In this document: piece after piece, positions 1-64,000 of the stretch
Layout of the letters: each line of letters opens with the position of its first letter
Position numbering within the stretch: the first letter of the stretch is position 1
Origin: Escherichia coli
Lineage (GTDB): Bacteria; Pseudomonadota; Gammaproteobacteria; Enterobacterales; Enterobacteriaceae
Direction: 5' to 3' (one strand)
Length of the DNA stretch: 64,000 nucleotides
Assembly: GCF_003018255.1 (NCBI RefSeq)
Contig: NZ_CP027440.1
The notes under the pieces: generated by a model
Seen by the model: the letters and a program-made list of their open reading frames with translations, nothing else
What the model was told of the DNA's origin: nothing
Database searches by the model: none
Program-made: the position numbers and the translations under genes

Positions 1-1512
1 CATTCGTTTCGCTCGCTGTGATTGTATTGACGGCACACTTTGCGAACATGTCGTACTGGCTGTGCAGGCCTTCGTCGAGGCCAAAACTCAGCAAGCGGAA
101 TTTACTCATTTAATCTGGCAGATGCGCAGCGAACACGTCACATCATCTGACGATCCGTTTGCCAGCGAAGAGGGCAACGCGTGTCGTCAATATGTTCAGC
201 AATTAAGTCAGGCATTATGGCTGGGCGGCATCAGCCAGCCGCCAATCCATTACGAGGCCGCTTTCAGCCGCGCACAGCAGGCGGCGGAACGCTGCAACTG
301 GCGATGGGTGAGTGAATCGCTACGGCAACTGCGCGCCAGCGTTGATGCCTTCCACGCCCGCGCCAGCCACTATCATGCCGGAAAATGCTTGTGCCAGCTT
401 GCGGCGTTAACCAGTCGCTTGAACAGTGCACAAGAGATAGCGCGACGTGACAGTGTCGGTGAAGTACCGCCCATGCCGTGGCGCACGGTCGTTGGCTCTG
501 GCATTGCCGGAGAAGCAAAGCTTGATCATCTGCGGCTGGTGTCTTTAGGTATGCGTTGCTGGCAGGATATTGAGCATTATGGTTTACCGATCCCGACACC
601 GGCAGTATTTTGCATCTTTCGCGTAGTTGGCCGAGAAGCGAACAGGAAAACTCACCGGCAGCGACGCGTCGGCTGTTTAGTTTTCAGGCTGGCGCACTGG
701 CGGGCGGGCAAATTGTTTCACAAGCAGCAAAACGCAGTGCCGATGGCGAGCTGCTGTTAGCTACCCGCAACCGCTTAAGCAGCGTTGTGCCGCTGTCGCC
801 TGATGCCTGGCAAATGTTGAGCGCGCCGTTACGCCAGCCGGGCATTGTGGCTTTGCGGGAATATTTACGCCAGCGTCCCCCCGCCTGCATACGGCCTCTT
901 AATCAGGTCGATAACTTATTTATTCTGCCGGTCGCTGAGTGTATTTCGCTCGGTTGGGATAGCAGCCGCCAGACGCTGGATGCGCAGGTAATCAGCGGCG
1001 AAGGTGAAGATAATCTGCTGACGTTATCACTGCCAGCCTCAGCCAGCGCGCCTTATGCCGTTGAACGCATGGCGGCGCTTTTGCAACAAACAGACGACCC
1101 CGTGTGTCTGGTTTCTGGCTTTGTCAGCTTTGTAGAGGGGCAATTGACACTGGAACCACAGGTAATGATGACAAAGACTCGTGCCTGGGCGCTGGACGCA
1201 GAAACTGCGCCTGTGGTGGCATCACTACCTTCTGCCAGCGTTCTGCCTGTGCCGTCTACTGCTCATCAGTTGCTGATGCGCTGCCAGGCGTTACTTATTC
1301 AACTGCTCCATAACGGCTGGCGCTATCAGGAACATAGTGCTATTGGTCAGGCAGAGTTGCTGGCGAATGACCTCACCGCGGTGGGTTTTTATCGGCTGGC
1401 ACATGTGTTGGGACAATTTCGTAATACAGAAAGCGAGGCACGGGTAGAAGCAATGAATAACGGTGTTTTGCTGTGCGAACAATTATTCCCCATGCTTCAG
1501 CAACAAGGATGA
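1..1512 (+). pseudogene. yehQ: SWIM zinc-finger protein YehQ, C-terminal ~500 codons, split across two overlapping same-strand reading frames (frame open from window start to 760; second frame open 574..1512)
   Basis: SWIM-like CxCx5CxH motif (CDCIDGTLCEH) translated from bases 17-49; two long overlapping ORFs in different frames imply a frameshift near 580-760; position upstream of yehR. Confidence 0.55.
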
Positions 1513-1636
1513 AATAGTGCTTTTTACTAAGAGTTCTACTCCAGTTCCGGACTGCTCACGCCACGGTATTAGGCATATCCTATATAGCCCCTGGTGAGAG
1601 TCACCAGTTCCTTGATTAAATAAAATGGAGTTTTAC

Positions 1637-2098
1637 ATGAAGGCTTTCAATAAGCTGTTTTCCCTCGTTGTTGCATCTGTTCTGGTTTTCTCTCTTGCTG
1701 GCTGCGGTGACAAAGAAGAATCGAAAAAATTCAGCGCCAATCTGAACGGTACTGAAATTGCCATTACCTATGTCTACAAAGGTGACAAGGTGCTTAAGCA
1801 ATCTTCTGAAACCAAAATTCAATTTGCCTCCATTGGTGCAACCACCAAAGAAGACGCTGCCAGGACACTTGAGCCGTTAAGCGCCAAATACAAAAACATC
1901 GCGGGTGTTGAAGAAAAATTAACCTATACCGATACCTACGCGCAGGAAAACGTGACTATCGATATGGAAAAAGTGGATTTTAAAGCCCTGCAGGGTATTT
2001 CAGGAATCAACGTTTCTGCTGAAGATGCCAAAAAAGGTATCACTATGGCGCAAATGGAACTGGTGATGAAAGCCGCTGGTTTTAAAGAAGTGAAATAA
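1637..2098 (+). CDS. yehR: lipoprotein YehR (DUF1307)
   Basis: 153-aa ORF with signal peptide and lipobox (LAGC); GGAG RBS 6 nt upstream of ATG 1637; track ORF 1625 start rejected. Confidence 0.9.
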   Translation: MKAFNKLFSLVVASVLVFSLAGCGDKEESKKFSANLNGTEIAITYVYKGDKVLKQSSETKIQFASIGATTKEDAARTLEPLSAKYKNIAGVEEKLTYTDTYAQENVTIDMEKVDFKALQGISGINVSAEDAKKGITMAQMELVMKAAGFKEVK

Positions 2099-2104
2099 TC
2101 TGTC

Positions 2105-2130
2105 GGCGGCCATGTTTTTGCATGGCCGCC
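2105..2130. terminator. bidirectional hairpin between convergent yehR and yehS
   Basis: GGCGGCCATG-tttttg-CATGGCCGCC, perfect 10-bp stem. Confidence 0.55.
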
Positions 2131-2139
2131 ATACCCGTC

Positions 2140-2610
2140 TTAGCTTTTCTTCACATGCTGGCGCGCTGCCAGTCCACGCAGAAAATAACGTAAAAATTGA
2201 TCGCCGCATTCGCGGAAGTTTTTATGATCCGGTGCACGCATCATCGCCGTAATTTCCGGCATCGAAACACGGAACTGCTGTTCGGTAAGGATCGCCAGAA
2301 TGTCATCGGTTTTCAGCGAAAACGTGATGCGTAATTTTTTCAGCACGATGTTGTTATTAATGCGACGTTCCGGCTCCATTGCCGGAGCAGACTCATCCTT
2401 GCCACGTTTTTCATAAATCAGGCCATTGAGGAAGGAAGACAAAACAATGTCCGGACAACGCTGAAAACCCTCTTCGTCTTCTTTACGTAGCCAGACGGCG
2501 ATCTGTTCCGCGGTGGCTTCGACATTACCCAGCGCCAGAATACGCACCAGGTCATTATTATTGGCTTTCAAAATGTAGCGCACGCTGCGCAGAATATCGT
2601 TACTTAGCAT
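2140..2610 (-). CDS. yehS: DUF1456 family protein YehS
   Basis: 156-aa ORF starting MLSNDILRSV with GAAGG RBS; conserved position next to btsR. Confidence 0.85.
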   Translation of the reverse strand: MLSNDILRSVRYILKANNNDLVRILALGNVEATAEQIAVWLRKEDEEGFQRCPDIVLSSFLNGLIYEKRGKDESAPAMEPERRINNNIVLKKLRITFSLKTDDILAILTEQQFRVSMPEITAMMRAPDHKNFRECGDQFLRYFLRGLAARQHVKKS

Positions 2611-2656
2611 GAGGCCTTCAGGTGTTGATGAGGCAAAAAGCCATTTTAGCAGTCTT

Positions 2657-3376
2657 TTACAGGCCAATCGCCTCTTTTAAGCTTTTCAGATAACGACGGC
2701 TGACCGGCACGGTTAAGCCATTACGCAAAATCAACTCGGCCTGGCCGTTATCTTCCAGACGAATCTCCTGTAAATGCGCGAGGTTAACCAGATACTGACG
2801 ATGGCAGCGTAGTAGTGGTGTACGACTCTCCAGGGTACGTAATGTCAGTTCGGTAAAGCCCTCTTTCCCTTCGTGACTGGTAACGTAGACACCGCTCATC
2901 CGACTGCTGACAAATGCCACATCTTTCATTTGCAGCAAATAAATCCGACTATGCCCCGTACAAGGGATAAATTTCAGCGCCTGTTGATTTTCCGGTAACA
3001 ACGAAACATCCTGCTTGCTGCGCTCCAGACGCAATCGCGCCAGCGTTTTCTCCAGTCGCGCTTCATCAATTGGCTTCAGCAGATAATCAAAGGCATGTTC
3101 TTCAAAGGCTTTAATGGCGTATTCATCAAACGCGGTGAGAAAAACAATATACGGACGATGTTCCGGGTCGAGCATCCCCACCATTTCCAGACCACTGATG
3201 CGCGGCATCTGGATATCGAGGAACAGCACATCCGGGCGCAGTTTATGCACCGCGCCGATCCCTTCCACGGCGTTTGAACACTCACCAACGATTTCAATAT
3301 CGCTCTGCTCCTGCAAAAATACGCGCAGGTTCTCCCGTGCTAACGGTTCATCATCGACAATTAAGACTTTAATCAT
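2657..3376 (-). CDS. btsR: LytTR-family response regulator BtsR (YehT)
   Basis: receiver domain ([16 protein letters not shown]) plus C-terminal LytTR domain; ATGA start/stop overlap with btsS. Confidence 0.92.
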
Positions 3377-5058
3377 GCCTCGTCCCTCCATGGTAGTCGT
3401 AACGTTATTCGGGTGTAACAATCAGGCTCACAGGCGACGCTTATCCCATAGTCATCGCCAAACCGTTCACGTAAACGCTTATCCACCAGATTCATCCCCA
3501 GCCCACTGGCATTGGTTACCGGTTGATACAAACCGGCATTGTCTTCGATCTCCAGCATCAAATGTTGCCCCTCACGTCGGGCGCTGATTGCCACTCGCCC
3601 TGTATCCAGCAGTTGTGATGTCCCATGTTTAATGGCGTTTTCCACTATCGGTTGCAGGGTAAACGCGGGCAATTGCTGCTGGGATAATTCTTGCGGAATA
3701 GCAATGTTGACCTGCAACCGCGACTGGAAGCGCGCCTTTTCAATTTGCAGATAAGCGTTCACATGTTCAATTTCGTCTGCGAGAGTAACAAACTCCGAAG
3801 GCCGCTTTAAGTTTTTGCGGAAAAAAGTGGAAAGATACTGGACCAGCTGGCTGGCCTGTTCGCTGTCGCGGCGGATCACCGCTTTAATGGTGTTAAGCGC
3901 ATTAAACAAAAAATGGGGGTTCACCTGGGCGTGAAGCAGTTTGATCTCTGACTGGGTGAGCATCGCTTTTTGCCGCTCATATTGCCCGGCGAGGATCTGC
4001 GCCGAAAGCAGTTGCGCAATCCCCTCGCCCAGCGTGCGGTTGATTGAACTGAATAAACGGTTTTTGGCTTCATACAATTTGATGGTGCCCATCACCCGCT
4101 GATTTTCGCCACGCAACGGAATGACCAGCGTCGACCCCAGTTTGCATTGCGGATGCAAAGAGCAACGATAAGGTACTTCGTTGCCATCAGCGTAGACCAC
4201 TTCACCGGTTTCAATCGCTTTTAAGGTGTAAGTCGAAGAAATCGGTTTGCCGGGTAAATGGTGGTCGTCACCAATTCCGGTAAAGGCCAGCAATTTCTCT
4301 CGATCGGTAATCGCGACTGCACCAATATCCAGCTCCTGATACAGCACCTGTGCCACTTTCATGCTGTTCACTTCGTTAAACCCCTGGCGCAAAATGCCTT
4401 CCGTCGAGGCAGCCACTTTTAGCGCAGTGGCAGAAAAAGCCGAAGTGTATTTTTCAAACATCGCGCGTTTATCGAGCAATATACGCATAAACAGCGCCGC
4501 GCCGACGGTATTGGTAACCATCATTGGCGCAGCAATATTACTCACCAGACGCACCGCATCTTCATAAGGTCGGGCGATCGCCAGGATGATCAACATTTGC
4601 ACCATTTCAGCGACGAACGTGACGGCACCGGCGGTAATGGGGTTAAAGACTTTATCAGTGCGCCCGCGACGGATCAGGATGCTGTGTACCAGGCCGCCGA
4701 GCAACCCTTCAACGATGGTCGAGATCATGCAACTTAGCGCGGTCATGCCCCCCATCGAATATCGATGTAACCCGCCGGTCAGACCAACCAGCCCACCGAC
4801 GACCGGACCGCCGAGTAAGCCGCCCATTACCGCGCCTATCGCACGGGTATTGGCAATAGAATCGTCAATGTGCAACCCAAACCAGGTGCCCATGATGCAG
4901 AAGATGGAAAAAACGATGTAGCAGAGAAATTTATGCGGCAGACGAACCGTGACCTGCATTAACGGTATGAATAATGGCGTTTTACTCATTAACCACGCAA
5001 TGACTAAAAAAACGCACATCTGCTGAAGCAGCAGCAACACCAGATTAAAATCGTACAT
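3373..5058 (-). CDS. btsS: LytS-type sensor histidine kinase BtsS (YehU)
   Basis: 561-aa ORF, N-terminal multi-TM 5TMR-LYT region, GAF and His-kinase domains; start ATG 5058 (MYDFNLV), track GTG 5073 rejected. Confidence 0.92.
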
Positions 5059-5279
5059 ACTCGCAAACCACACTTCCCTTTAAAACGCGTAACATACATT
5101 GCTTGCGTTTAACTTTCTTTGAACTCTTGCAGAAAAATGAGAATTCGTGAGTACGATCACTCAAAATCGCCTGGCAAAAATAAAATCACCCTATAGATGC
5201 ACAAAAAACGGGCAAAACTACCTGGTTCGCAAAACTGCGTCTAAAGTTAAACCGGGACCTCGCGAGCAAGGGTGAGACG

Positions 5280-6011
5280 ATGGCGCTTTACACAATTGGT
5301 GAAGTGGCGTTGCTTTGTGATATTAACCCTGTCACGTTACGCGCGTGGCAGAGGCGTTACGGATTGCTGAAACCGCAACGGACAGACGGCGGTCATCGGC
5401 TGTTCAATGATGCCGATATTGACCGGATCCGCGAGATCAAACGCTGGATCGACAACGGCGTGCAGGTCAGCAAAGTTAAAATGCTGCTCAGTAATGAAAA
5501 TGTTGATGTGCAGAACGGCTGGCGCGATCAGCAAGAAACATTACTAACTTACCTGCAAAGCGGCAATCTGCATAGCCTGCGAACGTGGATCAAAGAGCGC
5601 GGTCAGGATTACCCCGCCCAGACACTCACCACGCACCTGTTTATTCCTCTGCGCCGACGACTTCAGTGCCAACAACCGACTCTCCAGGCGCTGCTGGCGA
5701 TCCTCGACGGCGTACTGATCAACTACATCGCCATTTGTCTGGCTTCGGCACGTAAAAAACAGGGTAAAGATGCGCTGGTGGTTGGCTGGAATATTCACGA
5801 TACCACCCGTCTGTGGCTGGAGGGCTGGATTGCCAGTCAACAAGGATGGCGCATTGATGTCCTCGCCCACTCGCTCAATCAACTACGCCCTGAACTGTTC
5901 GAAGGCCGTACATTGCTGGTGTGGTGCGGTGAAAATCGAACCTCCGCCCAACAGCAGCAACTCACCAGTTGGCAGGAACAAGGCCATGATATTTTCCCAC
6001 TCGGCATTTAA
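5280..6011 (+). CDS. mlrA: MerR-family transcriptional regulator MlrA
   Basis: 243-aa ORF with N-terminal MerR HTH (YTIGEVALLCDINPVTLRAWQRRYGL). Confidence 0.92.
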   Translation: MALYTIGEVALLCDINPVTLRAWQRRYGLLKPQRTDGGHRLFNDADIDRIREIKRWIDNGVQVSKVKMLLSNENVDVQNGWRDQQETLLTYLQSGNLHSLRTWIKERGQDYPAQTLTTHLFIPLRRRLQCQQPTLQALLAILDGVLINYIAICLASARKKQGKDALVVGWNIHDTTRLWLEGWIASQQGWRIDVLAHSLNQLRPELFEGRTLLVWCGENRTSAQQQQLTSWQEQGHDIFPLGI

Positions 6012-6070
6012 TCATTCGTTAACAAATGCGCTTTACTGTACAATCCTTTCGTTAACATAAGGAGTGCATT

Positions 6071-6178
6071 ATGCGCATAGCTAAAATTGGGGTCATCGCC
6101 CTGTTCCTGTTTATGGCGTTAGGCGGAATTGGTGGCGTCATGCTCGCAGGTTATACCTTTATTTTGCGTGCTGGCTGA
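6071..6178 (+). CDS. yohO: small membrane protein YohO (35 aa)
   Basis: ATG 6071, translation [35 protein letters not shown], single TM helix; GGAG RBS at 6061-6064; 3-prime end overlaps yehW stop region convergently. Confidence 0.7.
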
Positions 6179-6890
6179 ACGCCTGCACCAGCCTTTCAAA
6201 CAGGCGGTCTGCGATGATCGCCGCCAGTGCCACCAGTAACGCTCCCTGGATCACATACGCGGTATTAAATCCGCTAAGTCCGATGATGATGGGCGTACCC
6301 AGCGTGTTGGCCCCTACCGTTGAGGCGATCGTCGCCGTGCCAATGTTGATAATCACCGAAGTTCGTACACCCGCCAGAATCACCGGAGCTGCCAGCGGTA
6401 GCTCGACCTTACGCAGTCGCTGACTACAGCTCATTCCCATGCCTTTGGCAACTTCGGTCACGCTGGCATCAATCGATCCCAGCCCGGCAAGTGTCGCCTG
6501 CAGGACGGGCAGCACACCGTAAAGGATCAAGGCGATAATCGCCGGTTGCTGACCAAAGCCGATCACCGGAACGGCAATCGCCAGCACTGCAACGGGCGGA
6601 AAAGTCTGTCCAACGGCGGCAATAGTTTCCACCAGTGGACGAAATTCCGCGCCCCAAGGGCGAGTGACAGCAATTCCGGCACCAGTACCAATGATCACCG
6701 CAAACAAACTCGAAATTCCCACCAGCCAGAAATGAGCCAGTGCCAGAGCTGCAAAGCTTTCCTGCTGATAAACGGGTCGTGGCAGTTGTGGGAACAAGGC
6801 AGCAAACAGCGGCTGGCTGTAAGGCAGCCAGAAAATCAGCGCCACAAACAGAGCAATCAGCCAGAACAGCGGATCGCGCAACATCTTCAT
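6159..6890 (-). CDS. yehW: ABC transporter permease YehW (osmoprotectant uptake system)
   Basis: 243-aa polytopic membrane protein; first gene position in yehZYXW-type operon. Confidence 0.9.
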
Positions 6891-6894
6891 ACGA

Positions 6895-7821
6895 TTACGC
6901 CTCCTCCAGCAGATCCTGAAAATGCAGCGTGCCGCAAGGCTCGCCCTGCGTGTTCACCACCGGCAGCACCTCGCATCCCCGCGCGACAAACAGAGAAAGC
7001 GCATCGCGTAGCGTCATCTCTTCTGCCAGCGCCTCACCTTCTGCCCGTTCTTCGCGACGCACGTAATCCGCCACGCTACGTAACGAAAGCAGGCGGACAC
7101 CCAGTTCACTATGCCCAAAAAACTGGCGGACAAAATCATTCGTCGGACGAGTCAGCATCGTCAGCGGATTGCCCTGCTGCACCACTTCACCGTGATCCAT
7201 CAACACCAGATGTTCTGCCAGTCGTAGCGCCTCATCAATATCATGAGTGACCAGCACAATGGTACGCCCCAGCAAACGGTGTATGCGCGTCATCTCTTGT
7301 TGCAACGCGCCGCGCGTTACCGGGTCCAGCGCGCCAAAAGGTTCATCCATCAGTAAGACTTGCGGATCGGCAGCCAGCGCGCGGGCCACTCCCACACGTT
7401 GCTGCTGACCACCGGAAAGCTGATGCGGATAACGCTCACGCAAATTTGGCTCCAGCCCCAGTAGCGCCATTAATTCGTCGATACGATCGTCGATCCGCGC
7501 CCGTGACCATTTTTGTAATTGCGGCACGGTGGCAATATTTTGCGCCACGCTCCAGTGGGGAAACAGGCCAATAGATTGAATGGCATAGCCCATCCGGCGG
7601 CGCAACTCCAGCACTGGCAGCGAGCGAATTTCTTCTCCGGCAAAGCGGATCACGCCACTGTCATGCTCCACCAGGCGGTTAATCATTTTCAGAGTGGTGG
7701 ATTTACCGGAACCCGACGTGCCAATCAGTACCGAAAAACTCCCTTCCTGAAAATTGAGATTGAGATCGTTAACGGCTTTTTGTGCGCCGAACAGTTTGCT
7801 GACATGGCTAAATTCAATCAT
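6895..7821 (-). CDS. yehX: ABC transporter ATP-binding protein YehX
   Basis: Walker [13 protein letters not shown] signature LSGGQQQR, Walker B LLLMDEP, C-terminal CBS-like region. Confidence 0.93.
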
Positions 7822-8971
7822 TACGTTTCACCTTCAGCAGTGCGATAAGCAAATCGAACAGCGCGTCGGTAAGCACCGCCAGAACAATTACCGGGATCAC
7901 CCCCAGCAACACTAAATCAATGGCACTGCTTAGCAGCCCCTGGAAAACCAGCGCACCAAAACCGCCTGCGCCGATTAACGCCGCAATCACCGCCATGCCA
8001 ACGGTTTGTACCATCACCACCCGCAGGCTGCGCAGAAATACCGGTAACGCCAGCGGTAACTGAACATGCAGGAAACGCTGCACCCCGCTCATCCCCATCG
8101 CTCTGGCGCTCTCCAGCACATCGCGCGGGATCTGGTTCAAGCCGACTACTACGCCGCGCACCAGCGGCAGCAAGGCATAGAGCACCAGCGCAATCAGTGC
8201 GGGTGTCATTCCGGTTCCTGCTATGCCGAGCGTTCCCAGCCACGGAAAGGCCGTAACCAGCGCGGCAAGCGGCGCAATCAGCAGGCCAAAGAGCGCTACC
8301 GAAGGCACGGTCTGAATGACATTCAGCAGAGAAAAAATCGCCCCCTGCCGCGCGGTGGAAAAGTAGCACCAGATGCCCAACGGCACACCAATCACTAACG
8401 CAGGCAGCACCGCACCAAACAGCAACGTCAGATGTTGTGCCAGCGCGTCGTCAAACACATCCTGACGGTTGGCGTATTCTTTCATTAACGAGAGATCGTT
8501 AAGCGTGCCGGAGTACAGCAACCACAGCGGAACAATGGCAATCTGCATATGCAACAACCAGCGCCACAGCGGATGCGTGGAGATTCGGCGGATGGCATCG
8601 CTACAGGCCAGCAGTGCCAGCGCCGCAGCCAGCCAGAAACCACTTCCGAGGCTGGTACGCGCCAGCGCACTGCCATTTTGCGCCAGTTGTGTCGCCGCCT
8701 TTCCAGCTCCCCACACCAGCAATACGAAGACGAATTGCGCCAGAATGAGTGCAAAAATGCTGCCTTTTTTAGCGGGAATAAAACAGGCTGTCAGCCAGGC
8801 GCAACCAACGCCCACCAGCATCCAGAGAGTTTGCGGCCACAGCTGCCAGAGATGACGCCCCTCACCCGAAACTAAACGATTAGGTGCGTAACTGATAAAC
8901 GGCAGCGCCGCTGCGATTGCCGTCAGCAACAGCAGCAGCGCCAGAACAGGATTAATACGGAAATAAGTCAC
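7814..8971 (-). CDS. yehY: ABC transporter permease YehY
   Basis: 385-aa polytopic membrane protein; GTG start; 8-bp overlap with yehX. Confidence 0.9.
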
Positions 8972-8977
8972 GGGAAA

Positions 8978-9895
8978 TTACTTCGTCCACCCTTTTTGTT
9001 TCAGGTAGTCGGCTGCCACTTTTTTGGCATCCAGTCCTTCCACTGCAATGCTGGCATTCAGCTGCTGCAATGTTTTTTCATCGAGGCTGGCGAAGACTGG
9101 CTGTAGCCACTGTGCTATTTGCGGATACTCTTTCAGCACCGACTCACGCACCACTGGCGCAGGCGCGTAGATAGGTTGCACGCCTTGCGGATCGCTTAAA
9201 GTTTGCAGCCCCAGCGCCGCGACCGGGCCGTCAGTGCCGTAAGCCATCGCCGCATTAACGCCAGAGGTTTGCTGGGCAGCGGCTTTGATCGTCACCGCCG
9301 TGTCACCACCGGCCAGTGACAGCAACTGATCCTGACTGAGCTTAAAGCCATAGGCTTTTTCAAACGCGGGTAAGGCATCGGCGCGTTCGATAAACTCTGC
9401 CGAGGCTGCCAGTTTAAAGGTGCCGCCCTCTTTCAGATAACGACTCAGGTCGGCAAGCGAAGTGAGTTTGTTTTTCTCTGCCACATCCTGACGCACGGCG
9501 ATGGTCCAGGTGTTATTTGCAGGCGCGGGCGTCAGCCAGATTAACTTGTTTTGCTCTGCATCGAGTTTTTTGACTTTCTCATAGCCTTGCTGCGCGTTTT
9601 TCCATGCCGTATCGTTTTCATCTTTAAAGAAAAACGCGCCATTGCCAGTATATTCCGGATAGATATCCAGCTCGCCAGAAGTGATCGCCCCGCGCACTAC
9701 GGGAGTCGTTCCCAGCTGCACTTTATTTACCGTAGGAACGCCGTGACTTTCCAGCACCTGCAAAATGATATTGCCGAGCAGCGCGCCTTCCGTATCGATT
9801 TTTGAACCAACCTTAACGGGGGAAGCCGCCTGTAGCGGCAGGCTCACGGCTGCCAACAAAACCAGTGAACCTGCCCAGACCTTTGAGAGTGGCAT
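8978..9895 (-). CDS. osmF: periplasmic glycine-betaine-type substrate-binding protein OsmF (YehZ)
   Basis: 305-aa ORF with signal peptide (LVLLAAVSLPLQA); operon context. Confidence 0.9.
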   Translation of the reverse strand: MPLSKVWAGSLVLLAAVSLPLQAASPVKVGSKIDTEGALLGNIILQVLESHGVPTVNKVQLGTTPVVRGAITSGELDIYPEYTGNGAFFFKDENDTAWKNAQQGYEKVKKLDAEQNKLIWLTPAPANNTWTIAVRQDVAEKNKLTSLADLSRYLKEGGTFKLAASAEFIERADALPAFEKAYGFKLSQDQLLSLAGGDTAVTIKAAAQQTSGVNAAMAYGTDGPVAALGLQTLSDPQGVQPIYAPAPVVRESVLKEYPQIAQWLQPVFASLDEKTLQQLNASIAVEGLDAKKVAADYLKQKGWTK

Positions 9896-10038
9896 GATGC
9901 TTTCCTCATTCTTTTACTGTTGTTTTCAGCGAATTAAGAGAAAAGCATAGTTGATAATGGCGGAGTTAGCCTGAGCGGACGGATTCAGTTGCAGAATCAG
10001 ATAAATACTTAAAAGGCATATTTTGCCCGGCGTTTCTT

Positions 10039-10072
<34 letters not shown>

Positions 10073-10084
10073 AAACATCGAAAA

Positions 10085-12382
10085 TTACAGCAACTCAAAC
10101 TCGCCTTTCTTAACGCGTGCGGAATCAGTGCCGATGAAGACATTGAACTTGCCAGGCTCGGCGTCATATTTCATCTGTTGATTCCAGAACTTCAGCGCCT
10201 CAATATCGATTGGGAAGCTGACGGTCTGAGTTTCGCCCGGTTTCAGGGTGATTTTCTCAAAGCCTTTCAGCTGCTTCACCGGGCGACTCATGGAAGCCGT
10301 CACATCCTGCAAGTACATCTGTACTACCGTGGCCCCTTCGCGTTTACCGGTGTTCGTCACCTGCACGCTGGCCGTCACTTTGCCGTCACGCTTCATGGTC
10401 GGCGCAGAAAGTTTCACATCAGAGACGGTGAAAGTGGTGTAGCTCAGACCATAGCCGAACGGATAAAGCGCCCCGTTAGCTTCATCAAAATAACGCGAAG
10501 TGTATTTGTTCGGCTTGTCGGCATTATACGGACGCCCGGTATTCAGATGGCTGTAGTACACCGGGATCTGCCCGACAGAACGCGGGAAGGACATCGGTAG
10601 CTTACCGGACGGGTTGTAATCGCCAAACAATACATCGGCAATCGCATTCCCCCCTTCCGTACCCGCAAACCAGGTTTCCAGAATCGCATCAGCCTGCTGA
10701 TCTTCTTTCACCAGCGCCAGCGGACGCCCGTTCATCAGCACCAGCACCAGCGGTTTACCGGTGGCTTTCAGCGCCGCAATCAAGTCACGTTGGCTTTGCG
10801 GAATAGTAATATCGGTACGGCTGGAGGCCTCGTGCGCCATCCCCTGTGCTTCACCGACCACAGCCACCACCACATCAGATTGTTTCGCGGTCTGCACCGC
10901 TTCATCAATCATCTCTTGCGGCGAACGCGGATCGACTTTGACCGCTTCTTCATACTGATTCAGGAAATCGATAATGCCTTTGTCACTGGTAACGTTCGCC
11001 CCTTTGGCATACAGCACTTTACCGTTTTCACCGACGGCATTTTTAATCCCGGTTAGCACAGTAACAGATTGATCGGCGACACCTGCCGCCGACCAGCTTC
11101 CCATCACGTCACGCTTGCTGTCTGCCAGCGGGCCAACCACCGCAATGATTGCAGATTTTTTCAGCGGCAGCGTTTCGAGACGATTTTTCAGCAACACCAG
11201 GCTTTCGCGCGCCACTTCACGCGCTTCTTTGCGGTGCAGGCGGCTTTCGGCATTGGTATCCACCGGGTCAGACTCTTTCGGACCGAGATGGCTGTACGGG
11301 TCGTTAAACAACCCCATATCATATTTCACGTTCAGTACATGACGGGCAGCGTCATCCAGCTCTTCCATCGTCACTTTGCCGGATTTGATCAACCCAGGCA
11401 GATACTTCGAGTAATACTCATCGCTCATACTCATGTTGATGCCGGATTTCAGTGCCACGCGCACCGCATCTTCCGGGTCTGCCGCCGTGCCATGTTTAAT
11501 CAGCTCTTTGATTGCGCCATGATCGGAAACGGTAATGCCTTTAAAGCCCCACTGATCGCGCAGCACATCTTTCAGCAGCCAGGAGTCGGAAGTTGCTGGC
11601 GTGCCATTCAGCGAGTTCAGCGCCACCATTACCGCGCCGCTGCCTGCGTCCAGCCCCGCTTTGTACGGCGGCATATAGTCGTTAAACAGGCGCTGCGGAC
11701 TCATATCAACGGTGTTGTACTCTTTACCGCCTTCTACCGCGCCGTATGCGGCAAAGTGTTTGACGCTGGTCATCACCGAGTAACGATCTGCCGGGCTTTT
11801 ACCCTGCATCGCTTCCACCATGGTTTTGCCCATTATTGAGGTGAGATACGTATCTTCGCCAAAACCTTCGGAAGCACGTCCCCAGCGCGGATCGCGCGAG
11901 ACATCGACCATCGGTGCCCAGGTCATATTCAGGCCATCATCTGCCGCTTCATAAGCAGAGACACGCCCGACTGTTTTCACCGCATCGAGGTTAAAAGACG
12001 AAGCCAGACCGAGACTAATCGGGAACACCGTGCGCTGACCGTGCAGCACGTCGTAAGCAAAGAAAAGAGGAATTTTCAGGCGGCTTAATTCCATCACCTG
12101 ATCCTGCATGGCGCGGATATCCTGACGGGTTACAGTGTTGAAAATCGCCCCAACCTGACCGTCTTTGATCATCTCGCGGATCGCCTCTTTCGGGTTATCC
12201 GGGCCGACGCTGATTAAGCGCAGCTGACCAATTTTCTCATCAACTGTCATTTTCTTAAGCAGTTCGGTGACGAACGCATCCCGCGCTTCGGGCGTTAATG
12301 GATGGTTGCCGAATAAATCATCCGCCAGTGCTGGCTGCAGGGCCAGACTCACCGCGATTCCTACTGAACATAGCCATTTCAT
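10085..12382 (-). CDS. bglX: periplasmic beta-glucosidase BglX (GH3)
   Basis: 765-aa ORF from ATG 12382 (MKWLCSVGIAVSLALQPALA signal peptide); GH3 domains. Confidence 0.93.
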   Translation of the reverse strand: MKWLCSVGIAVSLALQPALADDLFGNHPLTPEARDAFVTELLKKMTVDEKIGQLRLISVGPDNPKEAIREMIKDGQVGAIFNTVTRQDIRAMQDQVMELSRLKIPLFFAYDVLHGQRTVFPISLGLASSFNLDAVKTVGRVSAYEAADDGLNMTWAPMVDVSRDPRWGRASEGFGEDTYLTSIMGKTMVEAMQGKSPADRYSVMTSVKHFAAYGAVEGGKEYNTVDMSPQRLFNDYMPPYKAGLDAGSGAVMVALNSLNGTPATSDSWLLKDVLRDQWGFKGITVSDHGAIKELIKHGTAADPEDAVRVALKSGINMSMSDEYYSKYLPGLIKSGKVTMEELDDAARHVLNVKYDMGLFNDPYSHLGPKESDPVDTNAESRLHRKEAREVARESLVLLKNRLETLPLKKSAIIAVVGPLADSKRDVMGSWSAAGVADQSVTVLTGIKNAVGENGKVLYAKGANVTSDKGIIDFLNQYEEAVKVDPRSPQEMIDEAVQTAKQSDVVVAVVGEAQGMAHEASSRTDITIPQSQRDLIAALKATGKPLVLVLMNGRPLALVKEDQQADAILETWFAGTEGGNAIADVLFGDYNPSGKLPMSFPRSVGQIPVYYSHLNTGRPYNADKPNKYTSRYFDEANGALYPFGYGLSYTTFTVSDVKLSAPTMKRDGKVTASVQVTNTGKREGATVVQMYLQDVTASMSRPVKQLKGFEKITLKPGETQTVSFPIDIEALKFWNQQMKYDAEPGKFNVFIGTDSARVKKGEFELL

Positions 12383-12577
12383 ATGGATTTTTCTTCCTTT
12401 GTTGCCCGACGTGGCAGCGAAAATGGTGCAAAAACCGTAGTTTGCCATAAGCATGATGGAGAGAGAAAAAGAATGCTCAGTTTATTGTCTGAATTTTCAA
12501 AATATTCACTCGCTGAATTGTCATACAAGGCGCTATTCTAGTTTGTGATATTTTTTCGCCACCACAAGGAGTGGAAA

Positions 12578-14293
12578 ATGTCTTCCATGACAACAACTGA
12601 TAATAAAGCCTTTTTGAATGAACTTGCCCGTCTGGTCGGTCATTCACACCTGCTCACCGATTCCGCAAAAACGGCCCGCTATCGCAAGGGCTTCCGTTCT
12701 GGTCAGGGCGACGCGCTGGCTGTCGTTTTCCCTGGCTCACTACTGGAATTGTGGCGGGTGCTGAAAGCCTGCGTCACCGCCGACAAAATTATTCTGATGC
12801 AGGCTGCCAATACAGGCCTGACCGAAGGATCGACGCCAAACGGTAACGATTATGATCGCGATATCGTGATCATCAGCACCCTGCGTCTCGACAAGCTGCA
12901 CGTTCTTGGCAAGGGCGAACAGGTGCTGGCCTATCCGGGCACCACGCTCTATTCGCTGGAAAAAGCCCTCAAACCGCTGGGACGCGAACCGCACTCGGTG
13001 ATTGGATCATCGTGTATAGGCGCATCGGTCATCGGCGGTATTTGTAACAACTCCGGCGGCTCGCTGGTGCAACGTGGCCCGGCGTATACCGAAATGTCGT
13101 TATTCGCGCGTATAAATGAAGACGGCAAACTGACGCTGGTGAACCATCTGGGGATTGATCTGGGCGAAACGCCGGAGCAGATCCTTAGCAAGCTGGATGA
13201 CGATCGCATCAAAGATGACGATGTGCGCCACGATGGTCGTCACGCCCACGATTATGACTATGTCCACCGCGTTCGTGATATTGAAGCCGACACGCCCGCA
13301 CGTTATAACGCCGATCCGGATCGGTTATTTGAATCTTCTGGTTGCGCCGGGAAGCTGGCCGTCTTTGCGGTACGTCTTGATACCTTCGAAGCGGAAAAAA
13401 ATCAGCAGGTGTTTTATATCGGCACCAACCAGCCGGAAGTACTGACCGAAATCCGCCGTCATATTCTGGCTAATTTCGAAAATCTGCCGGTTGCCGGGGA
13501 ATATATGCACCGGGATATCTACGATATAGCGGAAAAATACGGCAAAGACACCTTCCTGATGATTGATAAGTTAGGCACCGACAAGATGCCGTTCTTCTTT
13601 AATCTCAAGGGGCGCACCGATGCGATGCTGGAGAAAGTGAAATTCTTCCGTCCGCATTTTACCGACCGTGCGATGCAAAAATTCGGTCACCTGTTCCCCA
13701 GCCATTTACCGCCGCGCATGAAAAACTGGCGCGATAAATACGAACATCATCTGCTGTTAAAAATGGCGGGCGATGGCGTCGGTGAAGCCAAATCGTGGCT
13801 GGTGGATTATTTCAAACAGGCCGAAGGCGATTTCTTTGTCTGTACGCCGGAGGAAGGCAGCAAAGCGTTTTTACACCGTTTCGCCGCTGCGGGCGCAGCA
13901 ATTCGTTATCAGGCGGTGCATTCCGATGAAGTCGAAGACATTCTGGCACTGGATATCGCTCTGCGGCGTAACGACACCGAGTGGTATGAGCATTTACCGC
14001 CGGAGATCGACAGCCAGCTGGTGCACAAGCTCTATTACGGCCATTTTATGTGCTATGTCTTCCATCAGGATTACATCGTTAAAAAAGGCGTGGATGTGCA
14101 TGCGTTGAAAGAACAGATGCTGGAACTGCTACAGCAGCGCGGCGCGCAATACCCTGCCGAGCATAACGTCGGTCATTTGTATAAAGCACCGGAAACGTTG
14201 CAGAAGTTTTATCGCGAGAACGATCCGACCAACAGTATGAATCCGGGGGTTGGTAAAACCAGTAAGCGGAAAAACTGGCAGGAAGTGGAGTAA
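12578..14293 (+). CDS. dld: FAD-dependent D-lactate dehydrogenase Dld
   Basis: 571-aa ORF from ATG 12578 (MSSMTTTDNKAF) with AAGGAG RBS; track start 12545 rejected. Confidence 0.93.
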   Translation: MSSMTTTDNKAFLNELARLVGHSHLLTDSAKTARYRKGFRSGQGDALAVVFPGSLLELWRVLKACVTADKIILMQAANTGLTEGSTPNGNDYDRDIVIISTLRLDKLHVLGKGEQVLAYPGTTLYSLEKALKPLGREPHSVIGSSCIGASVIGGICNNSGGSLVQRGPAYTEMSLFARINEDGKLTLVNHLGIDLGETPEQILSKLDDDRIKDDDVRHDGRHAHDYDYVHRVRDIEADTPARYNADPDRLFESSGCAGKLAVFAVRLDTFEAEKNQQVFYIGTNQPEVLTEIRRHILANFENLPVAGEYMHRDIYDIAEKYGKDTFLMIDKLGTDKMPFFFNLKGRTDAMLEKVKFFRPHFTDRAMQKFGHLFPSHLPPRMKNWRDKYEHHLLLKMAGDGVGEAKSWLVDYFKQAEGDFFVCTPEEGSKAFLHRFAAAGAAIRYQAVHSDEVEDILALDIALRRNDTEWYEHLPPEIDSQLVHKLYYGHFMCYVFHQDYIVKKGVDVHALKEQMLELLQQRGAQYPAEHNVGHLYKAPETLQKFYRENDPTNSMNPGVGKTSKRKNWQEVE

Positions 14294-14298
14294 AAATT

Positions 14299-14324
14299 AC
14301 GGATGGCAGAGTATCGCCATCCGT
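14299..14324. terminator. bidirectional hairpin between convergent dld and pbpG
   Basis: ACGGATGGC-agagtatc-GCCATCCGT, 9-bp stem. Confidence 0.55.
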
Positions 14325-14331
14325 CATTCAT

Positions 14332-15264
14332 TTAATCGTTCTGTGCCGTCTGCCCCGCCGCCGCCATTTGGGCGGCTTTTTGTTTTTTATAGCTCAACGC
14401 TGCTGCCGGAACAGGCATCACTTTACCGGTCTCAATCCAGGTACGCAGGCGGCTGGCATCGGCAAAATGGGTATATTTGCCAAACGCGTCCATCACTACC
14501 AGCGCCACCGGTTTATTATTGATAACCGTACGCATCACCAGACAATGGCCCGCCGCATTGGTAAAGCCCGTTTTGGTTAACTGAATATTCCAGTTATCGC
14601 GATACACCAGATGGTTAGTATTGCGGAACGGCAGCGTATACGTCGGGTTAGAGAAGGTTGCCATATCTTCCCTGGTAGTACTTAACTGACCAATCAACGG
14701 ATATTGTTTGCTGGCAATGAGCAGTTTGGTTAAGTCACGGGCAGTTGAAACGTTATGCACCGACAATCCGGTCGGTTCAACAAAGCGCGTGTTGTTCATT
14801 CCGAGCGATTTCGCTTTCGCATTCATCGCCTTAATAAAGGCTTTGTAACCACCGGGATAATGGTGCGCAAGGCTTGCCGCCGCGCGGTTTTCTGAAGACA
14901 TCAGCGCCAGCAACAGCATATCTTTACGGCTGATTTCGCTGTTCAGTCGTACGCGCGAATAGACCCCTTTCATCTCCGGCGTCTGGCTGATATCCACTTT
15001 TAGTTTTTCATCCAGCGGCAGTCGTGCATCCAGCACAACCATCGCGGTCATTAATTTGCTGATAGACGCAATCGGACGCACCAGATCCGGGTGGTTCGAA
15101 TAGATCACTTTGTTGGTATTCAGATCAACAATCATCGCGCTACCGGAGGCAATTTCCGGTTGTGAAGCGGTGGTAGCGGCTGCCGTTTTCGCAACGGCCT
15201 GCGGTGCCAAAGGCACAGCCAGCATCAGGGCCAGGCTAAATAAAGAAACTCGAAATTTCGGCAT
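14332..15264 (-). CDS. pbpG: D-alanyl-D-alanine endopeptidase PBP7 (PbpG)
   Basis: 310-aa ORF, signal peptide, SxxK active-site motif (SISKLMT). Confidence 0.9.
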
Positions 15265-15437
15265 GATGAGCATTCAGATAGTGGTTCACGCGCACGGGTT
15301 GCGCACCGCCGGAGTAAGGATTTACTGAGGCTAGCGACGCCATCATAACGAGCAAAAAGTGCGATCGTCAAAGAAGAATCGTGAGGAAATGCTGCATTGC
15401 TGACATTTACGCCAGCAATGCAGCGCAAAAGAACTTT

Positions 15438-16025
15438 CTAGAACAAACGATAACCGTAGCCCCATAGTATAACGGTAAGGGCGAGCAGCACTTCCAGCAC
15501 CAGCACGCCTATCGCCAGTGTCGAACTGGAGAAGCTAAGTCCTTCCTCTTTGTTGATATTCAGGAAGCTCGGAATACCGAGATACAGCAGGTAGCCGGTG
15601 TAAAACAGCGCCACCGTGCCGACCAGCGCACACAACCAGACCAGCGGGTAAAGCGCCACCAGACCGCTTAAAAACAGCGGAGTTGCAACGTAGCCCGCGA
15701 AGACCATGCAGTGCGCAAGTGACGGACGCTGCGGATAATTACGCGCCATCCACCAGATGACCCGCCCCATCACCGCAACCCCAGCCAGCATAACGCCGTA
15801 AAACAAGACAGCCAGCGCCAGTCCGGTAAACCAGGATAACTTCAGGATAGTGCCATCGCCAAAATTCCAGCCAATCTGTGTAGTGCCAATGAAGGCGCAA
15901 ATCACCGGAATCGCCGCCATCAGCAAAACGTGGTGGGTGTAATGGTGAGAAATCGTTTCGTTTTCGCGATTAATCACCTGCATTTCACGATCGGGATGGG
16001 AAAACAGTCCCCAGACATGGCTCAT
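15438..16025 (-). CDS. yohC: inner membrane protein YohC (Yip1 family)
   Basis: 195-aa multi-TM ORF from ATG 16025 with GGGGG RBS. Confidence 0.85.
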   Translation of the reverse strand: MSHVWGLFSHPDREMQVINRENETISHHYTHHVLLMAAIPVICAFIGTTQIGWNFGDGTILKLSWFTGLALAVLFYGVMLAGVAVMGRVIWWMARNYPQRPSLAHCMVFAGYVATPLFLSGLVALYPLVWLCALVGTVALFYTGYLLYLGIPSFLNINKEEGLSFSSSTLAIGVLVLEVLLALTVILWGYGYRLF

Positions 16026-16194
16026 ACCGCCCCCTTGTTGTGAGTTCATGAACCTGACAGTTCAAGTATAAGTCAGCTTGTGATTATTTTTTGTTCGCTC
16101 ATGTAATTTGCACCGTCTGATGTACGTCCTTTTTCAGCGTGAACTATTCACAGGGTGTATGCTTACAGGCAAGCAAAGGGAGACAGACTGGCCT

Positions 16195-16773
16195 ATGGAT
16201 CTCAATACACTCATCTCACAATATGGTTATGCCGCGCTGGTGATCGGTAGCCTGGCGGAAGGTGAAACCGTGACTTTGCTGGGAGGCGTTGCGGCACATC
16301 AGGGGCTATTAAAGTTCCCGCTGGTGGTACTTTCTGTGGCGCTTGGCGGCATGATTGGCGACCAGGTGCTTTATCTGTGCGGGCGGCGCTTTGGCGGCAA
16401 GCTATTACGCCGTTTCTCGAAACATCAGGATAAAATTGAGCGGGCGCAGAAACTTATCCAACGCCATCCGTATCTGTTTGTCATTGGTACGCGTTTTATG
16501 TATGGCTTTAGGGTGATTGGCCCGACGCTGATTGGTGCCAGCCAGCTGCCGCCGAAAATCTTTCTGCCGCTGAATATTCTCGGCGCATTTGCCTGGGCGT
16601 TGATTTTTACCACTATCGGTTATGCTGGTGGTCAGGTGATTGCGCCGTGGTTGCACAATCTCGACCAGCATTTGAAGCACTGGGTCTGGTTGATTCTGGC
16701 CGTGGTTCTGGTGGTAGGCGTGCGCTGGTGGCTGAAACGACGCGGGAAGAAAAAGCCGGATAATCAGGCGTAA
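16195..16773 (+). CDS. yohD: DedA-family inner membrane protein YohD
   Basis: 192-aa ORF from ATG 16195 (MDLNTLISQYGY), AAGGGAG RBS. Confidence 0.88.
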   Translation: MDLNTLISQYGYAALVIGSLAEGETVTLLGGVAAHQGLLKFPLVVLSVALGGMIGDQVLYLCGRRFGGKLLRRFSKHQDKIERAQKLIQRHPYLFVIGTRFMYGFRVIGPTLIGASQLPPKIFLPLNILGAFAWALIFTTIGYAGGQVIAPWLHNLDQHLKHWVWLILAVVLVVGVRWWLKRRGKKKPDNQA

Positions 16774-16825
16774 AGCAGTTGCCACAGATAAGCATTCACG
16801 CCACATCCGGCACCGGATGTTCCAT

Positions 16826-16862
16826 GCCTGATGCGACGCTGGCGTGTCTTATCTGGCCTAAC
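16826..16862. repeat. REP element (Y-type) downstream of yohD/yohF
   Basis: GCCTGATGCGACGCTGGCGTGTCTTATCTGGCCTAAC. Confidence 0.65.
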
Positions 16863-16891
16863 CCATTGAAATAACCACGCACCTCACTGCG

Positions 16892-17653
16892 CTATTCTGG
16901 GTTGAACTGCGGATTCGCCAACATAAAGCCGCCATCCACTATCAACGACTGCCCGGTGGTGTAATTTGCGCCCTCCGAACAAAGCCATACCACCAGGCTG
17001 GCAATCTCATGCGTTGTGCCAAAACGTCGCAAGGGAATCGAAGGCTCCGCGTCGGGCCTCACATCGCTATCATCCATGCCGTTCATTGGCGTGGCGATCG
17101 CCCCAGGTGCGACTGCGTTCACCAAAATTTTATGCCTGACCAACTCCAGCGCCATTGCTTTGGTTAACCCGCCGAGCGCATGTTTAGCTGCTGTGTAAGC
17201 GCTGGCATCCGGCAGCGGCGTATGTTCATGCACCGACGTAATGTTGATGATGCGACCGCCCTGCCCTTGTTTCACCATCTGACGAGCCGCAATTTGCGAG
17301 CATAAGAATGCACCGTCGACATCAACGGTAAAAATCTTGCGCCACTCATCAAAAGCCATATCAAGAAACGGCGCTTTGGTCATTGCACCCGCATTATTCA
17401 CCAGCACATCGATGCGCCCCAGTCGTTGAATGAGTTTCTCCAGCGCCTGCGCACCTTCTGACAGTTTACCGAGATCCAGCTGCACGATCTCCGCACGTGC
17501 GCCGTGGCTAACCACCTCACGCGCAGTATCTTTTGCCCCTTCTTCATCAGAGTGCCAGGTAATGCCAATATCAAACCCCTGCTGCGCCAGTAATAACGCG
17601 CACTCTTTGCCGATCCCCGAATCGGAGGCGGTAATTATCGCGACCTGTGCCAT
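16892..17653 (-). CDS. yohF: short-chain dehydrogenase/reductase YohF
   Basis: 253-aa ORF, Rossmann motif TASDSGIG, SDR catalytic YxxxK region. Confidence 0.9.
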   Translation of the reverse strand: MAQVAIITASDSGIGKECALLLAQQGFDIGITWHSDEEGAKDTAREVVSHGARAEIVQLDLGKLSEGAQALEKLIQRLGRIDVLVNNAGAMTKAPFLDMAFDEWRKIFTVDVDGAFLCSQIAARQMVKQGQGGRIINITSVHEHTPLPDASAYTAAKHALGGLTKAMALELVRHKILVNAVAPGAIATPMNGMDDSDVRPDAEPSIPLRRFGTTHEIASLVVWLCSEGANYTTGQSLIVDGGFMLANPQFNPE

Positions 17654-17705
17654 CGAGTTCTCCACTTAACGCTGAATAAATGTTAAGTATAGAAGGCGCA
17701 TATCA

Positions 17706-19142
17706 TCAGCGTTTGTAACCTCCGCCCAGCGCACCGGTGAGTTGAATGGAGGCATCCAGCCACTGCCCTTGCAATAACAGGCCATTGGCCCGCTCACGCA
17801 GCGCGGGGATTCTGGCTTCGCTGACGCGGGAACCAGCAATGATGCCCGCGTTAAAGCGCGCCTGCGCAAGACCTACCACACGCAAGGCATCGTGCTCAAT
17901 TTGCGCCTGATGCTGGTTTTTCTCCGCCAGTGTCTGAACCTGGCTGGCCGCCCGCGCCACGTCATTTACCGCTTCAACCACCGCTTTGTTGTAGCTGGCG
18001 ATAGACAAGTTGCTTTCGGCTTTTGCGATATCGAGATTGGCGTTAAGACGACCACTATCGAAAATGGGTAGCGTCAGGCCTGCCGTAACGCCCATTTGCT
18101 GCGCGGAATGACGGAACAGATCGCTTAAGTGCAACGCATCCTGTTGCAGAAAGGCCATCAGGTTGATGTCAGGATAAAATGCCGCTTTTGCCGCATCAAT
18201 AGTGCTTAACGATGACTCAACGTACCAGTGCGCCGCCTGCAAATCTGCCCGCCGGGCCAGTAAGGAGTACCCGAGTTCATCAGGAAGCTGACTTGCCACT
18301 TTCGGCAACGCGACCGGTTTAAGCTTCAATGACTTTGTCTGGTGGTTGGTGAGCGCACTTAACCGTGCCTCAATAATTTTCATTTTCCCCGCGACATCGT
18401 TGAGCTGCTGCCGGGTTTTGCTGGCATTAATATCGGTTTCCACACCTTCAACTGAAGAAGTAATCCCGTTCTGATATAGCTGGCGATCGGTCGCGATAAT
18501 GGTGTTCTGCTCTTTTTCGATTTGCTGCAAGACCGTGTTTAACGCCGCCTGGGTTTGCCACTCCCAGTACAGGCGGGCTACGCTGCCAGCCAGCAATTGG
18601 CAGGTTTGCTCGCGTTCCGCCGCCCGTGCTTTAACCGTACCGAGGCGAGCAGTAACCTCCGCCCGATTCTTTCCCCAGATATCGAGATGCCAGCCCGCCG
18701 TTAAGCCAAAAGTACCGTTGGTGTACCACGGACCGGTCGTACCTGCGGCAGGATCGTTCAGAGCAAACGGCCCCATTAACCCTTCTGCAGACATTTTTTG
18801 CCGCTCCATATCCGCAGAAAAGTCGATCTGCGGACCATCCTGAGTGGCAACTGCCTTCGCCTGGGCTTCAGCCAGCTGAATGCGCTGTTCAGCCACCTGC
18901 ATATCCGGTGCGTTCTGTAGTGCGTTATTAATTAAGGAAGTGAGTTGATTATCGTGATACTCCAGCCACCATTGGCTGTCTGGCCAACCATTTTTCAGCG
19001 CCGTGGGTAATACGGTGTCAACTTGTGCAGCGGGCGTTTGCTGGCTTAACGCCTGGCGGGTTTCATGCATAGGTGCACACCCGGCCAGCATCAGTAACAG
19101 CGGAAAACAGGCGATGGCGGGATAAAAGGAATCACGATTCAT
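17706..19142 (-). CDS. mdtQ: outer-membrane efflux lipoprotein MdtQ (OprM/TolC family), reading frame apparently intact
   Basis: uninterrupted 478-codon ORF from ATG 19142 (MNRDSFYPAIACFPLLLMLAGC lipobox); track ORF extends to TTG 19232. Confidence 0.8.
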   Translation of the reverse strand: MNRDSFYPAIACFPLLLMLAGCAPMHETRQALSQQTPAAQVDTVLPTALKNGWPDSQWWLEYHDNQLTSLINNALQNAPDMQVAEQRIQLAEAQAKAVATQDGPQIDFSADMERQKMSAEGLMGPFALNDPAAGTTGPWYTNGTFGLTAGWHLDIWGKNRAEVTARLGTVKARAAEREQTCQLLAGSVARLYWEWQTQAALNTVLQQIEKEQNTIIATDRQLYQNGITSSVEGVETDINASKTRQQLNDVAGKMKIIEARLSALTNHQTKSLKLKPVALPKVASQLPDELGYSLLARRADLQAAHWYVESSLSTIDAAKAAFYPDINLMAFLQQDALHLSDLFRHSAQQMGVTAGLTLPIFDSGRLNANLDIAKAESNLSIASYNKAVVEAVNDVARAASQVQTLAEKNQHQAQIEHDALRVVGLAQARFNAGIIAGSRVSEARIPALRERANGLLLQGQWLDASIQLTGALGGGYKR

Positions 19143-19365
19143 GGGGGAATAATCAGGTAAGAAAAGGTGCGCGGAGATTACCGTGTGTTGCGATATATTT
19201 TTTAGTTTCGCGTGGCAATACATCAGTAGCAATAAAACGACATATCCAGAAAAATATACACTAAGTGAATGATATCTTCCTATTTATCTTAATCGTTTAT
19301 GGATAGCGGCAAAGGGCTTCGTTTTTTCCTATACTTATTCAGCACTCACAAATAAAGGAACGCCA

Positions 19366-19449
19366 ATGAAAATTATACTCTGGGCTGTATTGATTATTTT
19401 CCTGATTGGGCTACTGGTGGTGACTGGCGTATTTAAGATGATATTTTAA
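19366..19449 (+). CDS. yohP: small membrane protein YohP (27 aa)
   Basis: ATG 19366, translation MKIILWAVLIIFLIGLLVVTGVFKMIF, AAGGAA RBS 7 nt upstream. Confidence 0.65.
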   Translation: MKIILWAVLIIFLIGLLVVTGVFKMIF

Positions 19450-19544
19450 AATTAATTAATGTCATCAGATCCGAAAATAACGAGAATATTTCAGTCTCTC
19501 ATCCTGTTGCGCTCCTGTCATGTGCATTGCTTCATATAATCACT

Positions 19545-19760
19545 GGCGCAAGGAGCGCGCAGGGGGCGGCCAATCGCCGCCGCCCCCTGCACCCCCGGGC
19601 TCTGGCGAACAAAATCGCCGCTGCGCGGTGCCCTCGGCTTATCCCTTACGGCTACCGGGTCGGGCGCGAGGTAACATCCCTGTAAAACGCGCCCTCAGCC
19701 CACATCCATGTGGGCTGCCCCGGCCTTCAGGGAACGCCTCGGCGATTTTGACGCCACCAA
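19545..19760. repeat. GC-rich intergenic element made of several perfect hairpins (possible boxC/BIME-like repeat or structured RNA)
   Basis: perfect 10-bp stem AGGGGGCGGC/GCCGCCCCCT (about 19561-19588), perfect 10-bp stem CAGCCCACAT/ATGTGGGCTG (about 19696-19717), plus GGCGA..TCGCC and GGCG..CGCC mini-hairpins; lies between yohP and dusC. Confidence 0.4.
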
Positions 19761-19821
19761 ACAACCGTGCGGCCTATTGATAAAGAGCTAACACATTGTC
19801 AAAAAACATCACTATGGTTTC

Positions 19822-20769
19822 TTAGAGTTTCTCGATATCAATTGCCTGAATAGCCCTTGCAATATCAGGGGAATTATTCAACACCCGAACATGCTGAAAT
19901 AATTCCGTTGCTTCATCGTATTCTTTACGCAAATAACTCAACCACTGTTTAATCCGCGCAACGTGATATAACCCGGTATCGCCCTGCTTTTCCAGACGGG
20001 TATATTTTTGCAGCAAAGCAACTACCTCCGGCCACGGCATTCGCGGTTCGTTATATTTTACCACCCGGCTCAGGTTGGGAATATTGAGCGCCCCGCGACC
20101 AATCATCACTGCGTCGCATCCGCTGATCGTCATGCATTGTTGCGCACTCTGCCAGTCCCAGATTTCACCGTTGGCAATCACAGGAATATTCAACCGCTGG
20201 CGAATCTCGCCAATCGCCTGCCAGTCAATATGCTCCGCGCGGTAACCCTGCTCTTTTGTCCGCCCATGTACTACCAGCTCCGTAGCGCCAGCCTGTTGCA
20301 CCGCATCGGCGATTTCAAATTTCTTCTCACCGCTGTCCCAGCCCAGACGCACTTTTACGCTGACGGGCAAATGCGCCGGTACAGCTTCGCGCATCGCTTT
20401 TGCACCCTGATAGATGAGTTCAGGATCTTTGAGTAACGTCGCCCCACCGCCGCTACCGTTAACCGTTTTCGACGGGCAGCCGCAATTGAGATCCACGCCC
20501 CAGGAACCTAACTCGACCGCACGGGCGGCATTCTCTGCCAGCCATTGTGGGAACTGACCTAACAACTGCACGCGCACCAGCGTACCGGCTGGTGTCCGGC
20601 TGGCGTTTTGTAGCTCAGGGCAAATGCGATGAAAGACTTTTACCGGCAGCAGTTGATCCACCACGCGGACAAACTCGGTGATGCACAGATCGTAGTCGTT
20701 AACTTCGGTCAGCAATTCACGCACCAGAGAGTCGAGTACACCCTCCATCGGTGCCAGTAACACACGCAT
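19822..20769 (-). CDS. dusC: tRNA-dihydrouridine synthase C
   Basis: 315-aa ORF, Dus family TIM-barrel motifs (LAPMEGV, conserved Cys in NCGCP). Confidence 0.93.
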
Positions 20770-20781
20770 ATCATCACCCGC

Positions 20782-20809
20782 AAAAAAATGAGGCGCTATG
20801 TTAGCGCCT
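20782..20809 (-). terminator. rho-independent terminator downstream of the aromatic catabolic operon, 12 nt upstream of dusC start
   Basis: minus-strand hairpin AGGCGCUA-aca-UAGCGCCU followed by U7 run. Confidence 0.6.
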
Positions 20810-20830
20810 ATGGTCAGCGGATTAAAGTAC

Positions 20831-22024
20831 TCAGCGTGGTTGCAAACAGTTATCTTCTTTCCAGCCGTACAGCCACTCCATGCCGCGGTAAAACTCTGCC
20901 TGCGATTTCCCTTTCCACAACAGGTTACGTACCTGGCGCTCTACTCCTGCGGCATGATAAACCCGCCCCATTTCACGGGTCGACCAGACGATGCGCGCGG
21001 TGCGCGGAATACGTACCGACTCATACAGCGCAAAGGCTTGTGCCGCATCACCCTCACACTGCGCCAGCGCCTTACCCAGTGTTACCGCGTCTTCCAGCGC
21101 CATACAGGCACCCTGCGCCATATACTGCGCCACCGGATGGGCCGCATCGCCCACCAGCGTAATGCGCTTCGTTCCCCACTTCGCTACCGGTTCACGGTCG
21201 GCGGTTGACCAGCGTCGCCAGGAGGTCGGTTTATCCAGCATCTGGCGCGGACGGGGGTGAATCCCTTCAAAGTAAGAGAGCACTTCCTCTTTACTGCCAT
21301 CCTTCACGCCCCACTCTTCCTGCTGGCGGCTGTGGAATGTCACCACCAGGTTATACTGCTTGCCGCCACGTAAAGGGTAATGCACCAAGTGACAGCACGG
21401 CCCCGCCCACAGTACTGGTGCGTTAATGCGCAAATCTTCCGGCATATCGGCACAATCGATAACCGCACGGTAGACCACATGCCCGGTGACACGCGGCGCA
21501 TCGCCCAATAAGCTCTGGCGCACCACTGACTTCACGCCGTCACAGCCAATCAGAATATCGCCGATCCAACTATTGCCGCGATCGTCGAAAACGGTGACAT
21601 CGTCTTCTGTCTCGCGAATATCCACGACGTTGGTGGAGGTGTGATATTCCACGTCCGGATGCGTCAGTACCGCTTCCCACACCGAGGCATGAATATCAAC
21701 CCGGTGGATCACCGCGTAAGGGCCGCCGAAATGATCGCGAAAGGCCTGACCGGTTTCAATGCGCACCACTTCTTCGGCGTTTACCGCATCCATCATGGTG
21801 ATGTGATCGGTGAATACCGCGCGCTGGCGGGCGATTTCACCGACGCCGAGGCTATCCAACGCCGAAAACGCATTTGGCCCCAACTGGATACCTGCGCCAA
21901 TCTCACCGATCTCATGCGCCTTTTCCAGCAGCACCACTTTGATCCCCTGGCGGGCCAGTGACAACGCAGTTGCCGCACCGCCGATCCCGCCTCCCACAAT
22001 TACTGCGCGTGTCACTTTAGTCAT
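20831..22024 (-). CDS. FAD-dependent aromatic monooxygenase, 3-hydroxybenzoate 6-hydroxylase-like (MhbM-like)
   Basis: 397-aa ORF, N-terminal GxGxxG FAD fold ([17 protein letters not shown]), DG motif (CDGVKSVVR) and GD motif ([15 protein letters not shown]); AGGAG RBS. Confidence 0.88.
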
Positions 22025-22038
22025 TATGGTTCTCCTGG

Positions 22039-22683
22039 TCAGGCTGAAATTTTATCTTGTTGATTTTCTGGCGCTGCGGCAATGAACGCTGGCAGCTGCG
22101 TGCAGGCGTCGTACACCGCTTTGCAGCGCGGATACCCGCTCAGATCGCAGTTCATACGTAGCGCGTTCGCCCACTGTGGAACAAGGCAGCAATCTGCCAG
22201 CGTCGGCGTCTCGCCCACACAAAATTGCCCCGACTGGCTCTGGCGCAGTAGCTGTTCCACCGCGCTTAACCCTTGCTGGATCCAGTGCGCATACCAGCGT
22301 TTTTTATCTTCTTCACTGACGTTCAGCTCTTCGGTCAGGTAGCGCAGCACGCGTAGGTTATTCAATGGATGAATATCGCAGGCGATGGCATAGACAATTT
22401 CCAGCACCTTGTTGCGGGCCGGTTCTTCCTGCGGCATCAGCGGAACTTGCGGGTAGTGACTCTCCAGCCAGTCAATAATCGCCAGCGATTGTCCGAGTGA
22501 TTCGCCCTCGTCGGTCAGCAGCGTCGGCACCAGCCCGACCGGATTCATCCGCCGGTAGGCCAGTTCGTTTTGCTGACCAATGCGGATATTCACCCCTTCG
22601 GTCTGGTAATCGATACCCTTCAGCGCCAGCGCAATGCGCACCCGGTAAGACGCTGAACTATTAAAAAAACTGTACAGCTTCAT
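22039..22683 (-). CDS. glutathione-dependent maleylpyruvate isomerase (zeta-class GST, MhbI-like)
   Basis: 214-aa ORF from ATG 22683 (MKLYSFFNSSASYRVRIALALKG) with GAGG RBS; zeta-GST N-terminal motif; track TTG 22698 rejected. Confidence 0.85.
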   Translation of the reverse strand: MKLYSFFNSSASYRVRIALALKGIDYQTEGVNIRIGQQNELAYRRMNPVGLVPTLLTDEGESLGQSLAIIDWLESHYPQVPLMPQEEPARNKVLEIVYAIACDIHPLNNLRVLRYLTEELNVSEEDKKRWYAHWIQQGLSAVEQLLRQSQSGQFCVGETPTLADCCLVPQWANALRMNCDLSGYPRCKAVYDACTQLPAFIAAAPENQQDKISA

Positions 22684-22690
22684 CATCACC

Positions 22691-23392
22691 TCAGACAATC
22701 TTCACCGCGATAGGCGTTAAGCCCTCGACGTTGCCCGTGATCACATCACCTTTGACTACTGAGCCAACCCCTTCCGGCGTACCGGTAAAGATTAGATCGC
22801 CCGGTTGCAGTTCAAAGAAGCCTGACAGGTAGCTGATGGTTTCATTCACTGACCAGATGAGATGACGAATATCGCTGCGCTGATGATCTTCGCCGTTAAC
22901 CTGTAACCAGATAGGTGCGTTATCAATACCGCCAGTTTCGCTGGCTTTGTGCAGCGGCGCGATGGGGGCCGAGAGATCGAACGCTTTGCCGATTTCCCAC
23001 GGGCGGCCCATCTGGCGCATTTCCATTTGACGGTCACGGCGAGTCATATCAAGACCCGTGGCATAACCCCAGACATATTCATGGGCGTTTTCCAGCGGGA
23101 TATCACTGCCTTTTTTACCAATCGCCACCACCAGTTCAATTTCATAATGGTAGTTATCGGTCTGCGCCGGATACGGCAGCGCCAGCGTTTCGCCAGCGGC
23201 AACCGGAACAATGGCATCCGCCGGTTTGCAGAAGAAGAATGGCGGTTCACGATCCGGATCAAAGCCCATTTCGCGGGCGTGGGCGGCATAGTTACGTCCG
23301 ACGCAGTAAACGCGGCGTACGGGGAATTGTTCATCACTGCCAACAACCGGTACGGTAACGGGCGCTTGTGGTTCGAATACGTATTGAGTCAT
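22691..23392 (-). CDS. fumarylpyruvate hydrolase (FAH family, MhbH-like)
   Basis: 233-aa ORF with fumarylacetoacetate-hydrolase family features; GGGAGAG RBS; operon position. Confidence 0.85.
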
Positions 23393-23407
23393 TTTCTCTC
23401 TCCCAAA

Positions 23408-24436
23408 TTAATAACGTGCTTCGCGGAACAGCCCCAGGGCTTCTTGTACCGGTCTGTCCGAAAAACTAAATAAAACGGTATCTTGCGTGGTCTGGAACGA
23501 CACGCCGTGCCAGGTCGGCACCACGAAGATATCTTTTGCACTAAAGCTGAAGGTTTCATTGCCGATAGTGACCTGCCCGCTACCTTCCACCACATGGTAG
23601 ATGGTGCTGTCAGTGGTACGCGCCACGCGTGAGGCAAACCCTTTCGGCAGCAGTTGCAGAAAAGCGCCCATCGACGGCATCGGATAGCCACCGGTGACCG
23701 GGTTGACGTAGCGCATTTTGTAGCCATCCCACTCATCGGCATCGCCCAGGCGGGTTAAATCGTGTAGCACTTCGCGGCTACGGTCATAACGGTAGTTAAA
23801 GATGGGCGAGGAGTTCCCGGTCTGATGGCGCAACGGCAACATATTGGCAGCGTAACGCGGCAGGTAATCGCCCTCTTTACGCGTTACTGGTTGTTGCTCC
23901 TCCGGGTAATCTTCGGCAAAACCGCAGCCCAGAGTGTTCACTAATGGCAGATCCAGCCCATCGAGCCAGATAACCGGTTCGTCGCCAGGGTTACCGTGAT
24001 CGTGCCAGCGCCACTGCGGGGTCAGGATAAAATCGCCCTCATTCATTGACGTGCGTTCGCCATCAACGGCGGTGAATGCCCCTTTACCTTCAACAATAAA
24101 ACGCAGCGCCGACTGGTTATGGCGATGACTCGGTGCCACTTCGCCCGGCATGATCAGTTGCAAACCGGCATATAAAGTCGCGGTGATGGAAGACTGCCCG
24201 CGCAGCGCCGGGTTTTCCAGCACCAGCACGCGGCGCACGGCTTCTTTCGCGCCAATCAGGCTGCCGCTCTCCAGCAGCAACGGGCGGATCTCCTGATAAT
24301 TCCAGTACGCTGGCGCACAGTTAGCGTTGGGCGTTTTTGGCACCAGATGGTGCAGTGACTCCCACAGCGGGGTCAGGTTTTGCCCGGAAATATGCTGATA
24401 AAATTGCTCGCGGCTATTTTGATTGTTATCAGTCAT
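23408..24436 (-). CDS. gentisate 1,2-dioxygenase (bicupin, MhbD-like)
   Basis: 342-aa ORF, two cupin halves with His-rich metal sites; AGGAG RBS. Confidence 0.88.
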
Positions 24437-24447
24437 TGGGATGCTCC

Positions 24448-25806
24448 TTATTCGTTCACAACACCTGCGTGAGGCAGTGAGTCAGGGACAGAGGTCGACT
24501 GGCGAACCACGGTGATCAGCTGGGTTAACATCACCGCACTGATCGCCGCGGGCACAGCGATAATGAAAAACAGGGTGTCGAAAGAGAAATTCATCGCCAT
24601 CATAACGCCGCCAGACAGCGAGCCAACAATCGCGCCGCAGCGGCCCACGGCGTTTGACCAGCTCACGCCCGTGGCGCGACTTTGTGTTGGATAAAGTGTT
24701 GCGGTCAGCGCATTCAGCCCCACCTGCGATCCGCTGATGCCAATGCCGGTGCCGAAAATCGCCAGCGCCATTAGCCATAATCCGTCCTGGCTTAAGCCAA
24801 TCATCACGATGCATACAGCGCCTATGGCATAGCTCAGCGCCAGTACGCGGAAAGGATTGAACTTATCCATAAGCACGCCCAGCGCCAGCGCGCCCAACGT
24901 ACCGCCAATCTGGAACGCGGCGGTAACCCAGGAGGCATGTTGCAGGTCGATGCCGCGATGGTTGAGCTGCGTTGGCATCCAGCTTGAGAGCAGGTAAATA
25001 ATCAGCAAGCTCATAAAGAACACCACCCACAGCATCAACGTGATGGGTAACTGACGCCCCATAAACAGTTGACGAATGCTGCCTTTTGTAACGGAGGCTG
25101 ATTCAATGAGATAAAAGTGGGTATCGACATAACGCTCGCGGATGATGGCGCTGACGGTTTTCGCAATCACCGCCTGGGGTAGCTGGCGGCGCACCTGCCA
25201 GCGTGGCGATTCCGGCAGAACCACCAGCAGTGCAACAAACAGCATCAGCGGTAATACGCCACCCAACACCAGGATCCCGTGCCAGCCAATCACCGGCACC
25301 AGCTGCGCGCTGACAATCCCGCCAAACGCCGAACCCAGGGTAAAGCCGCAAAACATCAGCGTCACCAGCGCGCCGCGGCGGCGGGCAGGCAGATATTCCG
25401 AGGTCATGGTAATTGTATTTGGCATCGCGCCACCCAGCCCAAGGCCGGTGAGGAAACGCAGGAATACCAGCGTTTGCAGATCCGGTGAGAAAGCCGAGGC
25501 GAGGCTTAACGCGCCAAACAAAAAGACGCACAGCTCAATCACCCGTTTGCGGCCAAAGCGATCGGACAACGGACCACAAAGCAGTGCGCCTGCGGTTAAC
25601 CCCAGCAGACCCGCGCCAAAAAGCGGGGCGAGATCGCCTGCGGTGAGTTGCCAGTGAGTGCGAATATCAGGGGCGATAAAGCCGATAGCCGCGGTGTCAA
25701 AACCATCGAGCATTACCACCAGAAAACAGCAGATGATAACGCGCCACTGCATCTTGCCGACCGGAGCAGCATCGATCAGTGCTTGTAAATCACGTCGTTG
25801 AGTCAT
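24448..25806 (-). CDS. MFS aromatic acid:H+ symporter (3-hydroxybenzoate transporter-like, MhbT-like)
   Basis: 452-aa ORF, 12 predicted TM segments, MFS signature ([11 protein letters not shown]). Confidence 0.88.
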
Positions 25807-25884
25807 AGTAAATGCCTCAGTGCAGGTAAGGTAGATGTTTCATTTGTTTTATGTATGTTGCGATATTGTGATTAAAGAGATGAA

Positions 25885-26841
25885 ATGTACAATGGCATTT
25901 CGGACAGAGAGATAACCTGGAGGTTATGGCAAATGGCAAACTGGGCGCAGAAACTAAAGCTTCATCACCTGCAAATGCTGGTGGCGCTGGGTGAACAGGG
26001 CAATCTGACCCATGTCGCGCGGATGATGAATATCACCCAGCCTGCGCTGTCGAAATGGTTGTCACAACTCGAAGATGAGATCGGCCTCACACTCTTTGAG
26101 CGGCACAGCAAAGGACTTCGTCCTACTGAAGGCGGCAAATTGTTATTGCAACATGCCCAACGGTTAATCAATGACATGGAGCGCTCGCAACATGAACTGG
26201 CCCGTTTTAAACAAGGTGGACTGGTCGGCAGTCTGAAAATTGGCTGTTCTCCCGTCGCCACTGACTGCGTATCCCAGGCGATTTTGCATTTGCTCAAGGA
26301 GATGCCAACTCTACACCTGAATATCGAAGAGAAGGTGATGACCCCATTGCTGCAAGATCTGTTGGCAGGTTCTGTCGATGTGGTGGTTGGGCGAATTGGC
26401 GGTCGCGCGTTGCAGCTGCCGCTGAATTATCGCGTGCTCTACACCGAGCCGGTGTGTTTTGTCGCCCGTCCTGAGCATCCACTGGCGAAATACGCCACCC
26501 TCAGCTGGAATGATCTTGCTAACTGGCGGTGGATAGTCTGGCCGACAGGTACCCCCATCCGCATCAGCATTGATAATGCGCTGGTAGACCACGGCGTGAT
26601 GCTGCCAGAAAACACGATTGAGTCGGCGTCGATGAACGTCAGTACCAACCTGTTACAAAGCAGCGATATGATCTCTATTTTGTCATTACGCCTGGCGCAA
26701 CGTTATGCCAGCCAGGGACAACTGGTGATTCTCAACCTGCCAAAGATAGAACAGAAAGGCAGCGTCGGTGTGTTCTGGCGCAATAACGAAACGCCTTCTT
26801 ATGCTTTAAGTCAGTTTCTGCACTTTTTACAGCAGAATTAG
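25885..26841 (+). CDS. LysR-type transcriptional regulator, divergent from the catabolic operon (MhbR-like); alternative start ATG 25933
   Basis: N-terminal HTH (LHHLQMLVALGEQGNLTHVARMMNITQPALSKWLSQLE) and LysR substrate-binding domain; GGAGG RBS precedes the 25933 ATG. Confidence 0.85.
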   Translation: MYNGISDREITWRLWQMANWAQKLKLHHLQMLVALGEQGNLTHVARMMNITQPALSKWLSQLEDEIGLTLFERHSKGLRPTEGGKLLLQHAQRLINDMERSQHELARFKQGGLVGSLKIGCSPVATDCVSQAILHLLKEMPTLHLNIEEKVMTPLLQDLLAGSVDVVVGRIGGRALQLPLNYRVLYTEPVCFVARPEHPLAKYATLSWNDLANWRWIVWPTGTPIRISIDNALVDHGVMLPENTIESASMNVSTNLLQSSDMISILSLRLAQRYASQGQLVILNLPKIEQKGSVGVFWRNNETPSYALSQFLHFLQQN

Positions 26842-26935
26842 TGTGCTGAACTGGGCGCTCGCCCGAGGTTACGTCCCTAAAATTCAACTATGCTGAGATT
26901 TCTTAATGTGATCGGTAGCACGTTTTACGAATTAA

Positions 26936-28062
<1,127 letters not shown>

Positions 28063-28066
28063 AATT

Positions 28067-28082
28067 TGCGATGCGTCGCGCA
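28067..28082 (+). promoter_or_regulatory. CRP-like site (distal) in cdd promoter
   Basis: TGCGA-N6-GCGCA imperfect palindrome about 50 bp upstream of the proximal site, as in the tandem CRP/CytR arrangement at cdd. Confidence 0.4.
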
Positions 28083-28116
28083 TTTTTGATGTAAGTTTCA
28101 CGCGTTGCATAATTAA

Positions 28117-28132
28117 TGAGATTCAGATCACA
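28117..28132 (+). promoter_or_regulatory. CRP site (proximal) in cdd promoter
   Basis: TGAGA-TTCAGA-TCACA, near-consensus CRP box about 60-75 bp upstream of cdd ATG. Confidence 0.55.
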
Positions 28133-28191
28133 TATAAAGCCATAACGGGTTCGTAAACTGTTATCCCATTACATGATTATGAGGCAACGCC

Positions 28192-30187
<1,996 letters not shown>

Positions 30188-30238
30188 TATTTTCTCTTTT
30201 CTGTTAATTATTGAGAATAATTATTACTTCACTCAATA

Positions 30239-30276
30239 AGCTGCGGATATAACATTCTGAACCGCAGCTATTTGTG
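30239..30276 (+). terminator. hairpin terminator candidate after yeiS
   Basis: 8-bp stem AGCTGCGG/CCGCAGCT followed by T-rich tract. Confidence 0.45.
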
Positions 30277-30335
30277 AATCCTTTCACAGTTTAAATTTCC
30301 CCACGCGCATAGCCTTAATATCAGCACGCAATATT

Positions 30336-30462
30336 TATACTCTAAATAATTCGAGTTGCAGGAAGGCGACAAGTGAGTGAGTCCCCAGGAGCTTACATAA
30401 GTAAGTGACTGGGGTGAGCGAACGCAGACGCAGCACATGCAACTTGAAGTATGACGAGTATA
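30336..30462. repeat. ERIC (IRU) element
   Basis: contains AAGTAAGTGACTGGGGTGAGCG (the ERIC2 primer sequence) and GTGAGTCCCCAGGAGCTTACAT (1 mismatch to the ERIC1R complement); flanking imperfect palindrome TATACTC...GAGTATA. Confidence 0.75.
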
Positions 30463-30505
30463 TTTAGCGTTCGCCTTAATTACTCATAGCATTAAGGAAG
30501 ATCAC

Positions 30506-31744
30506 ATGCCGCAACAAAATTATCTGGATGAACTCACTCCGGCTTTTACACCGTTACTGGCGATTAAAGAAGCCTCTCGCTGTTTATTATGCCATGACGC
30601 CCCCTGTAGTCAGGCTTGCCCGGCACAGACCGATCCGGGGAAATTTATTCGCTCAATCTACTTTCGTAATTTTAAAGGCGCTGCCGAGACAATTCGTGAA
30701 AATAATGCCCTCGGTGCCGTTTGTGCCAGAGTGTGCCCGACGGAGAAATTATGCCAAAGCGGTTGTACCCGTGCCGGTGTTGATACTCCCATTGATATCG
30801 GTCGCTTACAGCGTTTTGTTACTGATTTTGAACAACAAACTGGGATGGAAATTTATCAGCCCGGTACTAAAACGCTCGGCAAAGTCGCCATTATTGGCGC
30901 GGGTCCTGCCGGATTGCAGGCCAGTGTGACACTGACAAACCAGGGTTATGACGTCACGATCTATGAGAAAGAAGCACAACCCGGTGGCTGGTTGCGTAAC
31001 GGCATTCCGCAATTCCGGTTACCGCAATCAGTACTGGATGCAGAAATCGCCCGTATTGAAAAAATGGGCGTGACCATTAAATGCAATAACGAAATCGGTA
31101 ACACACTCACCCTGGAGCAGCTGAAAGCGGAAAACCGCGCGGTACTGGTCACTGTGGGGTTATCGAGCGGTTCGGGGCTACCACTGTTTGAGCATAGCGA
31201 TGTTGAGATTGCCGTCGACTTCTTGCAACGTGCACGACAGGCGCAAGGCGATATCAGCATTCCACAAAGCGCATTAATTATCGGCGGCGGTGATGTCGCG
31301 ATGGACGTAGCCAGCACGCTGAAAGTTCTCGGCTGTCAGGCAGTAACTTGCGTAGCGCGTGAAGAGTTAGATGAGTTTCCGGCAAGCGAAAAAGAGTTTG
31401 CCAGCGCCCGGGAGCTGGGCGTTTCGATCATCGATGGATTCACGCCAGTAGCTGTGGAAGGCAATAAAGTCACGTTTAAGCATGTACGGTTACCGGGCGA
31501 ACTGACGATGGCGGCAGATAAAATTATTCTCGCCGTCGGTCAGCATGCCAGACTGGATGCCTTTGCGGAGTTAGAGCCGCAGCGTAACACCATCAAAACA
31601 CAAAATTACCAGACCCGCGACCCGCAAGTCTTTGCTGCTGGCGATATTGTTGAGGGTGACAAAACCGTGGTTTATGCCGTGAAAACCGGGAAAGAAGCCG
31701 CTGAGGCGATTCATCACTATTTAGAGGGAGCTTGCTCATGTTAA
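30506..31744 (+). CDS. preT: NAD-dependent dihydropyrimidine dehydrogenase subunit PreT
   Basis: 412-aa ORF, N-terminal Cys cluster and FAD/NAD(P) fold ([11 protein letters not shown]). Confidence 0.92.
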
Positions 31745-32973
31745 CGAAAGATCTTTCGATTACCTTTTGTGGTGTGAAGTTTCCCAACCCGTTCTGCCTC
31801 TCTTCTTCGCCTGTAGGCAACTGCTATGAGATGTGTGCCAAAGCCTACGACACAGGCTGGGGTGGCGTGGTGTTTAAAACGATCGGTTTTTTTATCGCCA
31901 ACGAAGTCTCGCCGCGTTTTGATCATCTGGTGAAAGAAGATACCGGTTTTATCGGCTTCAAAAATATGGAGCAGATTGCTGAACATCCGTTGGAAGATAA
32001 TCTGGCCGCACTGCGTCGGCTGAAAGAAGATTACCCGGACAAAGTATTGATCGCTTCAATCATGGGCGAAAATGAGCAGCAATGGGAAGAGCTGGCGCGT
32101 CTGGTGCAAGAAGCTGGCGCGGATATGATCGAGTGTAACTTCTCCTGTCCGCAAATGACTTCTCATGCGATGGGTAGCGATGTCGGGCAAAGCCCGGAGC
32201 TGGTAGAAAAATATTGTCGGGCAGTAAAACGTGGTTCCACGCTGCCAATGCTGGCGAAGATGACGCCGAATATCGGTGATATGTGCGAAGTGGCGCTGGC
32301 GGCGAAGCGCGGCGGCGCAGATGGCATTGCGGCGATTAACACCGTTAAATCCATCACCAATATCGATCTTAATCAGAAAATCGGTATGCCGATCGTTAAC
32401 GGTAAATCGAGTATTTCCGGATATTCCGGTAAAGCGGTAAAACCGATCGCCCTGCGCTTCATTCAGCAAATGCGTACCCATCCAGAACTGCGCGATTTCC
32501 CGATCAGCGGTATCGGCGGCATTGAAACCTGGGAAGATGCGGCGGAGTTTTTATTGCTCGGTGCAGCGACGTTGCAGGTGACCACCGGCATTATGCAGTA
32601 CGGGTATCGGATAGTGGAAGATATGGCAAGCGGGTTGTCGCATTATCTCGCCGATCAAGGGTTTGATTCGTTGCAGGAGATGGTAGGTCTGGCGAATAAC
32701 AATATTGTCCCGGCGGAAGATTTAGACCGCAGTTATATTGTCTATCCCCATATCAATCTCGATAAATGTGTTGGCTGTGGACGCTGTTATATTTCCTGTT
32801 ACGACGGCGGTCACCAGGCGATGGAATGGAGCGAGAAAACCCGTACACCGCATTGTAATACCGAGAAATGTGTTGGTTGCCTGCTTTGTGGTCACGTCTG
32901 CCCGGTGGGTTGTATTGATCTCGGAGAAGTGAAGTTTAAGAAGGGAGAGAAAGAACACCCGGTAACGTTGTAA
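31738..32973 (+). CDS. preA: NAD-dependent dihydropyrimidine dehydrogenase subunit PreA
   Basis: 411-aa ORF from ATG 31738 (MLTKDL); DHOD-like TIM barrel plus C-terminal 2x[4Fe-4S] ferredoxin motifs ([23 protein letters not shown]); 7-bp overlap with preT. Confidence 0.92.
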
Positions 32974-32982
32974 AACCAGAGA

Positions 32983-33030
32983 CGCATCCGGCATTTGGCA
33001 CCGATTGCCGGATGCGGCGCATCCGGCAAT
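32983..33030. repeat. REP-like palindromes between preA and mglC
   Basis: CGCATCCGGCA...TGCCGGATGCGGCGCATCCGGCAA. Confidence 0.55.
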
Positions 33031-33043
33031 ACCCACATTCACA

Positions 33044-34054
33044 TCATTTCTTACGCGCGTATTTCAGTGAATCCAGCGCCACGGCGAAGATAATAATCGC
33101 CCCTTTGATGATGTACTGCCAGTATGGGTTTACGCCGATGTACGTCAGGCCATAGTTGATGACGGTAAAAATAATCACCCCGGTCACCACGCCAATCACC
33201 GTCCCTACACCACCGCTGAACGATACACCACCCACCACACATGCCGCGATAGCATCCAACTCATACATAAAGCCGAGGTTGTTGGTGGCAGAGCCGATAC
33301 GTCCGGCTTCTAACATCCCGCCGAAGGCATAGAACACGCCAGACAACGCGTAGATCATCAGCAGGTTCAGGCCGACGTTGACACCAGATACTTTCGCCGC
33401 TTCCGGGTTACCGCCAATGGCAAAAATGTTCTTACCGAAGCGGGTTTTGTTCCACAACACCCAGACGAACGCCACCGCAATCAACGCGTAGAAGGTGATG
33501 TAAGAGAGACGGAAACTCCCCAGCGCGACAAAGCCCTGAGCAAAGGTAGAGAAGCCACTGTCGAAACCAGAAATCGGCGACGCCCCGACAAAGTCGTAAT
33601 AGAGCGAGTTGATGCCATAGACGATGATCATCGTGCCGAGCGTGGTAATGAACGGCGTCACGTTGAGATAGGCGATAATCAGACCGTTGATCAAACCGAT
33701 CACCGCACCAATGGCACAGACAATCAGAATAACCAGCGCAATCGGCATCGTCGCCATTTCCGGGAACACTTTGTTGGCGTTATCCATGGACTGCAATAAC
33801 GTCGCCGCTACTACTGCCGCCAGCCCCACCTGGCGACCTGCAGAAAGGTCGGTCCCCTGGGTGACAATTAACCCTGCCACACCGAGCGCGATAATAATAC
33901 GCACCGATGACTGGGTGAGAATATTACTTAAGTTCAACAGACTTAAAAATGTTGGGTCCTGGAAAATAATAATTGCCAGCAAAACTAAAAGAACGACGTA
34001 AATACCGCCCTCTTTCAGGTAAGTAAGAAAACTTTTCTTATTTAACGCACTCAT
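33044..34054 (-). CDS. mglC: galactose/methyl-galactoside ABC transporter permease MglC
   Basis: 336-aa polytopic ORF; operon context. Confidence 0.95.
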   Translation of the reverse strand: MSALNKKSFLTYLKEGGIYVVLLVLLAIIIFQDPTFLSLLNLSNILTQSSVRIIIALGVAGLIVTQGTDLSAGRQVGLAAVVAATLLQSMDNANKVFPEMATMPIALVILIVCAIGAVIGLINGLIIAYLNVTPFITTLGTMIIVYGINSLYYDFVGASPISGFDSGFSTFAQGFVALGSFRLSYITFYALIAVAFVWVLWNKTRFGKNIFAIGGNPEAAKVSGVNVGLNLLMIYALSGVFYAFGGMLEAGRIGSATNNLGFMYELDAIAACVVGGVSFSGGVGTVIGVVTGVIIFTVINYGLTYIGVNPYWQYIIKGAIIIFAVALDSLKYARKK

Positions 34055-34069
34055 GGGAAGCCCCTAATC

Positions 34070-35590
34070 TTAAAGGTGCAAAGACGCAAGACGCAGAATT
34101 TCGTTTTGCGTTGTTGTTTTTGTATCGACAATTCCGGAAACGAGACCATTGCTCATGACCAGAATACGGTCTGTTATCCCTAACAACTCAGGCATTTCAG
34201 AGGAGATAATAATAATCCCTTTGCCTTTCTTCGCCAGTTCGGCAATTAACTGATAGATCTCAAACTTCGCTCCGACATCAATACCGCGCGTCGGTTCATC
34301 GAGCATTAATATTTCTGGTTGCGTTAGTAGCCAGCGACCAATAATCACCTTTTGCTGATTACCGCCGGAGAGCGAACCAATTTGCGTCCGATGCCCCGGT
34401 GTTTTTACCCGCATCGAATCAATCACCCACTGGGTATCGCTTTTCATCCGCGAGTTATCCAGTAAACCAACTTTATTTTTGTAGTTGCGAATATTGGAAA
34501 TTAACGAGTTAAAACCGATATCCAGATAGGCATAAATTCCCGTTGAGCGGCGCTCTTCAGTTACCAGTGCAAATCCGTGGTTTATGGCTTCGTTGGCATT
34601 ATGGTTATTGATCTTTTTGCCGTGCAACGTAATGGTGCCAGCCGATTTCTCGCGAATACCAAATAACGTCTCAACAATATCGGTACGTTTCGCTCCCACC
34701 AGACCGGCTATACCGAGAATCTCCCCTTTATGCAGATCAAACGAGACATCGCGAATCGACGGCTGGCGCAGCGACGTCAGGTTACGCACTTCAAGAATCA
34801 CTTCGCCCGGCTTGTTTTCTTTGTCAGGGAAACGCTGGTTAAGAGAACGCCCAACCATCATGGCGATGATCTTGTCCATCGTCAGTCCTGCCAGCGGTTC
34901 AGTGGCGATCCACTGACCGTCGCGCAATACGGTAACTTCATCACATAACTGGAAGATTTCTTCCATTTTATGTGAGATATAAACAATACCGCAGCCGCGC
35001 TCTTTTAATTTACGAATAATAGTGAACAGATGATTGACCTCTTTTTCGGTTAACGAAGAAGTCGGTTCATCCATAATCACAATTTTCGCGTTATAGGAAA
35101 ACGCTTTGGCGATTTCGATCATCTGCATTTGCGAAACGGATAATGTGCCGACGCGCGCACGCGGATCGATATCAATATCCAGTTCATCAAAAATCGCTTT
35201 GGTTTCGCGGTACATTTTGTCCTGATCGACAAACATGCCTTTGGTGGGATATCGCCCCAGCCACATGTTGTCCATCACCGAACGTTGTAATACCAGGTTT
35301 AACTCCTGGTGTACCATCGAAATACCATTTTCCAGCGCTTCTTTGGCAGAATGGAAATCGATCTCTTTACCCTGGAATAAAATGGTGCCGGAGTCTTTTT
35401 GATAAATACCAAACAGGCATTTTAATAATGTTGATTTTCCTGCGCCGTTTTCCCCCATTAATGCATGGATAGAATGTGGCCGGACTTTTAAATTAACGTT
35501 ATCAAGTGCCTTAACACCTGGAAAAGACTTGTTGATACCGCTCATTTCCAACAAGTATTCCCCGGAAGACGGAGTCGTTGAGCTGACCAT
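34070..35590 (-). CDS. mglA: galactose/methyl-galactoside ABC transporter ATP-binding protein MglA
   Basis: 506-aa ORF with duplicated ABC cassettes (GENGAGKST; LSGGNQQK). Confidence 0.95.
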
Positions 35591-35650
35591 ATAATTTTAC
35601 CTTGTTGGCCATACAATAAGGGCGCAGTAAACGACTGCGCCCAATCAGTC

Positions 35651-36649
35651 TTATTTCTTGCTGAATTCAGCCAGGTTGTCTTTATCTACGCCAACATAAG
35701 GTACGCGGACCACTTTGTTGTCGATTTTCCAGTTGGTGCCATCAGCCGCACCTTTGCCATCGGCCAGGTTTTTCGCCAGATCAAAGGTCGCTTTCGCCTG
35801 GTTGTTAGCATCGTTCAGTACGGTGCCCGCCAGTGCACCGGATTTCACCAGCGCCAGCGCTTCTGGCAGCGCATCGACGCCAAACACCGGAATGCTGGAC
35901 TTGTTGTGTGCTTTCAGTGCTTCTACCGCGCCCATTGCCATCGCATCGTTGTTGGCGATAACCACTTCGATTTTGTTGGCGTTCGGGCCAGACAGCCAGG
36001 CGTCCATCTTATCTTTCGCCTGAGCGGTATCCCACATAGCGGTATCTAACTGTAACTGTTCAGTTTTGATGCCTTTGTCGTTCAATTCTTTAATCACGTA
36101 AGTGGTACGTGCTTCTGCATCCGGATGGCCCGGCTCACCTTTCAGCAGTACGAACTGAATCTGACCGTCTTTGTTCAGATCCCAACCCTGATTCGCCGCC
36201 CAGTGTTTAGCAATCAAATCGCCCTGAATAATGCCGGACTCTTTGGAGTCAGTGCCAACGTAGTAGGCTTTGTCGTAGCTATCCAGCGCCTTACGAGACG
36301 GTTCTTTGTTGAAGAAAACCACCGGCACGTTTTGCCCACGCGCTTTCTCAATCACCGTACCCGCAGCTGCCGGGTCAACCAGGTTGATTGCCAGTGCCTT
36401 CACCCCTTTCGCCAGCAATACGTCGATCTGATCGTTCTGCTTGGACTGGTCATTCTGAGAATCATTCATCAGCAGCTGAACATCTGGCGCGGCTTTCGCA
36501 TCTTGCTCAATAGCCTTGCGCACCACAGACATAAAGTTATCGTCGTACTTATAGATTGTTACACCAATGCGAGTATCAGCAGCGTGTGCAGCGGCACCGA
36601 ATAACATGCTGGCCATCACAGCAGACAGGGTTAACACCTTCTTATTCAT
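35651..36649 (-). CDS. mglB: periplasmic D-galactose/D-glucose-binding protein MglB
   Basis: 332-aa ORF with signal peptide ([12 protein letters not shown]). Confidence 0.95.
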
Positions 36650-36900
36650 GGTATCTCCGGTTTTTCTTATGCAGGGTAGTGCTTGAGATAAATGCTCGGC
36701 GGGGCAGTAGAGTTAATGAAGTGTTACTGAACGCCGAAGCTCACTTTTTAAAATTCGTTCTTCCATGCCCGGTAACGCTCCAGAAAACGGCTTTAATTGT
36801 TGTTATGACGCTATTACCTCGGTGAAAGTGATTATTCACTGTTACATACGGGTTACAACGTTAAAACGGTGCAATCATAGCTATCACATTGTTAAGATAC

Positions 36901-36916
36901 TGTGAAATCACTCACA
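36901..36916. promoter_or_regulatory. consensus CRP box upstream of mglB
   Basis: TGTGA-AATCAC-TCACA, perfect TGTGA-N6-TCACA, about 250 bp upstream of mglB ATG. Confidence 0.5.
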
Positions 36917-36918
36917 GA

Positions 36919-36934
36919 TTGAAAGCGGTTACAT
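36919..36934. promoter_or_regulatory. GalR/GalS-type operator-like sequence adjacent to CRP box, overlapping galS stop codon
   Basis: TTGAAAGCGGTTACAT matches the gal operator pattern (GTGnAAnCGnTTnCAC) at about 13 of 16 positions. Confidence 0.4.
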
Positions 36935-37969
36935 CGCCAGATTTGTTGAGTTAGTGATCGCCGCCGCATTCTGGCGCGTTGCGACAGAATGGCGACGCAC
37001 TAACGTCGGCATAAAACAGTGGCTGGCACGCGGATCAATATTGCCTGCTGCCCCCTGCAAGGCCAGTTCGGTGGCTAATTTAGCCATTGAAGCAATGGGA
37101 TAACGCACAGTCGTTAATTGCGGGTCGGTGTAACGGGCGATGGGAATATCATCGAAACCGATGATGGAGAGATGTAACGGAATCGCAATGCCATTATCTT
37201 TTAATGCTGTCAGTGCGCCAGCGGCCATATTGTCGTTATAAGCAAATACAGCGGTAAGTTGTAGATTGCGCCCCAGCAGTTCAACCATCGCCGCCTCACC
37301 GCCCGGCATGTCCGGCGTACCTGTGCCAATCCAGCTTTCCGGCGGAATAATATCCTGCTCTTTCAACGCACTCATCCAGCCTGCTTTACGCATGGCGTCA
37401 TCTTCAATGCCGTGACTGGAAGAAAGATAACCAATACGTTGATGACCGTTATTCAGCAACATGCGCGTCGCCATTCGGGCACCGCTGAGATTATCCAGGC
37501 AAACGCAACGATGGGCGTACCCCGGCACAACGCGGTTGATTAACACCATACCAGGAATGTTATCCATAAATTGTGCCAGTTCATCATCACTCAATGCTTT
37601 TGAGTGAACAATCAACGCATTACACCGCTGGCGAATTAACACCTCAATGGCGTGACGCTCTTTTTCCGCTTCATGATAGCTATTGCCTATTAGCACGTAT
37701 TTCTGATGCTGCTGGGCGACCAAATCCACCGCTTTTACCAGCGCACCAAAAAACGCATCAGAAACGTCCATCACCACCACGCCAATGGTATCGCTAACCT
37801 GAGTTGCCAGCGCCTGGGCATTGGCGTTTGGCCGATAATCCAGCTCACTCACGGCTTTCATTACTGCTTCACGCGTGTCGGCACTGACCAGCGTGCTGTT
37901 ATTGAGCACCCGGGAAACCGTTGCCACAGAGACGCCAGCCTGACGCGCTACATCACGAATGGTGATCAT
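36929..37969 (-). CDS. galS: LacI-family repressor GalS
   Basis: 346-aa ORF from ATG 37969 ([27 protein letters not shown]); track GTG 37975 rejected. Confidence 0.92.
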
Positions 37970-38045
37970 ATTCACTACCTGTTATGAGATTGCAGTAAAT
38001 GACTGCTTGCTGGCGGCTATTTTGTCAGCACTGAATACAGGACTT

Positions 38046-38061
38046 CGTGAATCGAGTCACA
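38046..38061 (-). promoter_or_regulatory. CRP-like site in galS promoter
   Basis: minus strand reads TGTGA-CTCGAT-TCACG. Confidence 0.45.
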
Positions 38062-38064
38062 GCA

Positions 38065-38080
38065 ATGGAAACGGTTACAG
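38065..38080 (-). promoter_or_regulatory. GalR/GalS operator-like site in galS promoter
   Basis: minus strand reads CTGTAACCGTTTCCAT, about 12 of 16 matches to GTGTAAACGATTCCAC. Confidence 0.5.
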
Positions 38081-38110
38081 CCGTTTTGTTAACGAATGTG
38101 ATCCAGATCG

Positions 38111-39268
38111 TTATCTTGATGTTTTAGATCTTGCCGGCCCAGCTGCACGCAAAGTTAACTGACGCCAGAGCCATTCCACCGGCCCCTGGCGGAAGTAACG
38201 CAGCCAGATAACAGAGAAGAGGATATTCGCCAGCCATACCGGAATAACAAACGCCAGCAGCTCCAGGCGGTCAAAATGCATAAACAAACCGAGGTGGTAA
38301 AAAAGCGTGGTACAAATCAGCGTTTGCAATAGATAGTTGGTCAGCGCCATCCGTCCGACGCAGGCGATCGCAAGCACCAGCTTAAAGCGGCTCAATTGCG
38401 GCCAGAAGCCATAAAACAGCGACGCATAGCCAATCGCCTGAAACGGCGCACTCAGTTCCCGCGGCATCTGAAGTAAAAAGGCACACCAGCGATACGCCCA
38501 GTCCAGCTGCCATTGCAGGGCGATGGCAGGAAGGTTAATGGTCACCCCAATCGCCACCAGCACAAAACCAGTACGACGATAGTGACGTAAGCTGAACTGC
38601 CCTTTCAGCCAGCCGCTGCGCATCAGCGCCGCACCAATGAGCATCATCCCTGCCAGTTGCCAGCCATACTGTGCGCCCAGTGCCAGTAAACTGTTGCCAA
38701 CACCATCGGCACGATTACTGATCGCTTCAACACCACCGTGAAGTTTCCAGTACTTTTCATACAAAATAGCCGATGCATCAGGTGTCCAGGCGCGGCTGGT
38801 CTGGCTATCGGAAATCAACCCCAATAACAGCAAAACGCCAAGCCCCACCAGATAAAGCATGACGCCGGTATTAAACAGGCTTTTTACCGATGGCGCATCG
38901 CGCACCAGCCGCCAGCAGATTAAGCCCACCAGCCCGTAAGCCAGCAGAATATCGCCGTCCCAGAACAATAAACCGTGAATAAAGCCCAGCAAGACTAACA
39001 GCGTTAACCGCGACTGGATCCAGCGTCTGCCACGGGGCAGCAACATTTGCAGGCCAGCACCAAACAGCAGCGCAAAAAGCGTGAGGAATTTCACCTGGCC
39101 GATGAGATCGAGAAATGCCCAGGTCCATGCATCCTGCGGCGTAATAGCGCCGTACCAGGCGGGATTAAGATAAGCCGCCTTTGGTAGCCCAAAGGCGCTG
39201 ATGTTTAATAGCAGGATCCCCAGAATGGCGACGCCGCGAACAAAATCGAGCGTGACGTTGCGCCCCAT
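38111..39268 (-). CDS. yeiB: DUF418 inner membrane protein YeiB
   Basis: 385-aa polytopic ORF downstream of folE. Confidence 0.85.
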   Translation of the reverse strand: MGRNVTLDFVRGVAILGILLLNISAFGLPKAAYLNPAWYGAITPQDAWTWAFLDLIGQVKFLTLFALLFGAGLQMLLPRGRRWIQSRLTLLVLLGFIHGLLFWDGDILLAYGLVGLICWRLVRDAPSVKSLFNTGVMLYLVGLGVLLLLGLISDSQTSRAWTPDASAILYEKYWKLHGGVEAISNRADGVGNSLLALGAQYGWQLAGMMLIGAALMRSGWLKGQFSLRHYRRTGFVLVAIGVTINLPAIALQWQLDWAYRWCAFLLQMPRELSAPFQAIGYASLFYGFWPQLSRFKLVLAIACVGRMALTNYLLQTLICTTLFYHLGLFMHFDRLELLAFVIPVWLANILFSVIWLRYFRQGPVEWLWRQLTLRAAGPARSKTSR

Positions 39269-39284
39269 GGTTCCTGCCTTTTAA

Positions 39285-39953
39285 TCAGTTGTGATGACGC
39301 ACAGCGCGCAGAAATTCGTGGCGCGTATTCTGACTGGATTTGAACAATCCACCAAGAGAGGTCGTTGTTGTGGCACTGGTTGCGTCGCGGATGCCACGCG
39401 CTTTCACGCAGTAATGCACCGCGTCGATAGAGACAGCCACGTTATTGGTGCCCAGCAGCGTTTGTAGCGCAATGAGAATTTGCTGGGTCAGACGTTCCTG
39501 TACCTGTGGGCGCTGGGCAAAGAACTGCACGATGCGGTTAATTTTTGACAGACCGATCACCGAATCTTTCGGGATATAAGCCACCGTCGCTTTGCCATCG
39601 ATGGTAACAAAATGGTGTTCACAGGTGCTGGTCAGGGTGATATCGCGCACGGTGACCATTTCATCGACCTTCATTTTGTTTTCAATGAGGGTGATTTTCG
39701 GGAAATTGGCGTAATCCAGACCGGAGAAAATTTCATCGACATACATTTTAGCGATGCGATGCGGCGTTTCCATCAAACTGTCATCAGCCAGGTCGAGATT
39801 CAGCAGCTGCATGATTTCGGTCATATGACCAGCAATAAGGCTTTTGCGCGTTTCGTTATCCATTTCATGCACGGGCGGGCGCAGCGGTGTTTCCAGTCCT
39901 CGCGCAACTAACGCTTCATGAACCAGGGCCGCTTCTTTACTGAGTGATGGCAT
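39285..39953 (-). CDS. folE: GTP cyclohydrolase I
   Basis: 222-aa ORF with conserved FolE motifs (CEHH, HRQ region). Confidence 0.95.
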
Positions 39954-40177
39954 TTATGATTTCTCCTGCAGGTGTGACGCCTCCGCCCTGCGTGGGGGCA
40001 AAGTTATTAAGCTGATTTACAGCCTGATTATTGTGCGTGAGGCGGCGCACATAATCCAGTATTCACAGCGATAATTATTGTAATTGCCGCTGCCTTTCAT
40101 CAGCAGATGTTAAAACATCGTTATGCAAATACGGAAGTGAAAGTTACTCACAGCACATTGAATAAACGGTATGATGA

Positions 40178-41047
<870 letters not shown>

Positions 41048-41053
41048 AAGTCC

Positions 41054-41069
41054 GCCCGGTTCGCCGGGC
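41054..41069. terminator. short GC hairpin between convergent yeiG and cirA (candidate bidirectional terminator)
   Basis: GCCCGG-ttcg-CCGGGC. Confidence 0.4.
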
Positions 41070-41078
41070 ATCTTCTCA

Positions 41079-43058
41079 TCAGAAGCGATAATCCACTGCC
41101 ATAAAGTAACGACGTCCGTCTTCGTTATAGCTGTAGTCGTCACGACTGAGATCCTTGTCGCCAAGGTTCAGCACGCCTGCGCGCAGTTTGACGTCTTTAG
41201 TCACCTGCCAGGCCGCACCGGTATTCCAGATGGTATAACCGCCCGGTGTTTTAGCCGTCGCGCTGTCGGCGCGTTTCTGCCCGGTATAGTGTCCGGAAAC
41301 ATAGAATGACCAGTCTTCCAGCGCCAGCGGTTTCCAGTCCAGCGTACCGTTAGCGGTATGGAACGGCAGATCGGATAAAGGTTTATTTTCGCCGTTGCTG
41401 ACATCACGACCATCGTTGTAGGTGTAGTTGAGTGACAGTTTCCATTCATCGTTGAACGGAATTTTCAGCTCGGTTTCCACGCCCTGAATACGTGCTTTGT
41501 TAACGTTGTAGTAGCTAAATACCGGCACACCGTTCGCTGTAAAACCAACAAAGTTTTGGTAGCCTGGTGCAGCATTGACGTCAGACGTACGGCTGATGCT
41601 GATACGATCTTTCACATCGTTACGGAAAACGGTAACGCTGGATTCAACCCCTTCCAGCCAGCCTTCTTCGCCCATGTAGTAAAGCCCCAGCTCCCAACTT
41701 TCGCTGGTTTCTGGTTTCAGATCCGGGCTACCCACAATCTTACATGCGCCACGGCAGGAATTGCTCGTCCAGTCAGGGCTAAGTTGCAACAGAGAAGGTG
41801 CTTTAAATGCCGTCGCCCAGCCCCCTTTCACCGTTACGGTGTCGGTGGCGTTATAAACCAGGTAGGCACGCGGACTCCAGTGTTCACCGTAGGTTTCATG
41901 ATCGTCCATACGTACGCCGGTCGTCAGCGCCAGCGGCTCGAAGATCCGCCATTCATCTTCAACAAATAGCGCGTACTGGCTGGCAGATGTTTTGGAGCTG
42001 GTTCCCCCAGTCAGGTTCACCGCATCGCTAAGTTTGTCGTGACGCCATTCACCGCCAACCGTGAGAAACTGATTAATCGCCGTCAGCGGCAACGTGTATT
42101 TGCCGTCGACCGTATTGCTTTCGGAAGTTATCGGGCTGCTGTTGCCAGGGTTTTTGTTCTCGACTTTCTCACCGTAGTATTTCAGTTCGCTGGTGCCGTA
42201 ATCCCAACGCCCATTATGGCTGACGGAGTAGTTCTGGCGTTCCAGGCGGTTTTTGTCCAGCGAGTCGGAATCACGATCCTGACGGTCGAAACCGTATCCG
42301 GCAGTAAAATCGTGATTTTGATTCGGTGTCCAGGCAAATTCGACATTGCCGTCGCGGCTGGAGAATCCTTCAATACGCGGCGTTTCTCCGGTATCGGTGG
42401 TCGTTGAGTTTTGCGGGTCATCCTTTTCACGTTTTGCCAGGCTGCCGTAAGCTTTCATTCCCAGCACGCCGTCAATTAATGGTCCGCTGGTAAAGAATTG
42501 ACCGTTATAGGTATCACCGCGATCGCGATGTTCCTGAACGGTGGTATCGACGGTAACGGTGCCCGACCATTTCTGACCGATTTTTTTGGTGATGATATTC
42601 ACTACACCGCCGAGCGCATCGGAACCGTACAGCGACGACATCGGGCCACGGACCACTTCAATACGTTCGATGGAATCGACCGGGATCCAGTTCAGATCGA
42701 AATCATTGTGGCGGAAGACGGCATTGCGGGAGTTAACGCGTTTACCGTCGACGAGAATCAGGGTGTAGCTGCTGTCCAGACCACGAATACTAACGCCCTT
42801 ACGGTTATCCCCTTCGTTCGTCAGTTGTACGCCAGGCACTTCTTTGAGGACATCCTTCAGATTCTGTACCGGTTTTCGCTGCAGGTCTTCCTGGGTAATG
42901 ACGCTGATACTGGCAGGTGCATCTTTAAGGTTTTGCTCAACGGAAGATGCAGTGACAACCATCGTTTCGCCATCATCATCGACCGCTAACACAGGCCATG
43001 CACAAGAAATAGCGGACAAACACAGCCCGACCCGTACGAAAGGGTTCAACCTAAACAT
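41079..43058 (-). CDS. cirA: TonB-dependent catecholate siderophore receptor / colicin I receptor CirA
   Basis: 659-aa ORF with signal peptide, TonB box (ETMVVTA), plug and 22-strand barrel, C-terminal aromatic residue. Confidence 0.95.
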
Positions 43059-43227
43059 TCCATATCTCCATGAGGTAACTACGAAAATAAAATGGGTTAT
43101 CGCTCACATCTTCTTCACGTCCCCTTGCGTACGGCAGCATCGCGGTGGACTTATTTGTATGCAGGTGATCATCCCAGAAAGCCGGAACAGCCTCTGATTT
43201 GTCAGCCTTTTTTGATTGCGGCGTAAC

Positions 43228-43252
43228 GATAATGCAAACGATAACAATTATC
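43228..43252 (-). promoter_or_regulatory. Fur box in cirA promoter
   Basis: GATAATGCAAACGATAACAATTATC (minus strand GATAATTGTTATCGTTTGCATTATC) resembles GATAATGATAATCATTATC; about 170-195 bp upstream of cirA ATG. Confidence 0.6.
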
Positions 43253-43303
43253 AATCCAAATGTTAAATTTTATATCCGCATGATTTGTCAGGGAAATGGA
43301 ATT

Positions 43304-43329
43304 GAAAAAGCCCTCTCGGTTGAGAGGGC
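43304..43329 (-). terminator. rho-independent terminator downstream of lysP
   Basis: minus-strand hairpin GCCCTCTC-aacc-GAGAGGGC followed by U5 run, about 20 nt after lysP stop. Confidence 0.7.
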
Positions 43330-43350
43330 TTAGCAAGGAAGCGAGGAAAC

Positions 43351-44820
43351 TTATTTCTTATCGTTCTGCGGGAACTTCATTTCGCTGTAGCGTACGAAGT
43401 GAGTTCCTTTAATCAGCTTGTAGCCGAACCAAATAATCAGGAACAGCGGGATACCAATATACGTTGCCGCTACGCCGCCCCAGTCAATGGTATCTTTCAG
43501 GAACGCTTCGTAGTTCTGGCCCAAAGTGATAATCAGACACAGAATGAATGCGAAGATCGGCCCCAGTGGGAAGAAACCTGAACGGTACGGCAGATCGTTA
43601 ATGTCGTGTCCCTGCAATACGTAACCGCGACGGAAGCGATAGTGGCTAATGGCAATCCCCAGCCAGGCGATAAAACCCGTCATCCCGGAGGTGTTCAGCA
43701 GCCACAGGTATACCGTCTGGTTGCCAAACATGGAGGTCAGGAAGCACAAACCGGCAATCACCGTCGTCGCATACAGCGCATTACGCGGCACGCCACCACG
43801 CGACAGTTTAGCGAAAATGCGCGGCGCTTTACCGTCACACGCCAGGGTATACAGCATACGAGTAGACGCATACATACCGGAGTTACCTGCTGACAGCACC
43901 GCCGTCAGAATAACTGCGTTCATCACCGCCGCCGCAGAGAGCAGACCCGCGTGCTGGAACACCAGGGTGAACGGACTGACGCTGATGTCTTTAACATCGT
44001 TACGCAGCAGGCTCGGATCGGTATACGGAATAATCAGGCTGATAATCAGGATCGCGAACACATAGAACAACAGGATTCGCCAGAATACCTGACGTACCGC
44101 GCGTGGAATGTTTTTCGCCGGATCTTCGGACTCGCCTGCAGCAATACCGATCAGCTCGGTTCCCTGGAAAGAGAAGCCGACAATCATAGCTACGCCGATC
44201 ATCGCCGCAAAACCACCAGCAAACGGCGCTTCGCCGATTGTCCAGTTGCTCCAGCCCGCAGGCTGCGCGCCTTTGAAGATACCGATAATCATCAGCACGC
44301 CAACGATGATAAAGACAATAACTGTCGTGACTTTGATCAGTGAGAACCAGTATTCCGCTTCACCAAAGCCACGAACTGAGATGTAGTTCAGCAGGAAGAT
44401 AACGCCGAGGAACAGCGCACTCCAGATCCAGCCCGGTGTATCCGGGAACCACCAGCTCATGACCAGCTGAGCTGCAACCAGGTCAACGGCGATAGTCACC
44501 GCCCAGTTGTACCAGTAGTTCCAGCCCAGCGCGAAGCCAAAGCCTTCTTCAACATAGTTCTGACCGTAAGTGGCAAACGAACCGGAAACCGGCATATATG
44601 CAGCCAGTTCACCGAGACTGGTCATCAGGAAGTAAACCATCAGGCCAATCAACATATACGAGAGCAATGCCCCGCCCGGACCTGCCTGAGAAATCGTTGC
44701 GCCAGAGGCAACAAAAAGACCTGTACCGATGGAACCGCCAATGGCAATCATCGTCAGGTGACGCGCCTTTAATTCACGGCGTAAGCCCGGCGCTTCTGTG
44801 GTTTTAGTTTCGGAAACCAT
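43351..44820 (-). CDS. lysP: lysine-specific permease LysP (APC family)
   Basis: 489-aa ORF with 12 TM segments, amino acid permease signature. Confidence 0.95.
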   Translation of the reverse strand: MVSETKTTEAPGLRRELKARHLTMIAIGGSIGTGLFVASGATISQAGPGGALLSYMLIGLMVYFLMTSLGELAAYMPVSGSFATYGQNYVEEGFGFALGWNYWYNWAVTIAVDLVAAQLVMSWWFPDTPGWIWSALFLGVIFLLNYISVRGFGEAEYWFSLIKVTTVIVFIIVGVLMIIGIFKGAQPAGWSNWTIGEAPFAGGFAAMIGVAMIVGFSFQGTELIGIAAGESEDPAKNIPRAVRQVFWRILLFYVFAILIISLIIPYTDPSLLRNDVKDISVSPFTLVFQHAGLLSAAAVMNAVILTAVLSAGNSGMYASTRMLYTLACDGKAPRIFAKLSRGGVPRNALYATTVIAGLCFLTSMFGNQTVYLWLLNTSGMTGFIAWLGIAISHYRFRRGYVLQGHDINDLPYRSGFFPLGPIFAFILCLIITLGQNYEAFLKDTIDWGGVAATYIGIPLFLIIWFGYKLIKGTHFVRYSEMKFPQNDKK

Positions 44821-45024
44821 ACAAAAATGCTATCCATCTTAAAAATGAGGCGCGATTGTAGCAGACGATTGGCAATCCTTCCGGCAGAAATACACGGTTA
44901 TAAGACACCTTCATGATCGCCCAGGGATTATAAGTAAAGCAGCCAATCTCTTTTCTGGCGAATGCATGCTGAGGGCGCTGCGTCACGAAATCGACACAGC
45001 ACCAGCATGTTCTTGTACAGCAAC

Positions 45025-45906
45025 TTAACGCGGTACATTCGCGGGATCGCAATAGTCCAGAAAGCGCCGTAGCGCGTTGGAAAGGTGTTTTTGCCGATGA
45101 TGTATACGCCACAACGTACGCATCAGGCGCGGCAGAGGGACCGCAACTTCACTTAATGTGCCTGCCTGCAATTGATCTTCAATCACCCGTCGCGACAGGC
45201 AACTAATTCCCAACCCATGACGCACCGCATGTTTGATTGCCTCGGAGTTACCTAATTCCATCGCCATCTCAAACTTCGGTAAATGTGACAGCAACAGATA
45301 ATCGACAATCTCCCGCGTGCCGGAGCCGCGTTCACGCAGGATCCACGGCGCAGCGGCCAGCTGTTCTAAGGTGACCGGACCACGAGCCAATGGCGAAGTC
45401 GGCGCGGCGAAAACCACCAGCTCGTCTTCCAGCCACGGTTCAGAAATGATTTCAGTGCTGTGGCACGGTCCTTCAATAAAGCCAATATCAACGCGGAAAT
45501 CCAGCACCGCTTGCATCACGTCCTGGCTGTTCCCAACGCTAAGTTCAATCGGCAACTGCGGATAATCATGGCGATAACGGGCAATGACTGCAGGCAGAAT
45601 GTAGTTACCGATAGTACTACTGGCATAGATACGAATCGCGCCGTTGTCTTCGCGAAACAGTTGTTCGATTTCAACCGCCTGTTCAAGCAGTGCCAACGCG
45701 CGCGGATAGAGCAGCCGCCCGTGTTCATTAACAACCAGTCTTTTCCCCACGCGATCAAACAGTTGCACGCCAAGCTGCCCTTCCAGGTCGGTCAAGGCTG
45801 CGCTCACTGCTGATTGCGACAACGCCAGCATCACCGACGCCTGGGTGGTTGATCCACTTTTCAATACTTCTGCAAAAACTTCCAACTGCCGGAGGGTGAT
45901 GTGCAT
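45025..45906 (-). CDS. yeiE: LysR-type transcriptional regulator YeiE
   Basis: 293-aa ORF with N-terminal LysR HTH; divergent from yeiH. Confidence 0.9.
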
Positions 45907-46004
45907 AGTCGCTTACCACTTATAAAGATTAATTATAAATATATAATCAATTTTATTTTTAAACCAGTTAGTCGTAACCTTATGCCCGGTTAAAGGAGAG
46001 GGTT

Positions 46005-47054
46005 ATGACGAATATCACCTTACAGAAACAACATCGTACACTGTGGCATTTTATTCCGGGGTTAGCCCTGAGTGCAGTTATCACCGGGGTCGCCCTGTGG
46101 GGTGGTTCCATTCCCGCGGTTGCGGGTGCCGGGTTTAGTGCCCTCACCCTCGCAATCTTGTTGGGGATGGTTTTAGGCAACACCATTTACCCGCACATCT
46201 GGAAAAGCTGTGACGGTGGTGTGCTGTTTGCCAAGCAATATTTATTACGTCTGGGTATCATTCTTTATGGCTTCCGTCTGACGTTCTCGCAAATTGCCGA
46301 TGTCGGTATCAGTGGGATCATCATTGACGTGTTGACGCTGTCCAGTACCTTCCTGCTGGCTTGCTTCCTGGGGCAGAAAGTGTTTGGTCTGGATAAGCAC
46401 ACCAGCTGGTTGATCGGTGCCGGTAGCAGTATCTGTGGTGCTGCCGCGGTACTGGCGACTGAGCCGGTAGTAAAAGCAGAAGCCAGTAAAGTAACCGTGG
46501 CTGTTGCAACCGTTGTTATCTTCGGGACCGTGGCGATTTTCCTCTACCCGGCGATATATCCGCTGATGTCTCAATGGTTTAGTCCGGAAACTTTCGGTAT
46601 CTACATTGGTTCTACTGTGCACGAAGTGGCGCAGGTGGTGGCGGCAGGTCATGCCATCAGCCCGGATGCAGAAAACGCAGCAGTTATTTCCAAAATGCTG
46701 CGCGTGATGATGCTGGCTCCGTTCCTCATCCTGCTGGCGGCGCGTGTTAAACAGCTGTCTGGGGCGAACAGCGGCGAGAAAAGCAAAATCACTATTCCGT
46801 GGTTTGCCATCTTGTTCATCGTCGTTGCCATCTTTAACTCGTTCCACCTGTTACCGCAGAGCGTGGTGAACATGCTGGTAACGCTGGATACCTTCCTGCT
46901 GGCAATGGCGATGGCGGCGCTGGGTCTGACCACTCACGTCAGCGCGCTGAAAAAAGCCGGGGCGAAACCTCTGCTGATGGCACTGGTACTGTTTGCCTGG
47001 CTGATTGTTGGTGGTGGTGCGATTAACTATGTGATTCAAAGCGTCATCGCATAA
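46005..47054 (+). CDS. yeiH: UPF0324 inner membrane protein YeiH
   Basis: 349-aa polytopic ORF with AAAGGAGAGGG RBS. Confidence 0.85.
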
Positions 47055-47127
47055 ACCACTACATCTTGCTCCTGTTAACCCGCTATCATTACCGTTTTCC
47101 TCCAGCGGGTTTAACAGGAGTCCTCGC

Positions 47128-47985
47128 ATGAAATACATTGGAGCGCACGTTAGTGCTGCTGGCGGTCTGGCAAATGCCGCAATTCGCGCCGCCGAAATCG
47201 ACGCAACCGCGTTTGCCTTGTTCACCAAAAACCAACGTCAGTGGCGTGCCGCACCGCTCACGACGCAAACCATCGATGAATTCAAAGCCGCCTGTGAAAA
47301 ATATCACTACACATCGGCGCAAATTCTTCCCCACGACAGTTATCTGATTAACCTCGGACATCCGGTTGCTGAAGCTCTGGAAAAATCGCGCGATGCCTTT
47401 ATAGATGAAATGCAGCGTTGCGAACAGCTGGGGCTTTCTTTGCTCAACTTCCACCCTGGCAGCCATCTGATGCAGATTTCAGAAGAGGATTGCCTTGCGC
47501 GTATTGCCGAATCCATCAACATTGCGCTGGATAAAACTCAAGGTGTCACCGCGGTGATTGAAAACACCGCCGGTCAGGGCAGTAACTTAGGGTTTAAATT
47601 CGAACATCTCGCAGCGATTATCGACGGCGTGGAAGATAAATCCCGCGTCGGCGTCTGCATTGATACCTGCCATGCTTTCGCTGCCGGGTATGATTTGCGT
47701 ACTCCTGCCGAATGCGAGAAAACGTTCGCTGATTTTGCCCGTATTGTAGGCTTTAAGTATCTGCGCGGGATGCACCTCAACGATGCGAAAAGCACCTTTG
47801 GCAGCCGCGTTGACCGTCATCATAGCCTCGGCGAAGGCAATATCGGTCATGATGCGTTCCGCTGGATCATGCAAGACGACCGTTTCGACGGCATTCCGCT
47901 GATCCTTGAAACCATCAACCCGGATATCTGGGCAGAAGAGATCGCCTGGCTGAAAGCGCAACAAACTGAAAAAGCGGTGGCCTGA
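47128..47985 (+). CDS. nfo: endonuclease IV (AP endonuclease)
   Basis: 285-aa ORF, xylose-isomerase-like TIM barrel with conserved His/Asp/Glu metal ligands. Confidence 0.95.
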
Positions 47986-47988
47986 TCG

Positions 47989-49077
47989 ATGAACGACAGG
48001 GAAAAGCAGATTCTTAAAATTTTACGGCGTAACCCGCTGATTCAACAGAACGAAATTGCGGATATGCTGCAAATCAGCCGTTCGCGCGTTGCGGCGCATA
48101 TTATGGATTTAATGCGCAAAGGCCGGATTAAAGGCAAAGGTTACATTCTCACCGAGCAGGAATACTGCGTAGTGGTGGGGACAATCAATATGGATATTCG
48201 CGGGATGGCGGATATCCGTTACCCGCAAGCGGCTTCTCATCCCGGTACCATTCATTGCTCGGCAGGCGGCGTTGGACGCAATATCGCCCACAATCTGGCG
48301 CTGTTAGGCCGCGACGTCCATTTGCTTTCAGTGATTGGCGATGACTTTTATGGCGAAATGCTCCTGGAAGAAACGCGCCGCGCCGGCGTGAATGTCTCCG
48401 GCTGCGTTCGTTTACATGGCCAAAGCACATCGACGTATCTGGCAATTGCCAATCGAGACGATCAAACCGTGCTGGCGATTAACGATACCCATCTGCTGGA
48501 TCAGTTGACACCGCAACTACTGAACGGGTCGCGCGATTTACTTCGTCATGCGGGCGTGGTACTTGCTGATTGTAACCTGACAGCCGAGGCGCTGGAATGG
48601 GTCTTTACCCTCGCTGATGAAATCCCGGTGTTTGTCGATACCGTTTCAGAATTCAAAGCGGGCAAAATCAAACACTGGCTGGCGCATATTCACACCCTGA
48701 AACCCACTTTACCGGAGCTGGAAATTTTATGGGGACAGGCGATCACCAGCGATGCTGACCGTAATGCCGCAGTGAATGCGTTGCATCAGCAAGGCGTTCA
48801 GCAACTGTTTGTTTATTTGCCCGATGAGTCAGTTTATTGCAGCGAAAAGGATGGAGAGCAATTTTTGCTGACAGCGCCAGCGCATACGACAGTAGACAGT
48901 TTTGGTGCTGACGATGGTTTTATGGCGGGCCTGGTATATAGCTTTCTGGAGGGAAACAATTTCCGTGACAGCGCCCGTTTTGCGATGGCCTGCGCGGCAA
49001 TTTCACGCGCCAGCGGCAGCTTAAACAACCCTACCCTGTCTGCCGATAACGCGCTTTCATTAGTGCCGATGGTGTAA
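47989..49077 (+). CDS. yeiI: PfkB-family sugar/nucleoside kinase with N-terminal winged-helix domain, YeiI
   Basis: 362-aa ORF; N-terminal HTH (ILKILRRNPLIQQNEIADMLQISRSRV) fused to ribokinase-like fold (GGVGRNIA); paralog of psuK. Confidence 0.85.
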   Translation: MNDREKQILKILRRNPLIQQNEIADMLQISRSRVAAHIMDLMRKGRIKGKGYILTEQEYCVVVGTINMDIRGMADIRYPQAASHPGTIHCSAGGVGRNIAHNLALLGRDVHLLSVIGDDFYGEMLLEETRRAGVNVSGCVRLHGQSTSTYLAIANRDDQTVLAINDTHLLDQLTPQLLNGSRDLLRHAGVVLADCNLTAEALEWVFTLADEIPVFVDTVSEFKAGKIKHWLAHIHTLKPTLPELEILWGQAITSDADRNAAVNALHQQGVQQLFVYLPDESVYCSEKDGEQFLLTAPAHTTVDSFGADDGFMAGLVYSFLEGNNFRDSARFAMACAAISRASGSLNNPTLSADNALSLVPMV

Positions 49078-49082
49078 CAATG

Positions 49083-49118
49083 TTGCCGGATTCGACGCTT
49101 GACTACATCTTATCCGGC
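49083..49118. repeat. degenerate REP-like palindrome between yeiI and nupX
   Basis: TTGCCGGAT...ATCCGGCTC inverted repeat. Confidence 0.4.
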
Positions 49119-49132
49119 TCATAACTCGCGCA

Positions 49133-50383
49133 CTACGCTAAGCCAATAAAGAATCCTGCAATGGTTGCACTCATCAGGTTAGAAAGTGTCGCCGCCGCCA
49201 GCGCGCGTAAACCAAGCTGGGCGATTTCCGGTGCACGGTGTGGCGCAACCGCAGAAAACGCCCCCACCACCACCCCGATAGAACCAAAGTTAGCGAAACC
49301 GCACAACGCGAAGGAAATAATCGCCACGGTTTTAGCATCCAGAGTGCCAGCCGTTTGCAGATAGGGTGAGAAATTGAGGTAAGCGACAAATTCATTTATT
49401 GCCAGTTTCTGTCCAATCAAACTCCCGGCAAGATTCGCATCACTCCAGTCAACACCCATTACCCACGCCAGTGGGGCCAGCAGGTAACCTAAAATGGACT
49501 CCAGCGAGGCATGTTCAAAGCCAAACCAGCCGCCAACGCCGCCGATAATACCGTTAATTAACGCAATGATGGCGACAAATGCCATCACTACTGTCGCCAC
49601 ACCTGCGGCGATTTTCAGCCCGGTCATTGCCCCTGTCGCAGCGGCTTCAATAATGCTTTTTGGCGGTGTTTCGGTGAAAGAGAGGTTATTAAAGGAAACC
49701 TGCGAAGATTCTGTTGCCGGGCTTAACAGGCGGGCAAACAAGATCCCGCCGGGGATCGCCATTAACGATGCCGCCAGCAGATATTCCACAGGCACGCCCA
49801 GTGCGGCGTAACCAATCATTGTCGAACCAGCAATCGAGGCCATCCCGCTACAAATCGCTGTAAATAATTCATTGCGATTCAGACGATTGATAAAGGGTTT
49901 GACGATTGCCGGAATTTCGTTTTGCCCGAGGAAAATGGTAGTGACCGCGACGAATGACTCGATCTTGCTGATATTCAATGCTTTCTGGAAGATACCGCCG
50001 AGAATGCGAATTAAGATCCCCATCACACCGATGTAGTAGAGAATACTCACCAGTGCTGTAACGAAGATAATTGCCGGTAATACCCTGAAACCAAAGATAA
50101 ATCCTGCGCCATCAAATAAGGTATCCATTTTTGGTCCGACCAGAGAACCAAAGATAAATGCGCTACCTGCATCGCTGTACGCCATCACTTTATGCACGCC
50201 AAAAGCGACTTTTTCTGCGACCCAACGCCCTGGTGGTAACCAAAGCATAATGCCGCCAATCACGACCTGTAACACTAACGCCGCGCCAACGGTACGCAGG
50301 CTGATCTTCTTCTTGTTTACTGACAGCAAAAACGCAATTGCCAGCAATACCACCATTCCCAGAACACTTCTCATGACATCCAT
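49133..50383 (-). CDS. nupX: NupC-family nucleoside permease NupX
   Basis: 416-aa polytopic ORF; close paralog of the psuT ORF in this window. Confidence 0.9.
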   Translation of the reverse strand: MDVMRSVLGMVVLLAIAFLLSVNKKKISLRTVGAALVLQVVIGGIMLWLPPGRWVAEKVAFGVHKVMAYSDAGSAFIFGSLVGPKMDTLFDGAGFIFGFRVLPAIIFVTALVSILYYIGVMGILIRILGGIFQKALNISKIESFVAVTTIFLGQNEIPAIVKPFINRLNRNELFTAICSGMASIAGSTMIGYAALGVPVEYLLAASLMAIPGGILFARLLSPATESSQVSFNNLSFTETPPKSIIEAAATGAMTGLKIAAGVATVVMAFVAIIALINGIIGGVGGWFGFEHASLESILGYLLAPLAWVMGVDWSDANLAGSLIGQKLAINEFVAYLNFSPYLQTAGTLDAKTVAIISFALCGFANFGSIGVVVGAFSAVAPHRAPEIAQLGLRALAAATLSNLMSATIAGFFIGLA

Positions 50384-50408
50384 AGTTATTATCTCTTCAT
50401 GTCATTTT

Positions 50409-50436
50409 GGGCGACGGCTTTCTGCCCATCAGAAAT
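50409..50436 (-). promoter_or_regulatory. conserved leader hairpin motif upstream of nupX (copy 1)
   Basis: plus-strand GGGCGACGGCTTTCTGCCCATCAGAAAT shared 27 of 28 with the psuT leader; mRNA stem GAUGG/CCGUC. Confidence 0.35.
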
Positions 50437-50482
50437 AGCCGGGCCTGCATCTTGCGATACTGTCCCGGCTTGTTATCAACAC

Positions 50483-51424
50483 TTAATGGGTTTTGATGTA
50501 GCCGCGCACGCACTCTTCGACTAATCCCCAGAACCAGTCGGTATCAATAGTGATGCCGACTTTGGTATTGGCGGGCTTGCCAAGAACGCCCAGCTCGTCG
50601 CAGACCGTACGCCCGTAGCAAGGGCCGCTGTTAACGTCCACTTCGACGTACATCTCCTGGGTTTTAATGCCATCAGGGTTAATCAGATAACCGATGCAGG
50701 TGGCGTCATGCACCGGGCCGCCAGCCAGGCCGTAGTTTTCGAACTGCGTTTTTAGAGTGAAATTCATGATGTCGCTGAACAGCTCTCCGGCGGGGCCGCC
50801 TACCCTTTCCATCCGAGCAATCACGTCCGGGGTGCAAACAGTCTGGTTGGTGAGATCGAGGCCCATCATCACCAACGGAACGCCGGAGGTGAACACCACG
50901 CGTGCGGCTTCCGGGTCAGCAAAGATGTTGAACTCGGCAGATGGGGTGAAGTTGCCAGTACCGTAAGCGCCGCCCATCAGCACAATTTCACGGATTTTCG
51001 GCAGGATCGCGGGTTGCATACGCATTGCCACCGCGATATTTGAAAGTGGGCCAACCGGCACCAGAGTGATATCGCCATCGCTTGCCATCAGGGTATCGAT
51101 GATATATTTCACCGCATGAGTGCTTTCTGCCTGGCGGGTCAGCGGCTCGAATACCGGGCCATCCAGTCCGGTTTCACCGTGAATATTATCGGCAACGATT
51201 TGTTGACGCATAATGGGCTGTGGCATCCCCGCATAAACCGGAACATTAATCTCCAGTTTCTGGCAAACATTCAGGCCATTAATTAATGTTTTATCAAGCG
51301 TCTGATTACCCGCCACAATGGTGATACCTAATAAATCTATTGCCGGATGTTTCGCTGCCATCATTATGGCAATAGCATCATCATGACCCGGATCACAATC
51401 CAGAATAATTTTTCTCTTTTCCAT
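50483..51424 (-). CDS. rihB: pyrimidine-specific ribonucleoside hydrolase RihB
   Basis: 313-aa ORF with IU-nucleoside hydrolase DxDxxxDD motif (DCDPGHDDA). Confidence 0.93.
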
Positions 51425-51592
51425 TGTTTATTTCCTCTGTTTCCAGTTGCGTTATTTTTTCTACAGCAAAGAAAATTCGACCGGGCCGATGATTGAATCT
51501 TAACAACAGCGTAAGTATGCTAAATATGAGAAATCTCATAGCGGATAAACATCGTGAAAGAAATCCACAATAATGACCTTAAGCAGCAATTG

Positions 51593-52252
51593 ATGAGTGA
51601 ATCTGCGTTTAAGGATTGCTTTTCAACGGATGTTTCAGCCGATACGCGGCTGTTTCATTTTTTAGCGCGTGACTACATTGTGCAGGAAGGGCAACAGCCG
51701 TCATGGCTGTTTTATCTGACGCGAGGCCGTGCCAGGCTTTACGCCACGCTTGCTAATGGTCGCGTGTCGCTGATCGATTTCTTTGCCGCTCCCTGTTTTA
51801 TTGGCGAGATTGAGTTAATCGACAAAGACCATGAACCGCGTGCGGTGCAGGCTATTGAAGAGTGTTGGTGCCTTGCGCTCCCTATGAAACATTACCGCCC
51901 GCTGTTATTAAACGACACGCTATTTTTACGAAAACTCTGCGTCACCTTAAGTCATAAAAATTATCGTAATATTGTTTCTTTAACTCAGAATCAATCATTT
52001 CCGTTAGTGAATCGCCTGGCAGCTTTTATATTACTCTCGCAGGAAGGTGATCTTTATCACGAAAAGCATACGCAAGCGGCAGAGTATTTAGGTGTTTCTT
52101 ATCGACATCTTTTATATGTTCTCGCGCAATTCATTCACGACGGTTTATTAATTAAAAGCAAGAAAGGGTATCTCATTAAAAACAGAAAGCAGTTGTCAGG
52201 ACTGGCACTGGAGATGGACCCGGAAAATAAATTCTCAGGGATGATGCAGTAA
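51593..52252 (+). CDS. yeiL: CRP/FNR-family transcriptional regulator YeiL
   Basis: 219-aa ORF from ATG 51593 (MSESAFKD); cNMP-binding-like fold and C-terminal HTH; track GTG 51554 rejected. Confidence 0.85.
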
Positions 52253-52273
52253 AAATTATTTGCAATAGAGCGA

Positions 52274-52313
52274 TTGCCGGATGTGACGCTTAATAAGCGC
52301 GTACATCCGGCAA
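52274..52313. repeat. REP-like palindrome between yeiL and psuT
   Basis: TTGCCGGATGTGACGCTTAATAAGCGCGTACATCCGGCAA. Confidence 0.45.
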
Positions 52314-52319
52314 TGACAC

Positions 52320-53570
52320 TCAAGCTAAACCAATAAAGAACCCGGCAATGGTCGCGCTCATCAGGTTGGAAAGCGTTGCTGCTGCCAGCGCCCGTAAACC
52401 AAGCTGGGCGATTTCCGGTGCGCGTTTTGGCGAAATAGCCGAAAATGCCCCAACGACAACACCGATAGAACCAAAGTTAGCAAAACCACAAAGCGCAAAG
52501 GAGATAATCGCAATGGTTTTCACTTCCAGCGTGCCGCCCGTTTGCAGGTATGGGGAGAAACTCAGGTAAGCGACGAATTCGTTAATCGCCAGTTTCTGCC
52601 CAATCAGGCTACCCGCAAGATTGGCATCACTCCAGTCCACACCCATGATCCACGCCAGCGGTGCCAGCACATAGCCAAAAATACTTTCCAGAGAGGCATT
52701 GGCGAAACCAAACCAGCCGCCAATTCCGCCGATAATGCCGTTGATCAGCGCAATAATTGCGACAAACGCCATTACAACCGTCGCCACACCAGCGGCGATT
52801 TTCAGCCCGGTCATCGCACCGCTCGCCGCCGCTTCGATAAAGCTTTTTGGCGGCGTTTCGCTGAACGACAGATTTTCAAATGTCACCTGCGAAGGCTCGG
52901 TGGCTGGGCTAAGAATACGTGCAAACAAAATACCACCAGGGATCGCCATCAGCGATGCCGCTAACAGGTAGTCAATTGGTACGCCCATTCCGGCATAACC
53001 AATCATCATCGAACCAGCAATGGACGCCATCCCGCTACAAATTGCGGTAAACAACTCGTTGCGATTCATGCGATCGATAAACGGTTTAACGATCGCCGGG
53101 ATCTCATTTTGCCCGAGGAAAATAGTGGTAACCGCAACAAAAGATTCGATTTTGCTGATGTTGAGGGCTTTCTGGAAAATGCTGCCAAGGATGCGAATCA
53201 GCAGCCCCATCACGCCAATGTAGTACAGCAGACTGATGAGCGCAGTGACGAAGATAATCGCCGGAAGTACGCGAAAGGCGAAGATAAAACCCGCACCGTC
53301 AAAGAGGACATCCATTTTCGGCCCGACCAGCGAACCAAAAATGAAGGCGCTACCGGCATCACTGTAAGACATCACTTTATGAACGCCTAATGCCGCCTGT
53401 TCTACCGCCCATTTTCCTGGTGGAAAATAGAGCATGATTCCGCCAATGGCGATTTGTAGCAGCAACGCGGCTCCAACCGTGCGCAAACTGATGCTCTTTT
53501 TATTCACTGACAACAGAAATGCTATTGCCAGTAACACCACCATCCCCACAACACTTCTCATTATATCCAT
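52320..53570 (-). CDS. psuT: NupC-family pseudouridine/nucleoside transporter PsuT (YeiM)
   Basis: 416-aa polytopic ORF; close paralog of nupX. Confidence 0.9.
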   Translation of the reverse strand: MDIMRSVVGMVVLLAIAFLLSVNKKSISLRTVGAALLLQIAIGGIMLYFPPGKWAVEQAALGVHKVMSYSDAGSAFIFGSLVGPKMDVLFDGAGFIFAFRVLPAIIFVTALISLLYYIGVMGLLIRILGSIFQKALNISKIESFVAVTTIFLGQNEIPAIVKPFIDRMNRNELFTAICSGMASIAGSMMIGYAGMGVPIDYLLAASLMAIPGGILFARILSPATEPSQVTFENLSFSETPPKSFIEAAASGAMTGLKIAAGVATVVMAFVAIIALINGIIGGIGGWFGFANASLESIFGYVLAPLAWIMGVDWSDANLAGSLIGQKLAINEFVAYLSFSPYLQTGGTLEVKTIAIISFALCGFANFGSIGVVVGAFSAISPKRAPEIAQLGLRALAAATLSNLMSATIAGFFIGLA

Positions 53571-53636
53571 ATTGATTTTCCCTTCATGCCAGTAAACCCG
53601 GCGTCAGCGCCAGGTTTTGGTATGCTTGATGAGTAC

Positions 53637-53664
53637 GGGCGACGGCTTTCTGCCCGTCAGAAAT
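53637..53664 (-). promoter_or_regulatory. conserved leader hairpin motif upstream of psuT (copy 2), overlapping psuG stop
   Basis: plus-strand GGGCGACGGCTTTCTGCCCGTCAGAAAT; mRNA stem GACGG/CCGUC. Confidence 0.35.
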
Positions 53665-54602
53665 TAACCCGCGAGACGCTGGTATTCTTTGGCTATTTCA
53701 CTCGCCAGGATGGCGTTGTTGAACACCAGCTGGATGTTGGATTTCAGGCTGTCACCGCCGGTCAACTCAGCAACGCGCGCCAGCAGGAATGGCGTACTTT
53801 CTTTACCAATAACACCCTGCGCTTCAGCTTCAGCTACCGCCTGATCGATCGCCGCATTGATAGTGTGTTCCGGCATAGCAAACTGTTCCGGAATCGGGTT
53901 CGCTACCACGAGGCCACCGTTCAGCCCGCTTTGCCATTTCACCGCCATTGCACGGGCAATTTCGCTGGCGCTGTCGAGACGAATGCTCACGTCAAACGGG
54001 CTGGTGCGGCAGAAAAACGCAGGCAGCGCTTTGGTCTGATAGCCAATTAGCGGTACACCGAAAGTTTCTAAATATTCGGTAGTTAAGCCTAAATCGAGAA
54101 TAGATTTCGCCCCGGCACAAACGACGGTGACATTGGTGTGCGCCAGTTCTTGCAAATCGGCAGAAATATCGAAGGTATGTTCCGCCCCGCGATGCACACC
54201 ACCAATTCCCCCGGTGGCAAATACTTTAATTCCGGCAAGCGCCGCAATAATCATCGTTGAAGCAACGGTGGTTGCACCATTTTTTCCGGCGGCAACAACA
54301 AAAGGTAAATCGCGACGACTAACTTTGGTCACGTTATGCCCTTCACGACCCAGCAATTCAATTTCTTCTTTGCTTAAACCCACTTTCATCACGCCGCCAA
54401 TAATGGCGATAGTGGCAGGTACAGCGCCCTGTTTACGAATAGTTTCTTCAACTTCAATTGCGGTCTGGGCATTTTGTGGGAACGGCATCCCGTGAGAAAT
54501 AATGGTCGATTCCAGCGCCACAACCGGTTTTTTGTTTTTTAAAGCGTCCTGCACTTCCGGGGAAATTTGTAATAATTCAGGGGAAATTTTTAATTCAGAC
54601 AT
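53664..54602 (-). CDS. psuG: pseudouridine-5-prime-phosphate glycosidase PsuG (YeiN)
   Basis: 312-aa ORF, IndA/PsuG family; overlaps psuK stop. Confidence 0.92.
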   Translation of the reverse strand: MSELKISPELLQISPEVQDALKNKKPVVALESTIISHGMPFPQNAQTAIEVEETIRKQGAVPATIAIIGGVMKVGLSKEEIELLGREGHNVTKVSRRDLPFVVAAGKNGATTVASTMIIAALAGIKVFATGGIGGVHRGAEHTFDISADLQELAHTNVTVVCAGAKSILDLGLTTEYLETFGVPLIGYQTKALPAFFCRTSPFDVSIRLDSASEIARAMAVKWQSGLNGGLVVANPIPEQFAMPEHTINAAIDQAVAEAEAQGVIGKESTPFLLARVAELTGGDSLKSNIQLVFNNAILASEIAKEYQRLAG

Positions 54603-55531
54603 TCTGCGTTCTCCACTAACGATATAACGTTGGCAATCGATAAATCGGGGTTATTGGTGTATTCACAGGAGAGCGCCATTGACGAACATCCCTGTGCGAA
54701 ACGAACAGATTCGGCAAACGGCATTCCGTCTACCCAACACGAAGCAAGTCCCGCCATCATGGCATCGCCCGCTCCGGTAACATTAATGACATTGGTTTTG
54801 ATCGGCGCAGACCAACCACTTTCACCGCTGATATCACTGTAATAAACGCCGTCGCCGCCCATGCTCAATACCAGTCGGTTCAGGCCATGTTGATGGAACC
54901 AGGCAGCAACTTTTGCCACATCTTCACGCCCTGACAAAGCAATCCCACTCAGGGTTTCCGCTTCAAGGCGGTTTGGCTTGAGAGTGTGGATTTGATTTAG
55001 ACGGTCGCGCACTTTGACACATTTCCACGCGGAAACAGGATCGACAAATACGGGTACGTTGGCGGCATTATCCAGAATCCATGCCAGTGCCTCTTCACTG
55101 ATATTACAGTCCGCGACAATGACCTTTGCCCTCTGAATAAATTCACCGTGCTGTGCGAGATATTCAGCTGTAATAGCGTTGCTAATATTCATGTCATTTA
55201 TAGCAACCAGCATTTCACCGGTATTATCGAGTAATGATAAATAGCTCGACGTATTTTCTCCCGGCACAATCAGGCATTTATCGACATAAACACCAGATTG
55301 ATTGGTTTGCGTTAGCAGCGATTGACCATAAAAATCACTGCCTACGGCGCTCAGTAGCCAGGCTTTATTCCCCAGCAACGCCAGGTTTTGTGCAATATTG
55401 CGCCCTACTCCACCAGGCGTAAACTTTATTTTACCTGGATTTGAATCCGCATAATTTAATGATTCATGTGAATATCCGGCGACATCAATATTCGCCGAAC
55501 CTATAATTACGACATAATCCTTTTCGCGCAT
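54590..55531 (-). CDS. psuK: pseudouridine kinase PsuK (YeiC), PfkB family
   Basis: 313-aa ORF with ribokinase-like motifs (GGVGRNIAQN, GAGDAMMAG). Confidence 0.9.
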   Translation of the reverse strand: MREKDYVVIIGSANIDVAGYSHESLNYADSNPGKIKFTPGGVGRNIAQNLALLGNKAWLLSAVGSDFYGQSLLTQTNQSGVYVDKCLIVPGENTSSYLSLLDNTGEMLVAINDMNISNAITAEYLAQHGEFIQRAKVIVADCNISEEALAWILDNAANVPVFVDPVSAWKCVKVRDRLNQIHTLKPNRLEAETLSGIALSGREDVAKVAAWFHQHGLNRLVLSMGGDGVYYSDISGESGWSAPIKTNVINVTGAGDAMMAGLASCWVDGMPFAESVRFAQGCSSMALSCEYTNNPDLSIANVISLVENAECLN

Positions 55532-55598
55532 AGCACGTCCTCTGGTAAAAAATTACCAACCCTGTCAATCCACAAGAATATAGATACTGCAAAGACGG

Positions 55599-55634
55599 TT
55601 TAAACATGTGTTCATATTTAAACATGTGCTCATA
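55599..55634. promoter_or_regulatory. tandem 18-bp direct repeat upstream of psuK (candidate regulator-binding site)
   Basis: TTTAAACATGTGTTCATA immediately followed by TTTAAACATGTGCTCATA, then an inverted partial copy (GCATGTTTTAC); 70-100 bp upstream of psuK ATG. Confidence 0.35.
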
Positions 55635-55771
55635 GTATGCATGTTTTACGTAAAGTAAATTACCGCCAGAGATGCAAAATGGGCAGATTTGAGCAGGCTC
55701 ACAAAACGCGATTAAATGCCTGAATTATAAAAACGGGGAATTTGTGACGGAATGCACAGAACAGGAACACT

Positions 55772-55797
55772 AAAAAAGGGCAGAAATTAATCTGCCC
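55772..55797 (-). terminator. rho-independent terminator about 160 nt downstream of fruA
   Basis: minus-strand hairpin GGGCAG-N8-CUGCCC followed by U6 run. Confidence 0.6.
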
Positions 55798-55916
55798 TTG
55801 AGGAAATAACCTTAGTGTTTGATGAAAGTTTCAGGTTTCCACTAAAAGATAAAACCATTTAAATTCATAAAATTACATTCACAAACCGGTCATTCTCTTT
55901 GCGCGCATCAAATGTT

Positions 55917-55941
55917 CCAGGGCAGGAAATTTCTGCCCTGG
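55917..55941 (-). terminator. hairpin immediately downstream of fruA stop (weak terminator or RNA stability element)
   Basis: 9-bp stem CCAGGGCAG/CTGCCCTGG with 7-nt loop; only a short U tract follows on the minus strand. Confidence 0.4.
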
Positions 55942-55954
55942 AACACACCTTTTA

Positions 55955-57646
55955 TTACGCTGCTTTTGCTACTGCGTCCACTTCCGGACGTTTCAGGAAG
56001 GCATAGGCCAGACCCGCCACCAGCGTACCGGCAATAATGGCTACCAGGTAACCCAGTACCGGCGTAATAGCGCCAGGGATCAGCAGAACAAACAGACCAC
56101 CGTGCGGTGCCATCAGTTTCGCACCAATCGCCATTGAGATTGCGCCAGTCAGCGCCCCACCAACGATACAACACGGCAGCACACGCATCGGATCACGAGC
56201 AGCAAACGGAATTGCACCTTCCGAAATAAAGCACAGACCAAGAACCAGAGCGGCTTTGCCACCTTCCTGCTGCGCTTTGTCGAATTTGCGACGCGCCACC
56301 ATTGTTGCCAGACCCATTGCCAGCGGTGGCACCATACCTGCCGCCATAATCGCCGCCATCGGGCCATAGGTTTGAGTACTCAGCAGACCCACACCGAATG
56401 CGTACGCTGCTTTATTTACCGGACCGCCCATGTCAGTACACATCATGCCACCGAGGATCGCCCCCAGCAGAACCGCATTCGCAGTCCCCATGGTCTGCAG
56501 CCAGTGAGTCAACCCTTCGAGAATGCCAGCAACCGGTTTACCGATCAGGTAGATCATCGCCAGACCGACCACCAGACTGGAAATTAGCGGAATGATCAGG
56601 ATCGGTTTCAGCGCCTCCATACTCTGTGGCAGTTTCAGTTGCGTACTGATTAACTTCGCAATGTAACCAGCCAGGAAGCCCGCAATAATACCCCCAATGA
56701 AGCCAGAACCGGTGCTGACCGCCAGCATACCCCCAATCAGACCCGGCGTGAGACCCGGACGATCGGCAATGGAGAAGGCAATGTAACCTGCCAGTACCGG
56801 CACCATCAGCGCAAAGGCTGAACCACCACCAATCTGCATCAGCGCCGCTGCCAACGTACCCGGCTCTTTAAACGCTTCGATACCAAAAGCAAAAGAAAGC
56901 GCGATACACAGACCACCTGCAACGACCATCGGCAGCATGTAAGAGACGCCCGTCAGCAAGTGACGGTAAGCGCCTGCACCCTCTTTCTTACCTTCAGTGG
57001 TCGCTGTTTGAGCTTTGCCCGCCGGTTCATACGGCGTTGCTTCAGCAACCGCTTTATCCAGTTCCTGCGCGGTTTTCTTCAGCGCCAGACCGGTAGAGGT
57101 GCGATACATCGGTTTACCAGCAAATTTCGCCAGATCCACTTCGATATCTGCCGCCACAATCACCAGATCCGCTGCGGCTACTTCTTCAGGGGTGATCGCA
57201 TTACCCGCGCCAACAGAACCACGGGTTTCAACTTTCACCCACCAGCCACGTTTTTTCGCTTCGGTTTCAATGGCTTCAGCCGCCATAAATGTGTGTGCTA
57301 CGCCAGTCGGGCAAGCTGTCACCGCAACTACGCGTTTCGGACCGCTGGTGGCAACTGGTGCTGTCGCAGCGACCGGTGCAGTGTAAGGTTTCGCATGGCC
57401 TTTGGCTTCACTCAGGAACAGCTCAGGGTGCGCAACTGCCCGGGAAATATCGCCCAGCCAGACATTTTTACCGTTCAGCGCGCTGTCGTTCGGGATGGAA
57501 TCACCGAGAACAATCGCCATTTCAGCGTCGTTCGGATTGTCGATGATTTCCAGTTTTGCTTTTCGCGCCGCCGCGCCCAGCAGGGTCTTCGCCATATAGG
57601 CGCGTGCCTGACCGAGATTAGCGTCAATAATCAGCAGCGTTTTCAT
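55955..57646 (-). CDS. fruA: PTS fructose-specific EIIB-prime-BC component FruA
   Basis: 563-aa ORF with duplicated IIB domain (VTACPTGVAHT) and IIC membrane domain. Confidence 0.95.
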   Translation of the reverse strand: MKTLLIIDANLGQARAYMAKTLLGAAARKAKLEIIDNPNDAEMAIVLGDSIPNDSALNGKNVWLGDISRAVAHPELFLSEAKGHAKPYTAPVAATAPVATSGPKRVVAVTACPTGVAHTFMAAEAIETEAKKRGWWVKVETRGSVGAGNAITPEEVAAADLVIVAADIEVDLAKFAGKPMYRTSTGLALKKTAQELDKAVAEATPYEPAGKAQTATTEGKKEGAGAYRHLLTGVSYMLPMVVAGGLCIALSFAFGIEAFKEPGTLAAALMQIGGGSAFALMVPVLAGYIAFSIADRPGLTPGLIGGMLAVSTGSGFIGGIIAGFLAGYIAKLISTQLKLPQSMEALKPILIIPLISSLVVGLAMIYLIGKPVAGILEGLTHWLQTMGTANAVLLGAILGGMMCTDMGGPVNKAAYAFGVGLLSTQTYGPMAAIMAAGMVPPLAMGLATMVARRKFDKAQQEGGKAALVLGLCFISEGAIPFAARDPMRVLPCCIVGGALTGAISMAIGAKLMAPHGGLFVLLIPGAITPVLGYLVAIIAGTLVAGLAYAFLKRPEVDAVAKAA

Positions 57647-57662
57647 TATGCCTCTCCTGCTG

Positions 57663-58601
57663 TCAGTTAAAAGGTTGTAAGTCGACGCGCGCCATCATTG
57701 CGGCCAACTGCGGACGATCGGTAATACCCACATTGCTTTGACTTACCGCCAGGGCTGCAACAGCTGTCGCCAGACGCAGTGTGTGTTCACTGGATTCACG
57801 CATCAGCAAGCCATAAATCAGGCCACCAACCATAGAATCCCCTGCGCCAACGGTGCTTACGACATCGACTGACGGTGGTTTGGCGATCCATTCGCCGGAG
57901 GCATTAACCCAAAGCGCGCCTTCGGCACCCAGTGAAATAACGACATGCGCGATACCTTGTTCACGCAGCGCATGCGCAGCTTCAATCACATCTTTCATTT
58001 CAGGCAGTTTACGGCCTGCCCAGATTTCCAGCTCGCGGCGGTTAGGTTTCACCAGCCACGGTGCCGCTTTCAAACCTGCTACTAACGCTTCACGGCTACT
58101 ATCAAAGATAATGCAAGGACACTGACTACGCAGGCGAGTCATCCAGTCGGTGAACGCTTCCGGGCTGACGCCTGACGGTAAGCTTCCGCTGACACAGACC
58201 ATATCGAACTGACCGAGCCAGCTCAGAGAATCAGTCACAAAGCGTTCCCAGTCGGCGGGGGTAACGTCAAAACCCGAGAAGTTGAAGTCGGTCACTTCGC
58301 CGTCTTTTTCCGTCAGCTTAACGTTAATTCGGGTGCGCCCCTGTACAACCTGGAAACGGTTGGCAATGCCCAGCTCGCTGAACAGTTGCTGAAAACCATC
58401 CTGATTGTCTTTACCGAGGAAGCCACCAACGGTGACATCAATTCCCAGGTCTTTTAATACTTTGGCCACGTTGATGCCTTTACCCGCCGCATGCAGACCG
58501 GTGGTTTTCACCAGGTTCACTTCGCCGCGTTCAATTTCCGGGCAGAAACCAACAAGGTCATAAGCCGGATTAAGGGTGATAGTAGCAACACGTCTGCTCA
58601 T
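57663..58601 (-). CDS. fruK: 1-phosphofructokinase FruK
   Basis: 312-aa PfkB-family ORF (GAGDSMVGG motif). Confidence 0.95.
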   Translation of the reverse strand: MSRRVATITLNPAYDLVGFCPEIERGEVNLVKTTGLHAAGKGINVAKVLKDLGIDVTVGGFLGKDNQDGFQQLFSELGIANRFQVVQGRTRINVKLTEKDGEVTDFNFSGFDVTPADWERFVTDSLSWLGQFDMVCVSGSLPSGVSPEAFTDWMTRLRSQCPCIIFDSSREALVAGLKAAPWLVKPNRRELEIWAGRKLPEMKDVIEAAHALREQGIAHVVISLGAEGALWVNASGEWIAKPPSVDVVSTVGAGDSMVGGLIYGLLMRESSEHTLRLATAVAALAVSQSNVGITDRPQLAAMMARVDLQPFN

Positions 58602-59731
58602 TATGCGCCCTCCCCAAGACCAGCAGCGATAGCGTCGCCGATTGCTTTCAGCGCCTGTTCAGCATCTGCACCCTGGGCGGTAAAGCGTAGGCGATGACCT
58701 TTCTTAACGCCAAGTGCCACAACTTTCATCAGACTACGTCCGTTTGCCGGTTTGCCGGTACCATCAAGGTTTGTCACGGTAATATCACTGTTAAATTGTT
58801 TAATGGTATTGACCAGCATGGTACCTGGACGAGCATGCAGGCCGTGTTCATTGCGCACCACAAACTCCGCGCTTAACACGTCGTCGGTCGGCGCATCATC
58901 GCTGGTCAGCAGCGCCAGCAACGTTGCCGCATCCGCTTTCAGCAAGCGGTCAGCTTTATTGTCGAGTAACAAATCAGCGAGACGCTTAAGAACCGCAATG
59001 GGCTGATCGTCATTCATCGCCACACTCACCAGCATGGCTGCCGTTTCGCCGTCCACATCAAAAGCATTTGCCGCACGGCTTACCGCAATCGCGCTACGCA
59101 GATTGCCTTCGGCGCTATCGCTCAGCCAGATACCCTGCCCGAGGTTCAGCGGTTGTTCATTGATGGCTTTGGTGACGAAAGTGGCGTCAACTGCCCCCGC
59201 TTCTTTCAGACGCGCAGCGTTCAGCGCCTGAAGAGTCAGCAGATCGCTGGCGACGATATCCAGCGTCAGCATTTCGTTGTCGAGCTTCAGCTGCTCACTC
59301 TGCTTTTCGCCCATCAGCAATGCGCGAAGTTCTTCTGCTGTTGTTGCTGACTTCAGTTGTTCAGCAACGGAATCATCGCTCAGTACGTGGGTCAGCTGGC
59401 GTAGCAGGCCCAGATGTTCATCCGAGCTGGCAGCAATACCGATCGCCACGTACGCTACCTGGCCGTCACCCCAGGTGACGCCTTCCGGGAACTGAAATAC
59501 CTGAACGCCGGTTTTCAGCACCTGATCGCGGGTGTCGGTAGTGCCGTGTGGAATAGCAATACCATTGCCGAGGAACGTTGAGGTTTGCTGTTCGCGCGCC
59601 AGCATGCCATTGACGTAGCCTTCAGCTACATTACCGGCCTGCACCAGCGCCGCAGCGACCTGGCGAATCGCCTCTTCTTTGTCTCCGGCCTTTTCGCCCG
59701 GATGGATGTCCTGTACGGATAACTGGAACAT
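58601..59731 (-). CDS. fruB: PTS fructose-specific EIIA/FPr fusion protein FruB
   Basis: 376-aa ORF with N-terminal IIA(Fru) and C-terminal HPr-like domain (GLHARPG); 1-bp overlap with fruK. Confidence 0.95.
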
Positions 59732-59745
59732 AGTTCTCCTCTCTT

Positions 59746-59766
59746 GCTGAATTGAAACGATTCAGC
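59746..59766. promoter_or_regulatory. Cra (FruR) operator-like palindrome in fruB leader
   Basis: GCTGAATTGAAACGATTCAGC, 15-35 bp upstream of fruB ATG. Confidence 0.55.
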
Positions 59767-59817
59767 TTCTATGAGAAAAAAAGCGCCAACCTGGCTTAGG
59801 GTTAAAGACAAGATCGC

Positions 59818-59833
59818 GCTGAAACGTTTCAAG
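59818..59833. promoter_or_regulatory. Cra (FruR) operator-like site in fruBKA promoter
   Basis: GCTGAAACGTTTCAAG matches the Cra half-site pattern TGAAAC/GTTTCA. Confidence 0.6.
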
Positions 59834-59925
59834 AGAGCATAATACTTTTGTTTCAGCACGCAAGGAAAGCCGTAAAGTTATGAGCAAAAGTTTGATGTGC
59901 TGCACAATTTTTTGTCATTTTTCCT

Positions 59926-59958
59926 AATTGCTGATGGGAAAATCCGTTATCAGCAATT
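59926..59958. promoter_or_regulatory. 10-bp perfect inverted repeat in fruB/setB divergent intergenic region
   Basis: AATTGCTGAT-N13-ATCAGCAATT; no adjacent T-run, so more likely a protein-binding site than a terminator. Confidence 0.3.
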
Positions 59959-60098
59959 TCATTTCAGCAGCGTCAGCAGCCAATCAGCAACAGTGAAATG
60001 GCATTTTGATTATTCGTGGCGCTTTTGATTTCGCTGTCTGTTTATTTTCTGACAAGCAGCGTAAACTCCGCGTCTTCCTCTTCCAGTGATCGACCAGC

Positions 60099-61280
60099 AT
60101 GCATAACTCCCCCGCAGTCACCAGCGCGAAATCGTTTGACCTGACCTCGACGGCGTTTTTAATCGTTGCCTTTCTCACCGGTATTGCGGGCGCTCTGCAA
60201 ACCCCGACACTCAGTATTTTTCTTACCGATGAAGTACATGCCCGTCCGGCGATGGTGGGATTCTTCTTTACCGGCAGCGCTGTCATTGGGATTCTGGTGA
60301 GTCAGTTTCTCGCCGGGCGCTCTGATAAGCGCGGCGATCGCAAATCGCTGATTGTCTTTTGCTGCCTGTTAGGCGTGCTGGCCTGCACCCTTTTTGCCTG
60401 GAATCGCAACTACTTTGTTTTGCTATTCGTTGGCGTCTTTCTTAGCAGCTTTGGCTCGACCGCTAACCCGCAAATGTTTGCCCTTGCCCGTGAACATGCC
60501 GACAAAACCGGACGTGAGGCGGTGATGTTCAGCTCTTTTTTACGCGCTCAGGTTTCACTGGCATGGGTCATTGGCCCACCGCTGGCTTATGCCTTAGCGA
60601 TGGGTTTCAGCTTTACGGTAATGTATCTGAGCGCAGCGGTAGCGTTTATTGTTTGCGGCGTGACGGTGTGGCTGTTTTTACCGTCAATGCAAAAAGAACT
60701 TCCGCTGGCGACCGGCACGGTTGAAGCGCCGCGCCGTAACCGTCGCGATACGCTGCTGCTGTTTGTCATTTGTACATTGATGTGGGGCTCGAACAGCCTG
60801 TACATCATCAACATGCCGCTATTTATTATCAACGAACTGCATCTTCCCGAGAAACTGGCCGGTGTGATGATGGGGACCGCCGCCGGGCTGGAAATCCCGA
60901 CCATGTTGATTGCCGGATATTTCGCCAAACGTCTGGGTAAGCGTTTCTTAATGCGCGTTGCTGCCGTGGGTGGCGTCTGTTTTTACGCAGGAATGCTGAT
61001 GGCGCATTCACCTGTCATTCTGTTGGGCTTGCAGCTGCTAAATGCTATTTTTATTGGCATTCTGGGTGGCATCGGGATGCTCTATTTTCAGGATTTGATG
61101 CCCGGTCAGGCAGGTTCAGCCACCACGCTCTATACCAATACGTCGCGCGTGGGCTGGATCATCGCAGGATCAGTGGCGGGCATCGTCGCCGAGATCTGGA
61201 ATTATCACGCTGTGTTCTGGTTTGCGATGGTGATGATTATCGCCACTCTGTTTTGCTTACTGCGGATTAAAGATGTTTAA
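60099..61280 (+). CDS. setB: MFS sugar efflux transporter SetB
   Basis: 393-aa ORF with 12 TM segments; divergent from fruB. Confidence 0.9.
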
Positions 61281-61531
61281 GGCGCGGTCAGCATTTCCAG
61301 ATCGATAAGCCAGGTCATTGCCTGCTGACGCGAGTTACCGCACATTTCAGCGCTGGCTTGTAAGCCTGCACAGACTTTCGGCCGCAGTGGCGAGGTGAAA
61401 ATTTTACAGCGTTGCTGTTCATCAAGCTGAATGCAGGGCGTATTGGCGGGCTTGCCATCTGGCATACCGGGAATAGGGCTGGAAATCGAAGGGGCAGTGC
61501 AACACGCCCCGCAACCCGGACGGCATTCCAT
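61277..61531 (-). CDS. yeiW: cysteine-cluster protein YeiW (UPF0153, 84 aa)
   Basis: ATG 61531 ([22 protein letters not shown]); CxxC-rich; 4-bp convergent overlap with setB; longer 128-codon track ORF rejected. Confidence 0.7.
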
Positions 61532-61685
61532 ACGTTGTTCTCTTAAGGTTAACCACCGGATTGATGAGCGCGCACAGTACCACCTTTTTTGCACCAGCAA
61601 AAGTGCGAATACCACTTGCCCGAAAGGCCCGTCGCGAGTACTTTGTCGCGATATTTTTGACATTTTCGACTACAGGAATTTTTCG

Positions 61686-62258
61686 ATGCCAAGAGCGAAC
61701 GAAATTAAAAAAGGTATGGTACTGAATTACAACGGCAAACTGCTGCTGGTTAAGGACATTGATATTCAGTCGCCCACTGCCCGCGGTGCCGCTACGCTGT
61801 ACAAAATGCGTTTTTCTGATGTCCGTACCGGGCTGAAAGTAGAAGAGCGTTTCAAAGGAGATGATATCGTTGACACCGTGACGCTGACCCGCCGTTACGT
61901 TGACTTCTCCTATGTCGATGGCAACGAATATGTCTTTATGGATAAAGAAGACTATACCCCGTATACCTTCACCAAAGATCAGATTGAAGAAGAGTTGCTG
62001 TTTATGCCAGAGGGCGGCATGCCGGACATGCAGGTGCTGACCTGGGACGGTCAACTGCTGGCGCTTGAGTTGCCGCAGACCGTTGATCTGGAAATCGTTG
62101 AAACCGCACCAGGCATCAAAGGGGCATCTGCCAGCGCCCGTAACAAACCGGCGACATTGAGCACTGGTCTGGTGATTCAGGTACCAGAATACTTAAGCCC
62201 GGGCGAAAAAATTCGTATCCATATCGAAGAACGCCGTTATATGGGGCGTGCTGACTAA
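61686..62258 (+). CDS. yeiP: elongation factor P-like protein YeiP (EfpL)
   Basis: 190-aa ORF from ATG 61686 ([12 protein letters not shown]), EF-P KOW/OB folds; track ORF from 61431 rejected. Confidence 0.9.
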
Positions 62259-62278
62259 CTTCAGCCGCATGCAGAAAA

Positions 62279-62304
62279 GGGATAGCTCAGGCTGTCCCTT
62301 TTTT
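62279..62304 (+). terminator. rho-independent terminator after yeiP
   Basis: hairpin GGGATAGC-tcag-GCTGTCCC followed by T6 run, about 20 nt after yeiP stop. Confidence 0.75.
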
Positions 62305-62480
62305 AATTTATTATACCAATCTTCTATTTTGCGCTTCCTGAACACCTTACACCCGCAATATTCACTCGTTGATTGATCGCCCTCACACTTCATCGCATTA
62401 ACAATCCAGACCAATTTCAATTGCTGTCATATAACTTTACACTGTCATTGTTAATTAATCGTTACTAAGACGTGACTCCT

Positions 62481-63947
62481 ATGAATACAATCGCCTCCGT
62501 TACGCTCCCGCATCATGTACACGCTCCACGCTACGATCGCCAGCAGTTGCAATCACGTATCGTTCATTTTGGCTTTGGAGCCTTTCACCGCGCTCATCAG
62601 GCGTTACTGACCGATCGTGTGCTGAATGCCCAGGGCGGCGACTGGGGGATCTGTGAAATCAGCTTGTTCAGCGGTGATCAACTGATGAGCCAGCTCCGCG
62701 CACAGAACCATTTATATACCGTGCTGGAGAAAGGGGCGGACGGCAATCAGGCGATAATTGTCGGTGCCGTTCACGAATGCCTTAATGCAAAACTGGATTC
62801 CTTAGCGGCAATTATTGAGAAATTTTGCGAGCCACAGGTGGCAATTGTTTCCCTGACGATTACCGAAAAAGGCTATTGTATTGACCCAGCCACCGGTGCA
62901 CTCGACACCAGCAATCCGCGGATTATTCACGATCTTCAAAATCCTGAAGAACCTCACTCCGCGCCGGGTATTCTCGTCGAAGCACTGAAACGACGCCGTG
63001 AACGCGGCCTTGCACCGTTTACCGTACTCTCCTGCGACAATATTCCCGACAATGGCCATGTGGTGAAAAACGCGGTGCTGGGGATGGCGGAAAAACGTTC
63101 ACCAGAACTCGCCGGGTGGATAAAAGAACACGTCAGTTTTCCGGGAACCATGGTCGACCGTATTGTTCCGGCAGCAACCGACGAATCACTGGCGGAAATC
63201 AGCCAGCATCTGGGGGTGAATGATCCCTGTGCGATTAGCTGCGAACCGTTTATCCAGTGGGTGGTGGAAGATAACTTCGTCGCTGGGCGTCCTGCCTGGG
63301 AAGTCGCAGGTGTACAAATGGTGAATGATGTCCTGCCATGGGAAGAGATGAAACTGCGTATGCTTAATGGCAGCCACTCTTTTCTCGCTTATCTGGGTTA
63401 CCTCTCAGGATTCGCGCACATCAGTGATTGCATGCAGGATCGCGCATTTCGCCATGCCGCCAGAACATTAATGCTGGATGAGCAAGCGCCAACACTGCGA
63501 ATTAAAGATGTCGATTTAACACAATATGCGGATAAGTTAATTGCACGTTTTGCTAACCCGGCGCTGAAACATAAGACCTGGCAAATCGCGATGGATGGCA
63601 GCCAGAAATTACCGCAACGTATGCTGGCAGGTATTCGCATACATCTGGCGCGCGAAACAGACTGGTCGTTGCTGGCATTAGGCGTTGCAGGCTGGATGCG
63701 TTACGTCAGCGGCGTTGATGATGCCGGAAATGCCATTGATGTTCGCGATCCGCTTAGCGATAAAATTTGCGAACTTGTTGCGGGCAGTAGCAGTGAACAA
63801 CGCGTCACCGCCCTGCTTTCCCTGCGTGAAGTTTTCGGTGATGATCTGCCAGATAACCCGCATTTTGTGCAGGCCATCGAACAAGCCTGGCAACAAATCG
63901 CACAATTCGGCGCGCATCAGGCGCTATTAAACACCCTCAAAATTTAA
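62481..63947 (+). CDS. yeiQ: mannitol-dehydrogenase-family oxidoreductase YeiQ
   Basis: 488-aa ORF from ATG 62481 (MNTIASV); N-terminal Rossmann (HFGFGAFHRAH) typical of long-chain mannitol/fructuronate dehydrogenases. Confidence 0.9.
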   Translation: MNTIASVTLPHHVHAPRYDRQQLQSRIVHFGFGAFHRAHQALLTDRVLNAQGGDWGICEISLFSGDQLMSQLRAQNHLYTVLEKGADGNQAIIVGAVHECLNAKLDSLAAIIEKFCEPQVAIVSLTITEKGYCIDPATGALDTSNPRIIHDLQNPEEPHSAPGILVEALKRRRERGLAPFTVLSCDNIPDNGHVVKNAVLGMAEKRSPELAGWIKEHVSFPGTMVDRIVPAATDESLAEISQHLGVNDPCAISCEPFIQWVVEDNFVAGRPAWEVAGVQMVNDVLPWEEMKLRMLNGSHSFLAYLGYLSGFAHISDCMQDRAFRHAARTLMLDEQAPTLRIKDVDLTQYADKLIARFANPALKHKTWQIAMDGSQKLPQRMLAGIRIHLARETDWSLLALGVAGWMRYVSGVDDAGNAIDVRDPLSDKICELVAGSSSEQRVTALLSLREVFGDDLPDNPHFVQAIEQAWQQIAQFGAHQALLNTLKI

Positions 63948-64000
63948 CGATTTCTGCGGTTAAAGCGGATGAAGCTCGCCTTCGTCCGCTCTCCCCTTCT

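Follow-up and report, generated by a model that had tools for sequence, protein, structure and literature searches.

The CRP box and the operator-like site at the 3' end of galS very probably belong to the established promoter of the mglBAC operon, which carries GalS/GalR and CRP sites and is followed by a leader of about 218 nt that includes a target of Spot 42. Earlier publications already cover the promoter with its CRP and GalS/GalR sites, the long 5' UTR and the regulation by Spot 42. The E. coli promoter, mglBp, was reportedly described by Hogg et al. in 1991 and by Weickert and Adhya in 1993, and these are said to be the descriptions used in EcoCyc and RegulonDB. Our sequence represents the same locus, with the same operator known from GalR ChIP-chip, the same CRP site known from Reg-Seq and the same positions of adaptive mutation. 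It differs from the K-12 reference in its origin, since the window (by which we mean the whole stretch of DNA analysed, 64,000 nucleotides of the E. coli contig NZ_CP027440.1) is from a non-K-12 strain and is 100% identical to strain JNE23-011, and every base that was mapped fits the K-12 coordinates. The mglBAC genes provide the main glucose-scavenging route under limitation, and in chemostats few targets of adaptive mutation are hit as repeatably as the mgl operator.

The 801 bases round the site are 100% identical to E. coli chromosomes, and among 5,426 complete genomes of this species 5,425 carry them. The galS-mglBAC region is found on the minus strand of the chromosome, in the order galS, mglB, and then mglA and mglC. 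Gene names were transferred to window coordinates from an E. coli record of 100% identity, as annotated in RefSeq, and combined with the list of open reading frames. By this procedure galS (36929..37969, minus strand) encodes the HTH-type regulator GalS, the gal isorepressor, and terminates with a TAA at 36931..36929. Downstream of it mglB (35651..36649, minus strand) encodes the periplasmic galactose/glucose-binding protein, and its start codon ATG is located at 36649..36647.

Read on the minus strand, the junction has the sequence ...GCG ATG TAA CCGCTTTCAATC TGTGAGTGATTTCACA GTATC..., in which both regulatory sites can be recognised. A CRP site is a 22-bp site with the core TGTGA-N6-TCACA, and this core is present with perfect half-sites in TGTGAGTGATTTCACA at 36901..36916. 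Perfect boxes of this kind occur twice in the 64 kb window, compared to 0.06 expected from shuffled sequences. The gal operator has been defined as a 16-bp hyphenated dyad, GTGNAANC.GNTTNCAC, with critical positions 3, 5, 9 and 15 (PMC5110547). The 16-mer ATGTAACCGCTTTCAA at 36919..36934 (minus strand) has G3, A5, G9 and A15 and is off consensus only at positions 1 and 16. The window holds just two matches to TGTAANCGNTTNCA without mismatch, the core TGTAACCGCTTTCA of this 16-mer and one at the galS promoter; like the perfect CRP box, the operator core is rarer than chance would predict. The centres of the operator and the CRP box are 18 bp apart. A preliminary description of this locus had reported a perfect CRP consensus and an adjacent gal-operator-like 16-mer, both overlapping the galS stop codon at about 250 bp upstream of the mglB ATG. 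The presence of both sites is confirmed, and the distance was right as well, with the CRP box 252-267 nt and the operator 270-285 nt from the ATG at 36649. The overlap holds for the operator, which contains the galS TAA, but not for the CRP box, which starts 13 bp downstream of the stop codon. A search of 36650-36900 that allowed up to two mismatches for CRP and up to one for the operator gave no further site of either kind, and therefore the sequence does not contain what the preliminary description had named as the evidence against it, a promoter near the ATG with CRP and operator sites of its own.

Published experiments tie both sites to mglBAC expression. GalR ChIP-chip assigned the site TTGAAAGCGGTTACA at 2240625 to mglB (PMC5110547), and by coordinates and base identity this site maps to 36919-36933 of the window, plus strand. 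Under glucose limitation in chemostats, the adaptive mutation with the greatest success was a C to A change at U00096.2 position 2,238,647, with a neighbouring mutation at 2,238,648 and a later one at 2,238,630 that was said to fall in the CRP activator site (PMC7863352). In an earlier study the C to A change appears as a transversion from G to T within the repressor site, at a distance of 3 bp from where mglD (galS) ends (PMC2763269). Using an offset of 2,201,721 from U00096.2 to the window, with the mapping checked by base identity, the three positions 2,238,647, 2,238,648 and 2,238,630 were placed at 36926 and 36927 in the operator and at 36909 in the CRP box. On the plus strand these positions read C, G and C, in agreement with the papers, and 36926 is the third base past the TAA. 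The recurrent adaptive mutations that derepress mglBAC are thus located in the operator and in the CRP box (PMC7863352, PMC2763269). Reg-Seq has shown footprints of CRP and RNA polymerase at mglBp (PMC13228646), and the mglB CRP site was a confirmed positive control in that work. In addition, the mglB input function climbs monotonically with cAMP (PMC2516365). The ChIP-chip binding, the derepressing mutations in both sites and the Reg-Seq footprints bear out the supposition, made in the preliminary description, that these are the functional control sites of mglBAC.

To follow the sites across the Enterobacteriaceae we compared 80 loci, one genome per species from about 30 genera, with MglB at 92-100% identity. 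Identity is given here as the mean match to the E. coli base over the 79 other sequences, and the third codon positions of mglB, at 0.627, served as the neutral baseline. The operator and the CRP box were kept in 80/80 loci, always 18 bp apart. The highest identity was found in the -10 hexamer described below (0.996) and in the ribosome-binding region (0.984), followed by the operator (0.957) and the CRP 16-mer (0.887), of which the half-sites are invariant in 80/80 loci and the spacer is variable, compared to 0.708 for the leader as a whole. The CRP box was found 237-268 nt from the ATG in 79/80 loci, which indicates that the length of the leader has been retained. The one exception is Citrobacter amalonaticus S646, where the two sites are 462 and 480 nt from the ATG because the mglB leader contains about 196 bp of inserted sequence (approximately 1750-1950 of locus L024). 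In a distant BLAST match this insertion was 77% similar to an unannotated intergenic stretch present in 441 E. coli genomes. It may be an ERIC-type repeat; no inverted repeats were found within it.

The promoter itself was read from the sequence. A hexamer TATGAT is located at 36879..36874 (minus strand), and from its position together with the CRP geometry we infer a transcription start within 36865..36870 (minus strand), with G36867 as the best guess. With +1 at G36867, the hexamer would occupy -12 to -7, the CRP box would be centred at -41.5, the class II position, and the operator at -59.5. The promoter appears to have a good -10 in TATGAT and to be without a usable -35. It would be served by sigma-70 RNA polymerase activated in a class II manner by cAMP-CRP bound to the perfect box at about -41.5. 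GalS, and more weakly GalR, would bind the 16-bp operator at about -59.5, which abuts the CRP site; in the absence of galactose the bound repressor would block CRP-dependent initiation, and galactose would release it. With transcription starting near 36867 and translation at 36649, the 5' untranslated leader of mglB is predicted to be about 218 nt in length (36650..36867, minus strand). A longer 5' UTR of about 250 bp has been given for mglB (PMC3119520), and both values are in keeping with the leader of about 200 nt that the preliminary description had anticipated.

An alternative is that the main mglB promoter is found inside the apparent leader and that the real leader is shorter, in which case the upstream pair of CRP box and operator would act at a distance or serve something else. 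We consider this very unlikely. The candidate is a latent promoter-like site, TTGTAA-16-AATAAT at 36858..36831 (minus strand), or else a PhoB-dependent promoter. The promoter-like site scored 9 of 12 in a promoter scan and its -10 is one base from consensus, but the scan was no richer than shuffled sequences (1 site found versus 0.8 expected), and the hexamer TTGTAA is not conserved in other genera, most of which have CTGAAA. In Reg-Seq, a mutation at +30 of mglBp created a consensus -10 and a new start (PMC13228646). The hexamer AATAAT at 36836..36831 becomes TATAAT by a change of A36836 to T, and this base is at +30 to +32 if +1 is at 36865-36867, so that the Reg-Seq mutation fits a start at 36865-36867. 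The same result speaks against the internal promoter, because a point mutation was required to activate this -10 and the outcome was treated as a new start. The upstream -10, on the other hand, is almost invariant among the genera and is correctly spaced from the CRP box.

The case for PhoB is based on a direct repeat resembling a PhoB box, TGTAACCCGTATGTAACA, in the leader DNA at 36840..36857 (minus strand, +11..+28), whose sequence is exactly that of the motif given for mglB by PhoB ChIP-seq (PMC10294691). Its second unit, ATGTAAC, is nearly invariant across genera, and the first is CTGAAAC in most of them. Deletion of phoB lowered sigma-70 occupancy upstream of mglB more than 2-fold, but the mglB RNA changed little in the deletion, 1,076 versus 772 (PMC10294691). 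The PhoB ChIP site and the latent -10 may leave room for a minor second start within the leader, besides the main one near 36867.

Given its length, the leader might instead be a structured cis-regulatory RNA, such as a riboswitch, an attenuator or a leader peptide, sensing a metabolite or translation. The retention of length in 79/80 loci and the presence of near-invariant blocks amid a variable background would suit such an element, as would a palindrome and candidate small hairpin, AGUGAAUAAUCACU, at 36826..36839 (minus strand, +29..+42), in which 89.6% of the alignment cells are paired, with a few compensatory changes; this hairpin was picked by eye, and its covariation and its shuffle control were weak. 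A second hairpin picked by eye, in the CUUCGG region, had only 70.8% of cells paired. Against a structured RNA, an Rfam scan of 36400-37100 gave no match at an E-value of 1, and the energy of the single-sequence leader fold was not better than that of shuffled sequences (z = -0.40). RNAalifold on 78 distinct leaders returned only 3 invariant pairs, at -1.1 kcal/mol, and no consensus structure. Thus neither a conserved fold with covariation nor a known RNA family was found in the leader. As for a leader peptide, the start codon of a 17-codon upstream ORF at 36766 is ACG in most genera instead of ATG, and a 32-codon ORF starting with GTG was without support. The insertion of about 196 bp is, moreover, tolerated in the leader of one species. 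We regard a structured regulatory RNA as extremely unlikely. Under the preferred reading, the leader would act through short conserved linear sites and not as a folded riboregulator.

The clearest of these linear sites is a probable target of Spot 42 close to the start codon. The block ACUACCCUGCAUAA at 36667..36680 (minus strand) has an identity of 0.951, with CCCU invariant, and it is nearly invariant in the 78 leaders. Its core UACCCUGC (36678..36671), located 22-29 nt upstream of the mglB ATG, forms 8 contiguous pairs with nucleotides 1-8 of Spot 42, a single-stranded region of this RNA, at -13.3 kcal/mol. Immediately downstream is the ribosome-binding region with the mglB ATG, AAAAACCGGAGAUACC at 36647..36664 (minus strand), in which GGAG is found at 36658..36655. 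The Spot 42 sequence that we used as a query was 100% identical over 109 nt to E. coli genomes, where it is annotated as spot 42 RNA. The pairing energy of the seed is unexceptional by itself, since it was matched by 31/300 shuffles, and the weight for a Spot 42 target is on conservation and published work, not on pairing energy. Salmonella arizonae carries UACCCUAC at this block, which is a perfect Watson-Crick complement.

According to Holmqvist et al. (PMC5207318), Spot 42 and Hfq repress mglB post-transcriptionally in Salmonella, as demonstrated by disruptive and compensatory mutations, and a conserved Spot 42 site is found in the mglB 5' UTR downstream of an Hfq peak. The site validated in Salmonella is probably the block at 36671-36678. 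In E. coli, overexpression of spf resulted in a 2.69-fold drop of mglB, and mglB is accepted as a Spot 42 target (PMC8534726). The idea that the leader is open to post-transcriptional control is therefore well founded, with proof in Salmonella (PMC5207318) and by inference in E. coli (PMC8534726).

Spot 42 is itself repressed by CRP and, with Hfq, represses mglB. Combined with the activation of the promoter by CRP, this would constitute a feed-forward loop that tightens catabolite control. Other targets of Spot 42 (spf) in CRP feed-forward loops, for example galK, srlA and nanC, were reportedly described by Beisel and Storz in 2011. In common with them, mglB is a CRP-activated sugar-uptake mRNA in which the 5' single-stranded seed pairs near the ribosome-binding site. 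It differs from them in that the leader is long and has the site at its very 3' end, with about 170 nt upstream. Pairings of regions II and III of Spot 42 with 36752-36793 were also considered and were not clearly above shuffled sequences (15/300 and 66/300), and the duplex of full-length Spot 42 with the leader gave unrealistic pairing throughout and was discarded.

The first approximately 170 nt of the leader hold other conserved motifs, and these are the sole residue of our analysis that goes beyond known biology. The motifs CUGGAGCGUUACC and (A/C)CGGAAGA at 36757..36782 (minus strand), both containing GGA, are near-invariant in about 30 genera; mean identity for the first, at 36770-36782, was 0.916, and GGAAG is nearly invariant. 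Another motif, CAGUAAC, at 36723..36729 (minus strand), had a mean identity of 0.953. The GGA motifs of CUGGAGCGUUACC and CGGAAGA are 16 nt apart and by eye resemble CsrA-type sites. Just 5' of the ribosome-binding site there is a stretch, 36658-36732, that is rich in C and poor in G (C 33-35% and G 12-13% in 60-nt windows, a C/G ratio of 2.5-3.0), a composition compatible with a Rho loading site. The chemostat papers mention that rho mutations sweep alongside the mgl operator mutations.

It is possible, but on the whole doubtful, that CUGGAGCGUUACC, CGGAAGA, CAGUAAC, the palindrome at +29..+42 and the C-rich stretch are sites for further regulators of mglB not yet described. Such a regulator could be CsrA, bound to the GGA motifs, or another small RNA; Rho-dependent attenuation linked to Spot 42 is a further candidate. 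If this were true, the extra leader sites together with the PhoB site could explain the upkeep of a leader of about 200 nt.

The comparison between genera also bears on the position of the sites at the end of galS. A galS stop codon within the operator is peculiar to Escherichia (6 loci, ending in ...ITNSTNLAM*); in 73/80 loci the gene stops 12-15 bp short of the operator, with ...ITN* or ...ITNS*. In Escherichia the frame reads on to the TAA within the operator, so that the coding sequence for a short C-terminal extension of GalS, STNLAM, reaches into the mgl operator. Since the operator is still kept in the 73 loci where galS stops upstream, coding constraint is not the explanation for its conservation. 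That the matches at the galS end have arisen by chance or reflect a function of the galS 3' end, in termination or coding, has a practically negligible probability: the operator does overlap the stop codon in E. coli and a weak terminator-like hairpin was called on the opposite strand at 36925-36937, but a perfect CRP box is far too rare to be expected by chance, ChIP and adaptive mutations tie the site to mglBAC expression, and the idea is refuted by published mutations in the operator and the CRP site, which raise this expression. In Escherichia albertii NBRC 107761 (locus L004, approximately 650-1720) the galS frame is open over only the 280 codons that precede the stop codon, and for the N-terminal, DNA-binding part the frame is lost and stops are numerous; the mgl operator and the CRP box are intact. 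Judged from its reading frame, galS of this strain looks like a pseudogene.

The galS promoter further upstream has a similar pair of CRP and operator sites, as the preliminary description had noted. The pair is located at 38046..38080 (minus strand), with the operator CTGTAACCGTTTCCAT at 38080..38065 and the CRP-like box TGTGACTCGATTCACG at 38061..38046, which has one mismatch (TCACG). The GalR ChIP-chip site at this promoter is ATGGAAACGGTTACA (PMC5110547), and the known CRP site of galSp was recovered by Reg-Seq. Within the galS coding sequence there is an internal operator, GGGAAACCGTTGCCAC at 37912..37927 (plus strand), which is an exact match to a published GalR ChIP-chip site (PMC5110547), and therefore galS has an upstream and internal pair of operators like galE and unlike mglB. 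As in mglBp, the operator of galSp is 5' of the CRP box, with a similar spacing between centres (19 bp versus 18 bp at mgl), and the -10 is placed for class II activation. In contrast to mglBp, galSp has a mismatch in the CRP box, an extended -10 (TGACAAAAT at 38027..38019), the internal operator and a short leader, which by reading of the sequence would be about 40 nt.

The P1 promoter of galETKM has the operator OE at -60.5 and a CRP site at -41.5. A position 'around -60' has been given for OE of gal (PMC2516365). This promoter and mglBp thus share the same regulators and nearly the same upstream positions of operator and CRP site. Unlike mgl, galETKM is served by a pair of overlapping promoters, and with its second operator, OI, GalR and HU can form a DNA loop; our operator search of the window found no second operator within looping distance at mgl.

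The second of the two perfect CRP boxes of the window is TGTGAATCCTTTCACA, at 30273-30288 in the intergenic region between yeiS and preT. It is 218-233 bp upstream of the preT start (30506 in the window, by coordinate mapping), so that here the ATG is distant from the box, as it is at mglB.

Follow-up and report, generated by a model that had tools for sequence, protein, structure and literature searches.

yeiI as a probable kinase-derived regulator gene of the pseudouridine operon psuKGT in Escherichia coli, at a locus apparently entered by a nupX-rihB-yeiL cassette

Within the window, the 64-kb stretch of Escherichia coli DNA that we analyzed, an open reading frame list together with the RefSeq annotation of a 99%-identical E. 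coli region placed seven genes at positions 47989–55531, in agreement with an earlier note on this DNA. The first, yeiI (47989–49077, plus strand), starts 3 nt after nfo and encodes a 362-aa protein that joins a winged helix (HTH_24) to a PfkB domain and that we predict to regulate psuKGT. It is followed by nupX (49133–50383, minus strand), encoding a CNT (NupC-family) transporter paralogous to PsuT (TIGR00804, 499 bits); rihB (50483–51424, minus strand), encoding a pyrimidine ribonucleoside hydrolase (Pfam IU_nuc_hydro; NCBIfam NF007417, 727 bits); and yeiL (51554–52252, plus strand), encoding a CRP/FNR-family regulator (NCBIfam NF007707, 420 bits) with a cNMP_binding domain (PF00027, 52.8 bits) and a C-terminal HTH_Crp_2 domain (PF13545, 27.6 bits). 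The remaining genes, all on the minus strand, are psuT (52320–53570), the third gene of the psuKGT operon, which encodes a CNT transporter (TIGR00804, 518 bits; the cut-off for NupX and PsuT is 442 bits); psuG (53664–54602), for a pseudouridine-5′-phosphate glycosidase (Pfam Indigoidine_A, 441 bits, and RefSeq annotation); and psuK (54590–55531), for an HTH-less pseudouridine kinase of 313 aa (NCBIfam NF007355, 713.8 bits) that matches the solved E. coli PUKI structures. psuK lies upstream of psuG-psuT and is co-directional with them, while yeiI lies downstream of nupX and is convergent on it.

At 416 aa each, NupX and PsuT align without gaps and agree at 367 of 416 positions (88%); the likeness previously noted at their N-termini thus runs along the full length. 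The divergence of their genes (dS ~1.24, dN 0.076, dN/dS ~0.06) bears out the ancient origin proposed for the pair, no gene conversion tracts were found between nupX and psuT, and the transporter duplication is old. NupX forms a basal branch of the PsuT group of Enterobacteriaceae, and E. coli PsuT clusters with PsuT of genera that lack a nupX-rihB-yeiL cassette. Only four differences are fixed between the NupX and PsuT clades: A56V, V112I, T188M, and L195M. Both proteins match vcCNT and CNTnw (PDB 3TIJ, 5L26) over their full length (E ~1e-125 to 1e-131; CNTnw ~1e-131), and a single CNT subclade holds all four (PMC11241209). In the same study, uridine and cytidine were carried weakly by NupX and neither was carried by PsuT.

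The likeness between the two transporter genes extends into their leaders. A 28-nt conserved block upstream of nupX (ATTTCTGATGGGCAGAAAGCCGTCGCCC; 50409–50436, minus strand), which contains a 5-bp hairpin stem, is identical at 27 of 28 nt to the block upstream of psuT (53637–53664, minus strand), whose first nucleotide is the final base of the psuG stop codon. The GGGCAG...GTCGCCC core of the leader is kept in 13 sequences, with some covariation. Detectable transporter homology begins exactly at the psuG stop codon, none was detected within psuG or rihB, and the psuT block marks how far the transporter duplication reaches on its 5′ side. The psuG-psuT spacer also holds a 10-bp stem-loop (AAACCUGGCG-CUGA-CGCCGGGUUU; 53594–53617, minus strand) that has no counterpart upstream of nupX.

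The earlier note had read this locus as an ancient segmental duplication of a nucleoside-salvage module, whose copies diverged toward pyrimidine nucleosides and pseudouridine, with yeiL lying between them. Spelled out, that model has a kinase, a hydrolase, and a transporter duplicated in one event and YeiL as their shared regulator. Two of the three gene pairs are indeed paralogous: besides the transporters, YeiI and PsuK proved related over the PfkB core, as had been supposed (121 of 307 residues identical, about 38–39%; E 2e-76), and both are true paralogue pairs. Both duplications are old, and the different transport profiles of NupX and PsuT (PMC11241209) also fit such a history. However, RihB and PsuG showed no similarity on comparison (E 2.4) and are unrelated, gene order and orientation are not collinear between the two halves, the pairs differ greatly in divergence (88% versus 39% identity), the two halves differ in taxonomic distribution, and the operator box described below is not common to both promoters. 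The sharp onset of transporter homology at the psuG stop codon also speaks against a duplicated module.

Synteny bears on the same question. yeiI was convergent on psuT-psuG-psuK in 18 of 18 intact loci from other Enterobacteriaceae species, and nupX-rihB-yeiL was present in six of these, from three genera, and missing from 12, where yeiI adjoins psuKGT. Affinibrenneria likewise has yeiI and psuT-psuG-psuK together, in a different chromosomal context, and yeiL always co-occurs with rihB and nupX. Because 12 of the 18 loci lack the cassette, yeiI belongs with psuKGT and nupX-rihB-yeiL is a separate insertion, one that sits inside an older pseudouridine-breakdown unit. With yeiI and psuKGT found without the cassette in these loci and in Affinibrenneria, we regard a single segmental duplication as very improbable. 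yeiI, nupX, and rihB, which had been grouped as a module, do not form an evolutionary or a probable regulatory unit, and yeiL is a part of the inserted cassette rather than a hub between two modules. A palindrome in the divergent rihB-yeiL intergenic region, TATGAGAAATCTCATA (ATGAG-N4-CTCAT; 51525–51540, unstranded), is invariant in the cassettes of Escherichia, Citrobacter amalonaticus, and Phytobacter and is a candidate YeiL site; its N4 spacing presumably matches that of FNR-type sites. Control of rihB-nupX is probably separate, and exerted by YeiL.

In YeiI, Pfam identified HTH_24 (PF13412, 43.3 bits; cut-off 21.9) and PfkB (PF00294, 230 bits; cut-off 25.8). The protein passes the NCBIfam “sugar kinase” equivalog model NF007416 over its full length (residues 1–362; 814.3 bits, cut-off 561) and fails the pseudouridine kinase model NF007355 (EC 2.7.1.83; 257.9 bits, cut-off 540). 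By structure comparison its fold matches ribokinases and PUKI, and the core of its AF2 model (pLDDT 92.5) superposes on E. coli PUKI with a TM of 0.95 and an rmsd of 2.0 Å over 307 residues. The predicted winged-helix DNA-binding domain (aa 1–52; 47989–48144, plus strand), modeled as helices 3–14, 20–27, and 31–43 plus a wing (pLDDT 82–96), is 71–73% identical to the N-termini of the HTH-PsuK proteins of Yersinia and Serratia.

Such HTH_24-PfkB fusions (“HTH-PsuK”), of which we found no characterized member, occur in Yersinia, Serratia, Photorhabdus, Xenorhabdus, Pasteurellaceae, Shewanella, and many uncultured bacteria. In Yersinia, Serratia, Photorhabdus, and Pasteurella, as well as in distant metagenomic bacteria, it is the pseudouridine kinase that bears a YeiI-type N-terminal winged helix; in these four genera and at two distant metagenomic loci the HTH-PfkB gene is followed directly by psuG, with no separate yeiI. 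At loci that have yeiI, psuK is always HTH-less. The fusions share with YeiI the two-domain architecture, the length, an HTH that is 63–73% identical, and an association with AAACA-NN-TGTTT boxes; they differ in having canonical NXXE and GAGD motifs and in heading the psu operon beside psuG, whereas yeiI stands outside the operon and is accompanied by a distinct gene for an HTH-less kinase. Because of these canonical motifs and this operon-leading position, the fusions are probably kinase and regulator in one. Closest to the YeiI core are the HTH-PsuK proteins of Yersinia and Serratia (48–49%), and PsuK shares 59–61% identity with the fusion cores from Yersinia, Serratia, and Pasteurella. Neighbor-joining did not place YeiI: PsuK and the fusions formed a clade with 95% bootstrap that left YeiI outside, and support for YeiI joining PsuK plus the fusions was only 38–41%. 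The split may thus have come about at different times and in different ways.

YeiI resembles EcPUKI (PsuK/YeiC; PDB 7VKP, 7VTD, 7VVA) in its PfkB fold, at 39% identity, and in its pseudouridine contacts, and differs by the extra 52-aa winged helix and by a remodeled active site. Only seven differences are fixed between the YeiI and PsuK clades, namely G255D (GADD for GAGD), N187T (TLPE for NRLE), M107T, M114T, A191L, N250D, and L287R, and at least four of these map to established active-site residues. The DSFGADD motif of YeiI (D303–D309; 48895–48915, plus strand) replaces NVTGAGD of PsuK, with D309 as the retained catalytic Asp and D308 at the anion-hole Gly position, and the GXGD motif thus reads G-A-D-D. 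Asp occupies this position in 49 of 49 YeiI-clade sequences, versus Gly in 67 of 67 PsuK and HTH-PsuK sequences, and Gly is replaced by Asp in just 2 of 114 representative HTH-PfkB proteins. T240-L-P-E243-L244 (48706–48720, plus strand) takes the place of the NXXE motif (N187-R-L-E190-A191 of PsuK); the Asn is Thr in 94% of the clade, the Glu is kept, and the Ala has also changed, to Leu. The EcPUKI pseudouridine contacts N14, D16, S30′, Y97, N112, N143, and K170 and the catalytic D256 are conserved in YeiI, M114 (Thr in YeiI) being the one contact altered. Since yeiI has a dN/dS of ~0.1, its altered site seems to be maintained and not decaying.

An Asp at the anion hole of the ribokinase family should disfavor the gamma-phosphate, and YeiI may have lost phosphoryl transfer. 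It may still be a kinase, because the catalytic Asp, the NXXE Glu, and all ribose contacts are kept. The NXXE Asn-to-Thr change also occurs in a few relatives with GAGD intact, and N250D presumably gives the Asp that ribokinase has at the same position; both weigh against the regulator reading set out below. YeiI could thus be an active kinase for a changed substrate, such as a modified nucleoside or a C-nucleoside different from pseudouridine, with the remodeled site tuning its chemistry, not abolishing it, and regulation as a possible additional role. In keeping with this, Asp309 and Glu243 are retained with the ribose contacts, M114T and M107T alter residues near the base pocket, the strict conservation of the seven fixed changes fits a new specific function, and dN/dS is low. 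We nevertheless find a changed substrate unlikely: the anion-hole Asp is as rare, and as unfavorable to the gamma-phosphate, as described above, the pseudouridine base readers S30′, N143, and K170 are unaltered, and synteny and operator evidence link YeiI to psuKGT and to no other pathway.

Machine-learning tools and some automatic annotations name YeiI a second, redundant pseudouridine kinase. PUKI is indeed closest to it in sequence and fold, the base-contact residues are conserved, and relatives carry the label “pseudouridine kinase” in some sources. Against this stand the 258 bits that YeiI scores where the curated model requires 540, the GAGD and NXXE substitutions of the YeiI clade, and the statement in PMC12506659, citing Preumont 2008, that a psuK mutant cannot use pseudouridine; on that account YeiI does not replace PsuK, and we consider redundancy extremely improbable. 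YeiI was listed as uncharacterized both in 2022 (PMC9061257) and in 2025 (PMC12506659), consistent with the earlier remark that its substrate is not established.

Upstream of psuK we located a core promoter (55632–55659, minus strand) conserved in the Type-2 promoters, with a −35 element TTTACT (55654–55659), a 16-nt spacer, and a −10 element TACTAT (55632–55637). The recurrent adaptive psuK/fruA A-to-C mutation (NC_000913.2 position 2257444) corresponds to position 55657 and converts the −35 element from TTTACT to TTGACT, which supports the promoter assignment and suggests that wild-type psuK expression is limiting. A putative CRP-like site, TGTGAGCCTGCTCAAA (55688–55703, minus strand), has its center ~70.5 bp ahead of the inferred start of transcription, and TGTGA-N6-TCA(T/A)A is present in all Type-2 psuK promoters. 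Over the promoter core, at about −6 to +6 and +13 to +24, lie two operator-like boxes spaced 18 bp start to start (GAGCACATGTTT, 55620–55631, and GAACACATGTTT, 55602–55613; together 55602–55631, minus strand). Fourteen promoters, representing nine genera, keep this pair and its spacing.

We scanned for these boxes using an operator PWM derived from the psuK promoters of Enterobacteriaceae. With the Escherichia coli/whittamii boxes left out of its training set, the PWM ranked the two psuK boxes highest in the 64-kb window, at 18.7 and 18.3 bits against 12.6 for the next match, and there were no strong boxes near rihB, nupX, yeiL, or nfo/yeiI. In Yersinia and Serratia the best match of the whole locus lay upstream of HTH-psuK; in Affinibrenneria, where yeiI is a separate gene, it preceded the HTH-less psuK. 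The match upstream of HTH-psuK was second in Photorhabdus and Pasteurella, and three distant HTH-PfkB loci had it first (19.0, 16.8, and 13.9 bits). Nothing was found upstream of psuK in HTH-less psuK-psuG loci without yeiI, a small control (n = 2). Two AAACA-NN-TGTTT boxes occur just upstream of HTH-psuK genes in other bacteria, and E. coli and Yersinia share CACATGTTTAAA without a single change. Boxes and helix go together at the 14 Type-2 promoters, in Affinibrenneria, and at seven HTH-fusion loci, which is an association only.

It could be argued that some other regulator binds the psuK promoter boxes and that the adjacency of yeiI is incidental, since half-sites of the AAACA/TGTTT type resemble those of some other regulators and no box lies upstream of yeiI itself. 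Yet the boxes track the HTH_24-PfkB domain into bacteria that are only very distantly related, where they immediately precede the fused gene, and are absent at the two control loci; in the cassette-less genomes and Affinibrenneria, moreover, YeiI is the sole protein with an HTH_24-type helix in the unit. We give the involvement of another regulator very little credence.

From these comparisons we think it rather probable that the locus consists of nested units of different origin and that YeiI is a pseudouridine-sensing repressor of psuKGT derived from a split regulator-kinase, a role for which we found no earlier proposal in the literature consulted. yeiI most likely encodes the missing, kinase-derived DNA-binding regulator of the pseudouridine operon. 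On this reading, unit A, psuK-psuG-psuT with the convergent yeiI, is the pseudouridine catabolic unit, and unit B, nupX-rihB with the divergent yeiL, lies between yeiI and psuT, so that nupX, an old psuT duplicate, now fills the ancestral psuT slot. YeiI would stem from the same stock as the HTH-PsuK fusions that stand first in the psu operons of many other bacteria, and in Enterobacteriaceae the two jobs would have passed to separate proteins: PsuK would have lost the helix and kept the canonical catalytic motifs and the promoter boxes, and YeiI would have kept the helix and the pseudouridine-binding residues while its phosphoryl-transfer site was remodeled. We infer that YeiI, as a dimer, would occupy the pair of boxes lying over the psuK start site and repress the CRP-dependent psuKGT promoter, and that binding of pseudouridine or its 5′-phosphate to the kinase-like domain would release it from the boxes. 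In published structures, pseudouridine induces a change in the PUKI dimer, which goes from ~66 to ~51 Å (PMC9061257). Ligand-induced dimer closure, as in these PsuK crystals, may be the switch.

Regulators built on enzyme folds are known from other families. In the ROK family, which includes the NagC/Mlc repressors and their paralogues, the true kinases NagK and Glk, a sugar-kinase fold serves as the ligand sensor of a repressor with an N-terminal HTH. The analogy with YeiI is of mechanism only, the ROK/actin-like ATPase fold being distinct from the PfkB/ribokinase fold, with no sequence relationship. In NrtR, whose effector domain is Nudix-like (PMC2330246), and in RbkR, an archaeal riboflavin kinase/regulator reported to be bifunctional, as the HTH-PsuK ancestor is proposed to have been (PMC5397151), an enzyme domain with a winged helix controls the genes of its own pathway. 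Unlike YeiI, these have unrelated folds and pathways, and no enzyme/regulator split is known to have been described for either.

More tentatively, YeiI could be the first PfkB-fold “pseudokinase” transcription factor: an autoregulating HTH-PsuK would have split, leaving PsuK as enzyme only and YeiI as sensor-repressor only, the latter with its phosphoryl-transfer site disabled by G255D and N187T, and dimer closure would have been reused as an allosteric switch that releases the two operators spaced 18 bp apart. We hold this as a possibility that may well prove wrong. If true, it would mean that the PfkB fold was reused as the sensor of a transcription factor, with the substrate-induced closure of a kinase dimer as its switch.

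We assembled the gene list from ORF calling and the RefSeq annotation of a near-identical strain, the window having its best matches, at 99.3% identity, to the E. coli chromosome in a search of 5,426 complete genomes. The locus reads nfo (47128-47985, +), yeiI (47989-49077, +), nupX (49133-50383, -), rihB (50483-51424, -), yeiL (51554-52252, +), psuT (52320-53570, -), psuG (53664-54602, -) and psuK (54590-55531, -), with fruA (-) as the next gene after psuK, and these names were consistent with domain and family scans. The genes, positions and paralogue pairs described in the earlier note were borne out in every particular by ORF calls, annotation and alignments: YeiI and PsuK shared 39% amino acid identity over 307 aligned residues, while NupX and PsuT, of 416 residues each, were 88% identical without a gap. 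Its statement that no YeiI substrate is established also agrees with papers from 2022 and 2025, which still list YeiI as uncharacterised (PMC9061257, PMC12506659). One paper gives the name “YeiI” to a characterised LysR regulator (PMC6698644), apparently in error for YeiE.

The paralogue pairs thus stood, but the single-module evolutionary model that the note had built on them, one ancient segmental duplication, was not supported by the distribution and order of the genes. Scanning the YeiI locus in one genome per species gave 20 usable loci, 18 of which were intact and from other species. All 18 carried yeiI with psuT-psuG-psuK adjoining, and in 12 of them (E. albertii, several Citrobacter and Enterobacter, Buttiauxella, Kluyvera, Phytobacter ursingii and Kosakonia) yeiI was directly convergent on psuT, without nupX, rihB or yeiL. 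Among the loci scanned, nupX-rihB-yeiL was confined to E. coli and its nearest relatives, a single Citrobacter amalonaticus and Phytobacter diazotrophicus. In Affinibrenneria, a yeiI-like gene, a transporter gene, psuG and a psuK lacking the helix-turn-helix (HTH) domain occurred together in a completely different neighbourhood. The yeiI-psuT spacer of E. albertii has approximately the same sequence as the yeiI-nupX spacer of E. coli, and nupX therefore occupies the ancestral psuT slot. Pairwise comparison revealed no relationship between RihB and PsuG. Taken together, the synteny, the unrelated hydrolases and the non-collinear gene order eliminate one segmental duplication as the most economical explanation. 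We consider it highly probable that yeiI belongs with the psuK-psuG-psuT operon (psuKGT), and on these sequence comparisons the genes nupX, rihB and yeiL make up a separate cassette of patchy distribution; this corrects the modular reading, with the cassette separable from the pseudouridine unit. A split regulator-kinase pair with an inserted cassette is, in our judgement, modestly favoured as the best explanation of the whole.

Decay of the unit was seen in Escherichia sp. MOD1-EC7003 (psuT and psuK absent, psuG shortened), in one C. amalonaticus strain (psuT missing) and in C. koseri NCTC10786 (yeiI disrupted, psuT absent, psuK truncated). A 390-bp contig labelled Acinetobacter sp. A47 (locus L026) showed 99% protein identity to residues 178-306 of E. 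coli YeiI and is most likely assembly contamination.

Comparison of nupX with psuT gave 79% DNA identity overall and 53% at third codon positions, with dS of ~1.24, dN of 0.076 and a longest identical run of 29 nt. Recent duplication or gene conversion is excluded by the third-position identity, the dS and the short identical runs, and recent copying is also contradicted by the neighbour-joining tree, in which the NupX genes branched off basally in the Enterobacteriaceae PsuT group and did not pair with PsuT from the same species. By these measures nupX is an old psuT duplicate under strong purifying selection, and the two clades show fixed differences at just four positions. The homology is detectable from the final nucleotide of the psuG stop codon onward, without extension into psuG or rihB, and takes in a 28-nt leader block (50409-50436 for nupX and 53637-53664 for psuT, both -) that is identical at 27 of 28 positions and contains a 5-bp stem with a conserved 11-nt loop (GGGCAG...GTCGCCC). 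This block is near-identical despite the saturated synonymous sites of the two genes, was kept in all Enterobacteriaceae sampled and had no Rfam match; across 46000-58000, the search for known RNA families returned just three sub-threshold chance matches. The 3′ flanks of nupX (49078-49132) and psuT (52253-52319) are weakly similar because both hold REP-like inverted repeats (GCCGGAT...ATCCGGC). NupX has been found to transport uridine and cytidine with low efficiency, and PsuT to transport none of uridine, cytidine and xanthosine, its pseudouridine role being assigned by operon membership (PMC11241209).

The cassette's rihB-yeiL spacer (130 bp) shows good conservation in three genera, in all of which the palindrome ATGAG-N4-CTCAT (51525-51540) is invariant. 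Because of this palindrome and the constant divergent arrangement, YeiL is likely to be a local regulator of rihB-nupX. A role for YeiL in post-exponential nitrogen starvation has been proposed (Anjum et al. 2000, as cited in PMC3590769).

Searching 1.84 billion representative proteins showed that proteins of ~360 residues combining an N-terminal winged helix (HTH_24) with a PfkB kinase form a large, diverse family. Nearly all of 114 full-length representatives kept the canonical NXXE and GAGD motifs as well as S30, N143 and K170, the residues responsible for pseudouridine specificity in PUKI, the structurally solved E. coli PsuK (residues are in PsuK numbering throughout). The fused gene headed a psu operon in eight sampled loci: in Yersinia and Serratia it was followed directly by psuG, usually with a 4-nt overlap, and then by a CNT transporter gene, and psuG also followed it in Photorhabdus, in Pasteurella and in two distant metagenomic organisms. 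In many bacteria, therefore, the pseudouridine kinase itself bears a winged helix (HTH-PsuK). The E. coli PsuK core was 59-61% identical to the fusion cores of Yersinia, Serratia and Pasteurella; YeiI was 48-49% identical to the Yersinia and Serratia fusions in its core and 71-73% identical to them in its helix. In this comparison YeiI and PsuK shared 38% identity. In every locus seen, a fused kinase without yeiI and a helix-less kinase with yeiI were mutually exclusive. When the Yersinia and YeiI helices were used as tblastn queries, no significant winged-helix remnant was detected ahead of E. coli psuK, and in a neighbour-joining tree YeiI sat on a long branch with 34-41% support for its position. 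From these relationships we infer that a bifunctional ancestor may have given rise to PsuK as the enzyme and YeiI as the regulator.

Comparison of 49 YeiI-clade sequences (down to 57% identity) with 67 PsuK and HTH-PsuK sequences yielded only seven fixed differences (M107T, M114T, N187T, A191L, N250D, G255D and L287R). Three of these alter the anion-hole glycine of GAGD (G255D), the Asn of NXXE (N187T) and a uracil-pocket residue (M114T); YeiI keeps the catalytic Asp and all published pseudouridine contacts other than M114. The fixed substitutions, together with a yeiI dN/dS of ~0.1, indicate that the altered site is held by selection and is not decaying. An AF2 model of YeiI (pLDDT 92.5) consists of a three-helix winged domain followed by a core that superposes on PUKI with a TM score of 0.95, a two-domain architecture with no counterpart among solved structures; the model supports the fold and is silent on the activity of the altered site.

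We compared 14 Enterobacteriaceae psuK promoters and found four elements common to all of them: a CRP-like site (TGTGA-N6-TCAWA), a -35 hexamer (TTTACT), a -10 hexamer (TAnnAT) and two operator-like boxes, RAACAYRTGYTY, always 18 bp apart from start to start and lying at about -6 to +24. A weight matrix built from these boxes alone was run on whole loci of other organisms, and its top match lay just upstream of the fused kinase gene in Yersinia and Serratia (in 21 kb) and just upstream of the HTH-less psuK in Affinibrenneria, which has a separate yeiI (in 17 kb). The box was also the top match in three distant HTH-PfkB loci (19.0, 16.8 and 13.9 bits) and ranked second in Photorhabdus and Pasteurella; in two psuK-psuG loci that lack both the HTH and yeiI, the scan found no box ahead of the kinase gene. 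Where kinase and helix are fused, both boxes stand directly 5′ of the likely true start codon, and CACATGTTTAAA is the same in Yersinia and E. coli. In Yersinia and Serratia, HTH-PsuK is called from a start (MFKNKQVS...) that falls within box 1 (comparison loci L002/L003 and L004/L005, 10001-10030); translation probably begins at the Met that opens MTSREKQIL, nine codons downstream, as in Photorhabdus and YeiI. With Escherichia coli/whittamii boxes left out of training, the boxes of the window (55602-55613 and 55620-55631) scored 18.7 and 18.3 bits, against 12.6 bits for the next best match in 64 kb, and the scan found none near rihB, nupX, yeiL or nfo/yeiI. YeiI is the sole E. coli protein bearing a winged helix of the HTH-PsuK type. 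The simplest reading of this co-occurrence is that the winged helix of YeiI and HTH-PsuK recognises the boxes, and we think it rather probable that YeiI itself binds them.

A different psuK promoter, TTTAAA-16-TATATT, given by a consensus scan, was rejected, as it is unconserved in other genera and conflicts with the CRP-site distance and with an adaptive mutation. An A-to-C change in the spacer between psuK and fruA (NC_000913.2 position 2257444) has repeatedly become fixed during experimental evolution in the mouse gut. We set the offset between the two MG1655 reference versions with three srlR mutations that the paper also gives, whose amino-acid changes are all recovered with a shift of 1,978 and no other; the A-to-C change then hits base 3 of the -35 hexamer (window 55657, sense-strand T), converting TTTACT to TTGACT, which fits the promoter assignment. 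The recurrent mutation can thus be explained as a predicted -35 up-mutation of the psuK promoter, an explanation we did not find in the literature on it. An A-to-C “psuKp” allele, which may be the same nucleotide change, was gained repeatedly in long-term stationary-phase cultures, and these findings suggest that wild-type psuKGT expression is limiting in such settings. Between the fruA terminator (55913-55945) and the psuK promoter, ~115 nt downstream of the former, lies an orphan hairpin that resembles a terminator and carries a T-run (55776-55799, -). On its opposite strand a 48-codon hypothetical ORF is annotated in one RefSeq genome (L029, 9228-9374); the region may give rise to a small transcript.

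Within E. coli, yeiI and psuK-psuG-psuT fall into two deeply divergent allele classes. B2 strains (ATCC 11775, ST131) differed from the window and K-12 with dS of 0.92 for yeiI, 1.33 for psuK, 0.69 for psuG and 0.56 for psuT, whereas nfo, rihB and yeiL, which adjoin or lie between these genes, had dS of just 0.01-0.20; the B2 alleles are nearer to those of E. albertii (dS 0.33-0.49). This matching divergence gave rise to the idea that yeiI and psuK alleles are co-adapted, which is weakened by the existence of recombinant haplotypes such as strain 7_26_9A (L029), with B-type yeiI and A-type psuK. B2-type nupX, the counterpart of 49133-50383, has a ~1.14-kb internal deletion that leaves its two ends (ATCC 11775, L028 3090-3356), with rihB and yeiL intact; the identity band carrying this haplotype comprises ~1,000 of 5,431 records. 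Deletion of nupX affects a large fraction of E. coli genomes.

From the associations observed, we infer DNA binding, promoter block and effector release by YeiI. In the mechanism we propose, YeiI would dimerise via its PfkB lid, as PUKI does, bind the two boxes and block the CRP-dependent psuK promoter, until pseudouridine or its 5′-phosphate in the kinase-like pocket released it. In PUKI structures, pseudouridine closes the dimer from ~66 to ~51 Å via Ser30 of the partner subunit (PMC9061257). Ser30 is conserved in YeiI, and by analogy this closure could offer YeiI a ready-made switch. The genes, their names and the principle of an enzyme fold serving as a regulator's sensor are already known. 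NrtR and RbkR, like the proposed YeiI, reuse a metabolic-enzyme fold as a transcription-factor sensor, as do ROK repressors relative to ROK kinases, and NadR. Our literature search found nothing connecting the family of pseudouridine kinases to a DNA-binding or helix-turn-helix domain, no regulator or repressor of psuKGT and no function for YeiI.

YeiI is among the remaining function-unknown genes of E. coli K-12, and its pseudouridine kinase label is a mislabel by automatic tools. It now gains a specific role proposal as a putative psuKGT repressor, for which a candidate operator (55602-55631), a promoter and a probable effector are named. Control of pseudouridine catabolism is relevant to strains engineered for pseudouridine production in mRNA manufacture. 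If our reading is true, PsuK and YeiI would offer a clear natural example of a bifunctional enzyme-regulator giving rise to two specialised paralogues.

Follow-up and report, generated by a model that had tools for sequence, protein, structure and literature searches.

A conserved stem-loop in the nupX and psuT leaders of Enterobacterales, a candidate cis-acting RNA element

Two transporter genes of the CNT family, nupX and psuT, lie on the same strand of a 64,000-nucleotide stretch of Escherichia coli DNA (contig NZ_CP027440.1; the window, in what follows), and the same 28-nucleotide sequence stands in front of both. This raises the question of whether the shared sequence is a functional element of the two leaders, which structure it adopts in the mRNA and what that structure could do. 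The genes, spacers and copies concerned are as follows.

49133-50383, minus strand: nupX, nucleoside transporter of the CNT family, preceded by copy 1
50384-50482, minus strand: rihB-nupX spacer
50483-51424, minus strand: rihB, the enzyme gene upstream of nupX
51554-52252, plus strand: yeiL, between both operons
52320-53570, minus strand: psuT, putative pseudouridine transporter of the CNT family, preceded by copy 2
53571-53663, minus strand: psuG-psuT spacer
53664-54602, minus strand: psuG, the enzyme gene upstream of psuT
54590-55531, minus strand: psuK, first gene of psuK-psuG-psuT
50409-50436, minus strand: 28-mer, nupX copy
53637-53664, minus strand: 28-mer, psuT copy, whose first base is the last base of the psuG stop codon

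The K-12 annotation agrees with this gene layout, and neither K-12 nor RefSeq annotation places a feature in either transporter-leader intergenic region. In mRNA sense the 28-mer reads AUUUCUGA[U/C]GGGCAGAAAGCCGUCGCCC, and the two copies match at 27 of 28 positions, as reported in the initial annotation and confirmed here at the same coordinates. A 27-nt version searched with up to three mismatches gave exactly two matches in the window and none in 100 shuffles. Identity ends abruptly around the 28-mer, with 7 of 20 upstream and 5 of 20 downstream positions matching, and is not regained until the Shine-Dalgarno module CAUGAAG(A/G)G, beyond a 41-nt gap in the nupX leader; the leader alignment likewise bears out the earlier remark that a similar ribosome-binding region follows both copies. 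The coding regions of nupX and psuT share 79% nucleotide and 88% amino-acid identity, yet only 46% at fourfold-degenerate sites (35-61% per 156-nt block, with no block standing out), which shows that the duplication is old and that the 27/28 identity of the leaders is not neutral.

When 100,044 species genomes were scanned for NupX/PsuT by peptide patterns, 59 loci were obtained, of which the 48 from Enterobacterales, representing about 20 genera, served as the comparative set. By gene order they form two classes, psuK-psuG-psuT (29 loci) and yeiL/rihB-nupX (19 loci), the second taking in Pantoea, Izhakiella, Hafnia and Ewingella. The psuT clade is nested inside a nupX grade in the neighbour-joining tree, which makes the linkage of nupX to rihB and yeiL the ancestral state and psuT the later, still family-level duplicate. 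A recent, uniform duplication, named at the outset as the finding that would undo a functional reading, is thus excluded, psuT being an old branch within nupX.

Nearly every nupX or psuT gene of the 48 loci is preceded by a 19-nt core, GGGCAG-NNN-GC-N-GUCGCCC, which begins 44-87 nt ahead of the transporter AUG. The exact pattern was found at 34 of the 48 loci and twice in K-12, while Hafnia and Pluralibacter carry diverged versions only. Over 804 diverged sequence pairs, mean identity was 95% at the 15 fixed core positions, compared to 46% at fourfold-degenerate sites, 41% at the four variable loop positions, 32% in the 5' flank and 45% in the 3' flank. The difference between core and silent sites indicates that the core is under strong, base-specific purifying selection in both paralogues, and the conservation that was to be sought beyond Escherichia does extend over about 20 genera.

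The initial annotation had drawn a 5-bp stem, GAYGG/CCGUC, around an 8-nt loop (GCAGAAAG), with the single U/C difference between the copies preserved as a G-U versus a G-C pair. This hairpin can indeed form in both window copies, and the sole difference does fall within its stem in the manner described; its stability in isolation is unremarkable (z = -0.8 and -1.3). As the conserved structure, however, it fails in pair counts. When scored on 44 distinct sequences, 65.5% of its cells are paired, no better than in shuffles, and 31 of the 44 have two of the five pairs disrupted, while its mean energy is -6.4 kcal/mol in Escherichia and -0.2 kcal/mol elsewhere, which confines it to Escherichia. 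Another possible helix, UUUCUG/CAGAAA, is not supported either, with 45% of cells paired across genera. In contrast, a helix made of GGGC/GCCC, two closing pairs and a pair of G18 is paired in 90.9% of cells of an ungapped 46-sequence alignment (A4), shuffles being below the observed value and slid controls far lower. None of 500 shuffles matched its percentage paired or its covariation score, the weight of the latter lying mainly in the two closing pairs and a few lineage-specific changes, as the four G-C pairs are near-invariant and uninformative. Pair 12-32 is C-G in about 28-29 sequences, U-A in 11-13 and U-G in one, pair 11-33 is A-U in 11 and G-C in 11, and pair 15-29 shows a single G-C to U-A double change in Enterobacter sichuanensis. 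Without a guide structure, RNAalifold returned the same stem, with 5 bp and an 11-nt loop; its mean energy is -7.3 kcal/mol in Escherichia and -7.5 kcal/mol elsewhere, and it is the minimum-energy fold of both window copies with their natural flanks (43-nt context). This stem-loop is designated SL1.

50408-50428 (core 50409-50427), minus strand: SL1, nupX copy, U-GGGC-A-G-AAAGCCGU-C-GCCC-A, with a U-A closing pair
53635-53657 (core 53637-53655), minus strand: SL1, psuT copy, AC-GGGC-A-G-AAAGCCGU-C-GCCC-GU, with C-G and A-U closing pairs

The U or C at column 12 of the two window copies is matched by A or G at column 32, just 3' of the 28-mer, and the U-A closing pair of nupX against the C-G of psuT is a compensatory change inside the window itself. 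The difference that looked like a tolerated wobble in the stem first drawn is, in the conserved helix, one half of this C-G/U-A exchange. The covariation looked for in the leader is present in the closing pairs of GGGC/GCCC, and GAYGG/CCGUC does no better than shuffles; a cis-acting RNA element remains the best reading, with a helix other than the one proposed. Wobble and mismatch counts within SL1 do not distinguish the strands.

The two window copies score 36.0 bits (E 3e-6, nupX) and 36.2 bits (E 2.6e-6, psuT) against an SL1 covariance model. In an alignment extended by Hafnia, a Phytobacter nupX copy and a psuT-pseudogene leader (A8), pair 18-26 is G-U in 46 sequences and A-U in one, and pair 17-27 is mostly an A-C mismatch, replaced by A-U in Hafnia, Izhakiella and Phytobacter. 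An equally compatible register has A17 bulged and G18 paired with C27 (G-C 39, G-U 5); in either register A17 is a conserved irregularity of the helix and G18 is always paired. Conservation is 90% or more at G22, C23, G25 and U26, positions 19-21 and 24 vary freely, and Buttiauxella has lost 2 nt from the variable loop. Hafnia forms a perfect 10-bp hairpin, AAUAGGCAAC-AUCUU-GUUGCCUAUU, in which pair 13-31 has changed from G-C to A-U in a compensatory manner. Fixed unpaired bases in a covarying stem are the signature of a hairpin that is specifically recognised rather than merely stable, and SL1 combines a helix irregularity, fixed loop bases and a covarying stem, which together characterise a protein-recognised RNA operator.

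Alignment of 33 full leaders (A5) and a consensus fold from 18 psuT-type leaders resolved the leader into modules, in the order SL1, linker, SL2 and Shine-Dalgarno module.

53618-53634, minus strand: linker, A/C-rich and predicted to be single-stranded, consensus AUAUCA(A/G)ACAUACCAAAA, deleted in the E. coli nupX leader
53594-53617, minus strand: SL2, AAACCUGGCG-CUGA-CGCCGGGUUU (family AAACCUGGCG-N4-CGCCGGGUUU), 9 pairs in RNAalifold
53571-53593, minus strand: psuT Shine-Dalgarno module, CUGGCAUGAAGGGAAAAUCAAU, homologous to 50384-50404 of nupX
50384-50407, minus strand: remainder of the nupX leader from SL1 to the AUG, AAAAUGACAUGAAGAGAUAAUAACU, with the Shine-Dalgarno AAGAG at 50393-50397

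SL2 is present in the psuT leaders and in one nupX leader and has been lost in the other 15 of the 16 nupX leaders in this alignment. It holds a U-G pair in 14 of 18 sequences, which would give a C-A mismatch on the opposite strand, suggesting that the sense strand matters; it was not flagged by the terminator scan because three U only follow the stem. The Shine-Dalgarno module (CUGGCAUGAAGGGAAAUCAUU-AUG) is unpaired in the consensus fold of the 18 psuT-type leaders. SL2 and parts of the linker are deleted in nupX lineages with differing boundaries, SL1 being retained throughout, and the largest deletion is that of the window's nupX copy, as the E. coli nupX leader consists of SL1 and 24 nt containing the Shine-Dalgarno. 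Homology of the two leaders begins with SL1 even though rihB and psuG, the genes ahead of it, are unrelated to each other, which argues that the leader belongs to the transporter gene and was copied with it when psuT arose from nupX.

When the window and the 59 loci (415 kb) were searched with the SL1 covariance model, only transporter leaders were retrieved (E = 2e-7 to 6e-2), including two instances on which the model had not been trained, the Phytobacter nupX copy and an internally deleted psuT leader (L001). The rest of the 64-kb window yielded no further SL1 (next best E = 8.4), nor did the same search find a significant one in L047-L059, the distant CNT loci (best E = 0.42). A protein search for remoter NupX relatives returned, among its best 120 matches, only sequences with at least 80% identity, and the genome scan showed a gap in identity between about 79% and 43% among NupX relatives. 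Scanning metagenomes with GGGCAGNNNGCNGTCGCCC gave 120 loci, of which only two (L107 and L121) are nupX/psuT leaders; the other matches are due to chance in high-GC DNA (mean GC 64%), so that the bare pattern is unspecific and points to no new contexts. The Rfam comparison suggested in the initial annotation gave no matching family for SL1: with Rfam 15 at a permissive E-value, the only match at the leaders within window positions 48500-56000 was isrJ, at 18.9 bits (gathering threshold 37, E = 7), and seven diverse loci had no match at the leaders.

Several familiar identities could be set aside. A REP/BIME or other dispersed repeat does not fit, as the 56-nt leader is found by blastn at a median of 2 and a maximum of 3 places per genome in 5424 E. 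coli genomes and the window holds no other copy. Nor is SL1 an intrinsic terminator or attenuator, since it was not flagged by the terminator scan and no lineage has a U-tract 3' of the stem, where GUACUCAUC follows in psuT, AAAAUGAC in nupX and GCGAAUAUC or AUAACG in other genera; the attenuator role that had been offered among the options is unlikely for SL1, the E. coli nupX leader having no terminator, and the other options, a processing site or a site for a protein or sRNA, stay in play as candidates. An upstream ORF or leader peptide was rejected because its start codon is not conserved, an overlapping AUG being confined to copies of SL1 closed by U-A and replaced by ACG, GCG or CCG in psuT leaders, and because variation at 19-21 and 24 does not follow third-codon positions. 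By inspection, sigma-54 and RpoE sites, a hammerhead-like motif (CUGAUG...GAAA...GUC) and a tRNA-arm mimic all need bases that are not conserved beyond Escherichia or have the wrong spacing, and a pseudoknot combining UUUCUG/CAGAAA with GAYGG/CCGUC would leave connecting loops of 0-1 nt. Long-range pairing of SL1 with the transporter coding region was rejected too, as the single recurrent 6-mer, GUCGCC/GGUGGU (codons 10-12), requires three G-U pairs and none was found at 7-8 nt.

Taken together, the reading that we favour, and to which we would give an even chance, is that SL1 is a cis-acting RNA stem-loop recognised by a putative trans-acting factor and controlling the distal transporter cistron, any particular version of this being much less likely. 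SL1 would act in cis on the polycistronic psuK-psuG-psuT and rihB-nupX mRNAs, where a trans-acting RNA-binding protein or endoribonuclease may recognise it sequence-specifically. Through this putative factor the transporter cistron would have its stability or translation adjusted separately from the enzyme genes that precede it. As one concrete version, SL1 may mark a processing point and leave a hairpin-protected 5' end; a pure stability hairpin would not account for the fixed loop bases. No sigma-70-like promoter was detected within 130 nt upstream of SL1 at 33 loci, which favours co-transcription of SL1 with rihB or psuG, as read from the sequence. A RpoS-holoenzyme SELEX peak inside psuG (PMC5493296) makes a separate internal psuT promoter possible.

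The core could instead work as double-stranded DNA, as an operator or roadblock for a protein such as the CRP/FNR-type YeiL that tunes read-through into the transporter gene. It contains the inverted repeat GGGC-N11-GCCC, the fixed 'loop' bases could equally well be protein-DNA contacts, and yeiL adjoins rihB-nupX in all 19 nupX-class loci. We nevertheless consider a DNA site unlikely, given that the symmetry is limited to the outer 4 bp with the inner conserved bases asymmetric, and that the flanks covary as pairs (C-G/U-A and A-U/G-C), which is abnormal for operators. The window, with its psuK, rihB and yeiL promoter regions, holds no further copy of the core at three mismatches, nor any degenerate copies elsewhere; the E. 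coli nupX site ends 26 nt from the AUG, too near for an activator; and the core does not look like CRP/FNR-type half-sites.

Two further proposals turn on what is particular to Escherichia. The 28-mer consists of 15 universally fixed core positions and 13 others (in the nupX copy, the flank AUUUCUGAU, the loop AAA and C24), and 12 of these 13 are identical between the window paralogues, for which the probability by chance is P = 1e-5 to 7e-4 under the cross-genus identities of 32-46%. C24 occurs in 8 of 8 Escherichia copies and in 1 of 41 others, and in both paralogues the Escherichia loop is AAA (AAG in one copy) and the flank UUUCUGA. These states build two extra competing helices found only in Escherichia, UUUCUG/CAGAAA (-4.3 kcal/mol) and GAYGG/CCGUC (-8.5 kcal/mol in psuT and -6.7 in nupX), the second being nearly as stable there as the conserved stem (-9.4 and -8.3 kcal/mol, respectively). 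The extra identity points to a short gene-conversion patch or to lineage-specific co-selection for the same alternative conformers, as it seems from the distribution of these states, and the identity of the 28-mer as a whole cannot be taken for deep conservation, as its flank, loop AAA and C24 are Escherichia-specific in both paralogues. Within-genome identity of paralogues can thus mix deep constraint with local homogenisation and suggest the wrong helix.

It is quite improbable, in our view, that SL1 is the operator of a previously undescribed post-transcriptional control dedicated to the NupX/PsuT subfamily, responding to a small pyrimidine-derived ligand or a dedicated RNA-binding protein, and that Escherichia has turned it in both paralogues into a three-state conformational switch among UUUCUG/CAGAAA, GAYGG/CCGUC and GGGC/GCCC. 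A little weaker still is the idea that the GAYGG/CCGUC hairpin is itself the functional structure, or that Escherichia switches between it and the conserved stem, with UUUCUG/CAGAAA as a possible third helix. All 12 shared non-core positions do lie within these helices or beside them (column 4), a pattern that a short gene-conversion patch explains equally well; and a stem that does not form outside Escherichia, where its pairs are broken as counted above, cannot explain the deep conservation.

We regard it as highly unlikely that SL1 is a compact ligand-sensing mini-riboswitch for a nucleoside or base. The leaders belong to pyrimidine-nucleoside transporters, unpaired bases are strongly fixed and no protein partner is known, all of which would suit a riboswitch; a single short hairpin offers no multi-helix pocket, however, the Shine-Dalgarno is unpaired, the E. 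coli nupX leader has no expression platform and no Rfam family is matched. SL1 resembles the guanidine-II mini-ykkC and preQ1-I classes in size and in its position in a transporter leader, and differs from them in lacking an Rfam match, a partner hairpin with a conserved loop and any link to a Shine-Dalgarno or a terminator.

There is only a slim chance that SL1 works on the opposite strand, as an intrinsic terminator for antisense transcription of the transporter gene. Five loci (L014, L017, L028, L046 and L020) do have AUAAAAAC just 5' of SL1, which on that strand reads as the hairpin followed by GUUUUUAU, and the transporter gene is always convergent with a downstream gene at the related loci. 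Most loci, including those of E. coli, Citrobacter, Klebsiella and Pantoea, lack the A-tract. A convergent gene would, moreover, be expected to have its terminator at the transporter's other end, and the fixed loop bases are left unexplained. The least credible reading, a functionless duplication relic kept alike by gene conversion between the paralogues, can draw on the homogenisation or parallel change seen in the Escherichia-specific states of both copies and is scarcely tenable, since within-genome conversion cannot yield 95% core identity over about 20 genera, the core is also found in one-paralogue genomes (Pantoea and Ewingella, as well as Hafnia, diverged and fully paired), and the coding regions are without signs of conversion.

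The favoured reading, an RNA stem-loop recognised in trans, finds close parallels in the phage operators boxB and MS2. Phage lambda boxB is GCCCU-GAAAA-AGGGC, and the MS2 coat-protein operator has an AUUA loop. SL1 shares with these a short GC-closed stem and a few fixed loop bases amid variable neighbours, with MS2 also an unpaired A interrupting the helix, and it is likewise untranslated and located just upstream of the putatively regulated cistron. There is no sequence resemblance, and SL1 differs in residing in a chromosomal catabolic operon, in two copies per genome and without a known binding protein. A second comparison is with mRNA stabiliser hairpins, intercistronic as in the malE-malF REP or 5'-terminal as in the ompA stem-loop: SL1 too is a stable hairpin, lying between cistrons for cytoplasmic enzymes and for a membrane transporter, of which the cell probably requires unequal amounts. 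In stabilisers the constraint is on structure and not on loop sequence, and REP elements occur in hundreds of copies; SL1, in contrast, has a fixed loop, is present twice per genome and travels with the downstream gene. With terminators it has in common a GC-rich leader stem-loop, and the neighbouring SL2 resembles a weak terminator between an A-tract and a U-tract; SL1 is kept where SL2 is deleted, which argues for a role independent of a terminator. With the RfaH ops element (GGCGGTAGNNTG), the family consensus AGCGGTCGCCCG agrees by inspection at 9 of 12 positions, GCGGT among them. The A7 and the T11 pause base of ops are absent, however, the equivalent of G4 is freely variable, and SL1 lies within short catabolic operons instead of the 5' leaders of long envelope or virulence operons; the resemblance is treated as chance.

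The literature naming nupX or psuT deals with transport or pseudouridine production, not with regulation, and no prior description of the SL1 hairpin was found in it. NupX transports uridine and cytidine weakly, whereas for PsuT no transport of xanthosine, uridine, cytidine or gemcitabine was detected and the substrate has not been demonstrated (PMC11241209). The CLIP, CLASH and Term-seq entries consulted include none covering either leader. Term-seq tables have no psuG or psuT entry and, near nupX, only an antisense 3' end close to the nupX 3' end (PMC7815308); nitrogen-starvation RIL-seq has nothing for the leaders (PMC10954441); and Hfq-CLASH lists CpxQ-psuT, CpxQ-nupX and CyaR-nupX hybrids, all in coding regions and none at SL1 (PMC7213987). 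SL1 thus appears to be uncatalogued and is best filed as a cis-acting mRNA leader hairpin.

SL1 is a small element restricted to one transporter subfamily, and its function is inferred; it offers a concrete and easily mutated handle on the control of distal transporter cistrons in nucleoside-catabolic operons. If a specific partner exists, SL1 and that partner would form a small module, RNA-protein or RNA-ligand, that is new for the best-studied bacterium; should SL1 serve in processing or stability only, it would be an ordinary though unusually well conserved example. One further hairpin lies close by in the rihB-nupX spacer.

50438-50469, minus strand: GC-rich hairpin immediately after rihB and ahead of SL1, species-specific and followed by UAUUUCU

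It falls outside the conserved element, and each nupX-class locus has a different hairpin at that position after rihB.

Several further elements were found in and around the two transporter operons of the window:

50374-50379 and 50399-50404, minus strand: possible pairing, in the minimum-energy fold, of AUGUCA (nupX codons 2-3) with UGACAU (5' of the nupX Shine-Dalgarno sequence)
50397-50429, minus strand: 10-codon uORF (AUGGGCAGAAAGCCGUCGCCCAAAAUGACAUGA) in the E. coli nupX leader
50438-50469, minus strand: long imperfect hairpin (GCCGGGACAGUAUCGCAAGAUGCAGGCCCGGC; inner part GUAUC-GCAA-GAUGC), immediately 3' of the rihB stop codon
53594-53617, minus strand: SL2, the second leader hairpin of psuT-class loci, with an A-tract on one side and UUU on the other
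~49260-49285, minus strand: Hfq-CLASH hybrid segment at nupX nt ~1100 (PMC7213987)
~53500-53550, minus strand: Hfq-CLASH hybrid segment at psuT codons ~7-23 (PMC7213987)
53586-54050, plus strand: 154-codon ORF beginning within the psuT leader, antisense across SL1 (the leader hairpin shared by nupX and psuT) and the 3' part of psuG
55776-55799, minus strand, and 55913-55945, plus strand: a pair of palindromes resembling terminators, in the spacer between psuK and fruA, built on GGGCAG/CUGCCC

SL2, which nearly all nupX leaders have lost, has the look of a weak terminator, possibly active in both directions, in the psuG-psuT spacer. Two Dcm sites (CCTGG) lie within the hairpin, and a repeat of its 5' arm follows just downstream (CCUGGCG/CCUGGCA). 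In Escherichia sp. MOD1-EC7003, psuT is a pseudogene with a large internal deletion, which keeps an intact leader with an SL1 loop of AAG (L001, 1-560).

On the nupX side, the hairpin after rihB is followed by UAUUUCU. Each locus of the nupX class (yeiL/rihB-nupX synteny) has its own, different GC hairpin at this position, with Pluralibacter (L036) carrying a textbook terminator, GCGGGCCUCAGCGCCCGC-AUUUUUU, at the same place, raising the question of how those species transcribe nupX.

Among E. coli strains the nupX leader varies (L003 2433-2500 vs window 50384-50439). Where the window and most E. coli have AAAA between SL1 and the Shine-Dalgarno region, strain SCPM-O-B-8794 retains 12 extra, Salmonella-like nucleotides (AUAACGGGAUCAGACC). 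The AUG of the uORF arises from the U-A closing pair of SL1 and the uORF's stop codon overlaps the Shine-Dalgarno region; the uORF is preceded by no Shine-Dalgarno sequence of its own and is not conserved in psuT leaders. The UGACAU/AUGUCA pairing, found only in the E. coli nupX copy, would place the nupX Shine-Dalgarno sequence and AUG inside a hairpin loop.

Genomic SELEX with the RpoS holoenzyme is reported to peak within psuG, in the stretch between psuT and psuK (PMC5493296); from the older genome coordinates of that study we estimate that the peak lies ~200-300 nt upstream of the psuG stop codon (window ~53860-53960). It could mark an internal promoter for psuT; a consensus scan of the region found no sigma-70-like site. 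The antisense ORF has no counterpart at the nupX copy and probably represents a psuG shadow ORF.

Within the transporter genes, CpxQ-psuT, CpxQ-nupX and CyaR-nupX hybrids listed in the Hfq-CLASH supplements fall in G-rich coding segments (PMC7213987), which suggests that sRNAs control the mRNAs of these inner-membrane transporters in a way unconnected with SL1. The hexamer of the psuK-fruA palindromes is identical to that of the SL1 5' arm, probably by coincidence.

Follow-up and report, generated by a model that had tools for sequence, protein, structure and literature searches.

Two conserved hairpins in the psuG-psuT intercistronic spacer of Escherichia coli and their possible role in operon polarity

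The window, a 64,000-nt stretch of E. coli DNA (contig NZ_CP027440.1), contains yeiI, nupX, rihB, yeiL, psuT, psuG, psuK and fruA around the spacer under study, as assigned from the E. coli annotation. Pfam domains agreed with this annotation (PsuG, Indigoidine_A; PsuT, NupC-type). Compared with E. coli chromosomes, the window was at most 99.4% identical over 4 kb and 100% identical over 281 nt. The psuKGT genes are the E. coli pathway for pseudouridine salvage and, to our knowledge, almost nothing is known about their regulation; a literature search found no publication on the psuG-psuT leader. The original prediction had placed a leader at 53571-53663, and this interval is exactly the 93-nt psuG-psuT spacer on the minus strand, bounded by the psuG stop codon and the psuT start codon. 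MG1655 coordinates are obtained by adding 2203765 to those of the window, which places the spacer at MG1655 2257336-2257428. The features referred to in the text are the following.

49133-50383, minus strand: nupX (annotation).
50407-50429, minus strand: nupX-side copy of SL1, AUGGGC...GCCCAA, with U:A in place of C:G (covariance model, 37.3 bits).
50437-50470, minus strand: two-tier post-rihB hairpin AGCCGGG...CCCGGCU, then AUUUCU, upstream of the nupX SL1 (-19.8 kcal/mol, z = -4.6).
52320-53570, minus strand: psuT (annotation, Pfam).
53568-53570, minus strand: psuT start codon (annotation).
53579-53584, minus strand: psuT Shine-Dalgarno sequence AAGGGA, read from the sequence, with conserved spacing to the AUG.
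53585-53624, minus strand: extended SL2, CAUACCAAAACCUGGCG-CUGA-CGCCGGGUUUACUGGCAUG, 40 nt (folding), ending 1 base short of the GAAGGG Shine-Dalgarno region.
53594-53617, minus strand: SL2 core, AAACCUGGCG-CUGA-CGCCGGGUUU, 10 bp, one of them a conserved U.G pair (folding).
53594-53596, minus strand: UUU, the short U tract of SL2.
53625-53634, minus strand: C/A-rich linker ACUCAUCAAG with a conserved AUCA(A/G) box, unpaired in the RNAalifold consensus.
53635-53657, minus strand: SL1, stem ACGGGC/GCCCGU with the 11-nt loop AGAAAGCCGUC (folding, covariation, covariance model).
53637-53664, minus strand: 28-nt block AUUUCUGACGGGCAGAAAGCCGUCGCCC, 27/28 identical to the nupX leader (alignment).
53664-53666, minus strand: psuG stop codon UAA (TAA), whose last A opens the block common to the nupX leader.
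53664-54602, minus strand: psuG (annotation, Pfam).
55776-55799, minus strand: fruA terminator, a canonical intrinsic terminator used for comparison.

Read from the minus strand, the mRNA of the spacer is UAA-UUUCUGACGGGCAGAAAGCCGUCGCCCGUACUCAUCAAGCAUACCAAAACCUGGCGCUGACGCCGGGUUUACUGGCAUGAAGGGAAAAUCAAUAUG. The predicted overlap of the psuT-side hairpin copy with the psuG stop codon was borne out, the block taking in the last A of UAA. The sequence common to psuT and nupX is UUUCUGAYGGGCAGAAAGCCGUCGCCC, and in E. coli genomes the SL1 block occurred at a median of 2 sites, those of psuT and nupX. Two candidate reading frames touching the spacer were rejected. The ORF at 53586-54050 (plus strand), which starts within the spacer, was treated as spurious because it had no Pfam match and is antisense to psuG. 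The AUG in GGCAUGAAGGG would open a uORF without a Shine-Dalgarno sequence, in a frame that differs among Citrobacter strains, and Klebsiella and Enterobacter have no AUG there.

Leaders for comparison were drawn from species-representative genomes (at least six close relatives), from contigs encoding 88-91% identical transporters together with divergent E. coli alleles, and from a metagenome scan anchored on the conserved coding start alone and so unbiased as to the leader. The scan yielded at least 120 contigs with at least 61 distinct upstream regions; by cluster look-ups, new leader types were assigned to Citrobacter, Klebsiella, Enterobacter and Leclercia, and one to an accessory E. coli cluster. 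Leaders were classed as psuT-type where the transporter gene follows psuG and as nupX-type where it follows rihB. A single plan was common to both types, running from SL1 through an AUCA(R)..AUACC(R)AAA box and SL2 to the Shine-Dalgarno sequence, and the AUCA(A/G) box of the linker was kept in both alike. RNAalifold applied to 14 orthologous leaders predicted SL1 and SL2 and no other structure.

The order of the genes themselves was fluid in other genera (loci L082, L083, L085/L086 and L087). Enterobacter has rihB-nupX-psuK-psuG-psuT on a single strand, and Klebsiella michiganensis has psuKGT without rihB-nupX at the same site. In K. spallanzanii, yeiL-rihB-transporter lies beside setB/fruBKA with psuKG not nearby, and Buttiauxella has rihB-nupX only. 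In E. coli SF-088 and SCU-115, nupX has been cut to a 66-nt pseudogene remnant right after the leader (L093:7577-7642 and L095:7577-7642, equivalent to window 49133-50383), with rihB and yeiI retained.

Folding analyses gave SL1 a free energy of -10 kcal/mol (z = -2.9), and its stem was supported by covariation. Across 45 distinct sequences from at least 10 genera, 91.9% of cells were paired and 22 were double-change cells; none of 500 shuffles matched the observed pairing or covariation, and a register shift abolished the signal. The first variable pair was C:G in 29, U:A in 9 and U:G in 4 sequences, with 3 unpaired cells, and the second was G:C in 42, A:U in 2 and G:U in 1, with none unpaired. 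The outer pair was A:U (12), G:C (11) or G:U (4). Loop positions G10, G14, G17 and U18 (alignment A4) were at least 90% conserved and C15 mostly so. A candidate extra pair after a bulged A was GC in 37, GU in 4 and AU in 1, suggesting that the loop may comprise a bulged A plus one more G-C pair. The alternative pairings UUUCUG/CAGAAA and GACGG/CCGUC, of which single-sequence folding had chosen the second, were rejected because they were unconserved and covariation backed YGGGC/GCCCR. The wobble pairs show that the structure works in the sense RNA. A DNA operator or an antisense-strand structure was likewise rejected, G.U and U.G pairs fitting sense RNA alone.

SL1 occurred in three contexts, upstream of psuT, of nupX and of an accessory copy of psuT, and is a module separate from SL2 that is common to all three. 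Its distance to the start codon varied from about 24 to about 62 nt, so that it behaves as an autonomous module. The covariance model scored 40.8 bits at psuT; model R1 found nothing significant upstream of distant NupC homologues (74 loci). A search of Rfam release 15 at E values up to 10 returned no credible family, the best overlap being isrJ at 18.9 bits against a gathering threshold of 37 (E = 7). SL1 is thus an unannotated RNA motif with covariation support in the best-studied bacterium.

These properties bear on the idea that the spacer is a regulated leader, in which SL1 with its conserved loop would bind some factor acting in trans, be it protein, sRNA or small molecule, that coordinately controls psuT, nupX and the accessory psuT, with SL2, where present, as the output terminator. 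A covarying stem with conserved loop positions in three paralogous contexts and at least 10 genera is what such a leader would show, as are the variable spacing expected of an autonomous binding module and the absence of SL1 from Rfam; moreover, psuT and nupX mRNAs were recovered on Hfq with CpxQ and CyaR, though in the coding region (PMC7213987). Against this, RNAalifold on the 14 leaders yielded two independent hairpins only and no conserved antiterminator pairing, and a search from -200 to +1300 relative to the start codon found no conserved pairing partner for the loop. A complement of the loop at about +520 of the coding region was rejected as merely Phe-Thr-Ala codons with no covariation with the loop. 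E. coli has no further copies of SL1 and thus no regulon; as a ligand pocket the motif would be small, and in two lineages (L089 psuT and L125) SL1 has been swapped for unrelated hairpins. A regulated leader is considered quite unlikely. Very doubtful, too, is the more specific proposal that SL1 is the recognition hairpin of a novel trans-acting regulator (RNA-binding protein, sRNA or nucleoside-derived ligand) that would coordinate the uptake of pyrimidine nucleosides and pseudouridine, with SL2 as its regulated terminator; if true, it would make SL1 a new riboregulatory motif in E. coli.

The second hairpin had been predicted as CCUGGCG-CUGA-CGCCGGG followed by a short U tract. This element was present and is followed by UUUAC, but its real extent is longer, a hairpin of 40 nt. 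The 7-bp GC core closed by the tetraloop had a predicted stability of -11.4 kcal/mol, and pairing of AAA with UUU extended it to 10 bp and -14.9 kcal/mol (z = -3.9), a value reached by none of 200 shuffles. Pairing of the flanking CAUACC with UGGCAUG gave the extended hairpin (-19.0 kcal/mol, z = -4.9). In 27 distinct leaders the ten core pairs were about 98% paired. The 3' arm with the U tract, GCCGGGUUU, was invariant in these leaders and the 5' side variable; changes in the core were one-sided and of the wobble type (U.G to C-G, A-U to G.U, G-C to G.U), those of the stem as a whole were almost all compatible with wobble pairing, and no double-sided compensatory change was found in this main SL2 family. 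The loop was free to vary (CUGA, UUGA, CUAA, UUAG, AUAA, UAAA, GAUC, GCUC, UUUA and others) while the arms stayed complementary. On the opposite strand the conserved U.G pair would turn into a C.A mismatch, so that it is the mRNA strand that functions. The basal helix was about 60% paired, with weak covariation: CCA/UGG was CCG/CGG in leader L145 and CCG/UGG in L001, and there was a mismatch in K-12.

Within E. coli, the SL2 40-mer was single-copy in 5402 of 5426 genomes (median 1 place per genome); among 5408 matching records, 3753 were identical and 1651 had one mismatch. A REP/BIME element, another dispersed repeat or a mobile element was rejected, SL2 being single-copy and the SL1 block having a median of 2. 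In two lineages SL2 was replaced at the same position by another hairpin without a U tract. In the accessory E. coli cluster (L106) this hairpin is UACCUGAACCAGA...UCUGGUUCAGGUA, with a 14-bp stem of -22.5 kcal/mol followed by UAAGGGG, and Entomohabitans (L089) has GCCCGGU/ACCGGGC followed by GCUCG. The accessory psuK-psuG-psuT cluster (metagenome contig, L106:5517-9854) has a convergent yeiI-like kinase gene and adjoins an inovirus Gp2-family gene. Of 5426 complete E. coli genomes, about 388 carry it with at least 95% identity, at other chromosomal sites, and its leader retains SL1.

Among the matches listed, SL2 was present in all of about 52 distinct psuG-psuT leaders and in 2 of 23 rihB-nupX leaders, and every psuG-adjacent leader had a hairpin of -11.9 kcal/mol or lower between SL1 and the Shine-Dalgarno sequence. 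Both hairpins are conserved, SL1 with covariation, which answers the question of conservation attached to the original prediction. Most of the remaining rihB-adjacent leaders had a strong hairpin (about -10 to -27 kcal/mol), mostly without a U tract, between the rihB stop codon and SL1, so that SL2 and the post-rihB hairpin were largely complementary in distribution among nupX-type leaders; the Buttiauxella leader L082 and the Enterobacter nupX leader had neither. As a rule, therefore, a single strong hairpin separates the enzyme gene from the transporter gene, this being SL2 in psuKGT, and the hairpin at 50437-50470 fills in the nupX leader the role of SL2 in the psuT leader.

The extra sequence of the psuT leader had been described as an insertion of about 45 nt. 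The leader does contain 41 extra bases relative to that of nupX, but the polarity is probably the reverse, with loss from nupX. SL2 was present in the nupX-type leaders of K. spallanzanii and K. pasteurii (L087, L126), and the nupX-type leaders L011 and L089 retained the AUCAGACAUACC(R)AAA box. Several nupX-type leaders had the junction ...CAGACCUGGCAU, reading ...AUCAGACCUGGCAU..., the expected product of a deletion between the CUGGC repeats that flank SL2, and hence look like deletions; a still larger deletion was seen in the nupX leaders of K-12 and of the window. On parsimony, the ancestral leader most likely had SL2, and the nupX leader of E. coli lost it by deletion. For the Klebsiella nupX leader, gene conversion from psuT may be an alternative because the first codons of Klebsiella nupX are psuT-like.

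Four-fold degenerate sites of psuT served as the reference for the spacer. For E. coli against Citrobacter, four-fold identity was 0.29-0.41 and spacer identity 0.76-0.80; the corresponding values were 0.35-0.41 and 0.64-0.67 between E. coli and Klebsiella/Enterobacter, and 0.59-0.85 and 0.91-0.98 among E. coli alleles. This comparison indicates that the entire spacer is under purifying selection. A functionless relic, with the similarity of the two leaders due to duplication of psuT/nupX or to gene conversion between them, is conceivable insofar as the two proteins share about 90% identity and their genes are separated by 3 kb, so that conversion is possible. It is already contradicted by the conservation and covariation data, the spacer being far more conserved than synonymous sites, SL1 being upheld by compensatory changes, and SL2 being almost invariant in 5402 genomes between unusually polymorphic genes; its probability is close to negligible.

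At synonymous sites, the psuG and psuT alleles of E. coli (window 52320-54602) were unusually divergent, with four-fold identities of 0.59 to phylogroup-B2-like strains and 0.85 to K-12, and 1192 E. coli records matched the 4-kb region at just 80-90%. This suggests old alleles or frequent import at the locus. The spacer hairpins were nearly invariant despite this polymorphism.

SL2 is built like an intrinsic terminator with a truncated U tract: an A tract leads into a GC stem closed by a tetraloop, and UUU follows. It resembles the fruA terminator in energy per base (0.63 and 0.62, respectively), in the U's right after the stem and in the upstream A tract, and differs from it in tail weight (2.5-2.7 for E. 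coli SL2 versus 3.5) and in being intra-operon, 15 nt from the psuT Shine-Dalgarno sequence. The tail weights of SL2 ranged from 2.5 to 3.2 (2.7 for the core here), and that of an ideal tract is 5.2. A terminator scan asking for 5 or more U's among the 8 bases that follow the stem did not call SL2, because just 3-4 U are found there (UUUACUGG, with 4 U in 8; the K-12 sequence, with 3). No psuG/psuT 3' ends were among the listed entries of the supplementary tables of PMC7815308 (Term-seq, Adams 2021) and PMC10687069 (TRS), in which the operon was probably poorly expressed. Termination at SL2 is plausible from these modelled properties. The UUU is invariant while its A partners change, which suggests that the U's do more than pair and favours leaky termination. 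Given the two replacement hairpins lacking U's, termination cannot be the universally conserved function.

The GC-rich SL2 with its A/U flanks lies directly against the psuT ribosome-binding site. In the model preferred here, the stem followed by UUU(U) would cause a fraction of polymerases to terminate, as at a leaky intrinsic terminator, and in read-through mRNA SL2 and SL1 would block 3'-to-5' exonucleases after cutting of the psuT segment. By either route the message for psuT, the membrane transporter, would be lower than that for the enzymes psuK and psuG. Since both routes would lower psuT relative to psuKG, they were combined as an intra-operon polarity element, that is, a leaky terminator and/or a decay barrier. 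This is the account of SL2 to which we tentatively incline, with somewhat less than even confidence. That SL2 terminates transcription, hinders decay and shifts the expression ratio is our inference from the features described above. The rplL-rpoB intercistronic attenuator of E. coli is an intra-operon intrinsic attenuator. SL2 is like attenuators of this type in having a GC-rich hairpin and then U's between cistrons, with partial read-through and a lower level of the distal gene expected. It differs in its U tract of 3-4 U that the scan did not call, in the two lineages without U's, and in having no 3' end among the entries of the tables searched.

That the hairpin is the universally retained feature favours a role as a decay barrier or in processing. 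A pure stability or processing function would have SL1 and SL2 not terminate at all and instead shield psuKG from 3' exonucleases, as in malE-malF, or protect the 5' end of a psuT mRNA released by processing, as in papBA. Consistent with this, the hairpin and not the U tract was kept in every lineage listed, including the two without U's, and the post-rihB hairpins of nupX-type leaders are strong and mostly without U's. Protective intercistronic structures and differential decay of operon segments have been described in E. coli and are conserved in Salmonella and Enterobacter, the surveyed examples including the malE-malF 3' structure and the papBA 5' hairpin (PMC5927463). The psuG-psuT spacer is likewise a stable structure between genes, conserved among enteric genera. 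It differs in that SL2 is single-copy and no REP element, and in that no conserved RN|WUU is adjacent. In E. coli and Citrobacter, an RNase E-like AA|UUU overlaps the end of psuG and lies just upstream of SL1; it is absent from the linker and from Klebsiella and Enterobacter, and no consensus RNase E site (RN|WUU) was conserved beside the hairpins in the leader sequences compared. In addition, the supplementary files of PMC5927463 that were searched did not list psuKGT as an operon with differential decay, for which low expression could be the cause, and a simple barrier has no need of a UUU that stays invariant even when its A partners change. A function in stability or processing alone is accordingly regarded as possible but unlikely.

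The position of SL2 raises a further explanation, namely that SL2 beside the Shine-Dalgarno sequence sets the initiation of psuT translation by insulation, partial occlusion or standby, or that psuT has a transcript of its own, started at a promoter within psuG, with the spacer as 5' UTR. In all lineages listed, 0-8 nt separate the base of SL2 from the Shine-Dalgarno sequence, and in Klebsiella the basal UACC/GGUA helix overlaps UAAGGA. A genomic SELEX peak of the RpoS holoenzyme lies inside psuG (old K-12 coordinate 2255672; PMC5493296), and this peak, at about window 53880 by an estimated coordinate conversion, may be an internal promoter for psuT. It leaves room for a separate psuT transcript and counts against the polarity-element reading. 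A promoter scan, on the other hand, found no promoter-like site on the minus strand at 53571-53900, the basal helix is the poorly paired and poorly covarying part of SL2, and nupX, without SL2, keeps a near-identical Shine-Dalgarno context. An effect on translation or a 5' UTR of this kind is judged very unlikely.

The psuG-psuT spacer is a structured intercistronic RNA, formed in the sense strand and conserved, with SL2 tied to the psuG-psuT junction. It resembles Rfam cis-regulatory leaders in having a short 5'-leader hairpin with a covarying stem and a conserved loop upstream of transporter genes, and differs from the families of release 15 in that neither SL1 nor SL2 matched any above the gathering threshold. 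The conserved, mutually exclusive structures of an attenuation switch and the multi-helix aptamer of a riboswitch were not found, the leaders having two independent hairpins only. By analogy, the spacer would act in the manner of intra-operon attenuators or of protective structures between cistrons. Tuning of an operon by polarity is of an ordinary kind, previously undescribed at psuG-psuT, and a spacer with conserved structure would account for a single promoter yielding less of the membrane transporter than of the soluble enzymes. Should both hairpins be simple stabilisers, they would be one more case of a common operon-tuning device. Both psuT and psuG are now manipulated for the production of pseudouridine (PMC13090712, PMC10552469), so that such a spacer would also matter for strain engineering.

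Two observations from published data concern neighbouring sequences. A Term-seq 3' end at MG1655 2253044 (plus strand; PMC7815308), at about window 49280 (plus strand), lies about 250 nt beyond the stop codon of yeiI, antisense to the 3' part of nupX, and probably is the end of the convergent yeiI transcript. Hfq CLASH recovered CpxQ-psuT chimeras (4 hybrids, -33.1 kcal/mol) as well as CpxQ-nupX and CyaR-nupX chimeras (PMC7213987), and the psuT and nupX mRNAs may accordingly be sRNA targets in their early coding regions. The CpxQ-psuT chimeras map to psuT codons 6-22 or thereabouts (window ~53503-53553, minus strand), where UGUGGGG of psuT lies opposite the CpxQ seed.

Follow-up and report, generated by a model that had tools for sequence, protein, structure and literature searches.

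In the ROK repressors NagC, Mlc and XylR, a kinase-like domain is joined to an N-terminal winged helix-turn-helix (wHTH), and a catabolic or uptake operon is repressed through palindromic operators near its promoter, often together with CRP. Active paralogous kinases coexist in the genome with these repressors. In trigger enzymes such as BirA and NadR, the enzyme is itself a regulator. The CopY, BlaI and MecI proteins are wHTH dimers which recognise TACA-N2-TGTA boxes, and two such boxes often overlap the promoter. On the side of activation, malT is a class I CRP-dependent promoter with CRP positioned at -70.5. The psuK-psuG-psuT (psuKGT) operon of Escherichia coli, analysed here within a 64-kb window (the whole stretch of DNA studied, 64,000 nucleotides), recalls these systems in several respects.

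The psuKGT operon belongs to the most repeatable targets of adaptation of E. coli, in the mouse gut as well as in long-term stationary phase. Between psuK and fruA, one and the same A>C change has risen repeatedly in E. coli colonising mice (PMC7518454, PMC9509342) and in long-term stationary phase (PMC7858067), the supplement of the latter study annotating the SNP as 'intergenic (-126/+297)'. PsuK is a homodimer formed via a beta-thumb, which bends upon pseudouridine binding (PMC9247573), and S30, N143 and K170 are the residues determining that binding (PMC9061257). In the literature searched, no regulator was assigned to psuKGT. The product of the nearby yeiI gene has been described as a protein of unknown function (PMC9061257) and as a hypothetical transcription factor (PMC6055005), and the same search returned nothing on YeiI function, CRP at yeiC, 'PsuR' or the motif described below.

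The starting point of the analysis was a claim, made in an earlier note on this DNA, of a tandem 18-bp direct repeat upstream of psuK, and the sequence bears it out. Unit 1 is TTTAAACATGTGTTCATA (55599-55616) and unit 2 is TTTAAACATGTGCTCATA (55617-55634), and counted from the psuK ATG (55531, minus strand) they lie 68-103 nt upstream. For 55599-55634, Tandem Repeats Finder gave a period of 18, 2.0 copies, 94% matches and a score of 65, which is among the three top-scoring arrays of the window, and a second repeat search recovered the same pair. The repeat is real and its origin by chance is unlikely. It lies in the psuK-fruA intergenic region of 423 bp (fruA end at 55955), and the 601 bases around it are found between psuK and fruA, with 95-99.8% identity, in 4232 complete genomes of E. 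coli. Read on the psuK strand, the region runs TACTAT-GAGCACATGTTTAAATAT-GAACACATGTTTAAAC. The coordinates of the features discussed are collected in Table 1.

Table 1. Features of the psuK promoter region and of the linked genes, given as positions in the window.
Feature	Position	Strand	Remark
psuK-psuG-psuT operon, presumed controlled genes	52320..55531	-	psuK 54590-55531, psuG 53664-54602, psuT 52320-53570
yeiI, candidate regulator gene	47989..49077	+	winged HTH (aa 1-48) fused to PfkB kinase-like domain
Tandem 18-bp direct repeat	55599..55634	.	2 units, 17/18 identical
Predicted site A (O1), GAGCA-CA-TGTTT on psuK strand	55620..55631	-	centred on putative start ~55625
Predicted site B (O2), GAACA-CA-TGTTT on psuK strand	55602..55613	-	18 bp downstream of site A, ~+18
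Putative -10 hexamer TACTAT	55632..55637	-	TAYTAT conserved across genera, 16 nt after -35
Putative -35 hexamer TTTACT	55654..55659	-	TTTACW invariant in ten-sequence alignment; contains SNP position 55657
CRP-like site TGTGA-GCCTGC-TCAAA	55688..55703	-	TTGTGA-N6-TCAnATCT conserved across genera
Alternative promoter-like match TTTAAA-16-TATATT	55577..55604	-	E. coli-specific; overlaps site B
'Partial inverted copy' GCATGTTTTAC	55639..55649	.	within -35/-10 spacer; not a full site

The region was compared among K-12, O157, a second E. coli allele (strain Z1323 type), E. albertii, other Escherichia clades, Citrobacter, Buttiauxella and Salmonella, and the promoter alignment comprised ten sequences from Escherichia, Citrobacter, Buttiauxella and Salmonella. 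Every unit contains a 12-bp palindrome with the cross-genus consensus RARCA-YR-TGYTY and the core AACA-N2-TGTT. Site A is kept as RARCA-YR-TGTTY in all Enterobacteriaceae loci compared, and in all of them the two palindromes are spaced by 18 bp, centre to centre; site B is degenerate in Salmonella (matrix score 6.8). In the alignment, the half-sites AACA and TGTT are invariant or nearly so and the invariant columns cluster there, whereas the 2-bp centre is free to vary between CA, TG, CG and TA, so that relatives show CACATG, CATGTG, CACGTG or CATATG. The ACATGT palindrome to which the earlier note had drawn attention is indeed present in both units, but it is not the conserved feature, because the centre varies while the half-sites stay. 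Likewise, only the main E. coli allele shows an identity of 17/18 between the units. For the second E. coli allele and for Citrobacter, agreement is limited to 12-14 of the 18 positions, yet each unit is still palindromic and the spacing is still 18 bp, which suggests that an older two-site array was homogenised in one lineage. The pair is retained in both E. coli alleles, of which the type of the window occurs in 4213 genomes and that of Z1323 / E. albertii in 1194. The suggestion that the repeat is an operator array for a dimeric regulator is thus supported by the palindromic units, by their conservation across genera above that of the flanks, by the adjoining conserved promoter and by the recurrence of the motif ahead of psu operons in unrelated lineages. 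The comparison supports the interpretation of the two units as a conserved pair of palindromic sites of repressor type, i.e., predicted operators.

Two details of the array count against the reading favoured below. With a spacing of 18 bp the two dimers would not share one face of the helix, which is unusual, and many HTH dimers use half-sites separated by more than 2 bp. The partial inverted copy reported beside the repeat exists as GCATGTTTTAC, but it is weak, with a match at 8 of 11 positions that stays below the threshold of the matrices. Cross-genus conservation within this element is limited to AAACA (55643-55647, psuK strand), and a third operator at this place was rejected, since neither site matrix supports it.

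The conserved blocks of the ten-sequence alignment are TTGTGA-N6-TCAnATCT, TTTAC, TAYTAT, A-CA--TGTT and GAA-A---G-T--AA, with variable sequence between and around them. Judged from this pattern, TTTACT-16-TACTAT would be a conserved sigma-70 promoter of psuK with a weak -35 element. The psuK -126 A>C SNP, mapped via K-12, corresponds to window position 55657 and changes TTTACT to TTGACT on the psuK strand, which is a textbook -35 up-mutation. The creation of TTGACT by the SNP supports TTTACT as the -35 element, so that the two sites would lie at about +1 and +18, with the putative psuK start near 55625 in the centre of site A, which corresponds to about 2259390 in K-12 (NC_000913.3). The sites would overlap the core promoter if TTTACT-16-TACTAT is the promoter. 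The alternative match TTTAAA-16-TATATT has no conserved counterpart in other genera, and in one Escherichia lineage (L006) a 10-nt deletion removes it. A start from this match would shift the sites to -35 to -70. The CRP-like site agrees with TGTGA-N6-TCACA at 9 of 10 core positions, and its centre (55695.5) would be found at about -70.5 relative to a start at 55625. Patterns of the CRP type occur at only 3 loci in the 64-kb window, compared with 0.23 expected. Binding of CRP to the repeat itself was considered and rejected, as TGTGT-N6-TTAAA is a poor match and its G residues are not kept in the second allele.

The product of yeiI combines a wHTH (HTH_24 match, E=2.7e-11) with a PfkB domain which is 38-40% identical to PsuK. 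In all enterobacterial loci examined, yeiI and psuT are convergent, also in one Salmonella locus in which the four-gene cassette occupies another chromosomal site. The psuG operon starts with an HTH-PfkB gene in eight further lineages (Yersinia, Serratia, Xenorhabdus, Pasteurella, Shewanella, Aliivibrio, Ferrimonas and locus L027). These lineages have no separate psuK, and in most of them no other regulator gene adjoins the operon. Their upstream regions cannot be aligned with that of E. coli, yet they carry the AACA-N2-TGTT motif, for example as ACCAAACACTTGTTTGGT in Yersinia and TCCAAACAAATGTTTGGT in Shewanella. Two-site arrays are spaced by 18 bp in Pasteurella, Yersinia and Serratia and by 19 bp in Aliivibrio and Ferrimonas, and in L027 ATAAGCATGTGCTTAA stands directly after the consensus promoter TTGACT-17-TATAAT. 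The 281 kb of loci contain 29 exact copies of AACA-N2-TGTT, 18 of which are situated at most 310 nt upstream of a psu operon. In an unbiased count of all 4+4 palindromes it ranked first, being present in 7 of 8 independent upstream regions, while in 200 shuffles the best palindrome of any kind reached at most 4 regions.

The relation between the enterobacterial sites and those of the other lineages was visible in both directions. With a matrix derived only from the non-enterobacterial sites of other genera, site B was the best match in the whole window, 55600-55615 ranking first of 63,985 window positions. A matrix built from enterobacterial sites alone ranked first, in 6 of 8 loci, a site located no more than 40 nt from the start of the HTH-PfkB gene. 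In the scan of the 64-kb window, no matching site was found upstream of nfo-yeiI, and no autoregulatory site of yeiI, a result that speaks against YeiI as the regulator. The gene fusion and the gene neighbourhood suggest that the motif tracks the wHTH-PfkB proteins, i.e., the YeiI family.

Features of the YeiI protein fit the role of a sensor that may have given up catalysis. The motifs DxFGADD and KPT are present in all readable ortholog clusters at identities of at least 66% (36 clusters read at both motifs), whereas every in-operon HTH-PfkB protein carries NxxGAGD and KPN, as is canonical for PfkB, and no mixed forms were seen. S30, N143 and K170 are retained in YeiI and in the in-operon HTH-PfkB proteins. 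Conservation is higher in the wHTH than in the kinase domain, both between the two groups (64% vs 43% identity) and within YeiI (91% vs 72%). The AlphaFold model of YeiI is of high confidence (pLDDT 90.8, pTM 0.85) and consists of a three-helix wHTH and a PsuK-like domain, with a superposition of the latter on PsuK at 1.8 A. The HTH+PfkB architecture was not found among solved structures. YeiI is probably a pseudouridine-sensing repressor with altered catalytic motifs (GADD, KPT).

The reading that we favour, with a probability of roughly 0.6, is that two AACA-N2-TGTT operators directly after the psuKGT -10 element are bound by YeiI, that this blocks RNA polymerase, and that pseudouridine relieves the block and CRP activates the promoter. 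It is built on the anatomy of the sequence, its conservation and the link of the motif to psu operons and HTH-PfkB genes, all of which were observed directly. The position of the start, the binding of YeiI, repression as the direction of control, the identity of the ligand and the role of CRP are the parts that we infer. A YeiI dimer, or a pair of dimers, would occupy sites A and B, on and just past the start, and bound in this way would stand in the path of RNA polymerase. Pseudouridine, or its phosphate, may alter the geometry of the dimer when it enters the kinase-like pocket, which would release the DNA, and cAMP-CRP would act from about -70.5 when glucose is absent. The ancestral protein may have been a bifunctional kinase and autorepressor, the two roles of which were divided in Enterobacteriaceae between PsuK and YeiI. 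A broader proposal is that the wHTH-PfkB proteins form an unrecognised family of nucleoside-sensing regulators with AACA-N2-TGTT as operator, typically as two sites 18-19 bp apart. Its members would be bifunctional pseudouridine kinases and autorepressors across most Gammaproteobacteria and at least one unrelated lineage, with a split in Enterobacteriaceae into PsuK, which lost the HTH, and the pseudokinase repressor YeiI. For this proposal we consider the odds to be even.

The evolution studies provide a point against the favoured reading. In the portions of their text and supplements that were available, the -35 SNP was the only change noted and no loss-of-function mutation of yeiI was found, although the same portions record such mutations for the repressors frlR, srlR and dgoR. 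Such an absence of yeiI mutations is surprising if YeiI is a simple repressor; it would be understandable if, under those conditions, the operon is already induced by pseudouridine and promoter strength is limiting.

The earlier note had named YeiL as an obvious candidate for binding the repeat and regulating psuKGT. The yeiL gene (51554-52252) encodes a product of the CRP/FNR type and adjoins psuT in E. coli, the inner half-sites give TGTTT-N6-GAACA with the 5-6-5 geometry of the CRP family, the left halves of E. coli site A (TATGAGCA) and of the candidate YeiL box (TATGAGAA) are alike, and YeiL homologs occur in some Citrobacter and Buttiauxella species, so that yeiL may be located elsewhere in those genomes. 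However, the psu loci of E. albertii, Citrobacter and Buttiauxella keep the sites without yeiL-rihB-nupX, psuT being followed directly by yeiI-nfo-yeiH. In Hafnia, Enterococcus and C. amalonaticus, yeiL is consistently divergent from an operon of the rihB type (IU_nuc_hydro), its conserved partner, and the yeiL loci of Hafnia and Enterococcus have no psu genes nearby. YeiL homologs are patchy in distribution, reaching Enterococcus, and the yeiL-rihB intergenic palindrome TATGAGAAATCTCATA (51524-51541), of the form TGAGA-N2-TCTCA, is conserved just as far, reading TATGAGAATTCTCACA there; it is unrelated to the psuK sites. The scan of the window found no AACA-N2-TGTT site near yeiL or rihB. Moreover, the motif precedes psu operons in genera whose only linked HTH is the PfkB fusion, and the lineages with a single site point to AACA-N2-TGTT as the recognition unit. 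The candidacy of YeiL is not supported, as the gene belongs to a separate yeiL-rihB-nupX module with its own rihB partner and a different palindrome, and we regard control of psuKGT by YeiL as very improbable.

A transcription factor encoded outside the locus, for instance a regulator of nucleoside catabolism such as DeoR or CytR, or an uncharacterised global factor conserved in Gammaproteobacteria, would be another possible ligand of the sites, since the link between the motif and psu operons leaves the identity of the bound protein undecided when taken alone. The missing reports of yeiI mutations, within the available portions of the evolution studies, would fit this explanation, and the inner TGTTTAAATATGAACA agrees at 11 of 16 positions with the DeoR operator TGTTAGAATTCTAACA. 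Against it, Shewanella and Yersinia have single AACA-N2-TGTT palindromes, and the unit is therefore not the DeoR-like arrangement TGTT-N6-AACA. The motif reaches the unrelated L027, so that a factor acting in trans would need the phyletic spread of the HTH-PfkB genes, and the conserved fused wHTH demands a DNA target, for which the motif is the only conserved candidate beside these genes. We know of no fit in both half-site and spacing among the consensus sequences of Cra, CytR, NsrR, ArcA, PhoP, OmpR, CpxR, KdgR, GlpR, PurR and FabR. An unlinked regulator is on balance unlikely. The repeat could also work as an element of the psuK 5' UTR, as a structure or as a protein or sRNA site in the leader RNA, because a start near 55625 would put most of both units in the transcript; a small conserved hairpin with two compensatory pairs is found further down the leader. 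A 12-nt palindrome with a 2-nt centre cannot fold on itself, however, and symmetric half-sites kept around a variable centre are the pattern of protein-DNA recognition. Yersinia and Xenorhabdus have extra copies about 250-280 nt upstream of the gene, and a search of 55000-56500 against Rfam gave nothing relevant. A function in RNA is thus given very little weight. A sigma-54 reading of the conserved TGGCA..TTGCC beside the Shine-Dalgarno sequence was rejected in favour of the small hairpin, as the spacing fits some species only and would leave no leader. Finally, the direct repeat might be a neutral and recent 18-bp duplication, or a product of gene conversion, without any function. The high identity of the units in the main E. 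coli allele alone speaks for some such homogenisation in that lineage, but the layout of two sites 18 bp apart is older, being present in both E. coli alleles, in four other genera and, as pairs spaced by 18-19 bp, in distant lineages. Conservation has already largely refuted this explanation, the least probable of those considered.

Summarizing, the analysis provides a testable map of the psuK promoter, which consists of a CRP-like site, a -35 element hit by the adaptive SNP, a -10 element and two predicted operators, and it names YeiI as a specific candidate for the regulator. If this is true, the y-ome gene yeiI gains a function, and it becomes understandable why a single -35 point mutation is the only route to higher psuKGT expression seen in the gut and in stationary phase. 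The assignment also redirects YeiL to another likely target, the box in the rihB promoter. A repressor and operator pair that responds to pseudouridine could serve as a biosensor for strains producing pseudouridine. If confirmed, YeiI and PsuK would represent a clear subfunctionalisation of a bifunctional enzyme-regulator.

Compared with the known systems, the upstream part of the promoter resembles class I CRP catabolic promoters, with which psuK would share a TGTGA-N6-TCAAA site centred about 70.5 nt upstream of the putative start and a weak -35 element, the role of CRP at psuK being a predicted one. The geometry of the operators recalls the CopY, BlaI and MecI boxes, in which half-sites of 4 bp are also separated by a 2-bp gap (xACA-NN-TGTx); this likeness concerns the half-site geometry only, and in protein family, dimerisation domain and signals these repressors are unrelated to YeiI. 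Boxes of the CRP/FNR family, to which YeiL belongs, are similar as well, as the PrfA box TTAACA-NN-TGTTAA is close to the psuK half-sites and a gap of 2 bp is also found in TGAGA-NN-TCTCA, the candidate YeiL box, but the phyletic and neighbourhood evidence links YeiL to rihB rather than to psuK. The in-operon HTH-PfkB proteins of Yersinia, Pasteurella, Shewanella and other lineages, with intact catalytic motifs and as the sole kinase of their operon, would be both enzyme and autoregulator in the manner of BirA and NadR. The enzyme families differ, and in E. coli the two roles have apparently been split between PsuK, which has no HTH, and YeiI with its GADD and KPT motifs. A further parallel is offered by NagC, Mlc and XylR, which would resemble YeiI in the union of an N-terminal wHTH with a kinase-like sugar/nucleoside sensor domain and in the coexistence with active paralogous kinases, such as PsuK beside YeiI; the counterpart of their operators and of their cooperation with CRP would be the psuK arrangement. 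They differ in the fold of the sensor, which is of the ASKHA (actin-like) type in ROK proteins and of the PfkB ribokinase type in YeiI, and in the operator sequences. To our knowledge, YeiI would, if confirmed, be the first PfkB-fold counterpart of the ROK-type kinase-derived repressors. The operator array belongs to an ordinary kind of element, and its regulator is likely an unusual variant of the kinase-derived repressors.

The psuK-fruA intergenic region (55532-55954 in the window; comparison loci L002 and L026) occurs as two diverged alleles within the E. coli population. The window-type allele was found in 4213 genomes, and the second one, which is E. albertii-like and carries a REP-like insert, in 1194. 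The psuK gene itself is apparently also split into two diverged alleles, and in strain Z1323, which represents the second type, it is frameshifted. The adaptive variant TTGACT of the inferred psuK -35 element (position 55657) was present in 5 of the 4025 E. coli genomes. Its carriers are the finished genomes of ER1821R, ER2683, S17-1 and ST18, which, judging by their names, we take to be laboratory strains, and one pigeon isolate; the variant is essentially absent from natural E. coli isolates. It has been noted in the ZK1142/ZK1143 parents as well (PMC7858067).

Several features lie between fruA and psuK (see the table). The terminator-like hairpin is located about 115 nt past the hairpin at the fruA stop, and therefore two hairpins stand in series ahead of the psuK promoter. 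The motif GGGCAGA/TCTGCCC occurs three times, at 55681, 55777 and 55919. The Cra/FruR-like half-palindrome takes the form TGAACGTTTCA in O157. The small hairpin close to psuK is kept across genera, with two compensatory pairs distinguishing GGTAA/TTACC from GGCAA/TTGCC.

Features of the window and their coordinates
Feature	Position	Strand	Remarks
CRP core, TGTGA-N6-TCACA	30273-30288		perfect
CRP core, TGTGA-N6-TCACA	36901-36916		perfect
Palindrome ATATGAGAAATCTCATAG	51524-51541		rihB-yeiL intergenic, immediately upstream of yeiL
21-bp tandem repeat	54555-54594		1.9 copies, 89% matches, score 66; at psuG/psuK coding overlap
Small hairpin GGTAAttttTTACC	55544-55557	minus	adjoins psuK Shine-Dalgarno sequence
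Strong terminator-like hairpin with T-run	55776-55799	minus	
Cra/FruR-like half-palindrome TGAAAGTTTCA	55823-55833		flanked by the two hairpins that follow fruA
Hairpin	55913-55945		at fruA stop
Site-matrix match ATGAGCAAAAGTTTGA	59880-59895		upstream of fruB (fruBKA promoter region)

The best match outside psuK to the site matrix, ATGAGCAAAAGTTTGA upstream of fruB, reached 13.3 bits, in comparison with 18.5-20.9 bits for the psuK sites, and probably arose by chance.

In the HTH-PfkB genes of Yersinia (L016, 7001-7030) and Serratia (L019, 6001-6030), the called start codons fall within a predicted operator (ATGTTTAAA...). An alignment suggests that the true start lies 9 codons downstream, which would place both predicted operator sites in the leader. 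The E. coli counterpart, yeiI, starts 3 nt past nfo, the endonuclease IV gene (junction at 47985-47989), and a promoter-like gap is absent; yeiI is therefore probably co-transcribed with nfo. One Salmonella strain carries the yeiI-psuTGK cassette at a different location, adjoining relBE-like genes.

The palindrome upstream of yeiL is probably a YeiL box, which would control the divergent rihB-type operon, the yeiL gene, or both. Sequence comparison revealed that it is kept in C. amalonaticus and Hafnia, and its Enterococcus form is TATGAGAATTCTCACA.

Follow-up and report, generated by a model that had tools for sequence, protein, structure and literature searches.

Two copies of one terminator stem downstream of fruA in Escherichia coli: a conserved distal terminator, a stop-proximal hairpin without a conserved U tract and an unconstrained spacer

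The 3′ end of the fruBKA operon of E. coli raises the question of why two stable hairpins follow one another between the last gene of the operon and the next gene. In the window that we analysed, a 64,000-nt stretch of the E. coli chromosome, fruA occupies positions 55955–57646 on the minus strand as the last gene of fruBKA and ends in tandem TAA TAA stops (55952–55957, minus strand), which are evident from the sequence and from the annotation of identical DNA. The psuK gene (54590–55531, minus strand) lies downstream of fruA across an intergenic region of 423 bp. Nothing is annotated between the two genes in NC_000913.3, which lists no ncRNA here, or in a PGAP-annotated genome that is identical over the region. 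A sequence-only reading of the window had pointed to a weak hairpin just past the fruA stop, which we call H1, and to a canonical terminator further downstream, which we call H2, and had suggested that such a layout might mark a small RNA derived from the 3′ UTR, a stabilising element or two-step termination.

Both hairpins are indeed present on the minus strand where that reading had placed them. The 196-nt interval that contains them has a folding energy of −67.2 kcal/mol, compared with −41 ± 4.6 kcal/mol in shuffled sequences (z = −5.7, 0 of 200 shuffles). The number of terminator-like sites in the surrounding 2.5 kb is unremarkable (five, compared with 2.8 ± 2.0 in shuffles), and the reality of H1 and H2 rests on their stability and conservation and not on the count of such sites. 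The two stems are spaced 112 nt apart (55800–55911), and the fruBKA 3′ UTR, taken as the stretch between the stop codon and the U6 tract of H2, measures about 180 nt. Among 5426 complete E. coli genomes the two-hairpin layout is found in 5424, in one of two allelic forms. Type A, the form of the window, accounts for 4230 genomes (78%), and type B, which is common to E. albertii, accounts for 1194 (22%). The comparisons within type A described below are based on 16 distinct alleles, including three divergent ones recovered from metagenomes.

The distal hairpin, H2 (55776–55799, minus strand), is defined by its fold, by the conservation of its pairs and by orthology. Its arms, AAGGGCAGA and UCUGCCCUU, form nine pairs, five of them G–C, around the 6-nt loop UUAAUU (−14.9 kcal/mol), a stem of the kind expected of an intrinsic terminator (5–14 bp, GC-rich, with a loop of 3–8 nt). 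Directly 3′ of the stem, where such a terminator should have at least 5–6 U residues, is a U6 tract (55772–55777, minus strand; T score 3.6–4.6), two residues of which (55776–55777) can pair with AA at the base of the stem (55798–55799). All nine pairs are retained in each of the 16 type-A alleles, the U tract is invariant across the same alleles, and the T scores of 3.6–5.1 fall within the range of 3.6–5.6 spanned by H2 and the outgroup terminators together. By all sequence tests applied for intrinsic terminators, H2 qualifies as one. The Term-seq supplements that we searched contained no entries for fruA or psuK.

The stop-proximal hairpin, H1 (55912–55946, minus strand), is supported by its fold, its conservation and the self-comparison of its arms. 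The 9-bp core described earlier, CAGGGCAG/CUGCCCUG (55917–55941), proved to be correct, but the stem actually extends through a 5-bp outer extension to 14 pairs in the window allele. The GC-rich stem closes a short loop of 7 nt (AAAUUUC), has a predicted energy of −25.7 kcal/mol and begins 8 nt past the fruA TAATAA. The segment that follows, UUGAUG (55906–55911, minus strand), is a weak tail. With three U residues in the first 8 nt past the 14-bp stem, the T score (of the d'Aubenton-Carafa type) is 1.97; it rises to 2.68, with four U residues, if the stem is counted one pair shorter, and is 0 in type B. The tail is also unconserved, being UGGAUG in many E. coli, GUUGAUG (CCGUUGAUG) in the metagenome allele L103 and ACAAACGC, without any U, in type B. 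As judged by T score and by this variation, no U tract of the kind that characterizes intrinsic terminators is found directly 3′ of H1. The arrangement that the sequence-only reading described, with a weak hairpin first and a strong terminator after it, is real; T scores are 1.97–2.68 for H1 and 3.6–5.1 for H2.

The H1 core of 9–10 bp is invariant, altered on one side only or compensated in all 16 type-A alleles, while the neighbouring bases vary. One core pair covaries across these alleles (AU in ten, CG in two, GU in two and UG in one). The outer pairs are broken in up to ten of the 16 alleles. From this pattern, selection appears to have kept the H1 stem but not its tail. We also note that on the plus strand the complement of H1 (55912–55946) runs into CACCUUUUAU and was scored as terminator-like, with 15 pairs; in this orientation H1 could stop antisense transcription entering fruA, although the T run is absent from the type-B allele.

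The relationship between the two hairpins becomes clear when other genera are considered. One genome per GTDB species was scanned with the FruA C-terminus, which yielded 80 loci, 75 of them outside Escherichia. A stem of the GGGCAG type was detected in about 35 of these 75 loci, as a single copy in all of them, and the remainder have other downstream sequence. The outgroup stem takes the form GGGCAGAG–loop–CTCTGCCC followed by T5–T8, and in nearly all cases is located 18–31 nt past the stop codon. Carriers of the single copy include Citrobacter, Klebsiella, Leclercia, some Enterobacter, Salmonella diarizonae, Atlantibacter and Pseudescherichia. Two copies occur only in Escherichia (E. coli, E. 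whittamii, Escherichia sp. E1V33 and E. albertii), with one at +19 lacking a U tract (H1) and the other at +160 or +190 having one (H2); the variant H2 of E1V33 was recognised in alignments and not by pattern match. Where psuK follows fruA, the gap between the genes is 414–458 nt in Escherichia, compared with 281–331 nt in the outgroups. Arm by arm, H1 and H2 form direct repeats with a period of 141–142 nt. The DNA 3′ of H2 aligns with the post-terminator DNA of the outgroups Citrobacter and Enterobacter soli with scores of 50–54, compared with 21 ± 4 for shuffled sequences (0 of 500). Because the 3′ flank of H2 aligns with that of the outgroup terminator, H2 is the orthologue of the one terminator that follows fruA in Citrobacter, Klebsiella, Leclercia and Enterobacter. 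H1 is a paralogue of this stem, either brought in by an insertion of about 140 nt that is specific to Escherichia or generated by it. Since H1 and H2 are paralogous copies of one ancestral terminator, the two-hairpin layout is explained without recourse to any small RNA.

The details of this event allow more than one history. A tandem duplication of the terminator together with its downstream DNA is not supported, since the spacer resembles neither the DNA that follows H2 nor the post-terminator DNA of the outgroups. H1 and H2 share an allele-specific loop sequence in type A and again in type B. The data are compatible with a single duplication followed by conversion between the copies, and equally with two separate events.

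In type B the stop-proximal hairpin H1′ (UCAUCAUCGGGGC...GCCCCGAUGAUGA, −27 to −29 kcal/mol, no U in the tail) is followed by a true BIME, consisting of a Y-REP, a linker and a Z-REP, and then by H2′ with T5. The Z-type REP differs by one mismatch from the REP at window positions 10038–10065. Global alignment against shuffles revealed no detectable homology between the type-A spacer and the BIME spacer of type B (z = −0.6 to 1.2). In both types the upstream stem has lost its U tract and has been extended toward the stop codon. Across both types H1 has an energy of −17 to −29 kcal/mol and starts 7–8 nt past the stop, compared with −14.6 to −21 kcal/mol and 13–21 nt for the outgroup terminator hairpin. 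The flanks that lengthen the stem are unrelated between the alleles, being TGTTCCA/TGGAACA in one and TCATCATC/GATGATGA in the other. Selection for a long H1 stem is nevertheless not proven, as most alleles have mismatches in the outer pairs of H1, and a template-switch mutation at a quasi-palindrome could lengthen the stem neutrally.

The fruA–psuK intergenic region (55532–55970) is dimorphic overall, with the two types about two-thirds identical by eye. The divergent tract reaches the 3′ end of fruA (...AKNA*) and psuK, which has 88% amino-acid identity. The dimorphism represents either an ancient polymorphism or introgression. In one type-B strain, Z1323CEC0015 (L003, locus 3090–4032), psuK is annotated as a frameshifted pseudogene. 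As to REP units elsewhere in the window, canonical units occur on the minus strand at 10038–10065 (GGATAAGGCGTTTACGCCGCATCCGGCA) and, as a variant with two mismatches, at 29083–29110; the former is located some 15 nt past a TAA that apparently ends an upstream ORF.

The spacer of type A (55800–55911, minus strand) is AT-rich, Escherichia-specific and present in a single copy in E. coli. When the window was compared segment by segment with three other Escherichia species, the spacer showed 66–80% identity and H1 overall showed 76–85%, with the third-codon positions of fruA and psuK at 77–83%. The corresponding values are 93–97% for H2 with its U tract and 88–95% for the psuK promoter and leader. 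On these figures the spacer evolves at about the synonymous-site, that is neutral, rate. It is also tolerant of gross change. An IS1 sits inside the type-A spacer, between H1 and H2, in E. coli strain 203740 (L089, locus 2680–3377), and in Escherichia sp. MOD1-EC7003 (L004) a deletion that runs from the spacer (about 115 nt past the fruA stop) into psuG has removed H2, psuK and the start of psuG, so that only H1 is left downstream of fruBKA. Folded by itself, the spacer is no more stable than shuffled sequences (z = −0.36), no promoter-like site was found on the minus strand in 55800–55960, and a search of Rfam 15 gave no match above the gathering score (the best scored 10–19 bits, compared with gathering scores of 43–398, and permissive E-values returned only noise). 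The 3′-UTR small RNA that the sequence-only reading had entertained finds no support as a conserved function, given a spacer that is neutral, is replaced in 1194 of the 5426 genomes and carries no promoter-like site, Rfam match or annotation.

Several other candidate elements in the spacer were considered and rejected. No REP pattern occurs inside 55740–55970; in the window, Z-type matches are found only at 10038 and 29083 and Y-type matches nowhere. The linker TGTAATTTTATGAATTT resembles the L motif of BIMEs by eye, but the alignment is at the level of shuffles, and the type-A spacer does not qualify as a decayed BIME. A multi-copy mobile element or MITE is contradicted by the single copy in E. 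coli and by the lack of a phage match; matches of the spacer in the plasmid collection were confined to records which, from their size, are apparently E. coli chromosomes under a wrong label. A conserved helix suggested by RNAalifold (columns 63–76 with 145–160, nine sequences) had three compensatory cells, a number matched by eight of 500 shuffles. After the metagenome alleles L092, L103 and L106 had been added, its covariation was reached by 36–197 of 500 shuffles and the inner pairs of the helix broke. A small ORF of nine codons in the spacer (MRAKRMTGL) is cut to four codons in E. whittamii.

The sequence-only reading had proposed Hfq data sets as a check on the small-RNA interpretation, and an RNA from the intergenic region is in fact present in them. 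The Hfq RIL-seq data of Bar et al. (2021; PMC8175672, Table S1) for MG1655 contain a node named 'fruA.psuK.IGR', in stationary phase only, with 42 chimeric fragments, a single partner and a U-tract feature of 6. Its SIC is −1, indicating that it is never the second RNA in a chimera, and its sRNA score is 0.00103, compared with a threshold of 0.1 (PMC8175672). The features of the partner (60 interactions, SIC 0.969744) match RprA exactly. Because it is never second in a chimera and has so low a score, the fruA.psuK.IGR RNA behaves as a target and not as an sRNA in RIL-seq. In a TRIC-seq preprint, psuK is among the RprA targets shared with RIL-seq. The '5′psuK' element of that study (2259297–2259678) is an algorithmic split of the gap and not a mapped UTR, and it covers the spacer and H2. 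In the exponential-phase data of the same RIL-seq table (PMC8175672, Table S1) the fruA coding sequence is represented by 11 chimeric fragments with one partner, whose features (136 interactions, SIC 0.990997) match CyaR. Another paper reports that fruBKA is down-regulated in a RyhB-dependent manner and that fruA is predicted as a target by CopraRNA (PMC8896160). We found no literature linking fruA, psuK or yeiC to a 3′-UTR sRNA.

To which part of the gap the RIL-seq node corresponds depends on how the label was assigned. We assume that the RILseq package assigns estimated UTRs of 100 nt, in which case 'IGR' would be K-12 2259397–2259618 (window ∼55632–55854). H2 and the 3′-terminal half of the spacer fall within this presumed zone, which lies upstream of the conserved psuK promoter-like element. 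Of the RprA sites predicted there in K-12, the best is CACUCAGGUUAUUUCC, 16 nt directly 5′ of H2, which pairs with RprA nucleotides 35–50 as 6 + 8 bp (−21.9 kcal/mol). That energy is reached by 2.3% of random 30-nt windows, for which the background mean is −14.1 kcal/mol. A site at the psuK ribosome-binding site scores −22.7 kcal/mol with RprA, and pairing energetics do not serve as a discriminator, as the spacer site and the ribosome-binding site are not separable in this way. At the corresponding position of the window (55802–55817, minus strand), the allele CACUAAGG (the K-12 counterpart is also written CACUCAGG) breaks the 8-bp run, and the energy of −15.1 kcal/mol is at background level. 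In other Escherichia the energy of the site is −8 to −19 kcal/mol. The C that completes the 8-bp run, scored in the K-12 40-mer, is present in 913 of the 5426 genomes. A contact with RprA, if it is real and located here, would be target-like and lineage-specific and would not represent a conserved sRNA.

In our view, the account that best combines these observations, and one to which we attach somewhat better than even confidence, is that H2 ends fruBKA transcription and insulates psuKGT, while H1 is read through and serves as a second barrier to exonucleases, and the spacer is filler. The ancestor would have had a single Rho-independent terminator about 20 nt past the fruA stop. An insertion or duplication of about 140 nt in the Escherichia lineage would then have produced two copies of the stem. 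H2 would have retained the U tract and the ancestral 3′ flank and would act as the working terminator, which also insulates psuKGT. H1 would have lost its U tract, and for this reason RNA polymerase would mostly read through it. Termination at H2 and read-through at H1 are in this sense predictions from sequence rules. H1 would also have been extended toward the stop codon to give a very stable stem that starts 8 nt after it. Because such a stem stands just beyond the footprint of a terminating ribosome, we infer that H1 is most plausibly a second barrier to 3′-to-5′ exonucleases, one that would shield the coding sequence of fruA after a breach of H2 or of the AU-rich spacer, and at most a leaky terminator. 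The spacer itself would be unconstrained filler. Of the interpretations offered by the sequence-only reading, H1 as a stabilising element or as a leaky first terminator remains reasonable, and it is the conserved 3′-UTR sRNA that we do not retain.

Three other explanations, none of them mutually exclusive with parts of this account, have to be weighed against it. H1 and the spacer might be functionless leftovers of the insertion or duplication, with H2 alone being of consequence. The neutral divergence of the spacer, its tolerance of replacement, IS1 insertion and deletion, and the frequent breakage of the outer H1 pairs are all as expected for such a relic, but the H1 core has been kept invariant or compensated in all 16 type-A alleles despite varying neighbours, and the independent extension of H1 by unrelated flanks in both types would be unexpected for a decaying element unless template switching were responsible; we consider this possible but rather unlikely. 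It is less probable still that H1 is a moderately efficient intrinsic terminator, with H2 as a second stop that intercepts read-through and keeps psuKGT insulated. Many operons end in tandem terminators, for example T1–T2 of rrnB. In the window allele, all 14 base pairs of the H1 stem are intact and UUUGAUG comes next (four U in eight if the stem ends at A), and with such a stem and UUUG, H1 could terminate a substantial fraction of transcripts. What tells against such two-step termination is that the U-rich tail is not maintained from allele to allele, as in the UGGAUG, L103 and type-B forms, and that the H1 T score is far below those of H2 and the outgroup terminators.

We think it quite improbable that the interval gives rise to an Hfq-binding RNA or sponge derived from the 3′ UTR, for which RNase E would cut the AU-rich spacer and free a fragment with H2 and U6 that binds Hfq and pairs with RprA, or with mRNAs, by way of the bases immediately 5′ to H2. 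H2 does carry the hairpin-plus-U6 module used by Hfq-dependent sRNAs, with a terminator and U tail of the appropriate kind. The 42 RIL-seq chimeras with RprA as the sole partner (longest U run near the segments, 6), the listing of psuK in TRIC-seq as an RprA target common to RIL-seq, and the K-12 site 5′ of H2 as the best in the IGR-labelled part all speak for it. Set against these are the behaviour of the RNA in the interactome (never second, one partner, a score of about 0.001), the ease with which random windows and the psuK ribosome-binding site attain a similar pairing energy, the restriction of the key C to a minority of genomes with the window site at background, the lack of a conserved seed or constraint in a spacer that is replaced in 22% of E. 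coli, and the want of a promoter-like site or Rfam match. The version of the idea limited to K-12-like strains, in which the distal fruBKA 3′ UTR (the 5′ flank of H2, H2 and U6) is an Hfq-bound RNA that pairs with RprA, seems to us just as improbable. If it were true, RprA, an sRNA of envelope stress and stationary phase, would be linked to the fate of the fructose-PTS mRNA or be titrated by it, and the pairing site would have been made by a single lineage-specific substitution in neutral 3′-UTR filler, a de novo contact in a UTR with a duplicated terminator. More generally, the Hfq-bound intergenic RNA ligated to RprA in K-12 may mean that part of the UTR has a lineage-specific regulatory contact.

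The arms of H1 and H2 also allow alternative pairings, in which the 5′ arm of H1 (55928–55939) pairs with the 3′ arm of H2 (55777–55788) over 12 perfect base pairs and the 3′ arm of H1 (55916–55925) pairs with the 5′ arm of H2 (55792–55801) over 10 nt at 90%. The resulting four-segment topology is like that of an attenuator but was judged to be energetically disfavoured. A rough estimate gives H1 together with H2 (about −40 kcal/mol) an advantage of some 10 kcal/mol, H1 starts just out of reach of a ribosome at the stop codon, and we reject a switch of this type.

We note in addition a conserved promoter-like element, TTTACT-16-TACTAT, at 55632–55659 on the minus strand, followed by GAGCACATGTTTAAATATGAACACATGTTTAAA (55599–55631). 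The stretch 55599–55659 is 100% identical to K-12, and in Citrobacter, Klebsiella and Leclercia it takes the form of a palindrome, GAACACATGTTT-N6-AAACATGTGCTC. This stretch probably represents the promoter of psuKGT together with an operator at which a regulator would bind.

Taken as a whole, the fruA 3′ interval is ordinary apart from a modest evolutionary curiosity, namely a terminator duplication combined with an allelic dimorphism. The main value of the analysis is for annotation: H2 should be regarded as the operon terminator by orthology, and H1 should be scored neither as a terminator in its own right nor as the boundary of an sRNA. Of modest evolutionary interest are the duplication of a terminator stem by an Escherichia-specific insertion and the existence of two deeply diverged alleles at 78% and 22%. 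Should the RprA contact map to the fruBKA 3′ UTR, it would provide an example of opportunistic sRNA pairing sites arising in unconstrained UTR sequence.

Comparison with known systems places the two hairpins in different categories. The interval resembles the 3′-UTR Hfq sRNAs and sponges CpxQ, SroC, PspH and SdhX in having a terminator shared with the mRNA, a U6 tail, AU-rich sequence upstream and, in K-12, ligation to RprA. It differs from them in having no conserved seed, in never being second in a chimera, in its single partner and score of about 0.001, and in a spacer that is replaced in 22% of strains, with a candidate pairing site that is lineage-specific. PspH, too, initially appeared under an IGR label with one sRNA as its sole partner (PMC5145812). 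With the Rho-independent terminators of enterobacterial operons, H2 shares a GC-rich stem of 7–9 bp, a 6-nt loop, U6 and a position directly behind the final gene of the operon. H1 shares the stem alone; lacking a conserved U tract, it is not a canonical member of this class.

The stem-loops of REP/BIME elements, for example that of malE–malF, are mRNA stabilisers in 3′ UTRs and intercistronic regions. By analogy H1, a stable hairpin without a U tract just past the coding sequence, would stand where PNPase and RNase II would be blocked, and the type-B allele has a true BIME with two REPs between H1 and H2. The window allele differs in having no REP, and its H1, a putative stabiliser, derives from a terminator stem. 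Finally, the arrangement of two serial hairpins past the stop codon is like that of tandem terminators such as rrnB T1–T2 and of hairpin clusters at operon ends (PMC8355165); the fruA pair differs from these in that its hairpins are paralogous copies of one stem, with the U tract on the distal one only.
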